A DNA stretch of 17,258 bases from an uncultured Deferribacteres bacterium (lineage in GTDB: Bacteria; Zhuqueibacterota; Zhuqueibacteria; Zhuqueibacterales; Geothermadaptataceae), in contig CAXHAT010000168.1 of assembly GCA_964014485.1 (NCBI GenBank), positions 1 through 17,258 of the forward strand. Direction: 5' to 3'. The translations under genes and the position numbers were made by a program. Positions 1-17,258 of the stretch are shown here, piece by piece (within the stretch, counting starts at the first letter, position 1; the number at the start of each line of letters is the position of its first letter). The notes under the pieces are model-generated. The model searched no databases. It worked only from the letters and a program-made list of their open reading frames with translations, and had not been told where the DNA came from.

Positions 1-762
1 CAAGATGGTAATTTGCGATTGATACCACATCCGCCAGACGGCGTCGAATCGGTGTGTTTTGGCAGTTCAGTGATTGTTGGACCAGCAGAAGTCGAATCCA
101 ACCGTCCATTTGCTGCAATCGAAAAGGTTGCCGTCAATATTGCCGAAACTTCTCTTGATATCGTTTATCAATCCGGTGATAGTGCAAAAATTCAATTTGA
201 GGTTGATTCACTGAGGGCACGCGTGTTTGTTACACCGTTCTATGATCCGACAAAACCTTTTGCGACTTTTCGATCGATGTTCGTTTCAGATTCGGTGAAT
301 GATGTCAGCCACATCACTGTTGCCGATACATCACTTCCGATCCTGGGAGACTGGTTGGCATTGAATGAAATGGAGTGGCTGTTTGAACGCAAAAAAACAA
401 GTTTCCATAATACGTCGTCTCCTGATATTTTTATTGAAATTCCTACAAAAGTCGGGGTAGAACGCGACGCAACCCGTATGCCCAATATTTTCACGCTTTA
501 TCAAAACTATCCAAACCCCTTCAATCCTGAGACAACTATAAGATTCACATTGCAAAAAAAAGCGCATGTTCAGCTTAAAATCTTCAACATACTTGGCGAA
601 GAAATCGCAATTTTGGCTGATGAAATAATGGGGCCTGGAGAAAAAAAGATTGAATGGAACGGAAAAAATTTTGGAGGCACCGATGTACCAAGCGGGGTTT
701 ATATTTATTTTATCGAAGCAGAAAACTCGAAAAAAAGTCGGAAGATGGTTTTAGTACGATAA
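1..762 (+). CDS. 5'-truncated secreted protein with C-terminal FlgD-Ig / T9SS type A-like sorting domain
   Basis: The frame is open from base 1 (CAA GAT GGT AAT TTG...). The C-terminus has the typical LYQNYPNPFNPETTIRF...KIFNILGEEI...WNGKN...VPSGVYIY...RKMVLVR pattern. The N-terminal domain is not recognised. Confidence 0.85.
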   Translation, partial: QDGNLRLIPHPPDGVESVCFGSSVIVGPAEVESNRPFAAIEKVAVNIAETSLDIVYQSGDSAKIQFEVDSLRARVFVTPFYDPTKPFATFRSMFVSDSVNDVSHITVADTSLPILGDWLALNEMEWLFERKKTSFHNTSSPDIFIEIPTKVGVERDATRMPNIFTLYQNYPNPFNPETTIRFTLQKKAHVQLKIFNILGEEIAILADEIMGPGEKKIEWNGKNFGGTDVPSGVYIYFIEAENSKKSRKMVLVR

Positions 763-801
763 GGAAATTTTTCTGGTTGTTCAGTAACAATTGATCTGCA
801 T

Positions 802-1005
802 TTAACGCATTGCGGCGTAAGCAACCGCTGCTTGCACATCCTCACGCGACAAACGCGGATAGTCGTTCAAGATTTCATCGATAGAAATGTCTTGAGAAAG
901 CTTGTTGAGTATTATTTCAACCGGAATGCGCGTTCCCTTAATAACTGGCTTGCCTAACATGATTTTAGGATTAAGCTCAATGCGGTTTAATAACTGGGGG
1001 TTCAT
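802..1005 (-). CDS. DUF433 family protein (antitoxin-like)
   Basis: The 67-aa product MNPQLLNRIELNPKIMLGKPVIKGTRIPVEIIL...ILNDYPRLSREDVQAAVAYAA carries the GKPVIKGTRIPV and YPxLxxEDV DUF433 motifs. ATG at 1005 is preceded by a purine-rich AAAGAGAG. Confidence 0.9.
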   Translation of the reverse strand: MNPQLLNRIELNPKIMLGKPVIKGTRIPVEIILNKLSQDISIDEILNDYPRLSREDVQAAVAYAAMR

Positions 1006-1196
1006 TTTTGCTCTCTTTGAGTTTGTCCAAAATGTTTTCATTAAATCAAAATATGCATCTTTCGAGCGTAAAACAAATTGAAAAATCAGAAGGTTCTTGC
1101 CGAGCAAAAAGCTTGATGTTTTCGGAATAGACTCGTAGAGTCATGACCATTGTTACATAACCAAGGCCGGGCGGCATAAAAAGGTATGTTTTCTAA

Positions 1197-1883
1197 ATGA
1201 CTCAGCTTAAAACCCTGTTTTTGAGTACAATTATTAGCGTCTTCGCATTTCTGCTACACACGTCTTCCGCATTTGCCCAAAGCGCCGGTTCTGACACCAC
1301 CAAACTTGAGCGTCCAAAGTTCTCCATGACGCCGACGTGAGTGGGCTGACCGGGCGAGGGCGCGCCGCTCCGTGGGAGCGGAATTCATACCAACTGGACA
1401 TTCTCAGCACGCTTTGTCGATACGGACCTGGAGCGACCGCGCTGGCGTTTTACGGCAAATTATCGATTGCACCAGCGTTTACAAATCGGCGTTGAATACA
1501 ATCCGCTGGAGAAGGAAATCGGGCCGCTGGCGTCGCTGTTTTTTTTGACCGAAACGGAACGGCGCCCGGCACTGTTTTTGGGCACAAGTTCGGATCGTAT
1601 CGGCTCTCCCGCCGGTGAACAATCATACTTTGCTACGGTGAGCAAGTATTTCCCCAAGCTGCGGACGTCATTTTACGGCAGCTTGAATTATTCGGAGTGG
1701 GACGAAGGCTTCAACCTGCCGTTCGGCGCCGCCGTCGAGTTCGGCAAGGGCTTTTCTCTCCGCCACATGTACGACGGCGACCGCTCGCACTTACTGCTCA
1801 ATTACTTCGCCAGCCGTTTCGGCGTGCATTTGATGTACGTGTGGTATGAAAGGTTGGGCGTTTCGCTGTCCGCCGGGTTTTAA
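1197..1883 (+). CDS. Putative exported UxxU di-selenoprotein with C-terminal outer-membrane beta-barrel-like (YjbH-like) domain, 228 aa
   Basis: ATG1197 gives the signal peptide MTQLKTLFLSTIISVFAFLLHTSSAFA|Q, then ...FSMTPT-TGA(1338)-V-G-TGA(1347)-PGEGAPLRG... The frame continues without further stops into the 1467..1883 ORF. It shows alternating hydrophobic/aromatic strands and a terminal Phe (GVSLSAGF), and a hairpin lies downstream of the TGAs. Confidence 0.75.
1365..1381 (+). promoter_or_regulatory. Candidate bacterial SECIS stem-loop
   Basis: CCGCTCC-GTG-GGAGCGG forms a perfect 7-bp GC-rich stem with a G-initiated apical loop. The loop begins 22 nt after the second TGA and 31 nt after the first. 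Confidence 0.6.
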
Positions 1884-1893
1884 TATTTGAAGT

Positions 1894-1919
1894 TTAGCAA
1901 AGCTTTGAAGCTTTGCCAA
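1894..1919. repeat. Short palindrome/hairpin (REP-like or terminator) after the selenoprotein candidate
   Basis: GCAAAGCT-TTGA-AGCTTTGC (1897-1916), extended by TT/AA after one mismatch. Confidence 0.5.
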
Positions 1920-2036
1920 ACGCAGAGACGGAAAGGATGCTGAGAAGCGCATTGGAAACTTGATTTTGAATTCAAGGAGAGGCCTTAAACTCGAATAAAA
2001 CTCTGCGGAACTCACCGTTCTCCGCGTCTCTGCGTT
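1919..2036. repeat. Inverted-repeat-bounded intergenic element (CGCAGAGACG-type palindromic repeat)
   Basis: Perfect 12-bp terminal inverted repeat AACGCAGAGACG (1919-1930) / CGTCTCTGCGTT (2025-2036), with a further degenerate CTCTGCG unit inside. Confidence 0.6.
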
Positions 2037-2118
2037 AAGTTGCAATATCGAAGGCCGCCGTTGTCGGATTCCATCGGGAACGGCTTTGTGAACCTTGTAA
2101 ATCGACATATGGAAAATC

Positions 2119-2805
2119 ATGAAAAAATTCATAACCGCTTCTGTTCTTTCGCTCATTTTAACAAATATTCTTGCGGCGCAGGGACAGGAAATTCCGAAAA
2201 AAGCCCTGTGCGCCGTATGCGTGCTGCGCGGCGAAACCGAAAAAGAAAATGTCAAAGCGCATGCGAAATTTGACGGCGAAACTTACTACTTTTGCTCGAA
2301 AGGCTGCGAGAAAGAATTTCTTGCCGACCCAAAAGCTTACACCAAGCCCGTTTTCCCCCGCCCTGCTCCGAATATGGCCGTAACAACACTGGATGGAAAA
2401 GACGCAACTCTCAAAGACTTCCTGGGCAAAGTCGTTCTGCTGGATTTTTGGGCGACATGGTGTAAACCGTGCCTTAAAATCATGCCGGAGTTACAAGCGT
2501 TGCACGCCGCCAACGCGGACAACGGCTTTACCGTCGTGGGCGTCTCCATCGATGAAGGCAAAAACAGTCTCAAGAAAATTCGCAAATTCCTGGGCAAGCT
2601 CAATATTTCATACCCGATCTTTTGGGACAGCAAAGCGACGCCTGCGTGGCATACGTTCAAGGTTAAAGCGATTCCGGCGACCTTTCTGATCGACAGAGAC
2701 GGTCAGATCGTCGGCCAATGGGCAGGCGTTATCGATCACAAAGAAATTGAATCGGCGACGGCAAAAATTTTGTCGCCCGTAGACGCTCCAAACGAGAACG
2801 AGTAG
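2119..2805 (+). CDS. Exported YHS/TRASH domain + TlpA/ResA-like thioredoxin (redoxin) fusion
   Basis: Signal peptide, CAVC...YYFCSKGC (YHS/TRASH metal-binding pattern), and VVLLDFWATWCKPC...IPATFLIDRDG (TlpA-type CxxC with cis-Pro loop). Confidence 0.92.
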   Translation: MKKFITASVLSLILTNILAAQGQEIPKKALCAVCVLRGETEKENVKAHAKFDGETYYFCSKGCEKEFLADPKAYTKPVFPRPAPNMAVTTLDGKDATLKDFLGKVVLLDFWATWCKPCLKIMPELQALHAANADNGFTVVGVSIDEGKNSLKKIRKFLGKLNISYPIFWDSKATPAWHTFKVKAIPATFLIDRDGQIVGQWAGVIDHKEIESATAKILSPVDAPNENE

Positions 2806-3061
2806 CGCATTTTTTGACATGATGACTCGTGCGTCACCAGTTCTTTTCTACACCTTCAGATCGTGCCTTTCTTTGGCTGAAAATAGCCTCAAACTCGTCG
2901 GCGCAAACCGCTCCTGCAAAACTGGCTGTATTGGCGGGGCGTGAATTATGGAAGCGCCAGATAAATCAGGCGTCGAGTAACCATGAATTTGATTTGCTTG
3001 TTGTCTGGAAATTCATTTTCTTCCCGCCTCATAAATTTAGCATTCAGGAGGATTAATATTT

Positions 3062-3589
3062 ATGCAAGACTTGCGCTATCCGATCGGGGAATTTAGCTTT
3101 TCAGACGCCATCTCATCTAGCCAAATCGAAGAATCGATCCGAGATATTGAGGCAGCGCCAGAAAAACTTCGCGCCGCCGTTGCAGGACTTAACGATGAAC
3201 AATTGGACACGCCCTATCGTCCCGAAGGCTGGACGGTGCGACAAGTCGTCCACCATATGGTTGACAGCCACATCGGCAGCTATGTGCGCTTCAAATGGGC
3301 GCTGACGGAAGACACGCCAATGATCAAAACCTATGATGAAAAAACATGGGCTGAATTGAAAGAAGCGCGGACAGGCCCAATCGACATGTCGCTTCTTATC
3401 CTCGAAGCATTGCACACGCGCCTGGTGGTGATGCTAAAAAACTTGAGCGAGACAGACCTGCAACGATCTTTCATTCACCCTGAGTTCAACAGGCAAATTC
3501 GGCTCGACCAAAATATCAGCCTTTACGCGTGGCACGGCAAACATCATGCGGCTCATATCACAGAGCTTCGCAAGCGCAAAGATTGGTAG
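3062..3589 (+). CDS. yfiT: YfiT/BstA family bacillithiol S-transferase (DinB superfamily)
   Basis: LRYPIG, LDTPYRPEGWTVRQVVHHMVDSH, IKTYDEKTWAEL and YAWHGKHHAAHI motifs, with a strong AGGAGG RBS. Confidence 0.92.
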   Translation: MQDLRYPIGEFSFSDAISSSQIEESIRDIEAAPEKLRAAVAGLNDEQLDTPYRPEGWTVRQVVHHMVDSHIGSYVRFKWALTEDTPMIKTYDEKTWAELKEARTGPIDMSLLILEALHTRLVVMLKNLSETDLQRSFIHPEFNRQIRLDQNISLYAWHGKHHAAHITELRKRKDW

Positions 3590-3697
3590 CGGCGCGCATT
3601 TCTCAAAAGTTGAATCGTCCTGCAAAAACAGGGGTTTGAGCGTAATGACAAATTGGTAATTGACGCGAATTCACGTGACTTTGCTCAGGAGAGCTTT

Positions 3698-4141
3698 ATG
3701 CAAGCAAGGATTGCTTTTTTTCCAACGTTTTTGTTGTTAATCTGGGGCTTATCGGGCTGCGCCGGGGGCGGCAAATTAGCGAATACCGAAAAAATCGACC
3801 CGAGTTGGGCCGGTCTATGGAAGGGGAAATTGCTGCTCGCGGAAGCTAATCGGTTGACGCGGCCCATAGAATTGGATGTTGTTTTCACCAGCACAAATAT
3901 CCGCGCTTTTTGGACAGACTCCACCGAAAACCTGAAACGGCTTCCCGTCCGTCAGTTGCAGCTTGAAAACGGTGATATTTCCTTCAAAATTACTTACGAA
4001 TCTTTACGAGGCATAGACGCTTTTCTTGCATGTAAAGGCCAACGATCCGGCAAAGATCTGGTGCTCAATGTTCTGTGGCGCGAGGGCGGCAAGACGTTTC
4101 GGGGCGGCGTGCAAGCGAGGCGATTCATCCAAAGCAATTGA
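3698..4141 (+). CDS. Hypothetical lipoprotein
   Basis: ATG3698 follows an AGGAGAG RBS. A hydrophobic stretch ends in the lipobox LSGC, and the body is beta-rich. Confidence 0.75.
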   Translation: MQARIAFFPTFLLLIWGLSGCAGGGKLANTEKIDPSWAGLWKGKLLLAEANRLTRPIELDVVFTSTNIRAFWTDSTENLKRLPVRQLQLENGDISFKITYESLRGIDAFLACKGQRSGKDLVLNVLWREGGKTFRGGVQARRFIQSN

Positions 4142-4150
4142 CGGGTTTTA

Positions 4151-4618
4151 GTGAAAATCCAGCTGCTTGCCATAGGCAAATTGAAGAAAAAGCATTGGCG
4201 CGAAGCCGCGGAAGAATATGCTTCCCGCATCCGTTTTTATTCACAGCTCAAAATTAATGAACTACGCGACGCCAAGCCTTCCAAGCAAACTATAGAATTT
4301 GTGCAAGCCGATGAAAGCAACCGTATTTTGGAAAAAATTCCAACGACGGCTTTTATCGTGGCTTTAGATAAATCCGGACGACAGTTCCCCAGCACGCGAT
4401 TCGCGGACTTTCTGAAAGAAAAAGAATTGTATGGGCCGGCGACCATTTGTTTTTGTATCGGGGGCCCAAACGGTTTTTCAAACGACTTTCTAAAACGCGC
4501 TCACCTCGTACTCGCCCTTTCTTCGATGACCTTTCCGCATGAGCTTGCGCGCGTGATGCTTTTGGAGCAAATCTATCGCGGGTTTACGATTTTGCGTGGA
4601 GAGAACTACCACAAATAA
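4151..4618 (+). CDS. rlmH: 23S rRNA (pseudouridine1915-N3)-methyltransferase RlmH
   Basis: MKIQLLAIGKLK, ALDKSG, FCIGGPNG and LSSMTFPHELARVMLLEQIYRGFTILRGENYHK match the SPOUT/RlmH signature. Confidence 0.97.
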   Translation: MKIQLLAIGKLKKKHWREAAEEYASRIRFYSQLKINELRDAKPSKQTIEFVQADESNRILEKIPTTAFIVALDKSGRQFPSTRFADFLKEKELYGPATICFCIGGPNGFSNDFLKRAHLVLALSSMTFPHELARVMLLEQIYRGFTILRGENYHK

Positions 4619-4655
4619 GCGCTCATTCTTTACGTAACGTTTTTGCGAGGAGTAG

Positions 4656-5627
4656 ATGGAGCATTTAAAACCTGTTGAAATTTCTGACATTTTTACCGCC
4701 CGCAAGCGAATTTCCCCCCACATCACGCCAACACACGCGAACAACTACCCTGCTCTTGATCATCTCTTCGGCGGCGAGGTTTGGGTAAAGCATGAAAACC
4801 ATCACCACACGGGCGCATTCAAAGTGCGCGGCGGGATCAATCTGTGTGCGGCGATGTCGAAAAACCAAAGAAAGCGCGGCATTGTGGGCGCGTCCACTGG
4901 GAATCATGGTCAGTCATTAGCCTACGCAGCTTCATTGTTTGATATGAAGGCACAAATTTTCGTTCCCGAAGAATCAAACCCGGAAAAAATCCGGGCGATG
5001 AAACACTTTGGAGCTGAAATTGTATATTTCGGCGAAAACTATGAGACTTGCCGCAGACAGGCCAAGTCCGTCGCGAACGAACAGGGGATGCGCTTTGTTT
5101 CGGGCGGCAATGAGCCGCTTTTAATCGCAGGCGTGGGCACTTATGCTCTTGAGCTTTTTGAGCACGTACCCGATTTGGACGTGCTGTACGTGCCCGTCGG
5201 CGGCGGCAGTGGGGCGTGCGGATGTTGCGTTGCAGGGCAAGCTGTAAGCCCAAAAACCAAAATTATTGGCGTGCAATCGACGCACGCTTCAGCGGTTTAC
5301 CAGTCCTGGAAAACAGGCGAAGAAAAAACGACCGAGACTGCCGATACTTTTGCGGAGGGCTTGGCGACGCTGGCGGCGTTTCGTTATCCGCTGCAGATGC
5401 TGCGAACCGGCCTCGACGATTTTGTCCTGGTCGATGATGACGAACTTAGACAAGCCGTTCGTCTATTATTCACGTACACTCACAACGTCGCGGAAGGCGC
5501 CGGAGCAGCGGCTTTTGCAGCAGCTTACCGTGATCGTAAAAGCCTGGCAGGTCGCAAAGTCGGCGTTATCATGAGCGGAGGAAATTTGACTCTGGAGACG
5601 CTTACAAAAATTTTAGTGGAAAAATGA
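4656..5627 (+). CDS. PLP-dependent threonine/serine dehydratase (TdcB/IlvA-like, no regulatory domain)
   Basis: KHENHHHTGAFKVRGG (PLP lysine), ASTGNHGQ, VPVGGGSG and SGGN motifs, with a GAGGAG RBS. Confidence 0.92.
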   Translation: MEHLKPVEISDIFTARKRISPHITPTHANNYPALDHLFGGEVWVKHENHHHTGAFKVRGGINLCAAMSKNQRKRGIVGASTGNHGQSLAYAASLFDMKAQIFVPEESNPEKIRAMKHFGAEIVYFGENYETCRRQAKSVANEQGMRFVSGGNEPLLIAGVGTYALELFEHVPDLDVLYVPVGGGSGACGCCVAGQAVSPKTKIIGVQSTHASAVYQSWKTGEEKTTETADTFAEGLATLAAFRYPLQMLRTGLDDFVLVDDDELRQAVRLLFTYTHNVAEGAGAAAFAAAYRDRKSLAGRKVGVIMSGGNLTLETLTKILVEK

Positions 5628-5882
5628 AATTTATGTGAGAACATCTTGCGGTGAAATCAGTCTTTTAGAGCATGTAATAGTCTATTGTTTCTATGCCGAG
5701 ACTTTTTGTTAAGCTCTTGGATGGTACCGGCTTTGAAGCCTGGGCGATCAGCCGAAAAATGACAAACGGAAAATCTCTCGACGGACGCTCGCAAAAGACT
5801 AAAAATGTTTTCTTCACTGCTTGAAGGGCAGGCGTACTTTATCTGGAAATCTTCAAAGGATGGAAGAAGTTCTGGTTTACCA

Positions 5883-7430
5883 ATGAAAAACGTTTGTATC
5901 AAAAATTTCTTGTTTTGCGTTCTTTGTGTTTTCTTTTGCTCAGCGGAAGTCATGGCGCAAAAGAACGAGCATTTGCAAATTCTTGAACATCACCCGGGGA
6001 ATCGCAGCGAAGGCGTGGATGTGTTCGAAGAAATCTACATCCGCTTTTCCCGCCCGCAAAGCCTGCAAAACATCGCTGAGCGTATTTCAATTTCGCCCAA
6101 GATCGACGGACGTTTTATTACTGATTTAACCGGGCGCGGCGTGTATTTTAAGCCGAATCTAAAATTGCAGTTCGGGCAAAAATATACTGTTCAAATCGAA
6201 AACGCATCTCTATCCCACAAAGAAATCTCGGCTGAAGCACCGCAAGCATCGCCGCTAAGTTTCCATTTCAGGACAGCGCCGCGGGACACGACTTTTTTGC
6301 AAGTTACAGATGTTTGGCCCCATCCCGGCGCTTCCGACGTCTCCACAAACCAACTTTTGCGAATCGAGTTCAACCGCCCGGTCATCCCAGAAACACTCGT
6401 TGACAACGAATCTTTTTTTATTGTCTCAAAAAATGGCGAGAGAACGCCGGCGCAATTCGTCTCGGATGGCGCGACGCTCACAATCACGCCTGTCGAGCCC
6501 CTGCTTCCTCAAGAAAAATACCTGGTCACGCTTCTGGAAAACATTTCAGATATTTCCGGAATTGGCCTAAGGCGCAATTTCCAGTGGACCTTTTCCACAA
6601 AGTCAGAAACCGGGCACTGGCGCCGGCTGTCAACAAAAGAGAATGACAACACAATTTTTCACCAAATCAACCTTGATGACGTTCAGCAAAAATATCAGAT
6701 CGCTTCCGTGAGAGGCGGTTTCGAGGAAGATTCTCGAATTACGGAAGTGTTTATTCCAGAGCAGAGCACCGTGCATGAAATTGTTATGCCGCTTATGCAT
6801 GGCGCAATCCCAATTTCACGAGGCGAAGCTGTCGCATTAGCCGTCTCCGGCGACAGTAGTTTTACAGATTTGTTCTTCTTGTTCAGCGACGGGCGGCAAT
6901 ACTTTTCACAACCCATTACAATTGACTGGAAGGGTTGGAAGCGCGTCATCGTCGACACAAGAACGGATTCGCTTTTTGATCGATTCGGAAATTTGGTTTA
7001 TTTTGAAGGCGAGATTGAGTGGCTTGGCGTCATTTTGAGCCCGTTAGACAAAGAACAGGAAGCCATTCAAATTCGCTTCGGGGAGATGTCGAAACGAACG
7101 GCTCACAATCTCTTTTCGTCAGGCAAATCGGTCGGCCCGGCGGAGACTTTTGCTCTACTTCAGAGCTTTCCAAATCCTATGAAAGCCCAAGGCGGAACAA
7201 CAAGAATTTCTTTCGATTTACCAGAGAATGAAACCGTGTCACTCTCTGTTTTCGACGTATTGGGCAGGCAAATAACCAAGATAGTTGATACAAGGTTGGA
7301 TGCAGGCGTGCACACTTTTTTGTGGGACGGTCTGGATGATCAATTTAACGCCGTCCCGGCGGGCGTGTATTTTCTCAGGTTGGTTACCGGCAGAAAACAC
7401 TCTGTCTTAAAGCTAAGCATCATCCCATAA
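5883..7430 (+). CDS. Secreted protein with two Big_5 Ig-like domains, a CBM-like domain and a C-terminal FlgD-Ig/T9SS-like sorting domain
   Basis: Signal peptide from MKNVCIK. Two repeats of HP...V.....I.I.F.RP...P...L....Y.V...F.F.T, the segment ITIDWKGWKRV, and a C-terminal LLQSFPNP...FDVLGR...WDG...AGVYFLRL. Confidence 0.85.
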   Translation: MKNVCIKNFLFCVLCVFFCSAEVMAQKNEHLQILEHHPGNRSEGVDVFEEIYIRFSRPQSLQNIAERISISPKIDGRFITDLTGRGVYFKPNLKLQFGQKYTVQIENASLSHKEISAEAPQASPLSFHFRTAPRDTTFLQVTDVWPHPGASDVSTNQLLRIEFNRPVIPETLVDNESFFIVSKNGERTPAQFVSDGATLTITPVEPLLPQEKYLVTLLENISDISGIGLRRNFQWTFSTKSETGHWRRLSTKENDNTIFHQINLDDVQQKYQIASVRGGFEEDSRITEVFIPEQSTVHEIVMPLMHGAIPISRGEAVALAVSGDSSFTDLFFLFSDGRQYFSQPITIDWKGWKRVIVDTRTDSLFDRFGNLVYFEGEIEWLGVILSPLDKEQEAIQIRFGEMSKRTAHNLFSSGKSVGPAETFALLQSFPNPMKAQGGTTRISFDLPENETVSLSVFDVLGRQITKIVDTRLDAGVHTFLWDGLDDQFNAVPAGVYFLRLVTGRKHSVLKLSIIP

Positions 7431-7436
7431 ACGAAA

Positions 7437-7468
7437 ATAGATTCCTTCGCCGAAACGATGGAATCTAT
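7437..7468. terminator. Hairpin between convergent genes
   Basis: ATAGATTCC (7437-7445) pairs with GGAATCTAT (7460-7468), with an inner TCG/CGA pairing. Confidence 0.5.
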
Positions 7469-7499
7469 GTCACTCCCCCTTCTCTCCCCCGCTCTCAGT

Positions 7500-7949
7500 C
7501 TACTGCGTAACGTAATTGTGGACCAGAATTTTTATGGCGTCCTGAAAGCGAACTTCTAATTGCGTCTCGGACAAAACCTTAACAATTACGCCGTCCCCAA
7601 ATGTTTTGTGGCGCAGAGCCGCGGCTTGCGTAAAATCGCCCGTGATTTCATAATCGACGAATTGCTCTTCCTCAAAAGATTCGAGCAAAGTGTCCCAATC
7701 CATCGTCTTGGTTCTGCGGCGGGTGATCTTTTTAGGCTTATCGTCCGCCGCTTTCGATTTGGCAGTCTTTTTCTTGGCTTTAGGCGCTTTATAAGCGTGC
7801 GTCGAGTTACATCCCTTACACATCACTTTTTTGATAACGTCATTTTCTACGGAAGTAACGACGTGATACATCTCGCTCTTGCATTTCCCGCAAGTAGTAA
7901 AAATTTCGTCCCCGACTTCCGGCGTCTTGACTTCTTTGCTCATCGCCAC
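7500..7949 (-). CDS. Hypothetical protein: CxxC...CxxC Zn ribbon, Lys/Arg-rich linker, C-terminal Tudor/SH3-like module
   Basis: CGKC...CKGC and HKTFGDGVIVKVL...LEVRF, which resembles the PcrA/UvrD C-terminal Tudor-like pattern. The start is GTG7949 or ATG7943. Confidence 0.8.
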   Translation of the reverse strand: MAMSKEVKTPEVGDEIFTTCGKCKSEMYHVVTSVENDVIKKVMCKGCNSTHAYKAPKAKKKTAKSKAADDKPKKITRRRTKTMDWDTLLESFEEEQFVDYEITGDFTQAAALRHKTFGDGVIVKVLSETQLEVRFQDAIKILVHNYVTQ

Positions 7950-8117
7950 GACCCTTCCCTGAATAATTCCTAATTTCTTTTTAACTACGTTTCAAACGTT
8001 GCCCATCATTTCTCGCAACGCAAGCCCTGAAAGTACAAAAAATTCTTTTAATAATGCACTTTTTTTTCCGAATATTTTCAAACAGGGGGTGTTTTTCGAA
8101 AATCGTTTTTATGCATT

Positions 8118-8825
8118 CTATTGTTCAAAAGAAGGCAGCGAAGGTTTGGTCAAAAAATTAGAGGCTTGGGGCAGCTTTCCTGCAGCTTCTTTGTCCATAA
8201 AAAGAGACATCCTTCTAGACTGTTCTAAATGCAGATTGGCAAATTTGGCTGCCAGCTCTTCAATTTCCGAGCCGGAGAAAAGAGCCAGGAAGTCCGTCGC
8301 CGTTTTCATATAATTCTGGTTCAGCAAAACTACGGGCGCTTTGGAATCGAGATGTTTGGTAACATTCTCCACATTTTCAAAATAAACGTCTGATTCTGTC
8401 GGTGTGAAAAAAACAAAATCAAACTTCTGTGCATTGCGCGCGAGCTGAAAGCTTAGACTTCGGCGATATTCCTCGAGCGCGTCGTCCATTGACAATTTAT
8501 TTTTAACGGAATGTATGTTCTTGGGCGGGATTTGTACGTTCGCAAAAAGTAGTTCTGTAAGATTGGATAGATGCACTCCCGTCGCCTTGCCACAGTCAAA
8601 AAGTTCATCCAGAAGAAAAATGTGCATTTTCCCCCACTGCACTCTGTCGCAATATGGCGGAGTCGCAAGCAAATCGTAGACGAATGAGGCCTCGGCGGCG
8701 CCAGTCATAGCCGCATAACAAACGCCTTTTTCTTCAATATTCGAAGAAAATACGTCAGTGATTCGGTCAACAGCGGCGATGGCTAATTCATGTTTCGTAG
8801 AGTATATTTGGAGTTTAGAGTTCAT
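8118..8825 (-). CDS. Divergent 6-phosphogluconolactonase (Pgl/NagB-fold)-like protein
   Basis: The overall layout matches Pgl (YDLLA...VQWGKMHIFLLDE...SN...LLFANVQIPPKNIH...Y...L...FDFVF...FMDKEAAGKL), but catalytic motifs are altered. Confidence 0.7.
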   Translation of the reverse strand: MNSKLQIYSTKHELAIAAVDRITDVFSSNIEEKGVCYAAMTGAAEASFVYDLLATPPYCDRVQWGKMHIFLLDELFDCGKATGVHLSNLTELLFANVQIPPKNIHSVKNKLSMDDALEEYRRSLSFQLARNAQKFDFVFFTPTESDVYFENVENVTKHLDSKAPVVLLNQNYMKTATDFLALFSGSEIEELAAKFANLHLEQSRRMSLFMDKEAAGKLPQASNFLTKPSLPSFEQ

Positions 8826-9001
8826 AACGTTTTAATCTGCACTGACAAAATTCAGATAAAGAATTATTTTTCTTTGATTTTTTTCGAACCATCTTTAACT
8901 TGTCGCGTTCGTGACGTACTTAGGTTCTGAAGAACGACGTGCCGTGCCGCCCCGCTTCCCATACAGTACATCGATCAGCCTCAAACTGAATGGAGGGCCA
9001 A

Positions 9002-9943
9002 ATGCATCAACGATTACGATTCGTTGCCATGATTGCGCTAACCGCGCTCCTTTTTTCGGCCTGTAGCAGCGGGCGAATGTCTACTCGCAGAGCTTCTGAA
9101 CGCCTCAAGCCTGCCGAATCACTCCCTGAGCGAGAACGCTCACAATCTCCGCATAACTTAGTCATCCGCATTGGGAATGTCGCCGACAGCGGGCCAAGTT
9201 ACAAAAACTTTGTGACGCTCACAATAAACGGCAAAGAAATCGCACCGGAAAGAGCGGAACATAACTTGAAATCAGACTACGTTTACAAATTTCATTTAGC
9301 TCCCGGCGCTTATGACGTTAAAGCTAAATACCATGTCGTCGGCTTTTGGCGGAAAAGAGTTTATCAAATTCGTACGGATGAACGTGTCAGGATTCTGCCG
9401 AATTCGCGCACTGAATTATCCATTGATCTTGAAAAAGATCGGGGCGGCTTCCCCAGAAATAAGAAAAACTTTTTCGCGATCAGGCAATTTGATTTCGGCG
9501 AGTCGGCTGTTGTGAGCGAAGCGCCTAGACCGACGCGCAAGATTGAAAAGCTGGAACGACAAGAAGCTCCCAGAGAAAAACTCAGAGCCCCGAAACGACA
9601 ACTTAAGGAAGAACAACCACTCGAAAGAACGGATCAGCAAACGGTTACGCCTGAGCCACCGGCAGTTCAAGTAACGCCTCCCGCTCCGCCTGTCCAGCAA
9701 CCAGGCTTGTCTCCGGGCCGCATTAAGCTGCAAATCAATTCGATTCCGGTTGGCGCAGACATTTACGTCAACGACCGGTTTGTCGGCCAATCCCCGGCCA
9801 GGGTTATCATTGATCGCAGCGAAGGACATATTATTCAAATCACAAAAGCGGGCTACAAGGAATACTTGAAAGTGATTGATGCAGGCGAGTTGGTCAACAA
9901 GAACGATCTGCAGGTTATCGTTCGGCTCGAAAAAGACAATTGA
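9002..9943 (+). CDS. PEGA domain-containing lipoprotein
   Basis: ATG9002 follows GGAGG, with lipobox FSAC, a Pro/Gln-rich linker and a C-terminal LQINSIPVGADIYVNDRFVGQSP...HIIQITKAGY (PEGA). Confidence 0.85.
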   Translation: MHQRLRFVAMIALTALLFSACSSGRMSTRRASERLKPAESLPERERSQSPHNLVIRIGNVADSGPSYKNFVTLTINGKEIAPERAEHNLKSDYVYKFHLAPGAYDVKAKYHVVGFWRKRVYQIRTDERVRILPNSRTELSIDLEKDRGGFPRNKKNFFAIRQFDFGESAVVSEAPRPTRKIEKLERQEAPREKLRAPKRQLKEEQPLERTDQQTVTPEPPAVQVTPPAPPVQQPGLSPGRIKLQINSIPVGADIYVNDRFVGQSPARVIIDRSEGHIIQITKAGYKEYLKVIDAGELVNKNDLQVIVRLEKDN

Positions 9944-10017
9944 GTTTTTGTCTATCCCAATAAACGAGATCAATTGTTTTCTAACTTGAAGACTTGAGCT
10001 CTTTGTTGGTCTAATTT

Positions 10018-10080
10018 AAAAAGTCCGAGAGATTCTACTATTCGGGGAATAACTTTCCCGTAGAATCTTCCGGACTTTTT
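10018..10080. terminator. Long imperfect hairpin, likely bidirectional terminator
   Basis: AAAAAGTCCG..AGATTCTAC...GTAGAATCT..CGGACTTTTT lies between convergent genes, with an A-tract and a T-tract at the ends. Confidence 0.7.
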
Positions 10081-10117
10081 GTTTTTAGAATGCAGCGAAG
10101 ATCATGTAAAAGCATTC

Positions 10118-10939
10118 TCATTTGCCGGGATCATCTGGAGAAGCGTCGTTCAATTTCCAATTGTAAGAAAAGTGGCCAACCCCATAGCGTTTTGCCTCAG
10201 CTTTGAGCATCTCCCCCTCTTGCTTCGGCAGGAATTGGCTGAGATAAATCAGCAGGTCCGTTTTGTTCGAGGCGAAATCTCCTCTAAACCAGTCGAAGAT
10301 TTTTGAAACACGCGCTTTTTTATTTTCAAAGTCGAACACGTTCTTTCGCTCATCTCCAAGAAAGATTCTGGCTTGATCGTCAAGCTGCTCGTTTAAGCGA
10401 TCAGCGATATACGCTTCCGGTCGCAAAGGCGGGCAGCTTTGGGCGGCGCAGACCAGAGCAAAATGAATCCTGGGCTCGCCAAATGGCCTGATTATTTTGT
10501 GTTCAACCTGATTGAAAGAATATTTCACGCCGTTCAATTCGACAAACTTCTTGTGAAACGTCGAACGCTTAAAGACATAGGCTATGGTGCTAAAAACGCT
10601 TTCCAGAGGATATTTTTCGATGACGTATTTGAGCATGAATGCATTGTAAACATTCAACCAATAAGCAAGCTGTTCGGCAGGTTTTACGCTATCAGGATCA
10701 ATCCCTTGCAAGTAGCTAATATATTGCTGAAAACGCACATCTCCTTGCAGATTTTTGTAGTCAACCAATCCATCGTGAACATGTGTTTGCAGGACGGCGC
10801 TAAACAATTCATGATTCGGCATATAGCTACCTGTTCCCGCTCCAATCACGGGAAAATCTTGTGAAAAAACTGGTGAAACGACAATAGTAAGAATCGCCGC
10901 CACAACCCGGCATTTGATATTTTTTCTCAGGATTTTCAT
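10118..10939 (-). CDS. DUF547 domain-containing exported protein
   Basis: GLVDY, LAYWLNVYNA, EHKIIR..EPRIHFALVCAAQSCPPL, SKIFDWFRGDF and YNWKLN motifs, with an N-terminal signal peptide. Confidence 0.92.
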   Translation of the reverse strand: MKILRKNIKCRVVAAILTIVVSPVFSQDFPVIGAGTGSYMPNHELFSAVLQTHVHDGLVDYKNLQGDVRFQQYISYLQGIDPDSVKPAEQLAYWLNVYNAFMLKYVIEKYPLESVFSTIAYVFKRSTFHKKFVELNGVKYSFNQVEHKIIRPFGEPRIHFALVCAAQSCPPLRPEAYIADRLNEQLDDQARIFLGDERKNVFDFENKKARVSKIFDWFRGDFASNKTDLLIYLSQFLPKQEGEMLKAEAKRYGVGHFSYNWKLNDASPDDPGK

Positions 10940-10974
10940 CGACGATTGCAGTTACTCAAAGAGTCTTTTCTGGC

Positions 10975-11011
10975 ACAAAAAGAAAGGCGGTTCCGCTTGG
11001 ACGCCGCCTTT
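10975..11011 (-). terminator. Rho-independent terminator of the yceI-like gene
   Basis: The minus strand reads AAAGGCGG...CCGCCTTT followed by CTTTTTG. Confidence 0.7.
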
Positions 11012-11078
11012 AAAACTGGCCAATAATTACCAACGCAAGTCTAACAATGGAGCGTATTTTTCTTGCCGCTCGCTGAAG

Positions 11079-11678
11079 CTACTCTTCTTTACTGGGCCCT
11101 CTTGCCTCAAGATTAATTTCGATTTTGACCTCATCTGAAACCACAACGCCGCCGTTGTCCATTGCTCGGCTCCACTTCACGTTGTAATCCTGACGATTAA
11201 TCGTAAACACAGCTTCAATCCCCATACGCTTGCCGCGCGCCGTTTCAACGACGCCCAGAACTTCAAAAGGAATCTCGACCTGCTTCGTAACATCACGAAT
11301 AGTAAGATTGCCAACGGCGATGAAGCCATCGTCTCTCTTTTTGACGCTCGTGCTCTCAAACTTAATCTCAGGGTAATTCTCTACGTCGAAAAAGTCAGGG
11401 TTTTTCAAATGATCGTCACGCCGCTTGCTTTCGGTCGTGATGCTGGCGGTTTTAATAACCGCGCTCACGGAAGAATTTTCTACATTCTCCGCATCATACT
11501 CGATCTTGCCGGAAAAATCCGTAAATTCGCCGCGCACTTTCGCGACCATCATGTGCTTAACAGAAAAACCGACGTATGAATGCCCTCTGTCAATATCGAA
11601 TACGTCTCCCGCTGCTACGTTTTGCACAAATGCCAAGACGAGCGCTGAACCGACCAAAGCACGAAACAATTTCATCAT
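11079..11678 (-). CDS. yceI: YceI family polyisoprenoid-binding periplasmic protein
   Basis: IDRGHSYVGFSVKHMM..VRGEF, RDDHLKNPDFFDVENYPEIKFES and GNLTIRDVTK motifs, with a signal peptide and GGAGG RBS. Confidence 0.93.
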   Translation of the reverse strand: MMKLFRALVGSALVLAFVQNVAAGDVFDIDRGHSYVGFSVKHMMVAKVRGEFTDFSGKIEYDAENVENSSVSAVIKTASITTESKRRDDHLKNPDFFDVENYPEIKFESTSVKKRDDGFIAVGNLTIRDVTKQVEIPFEVLGVVETARGKRMGIEAVFTINRQDYNVKWSRAMDNGGVVVSDEVKIEINLEARGPSKEE

Positions 11679-11941
11679 TTACCTCCATAAAGCTACTTGA
11701 AAATTTTCAGAAAAGTTGGCGCAATATATGGCGCCGCGCGATTCAGGTCAATATTCGAATGCTCGAAAATTCGATGATTTCAAACACCGGTTGGCTTAAA
11801 ATTATTTCCAAAAAGTTGGGAATCAAGTGCGGTAAAACTTGCAGGTATTTTTTACATCATCGCGCCGCCTTCCGAACCACCCAATCGTCAATCAATAATT
11901 TCGAATCAATGAAAACAACGCCTTAGACATAAATTTAAACC

Positions 11942-11956
11942 TGGCGTCCGGCTTGC
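11942..11956 (+). promoter_or_regulatory. Candidate sigma-54 (-24/-12) promoter
   Basis: TGGCGTCCGGCTTGC is TGGC-N7-TTGC with exact GG-N10-GC spacing, 42 nt before ATG11999. Confidence 0.55.
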
Positions 11957-11998
11957 CTTATGTCGATGCATAAATTTATCATCGTGAAAGGAGCAGCC

Positions 11999-12601
11999 AT
12001 GTTTTCAGAAATTCGATCCCGCAGTCTCGCCCGCTTTCAAAACGCCCTCGTCGTTCCGGCAATTACAATCACAATTTCCTGGCAAGCCAACGATGAACCC
12101 GATATTTCCGGTTACAGAATTTATTATGGCGACCGATCCAGAAATTATCATTCCGTCATCGAAGTCGGCAACAAGACACAGCATGTCTTGACAGACGTAC
12201 AAGAAGATCAGCCGATTTTCTTCGCGCTGACGGCGGTGGACACAGCGGGGAATGAGAGCCCTTTTTCCAAAGAAGCCTCGCTTTTTGTTTCCGAAGTTGA
12301 TCAGGCTTCGGGCTTACAAGCTTATAACTTTCCCAATCCTTTTAACGCTTCAACCAACAGAACCAATATTCATTATGTGCTTGAAAATGCAGCTTCCGTA
12401 ACCATTCAGATTTTCGATTTTCACAACAATCTCATCGCGACAATCGCTGAAAACGTTCCAAAAACCGCAGGCGAACACACGGAAGATTTCTGGAACGGTC
12501 AAAATGCGTTCGGCTTACGCGTCGCCAACGGCGTTTACTTCTGCAAAATCCAAACGGAGACGACTTTTGAAATCATCAAAATTGCAGTTTCGAGCTACTA
12601 G
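11999..12601 (+). CDS. Fibronectin type III + FlgD-Ig/T9SS-like C-terminal domain protein
   Basis: AAAGGAG RBS before ATG11999. ISWQANDEPDISGYRIYYG...FALTAVDTAGNESPFS is FN3-like, and YNFPNPFN...WNGQN...VANGVYFCKI is the CTD. Confidence 0.85.
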   Translation: MFSEIRSRSLARFQNALVVPAITITISWQANDEPDISGYRIYYGDRSRNYHSVIEVGNKTQHVLTDVQEDQPIFFALTAVDTAGNESPFSKEASLFVSEVDQASGLQAYNFPNPFNASTNRTNIHYVLENAASVTIQIFDFHNNLIATIAENVPKTAGEHTEDFWNGQNAFGLRVANGVYFCKIQTETTFEIIKIAVSSY

Positions 12602-13811
12602 TTCAAGCGCCAAGCTTACCGCGGTCTGCCTCTTCCTCTTTGCGTCCGCCTTGCCGGCAACGCTTGTCCAGGCGCAAAACAGCCCTGGATTACCGGGCTC
12701 ATTCCTAAATCATGGCGCAGGCCCTCGCGGATTTGCTTTGGGCGGCGCCTTCACCGCAGTTGCGAACGACGCTTCGGCCAGCCTTTGGAATCCGGCGGGA
12801 TTGGCGCAGCAGAATCGCTTTCAAATGGCCGCTTCGTCTTTGGAGCTTTCACTGGGAAGAAATCAAAGATTTGCCGGACTTTCTTTGCCAATAACGCGAG
12901 GAACAATGCTCGGCGTTAACTGGACAAACGCCAGCATTGGCGGAATTGAAGCAAGGACTGGGAATTCGTCCTCGGCGGATTTTCTTTTTAGCCACGCTGA
13001 CCATGCTTTTTGGTTGACGCTTGCACAAAAACTCGGCGGATTTTTTTATCTCGGCGCTAACGCTAAAATGCTTTACCAAAAACAGCACTTGGCGCAATCG
13101 TTCGGACAGGGGTTCGACGTTTCGTTTCTCGTAAAGCCCTCGACTTTTTTGAGTCTGGGATTTACAGCTCAGAATCTGCTGACCAGCGCAAATTGGTCGA
13201 CCGGCTTGCAAGAGAATTATCCTCACTCGCTCCGAGCAGGCGTTGCGCTAAACTTTTGGCGAAAATTGCTTATTTCGGCCGATGTCACGAATTTCTCATC
13301 TGAATCCCCTTCGATTTTCACCGGTGTGGAAATGCGTGTTTCAAAGCACCTTCCCATTCGTCTGGGTTACCAGTCGCTTGGAATCAGCGGCGGCGCGGGA
13401 TTGGTCTTTCCAATGCAAAACCTGGATATTTCGATAGACTACGGTTTTGGGCAAAACCAGGTAGACGGAACGGATATTCACAGTTTTTCTTTCTCGTTTG
13501 CCTTAAAGCCAAAACGGAAAGCCGTATTCTCAGAAATCGCCTATGCACCGCAGGGTGCTCGCGTTGAAGAAACAGAAAAGAGGAGTTCTCTTAAGAAGGG
13601 CAAAAAGGAAGCAAGGCAAAAGTGGGTTCAAGTGACAGCAAGAAGGCTCAACGTCCGCAAAGGCCCCGGCGTTGAATTCACCAAGATCGCCGAAACCAGA
13701 CGCGGTGATAAATTAAAAGTTTTGAAACGTAAGAATGGTTGGCTGCACGTCGTATTCTCAGGCGAGAAACGCGGCTGGGTGCATGAGGATTATGTTCGAA
13801 TTTTGAAGTAG
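12567..13811 (+). CDS. PorV/PorQ-family outer-membrane beta-barrel with C-terminal SH3b domain
   Basis: TTG12567 follows GGAGA and gives a signal peptide. FL..GAGPRGFALGGAFTAVANDASASLWNPAGL is the PorV/FadL-like N-terminal motif, and VTARRLNVRKGPG...NGWLHV...RGWVHEDYV is SH3b. Confidence 0.85.
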   Translation: MKSSKLQFRATSSSAKLTAVCLFLFASALPATLVQAQNSPGLPGSFLNHGAGPRGFALGGAFTAVANDASASLWNPAGLAQQNRFQMAASSLELSLGRNQRFAGLSLPITRGTMLGVNWTNASIGGIEARTGNSSSADFLFSHADHAFWLTLAQKLGGFFYLGANAKMLYQKQHLAQSFGQGFDVSFLVKPSTFLSLGFTAQNLLTSANWSTGLQENYPHSLRAGVALNFWRKLLISADVTNFSSESPSIFTGVEMRVSKHLPIRLGYQSLGISGGAGLVFPMQNLDISIDYGFGQNQVDGTDIHSFSFSFALKPKRKAVFSEIAYAPQGARVEETEKRSSLKKGKKEARQKWVQVTARRLNVRKGPGVEFTKIAETRRGDKLKVLKRKNGWLHVVFSGEKRGWVHEDYVRILK

Positions 13812-13887
13812 GTGTAGATGATCAACATCTGCCGGAAAGCTTGAACAGCTTCCCACGCCTGCATATTTGCATCTTCTGAGTAATTGC

Positions 13888-13923
13888 TAACTCCGACAGG
13901 GTTTTTGAACCCTGTCGGAGTTA
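13888..13923. repeat. Perfect 16-bp-stem palindrome between convergent genes (terminator or REP-like)
   Basis: TAACTCCGACAGGGTT-TTTG-AACCCTGTCGGAGTTA. Confidence 0.75.
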
Positions 13924-13929
13924 CTTCAG

Positions 13930-15585
13930 CTATTTGGAGATGCTTCCGGCAACGCTCTCGCCGTCAATTTTCCCTCTGACTTTTACTTGTAAAAGTTCAG
14001 CCAGCGTCGGTGCAATATCGACCGTTTTGATTTCTTTCGCGTCTTGTTTGGCCTGAATGCCCTTCCCCCAAAAAACAATCGGCACATTCGTGTCATATTC
14101 ATAAGGCGAACCGTGAGACGTGCCGTATTGCCCGGAAACCAGACGATGTTTTTTAAACCGCAGCATCAAATCGCCGGTGCGCTCCTTGTGATAAGAATTC
14201 CGGTAAAGCTCAATGTAAGGACGATCCGACGCCTTATTGCTTTCGAGCTCTGCTTTGGTGAAAACGTCGTCAATTTCTTCCAGTGCCTTCAGCTTTTCGG
14301 CAAAAACTTCGTCGAGCCTGGGCTTGGACACGTTGTAAGGTTTTGCAGCGTCATAATTCAGCAAAACGCCGTTGCCCGACATGCCGAGTATCAACTTTTC
14401 TTTGACGCCTAATTCCTCCCCAACTTCTTCGGTTATTGAGCCAAGCTTCTCTCTCAAATTAACGCTGTTAACGCGCTCAGCGTCTACGCCGCGTCGTTTC
14501 AATTCTTCGGGCAGCGGCAAAACGCCGTGGTCGCTGGTAAGCGCAACGATGTAATTTTCTACGCCGATTTTCTCATCCAGGAATGCAAAGAATTCGCCGA
14601 GATAGCGATCCAGGCGCAGAAAATGATCCATGCTTTCCTGGCTGAACGGGCCGTAAGAATGGCCAACGCCGTCAGCGGCTGAGCACCCCACAAAAAGCAG
14701 ATCGGGAACGTCGTCTGCGCCAAGCCCTTCATTTTTTATGAGCTCAACAGCAAATTTCAACACATACTCGTCGGTGAACGGCGTACCTGCTAATCTGCCG
14801 TAGAACGAGCCGTCCGGCTTATCCTTCGTCTTGTTAAACAAATGCGGAAAAGTGGTGTTTTTGCCGTCCGCTTCGTACGGATATTCATCTTCACGCGCCA
14901 ATTCATAGGCTTCATCCGGCAAAAGTTTTTGCCAGCCTTTATCAAAATATTGGTCGAGCATGTGAGCGGCGTTAAAATCATCCACCCACTTCGGGTAAGA
15001 TTTCATGTAATAAGTTGAGGAAATCATGTTGCCCGTACTGCCGCTGTACCAATAAGCGGCGTCAGCTTTTCCGCCGCCCATGAGGGTCGCCGCTCGATCC
15101 TTGCGGCCAACGCCAAAAACTTTCGCGCGGCGATGCGCTTTCTTTAGCCAGACTCCGAGATCATCAGTCCGCATTTGTCGCGGCGAACGCCCCGGACTTT
15201 TCGTGTCAGACTTCTCTCCAACAGGCCGTACGGTGAGGTCTTCGCTGCAATAAACGTATTTCCCAGTCACCCTGTCGAACCAATTGTTGCCGACAACGCC
15301 GCTGCGCGACGGGTAGCTTCCCGACGAAATTGACGCATGCCCCGGGCCCGTCGCCGTTTGTGCGTGGTATTGATGGGCGTTCAAAAAGACGGCGCCTTCC
15401 TTGCCAAGCCGGGCAAAACCGTGTTCATATAGTTTTTCGAACCGGGTCAAATGGTCCGGGCGCATCTGATCAACGGCGATCACAACCGTCAATTTGGGCG
15501 GCGAAGCGGGTTGGGCCTGAACAAGAGCCGCAGCGAAGCCAAAAAGGAAAAATAAAACTGTAAATTGCAGACAGGGGCGTTTCAT
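13930..15585 (-). CDS. PafA-like alkaline phosphatase superfamily protein (type I phosphodiesterase/nucleotide pyrophosphatase family)
   Basis: VIAVDQMR, TATGPGHA (Thr nucleophile), GNNW, KDRAA, DGVGHSYGP, TSDHG and HGSPYEYDTNVP motifs, with a signal peptide. Confidence 0.92.
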   Translation of the reverse strand: MKRPCLQFTVLFFLFGFAAALVQAQPASPPKLTVVIAVDQMRPDHLTRFEKLYEHGFARLGKEGAVFLNAHQYHAQTATGPGHASISSGSYPSRSGVVGNNWFDRVTGKYVYCSEDLTVRPVGEKSDTKSPGRSPRQMRTDDLGVWLKKAHRRAKVFGVGRKDRAATLMGGGKADAAYWYSGSTGNMISSTYYMKSYPKWVDDFNAAHMLDQYFDKGWQKLLPDEAYELAREDEYPYEADGKNTTFPHLFNKTKDKPDGSFYGRLAGTPFTDEYVLKFAVELIKNEGLGADDVPDLLFVGCSAADGVGHSYGPFSQESMDHFLRLDRYLGEFFAFLDEKIGVENYIVALTSDHGVLPLPEELKRRGVDAERVNSVNLREKLGSITEEVGEELGVKEKLILGMSGNGVLLNYDAAKPYNVSKPRLDEVFAEKLKALEEIDDVFTKAELESNKASDRPYIELYRNSYHKERTGDLMLRFKKHRLVSGQYGTSHGSPYEYDTNVPIVFWGKGIQAKQDAKEIKTVDIAPTLAELLQVKVRGKIDGESVAGSISK

Positions 15586-16150
15586 GAAATGCTCTCTCTT
15601 AAATTTCCTGAATACTCAACAAATCGATCAGCGGTGTTTGGAAAGTCCAAAGTTGTCACCTTGGGACTCTCTACCTGACATTTTTTGTAAACTGCATTTT
15701 CGAGCCGCCGAAAACCCCAGTTTTGTCTTTCTGAAGGAATCTTTGTTATCGTCCAGTGCAGATTACGCTCAAAAGTTCAAGAATTGGATCAAAATAGATG
15801 CTTCCAGCATGACAATCCCGCCCTTTTTTACCAGCTTTTGAAGCTTGAACAAAAAGTGTCAGGCGGCGAACCTTGAGAGTATAAGATCATTCCTTCAAAA
15901 CAGCAAGCCTGGGGACTTCTCCGATACACTCGTATAAAAATATAAACACTTCGCAATGGCGTGACTACATTTTTCTTACGTTTTGCAAAATCAGCAACGG
16001 GTAAGCCAATGCGAACGGCAGCCTCGTCCTGTCAGAAGAAATAATTTTGAAAACATTCGCCAGCAGAGTATCTTCAGAAGGTTACGGAACATTCTACTCC
16101 GCCCGCGTGTTTCGAAAAACAGCACACGCTCCGACTATATTGGCAAATCC

Positions 16151-17014
16151 ATGAAATTCAAATACATCATTCTCGCGACCACTCTCATTTTTCCCGTCAA
16201 CGATCTATTGGCGCAAAAAGCAAAGAAAAAAACGAACGCCCCCATCGGCGAAGTCTTGGCCAAACGCGATTCCATGTCGCAGGAATATTATCGTCGACAG
16301 CAAGAATTCCTGGCGTTCACCTTGGAAGTCATCATGGAAGACAGCCTCGCCATGCTGAACTTTGACCTTGAGTCTGAGAACGACGCATTCCAAATGAACA
16401 TGGCGGACAGTTTGCAGGCCTTGTCGCAAGCGCTGCATGATTATGTCGGCGACGAATTGCGCAAACGCGACTTAGGCGCAGAAATTCCGGTCGTGGATTT
16501 TGGCAAAATCATTCAGTCTGTCACCAAGCTTTTTAAGAGCAAACGAAAAGTCCCGCAGATTAAAAACATGCCGTTGCCGACGCCGCTGGAACTAGAAATT
16601 ATGACCGTACTTTGGGAAGAAAAAAGGGCGACCGGGCCTGACCTTTACGCAAGTATCGACACCACAATGCTCAAGCATGTTACCGCTGAAATGTTCTGGC
16701 GCGAATTGCGCAGCATGGCTAAGAAGGGTTTTGTCAGCGAAAAGATGGTCTCGCCGCAACATATTTTTACAGTGCTCGGATTCCCAATCGAAGTCTCCGG
16801 CAAAAACCGCAGAAACCGCGTTTACCAATACCAGACGCTGGTCGACGAAGAAGATTTAATGGCTTACATCGGCGCCCGCCACTATCTCGCCCGCCGCGAA
16901 GAGACCACCCCGGCACAAGCTGGAACGCGCTCAAAATATACCGAAAATCTGCTCATGCAAATGCTGGAAAACCGGCACCAAAAATCAGAAAACGATGTTT
17001 TGCGAAACGAATAA
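16151..17014 (+). CDS. Hypothetical signal-peptide protein with C-terminal BlaI/MecI/CopY-like winged-helix region
   Basis: MKFKYIILATTLIFPVNDLLA|Q is signal-like. PTPLELEIMTVLWEEKRAT...LRSMAKKGFVS...RVYQYQTLVDEED follows the BlaI pattern. Confidence 0.7.
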   Translation: MKFKYIILATTLIFPVNDLLAQKAKKKTNAPIGEVLAKRDSMSQEYYRRQQEFLAFTLEVIMEDSLAMLNFDLESENDAFQMNMADSLQALSQALHDYVGDELRKRDLGAEIPVVDFGKIIQSVTKLFKSKRKVPQIKNMPLPTPLELEIMTVLWEEKRATGPDLYASIDTTMLKHVTAEMFWRELRSMAKKGFVSEKMVSPQHIFTVLGFPIEVSGKNRRNRVYQYQTLVDEEDLMAYIGARHYLARREETTPAQAGTRSKYTENLLMQMLENRHQKSENDVLRNE

Positions 17015-17063
17015 CAGCGGCCAATGTACAGGTTTGGCTTAGTGAGCAACGACTTAAGCGCCA

Positions 17064-17108
17064 AATTAAAAAGGCCCCGACAAGCTGCTTGTCGGGGCCT
17101 TTTTAATT
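17064..17108. terminator. Bidirectional rho-independent terminator (near-perfect 45-nt palindrome)
   Basis: AATTAAAAAGGCCCCGACAAGC-T-GCTTGTCGGGGCCTTTTTAATT. Confidence 0.85.
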
Positions 17109-17163
17109 GATGTTACGCACTCTTGAAAATTTTTCAAGCAATACCGAAAAACGTCTTTTTTAC

Positions 17164-17223
17164 GTCATTCTCGCGCAGGCGGAAATCCAGGGGCTGCGCA
17201 TGATTGACTGGATTCCCGCCTGC
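17164..17223. repeat. Truncated GTCATTCCCGCGxAGGCGGGAATCCA-type (dRS3/RPE-like) palindromic repeat
   Basis: GTCATTCTCGCGCAGGCGGAAATCCAG...CTGGATTCCCGCCTGC. The right arm lacks the terminal GCGGGAATGAC. Confidence 0.65.
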
Positions 17224-17258
17224 CAGGCTGTTGCAGAATAGCGTTTTCGTGCTGGCGG

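Follow-up and report, generated by a model that had tools for sequence, protein, structure and literature searches.

A putative double-selenocysteine barrel protein of the outer membrane, concealed by two in-frame UGA codons in an uncultured Deferribacteres bacterium

The gene at positions 1197-1883 of the window, the whole stretch of 17,258 nucleotides that was analysed here, very probably encodes a genuine exported outer-membrane barrel protein in which two in-frame UGA codons are both recoded as selenocysteine (Sec). UGA recoding by a SECIS element and SelB is well known. It is the protein that most likely represents something new: an apparently uncatalogued and widespread selenoprotein family with a UxxU motif ahead of an outer-membrane barrel, served by a type of recoding that is itself known.

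On the plus strand, one reading frame runs from ATG1197 to the stop codon TAA at 1881-1883 and is interrupted solely by two TGA codons, codon 48 (1338..1340) and codon 51 (1347..1349), in the context ACG TGA GTG GGC TGA CCG. Both are assigned to Sec from the conservation of TGA or Cys in homologues. The complete selenoprotein gene (1197..1883) thus comprises 228 codons plus TAA, and its read-through product of 228 residues extends from a hydrophobic leader, a signal peptide of 27 aa with the cleavage site between ...SSAFA and Q (1197..1277, plus strand, read from the sequence), to the C-terminal ...SAGF. The gene contains four TGG codons and no Cys codon, neither TGT nor TGC. Frame, coordinates, the AFA/Q signal peptide, the lack of Cys and the terminal Phe had all been given in a preliminary description of this DNA, and all are present in the sequence. 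Gene calling with table 11 lists for this region only a short ORF of 138 aa with a TTG start (1467..1883, plus strand). A 151-nt contig of a public sequencing run spans positions 1289-1439 and is identical to the window; it is not independent, since the run may derive from the sample behind the window assembly. The DNA contigs from public runs cover parts of the stretch, and no RNA run was listed among those that contain it.

The two TGA codons are retained throughout the phylum. When 167 genomes of the phylum were searched in six frames, 16 matches emerged, and all 15 that cover the motif, from four families and at 51-99% identity, carry exactly two in-frame TGA codons (13 of 13 when the unpublished genomes G158 and G162 are left aside); the 16th match is weak and limited to residues 98-188. 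The homologues with two in-frame TGAs align from the signal peptide, where their N-termini are hydrophobic and variable, to the C-terminal Phe. Their translations in the phylum have in common APT(TGA)SG(TGA)PGEG[AG]PLRGSG; ahead of it the signal peptides vary, behind it the barrel is conserved, and APT-U-x-G-U-PGEG is kept in every homologue whose match spans the motif. Judged from these alignments, the conservation of the TGA pair and of the surrounding residues is far beyond chance. One homologue, L025 (from genome G157), appears broken beyond about residue 85.

A scan of metagenomes with the pattern TGA-x-[GA]-TGA-PGEG returned 118 stretches, 80 of which were examined; a family filter (DR[IL][GSF][ST][PA] or RP[RQK]W) kept 27 of the 80 and dropped 53 as chance matches, among which divergent members may have been lost. 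The 27 loci show U-x-[GA]-U-PGEG with both flanks conserved, even where identity to the window falls to about 35%, and they are more diverse (e.g. LPPUTGUPGEGSPLRASG, VPSUPGUPGEGIAVRGTAS). They are uninformative on mixed or non-Sec forms, because the search pattern demanded both TGAs.

A word-indexed protein search found 600 relatives; among the 120 listed, 118 are proteins of 137-172 aa that start past the TGAs, so that annotation does truncate the gene, as the preliminary description had expected. The full-length proteins among the matches listed, P0003 and P0011, both have W at both TGA positions. However, the product of metagenome locus L106 is nearly identical to P0011 and its gene has TGA at both of the 'W' positions; the W forms are therefore best explained as artefacts of code-4 gene calls on short contigs.

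Cysteine takes the place of Sec in more distant relatives. An exhaustive search of representative proteins gave 175 matches at E<=1e-3, and distant full-length relatives carry APTCAGCAGEAR, with Cys at both TGA columns (alignments A1 and A3). On genome contigs, 17 Cys-form loci were collected with a C/W pattern, which cannot match TGA and for that reason gave Cys forms only; they are mostly labelled Fimbriimonadaceae, Chthonomonas and Armatimonadota. The motif of the distant homologues is APTCAGCAGE, and TGT or TGC stands at both positions in 17/17 loci, in mixed synonymous forms. No conserved hairpin follows the Cys codons in these 17 loci. A further protein, P0134, whose gene call reads C..W, is a possible CxxU form.

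Downstream of the TGA pair, within the coding sequence, lies a SECIS-type hairpin, CCGCUCC-GUG-GGAGCGG (1365..1381, plus strand), which is supported by covariation, folding and published criteria for bacterial elements. Its 7-bp stem starts 15 nt past the second TGA; the distance to the loop is 22 nt for the second UGA and 31 nt for the first. In a set of 41 distinct sequences, none of them chosen for the hairpin, standard pairs occupy 96.5% of the cells, against 31-61% after a shift of the 3' arm by 1-3 columns; changes on both sides are found in 6/7 pairs, with 23 compensatory cells, which none of 500 shuffles matched. RNAalifold predicts the same helix. The compensated stems include CCGCUUC/GAAGCGG, GCGGUUC/GAACCGC, UUCCUCG/CGGGGAA and UUGCUCG/CGAGCAA, and the pairing is retained while the peptide encoded over the hairpin differs (PLRGSG, AVRGTA, FLGSGN, LLGASN). 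The synonymous sites of the hairpin codons are unusually fixed: among 13 sequences of the phylum, codon identity is 1.0 (P), 0.85 (L), 1.0 (R), 0.85 (G) and 0.72 (S), compared with mostly 0.24-0.62 for other invariant degenerate codons.

According to the published criteria (PMC13188914), the stem of a bSECIS measures 4-16 bp and its loop 3-9 nt with a G within the first two, the UGA lies 16-37 nt from the loop and the MFE is <= -7.5; the window hairpin lies within these limits for both UGAs. The loop begins with G in 41/41 sequences (GTG in 20, GGG in 18, GTT in 3). Folded alone, the hairpin has an MFE of -11.5 kcal/mol in the window and of <= -7.5 in 34/41 sequences; the other seven are above -7.5 alone and reach -8.6 to -12.0 with three flanking nucleotides on each side. 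Because the loop lies within 16-37 nt of both UGAs, a single element can serve both. One SECIS serving two Sec codons is uncommon. An Rfam scan of positions 1150-1950 at E<=10 returned no SECIS family and only two chance miRNA matches.

The source genome, of 8.4 Mb and 97% complete, is equipped to insert Sec: selD (377 bits), selA (567 bits) and selB (332 bits) all score above curated cut-offs, and ARAGORN finds a single tRNA-SeC(tca) among 47 tRNAs, the sole tRNA that reads UGA. The selD gene provides an internal comparison, with an in-frame TGA of its own, followed after 12 nt by a hairpin of 5 bp whose loop is GGUC. TGA is otherwise an ordinary stop codon in the window, where the stops at 4139-4141, 5625-5627 and 9941-9943 were verified, and it ends this same gene in many homologues, in agreement with the earlier statement that TGA is not globally recoded. 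With TGA or Cys at both positions of the homologues and conservation on either side, a covarying SECIS-type hairpin downstream of the TGAs, and selA, selB, selD and tRNA-Sec in the genome, the checks on homologues, hairpin and machinery that the preliminary description had proposed came out in favour of Sec. Across the phylum, selD is above its cut-off in 127 of 167 genomes and in 11 of the 15 carriers; the four other carriers include G150, G157 and G163, which have selA, and G160 (78% complete), in which neither selD nor selA was found above the cut-off. An association of Cys forms with genomes that lack the Sec machinery was considered and rejected: selA is present in 5/5 Cys-form genomes, so that the machinery does not explain the choice between Sec and Cys.

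Two other explanations would do without Sec. The TGAs could be marks of a pseudogene, or sequencing or assembly errors, in which case the product would be the ORF starting at TTG1467 or nothing at all. This would agree with the short table-11 call, with public gene calls that start past the TGAs in 118/120 of the matches listed and with the seemingly broken L025, but it leaves a barrel that begins at residue 91, deprived of its signal peptide and first strands, and it fails to account for TGAs that occupy the same columns in 15 genomes and 27 metagenome loci, with the protein conserved across them, or for the Cys codons that distant homologues have in both columns. The public-run contig, though not independent, also repeats positions 1289-1439. 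We consider a pseudogene or an error extremely improbable. It is likewise very improbable, if slightly less so, that local recoding or a suppressor places Trp, or some other standard residue, at the TGAs, giving a WxxW motif. The only tRNA with a UCA anticodon is tRNA-Sec, TGA terminates many genes including homologues of this one, homologues replace the two residues with Cys and not with Trp, and the covarying hairpin follows downstream; the Trp reading draws on the W at both positions of P0003 and P0011 and on the C..W of P0134, and the P0011 sequence has its near-identical counterpart with two TGAs in L106.

The Sec reading gives a complete protein with a recognizable architecture. An AlphaFold2 model computed from a 31-row alignment (pLDDT 88.5, pTM 0.76) consists of a leader helix, a low-confidence linker (residues 31-37), the UxxU segment with a pLDDT of about 81-82, and 13 strand elements over residues 67-227, two of which are contiguous. 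The prediction thus combines a signal peptide, a closed barrel of about 12 strands and a C-terminal aromatic residue, and the predicted 12-stranded outer-membrane beta-barrel domain occupies residues ~67-228 (1395..1880, plus strand) and ends with Phe. The closest structural matches are the 12-stranded FapF (5o65; Z 16.1, rmsd 2.4 over 168 aligned residues), the COG4313 channel (4rl8; Z 15.7, rmsd 2.8, 167 residues) and KdgM (Z 15.5, rmsd 2.7, 153 residues), followed by autotransporter barrels (Z 13-14), LpxR (Z 13.8) and PcoB (Z 8.7); Foldseek also matches FapF (E 2.9e-5). Identity to the FapF, KdgM and COG4313 structures is 8-13%, a match of fold that has no counterpart in Pfam. Barrels with an even number of strands have both termini facing the periplasm, and for this reason the UxxU segment should, according to the model, lie in the periplasm or in the barrel lumen. 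Structural alignments start at model residue 38 for FapF, 48 for AIDA-I, 51 for EstA, and 50 for Hbp, NalP and the COG4313 channel. Five polar residues (E100, D133, R134, D193, H198) are invariant in the homologue alignments.

The structure model agrees with the preliminary description of a signal-peptide-exported outer-membrane barrel, but the epithet 'YjbH-like' does not hold: the read-through protein, P0001, matches no Pfam family at E<=1, PF06082 (YjbH) included, and PF06082 gives no match at E<=1 in the Cys homologues P0154, P0147 and P0134 either. The only trace of PF06082 is its presence in 14% of the members of one Atlas cluster of a Cys homologue. The NCBIfam models are equally silent on P0001 (no family at E<=1), and the Atlas clusters for the natural Cys homologue bear only the names 'outer membrane beta-barrel' and 'hypothetical'.

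A selenoprotein catalogue of 2026 comprises 119 families, nearly all with Pfam or NCBIfam identifiers, and the window family matches no entry among the 119 in its Table 1 (PMC13188914). A full-text search within a limited set of literature returned no description of a UxxU outer-membrane barrel family. Identity with the 'hypothetical protein GOS_A' of the GOS data (2008), a family without a model, is conceivable. UxxU motifs are catalogued in NF041115 ('putative mercuric reductase'), in Prx-like proteins (PF00578, UxxC/UxxU) and in the FmdB family (TIGR02605) (PMC13188914). Like the window protein, these have a Sec pair with CxxC spacing, Cys/Cys homologues and a presumed role in thiol redox or metal chemistry; unlike it, they are HMA, thioredoxin or zinc-ribbon proteins and not barrels, and their models leave P0001 unmatched (for NF041115, none in NCBIfam at E<=1). 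Catalogued selenoproteins of the outer membrane are the GSU2204 family (an MtrB/PioB barrel, NF041027) and the FCYXU TonB-dependent receptor (NF049945) (PMC13188914): both share with the window protein a Sec in a diderm outer-membrane beta-barrel, but they have one Sec, far larger barrels and belong to different families.

The comparison with selenoprotein L that had been drawn in the preliminary description stands for the spacing of the motif and fails for the fold. Selenoprotein L has a thioredoxin fold and a eukaryotic SECIS in the 3'-UTR, in contrast to the window protein, whose fold is a barrel, so that the likeness is an analogy of motif only. The model of SelL-related redox proteins, NF040769, does not match P0001, and it reaches the neighbouring gene's product P0002 below threshold (E 0.0012; 18.5 bits, where the cut-off is 120): a motif-bearing thioredoxin fold of the PF00578 or NF040769 type is absent from P0001, and the thioredoxin fold here is that of the neighbouring gene. 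FapF, the COG4313 channel, KdgM/NanC and autotransporter beta-domains have the predicted fold, the signal peptide and the C-terminal Phe in common with the window protein. To our knowledge, none of these 12-stranded barrels possesses an N-terminal CxxC or UxxU motif or a thioredoxin partner.

The product of the neighbouring gene (2119..2805, plus strand) combines a signal peptide with a YHS domain (Pfam, 8.9e-8) and a TlpA/ResA-like thioredoxin domain with a WCKPC motif (AhpC-TSA, 2.1e-24); its ResA and TlpA matches in NCBIfam are both under the cut-off. Local tblastn searches show that a YHS-thioredoxin gene adjoins the barrel gene in 25/41 other Sec loci, mostly directly downstream (upstream in L072 and L099). 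No thioredoxin neighbour was found in the other 16 of the 41, three of which end at the barrel gene. Some of the loci without a thioredoxin gene have other neighbours: ArsR-type regulators lie beside L081 and L121, and in L020 a gene for cytochrome c assembly (CcsA-like) comes after the barrel gene. The association also takes the form of fusions. L076 is a single 423-aa protein with YHS domain, thioredoxin (WCAPC), UxxU and barrel, a YHS-like domain precedes UxxU in L066 and L099, and the barrel proteins of the Cys lineage have 2-3 N-terminal YHS domains, with a thioredoxin gene that lacks YHS directly downstream in 13/17 Cys loci, in several of them with stop/start overlap. The YHS-TlpA thioredoxin is thus well supported as the partner of the barrel protein. 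The remaining ORFs at 13-762, 802-1107, 3062-3589 and 3653-4141 were considered as members of the system and rejected; they lack counterparts beside the homologues and therefore stand outside it.

Whether barrel and thioredoxin form a complex was addressed by structure prediction with the two Cys-form proteins of L037, which scored an ipSAE of 0.33, against 0.00 for the best control. Passes <=0.60 are wrong in the majority of cases, save where the pair had been likely from the start. Among solved complexes 116/157 attained the mark, as did 2/215 mismatches. The runs agree in at least 82% of contacts, and the partner has a pLDDT of at least 89. The model is a weak indication that the Cys-form pair may associate.

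The recoding of both UGAs in an exported barrel protein is strongly supported by these observations, and around it we propose the following scenario. SelB and Sec-tRNA(Sec) can serve both UGAs via one in-frame hairpin, and the exported protein presents a short, periplasm-facing N-terminal UxxU segment (PT-U-VG-U-PGEG) between its signal peptide and a 12-stranded barrel ending with Phe. Its context suggests that the UxxU pair may be a diselenol that is redox-active or binds a metal. The YHS-TlpA thioredoxin, periplasmic and encoded in the same operon, would maintain this pair in the reduced state and may deliver metal to it or take metal over from it; elsewhere the partner is fused to the barrel protein, or its YHS domains have shifted onto that protein. 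Of the roles considered, the most likely would be that of an outer-membrane conduit at which a thiophilic metal or metalloid is captured or gated. That such a metal or metalloid is bound or passed is suggested by the recurrent YHS/TRASH domains and the ArsR neighbours, and a metal-handling role, argued from these domain names and from analogy, appears to us a reasonable possibility that stops short of being probable. Two analogies are pertinent here. TlpA and ResA are periplasmic reductases that keep the Cys pair of a client reduced, and P1B-ATPases have tandem small metal-binding domains before a membrane conduit with a Cys-pair entry site; in the window system, by comparison, the client would be an outer-membrane barrel and the pair Sec-Sec. 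It is a tentative idea, held with somewhat greater reserve, that this is the first description of a new selenoprotein family with all of the following: an outer-membrane conduit with a diselenol metal(loid) site at its periplasmic entry or plug, a dedicated YHS-TlpA protein as reductase and metallochaperone, a layout like that of P1B-ATPases in which selenium replaces sulfur, and one in-frame SECIS for two neighbouring Sec residues.

The same observations can be interpreted without a metal. On the one hand, UxxU may be a catalytic redox site, the protein being a reductase of peroxide, disulfide or polysulfide that is recycled by the TlpA-like thioredoxin. Thiol oxidoreductases make up most of the UxxC, CxxU and UxxU selenoproteins (PMC13188914). 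The best matches of the partner are ResA, TlpA and AhpC-TSA, a CcsA-like cytochrome c assembly gene comes after the barrel gene in L020, 12-stranded outer-membrane barrels that are enzymes exist (e.g. LpxR, Z 13.8), and E100, D133, R134, D193 and H198 could line an active site. Such an enzyme would, however, leave unaccounted for the YHS/TRASH domains, which are recurrently fused or adjacent and in tandem in the Cys forms, and the ArsR-type regulators beside two loci, and the barrel protein matches no oxidoreductase family; we regard catalysis without a metal role as rather unlikely. On the other hand, a purely structural diselenide might, for example, lock an N-terminal plug in the barrel. 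Among the top structural matches are barrels whose lumen holds a segment, in alignments that begin at model residues 38-51, and the N-terminal segment is modelled with a pLDDT of ~81-82. Nevertheless, a dedicated partner of the reductase type argues for a site that needs reduction, and spending two Sec codons on a structural bridge would presumably be unusual, so that this alternative is improbable. A diselenol site with a role in metal or metalloid handling thus remains the reading that we prefer, at the tentative level given above.

Once corrected, the gene model extends bacterial selenoproteomes by a family with two Sec residues and offers a clean natural case in which two UGAs share one hairpin. 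A further implication is a selenium-based chemistry of the outer membrane that is tied to a YHS-thioredoxin partner, and this link is a concrete, testable hypothesis on the handling of metals or redox equivalents in the periplasm. The entries in databases are nearly all shortened 'hypothetical proteins' without signal peptide, Sec pair and first strands, and as a consequence a whole family of outer-membrane proteins is mis-modelled across uncultured lineages. Some of the relatives are labelled Latescibacterota by NCBI.

A tie between the UxxU barrel gene (window 1197..1883, plus strand) and the gene of its thioredoxin partner (2119..2805, plus strand), which encodes a signal peptide, a YHS domain and a TlpA/ResA-like thioredoxin, comes from the homologous locus L076. 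Here signal peptide, YHS domain, TlpA-like thioredoxin (with a WCAPC motif) and UxxU barrel are all encoded in one ORF of 423 aa (1189-2457, minus strand), and this fusion is a Rosetta-stone link that joins both window genes. Among the distant homologues with Cys codons at both TGA columns, the thioredoxin ORF starts 8 nt ahead of the end of the barrel stop codon in L028, L029, L032, L034, L037, L038 and L043 (e.g. thioredoxin start at 4560 versus barrel stop end at 4567); this arrangement suggests translational coupling of the two genes in the Cys-form loci.

At two further loci the UxxU gene adjoins, on the same strand, a gene for an ArsR/HxlR-type winged-helix regulator (L081:767-1396 and L121:2795-3352, both minus strand), and both loci are without a thioredoxin neighbour. 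The genes flanking the pair in the window encode a protein whose C-terminal sorting domain (Por_Secre_tail) belongs to type IX secretion (13-762, plus strand), a DUF433 protein (802-1107, minus strand) and a DinB_2 family protein (3062-3589, plus strand), none of the three being conserved next to homologues.

The homologue L025 (1477-1746) from the phylum genome G157 keeps both TGAs and the hairpin and is immediately followed by a thioredoxin fragment, but loses the family frame past about residue 85, for which a frameshift, a deletion or faulty assembly may be responsible; selA is present in G157, with no selD above the cut-off. In the distant homologue P0134, a database protein (PACVGWPGEG), the first position is Cys and the second W; this protein would represent a CxxU intermediate form if the W is a code-4 gene call reading TGA as Trp.

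In the public sequencing run X1, a related-strain contig meets the window sequence at 1344, as a loose end, and reads ACC TGA AGC directly ahead of the join; the first TGA is thus present in this strain too, followed by Ser where the window has Val.

The selD gene of the window's own genome (L001, contig C68, 143-1069, minus strand) itself encodes a selenoprotein (TCG-U-AAK), and a hairpin with a 5-bp stem and the loop GGUC starts 12 nt past its TGA.
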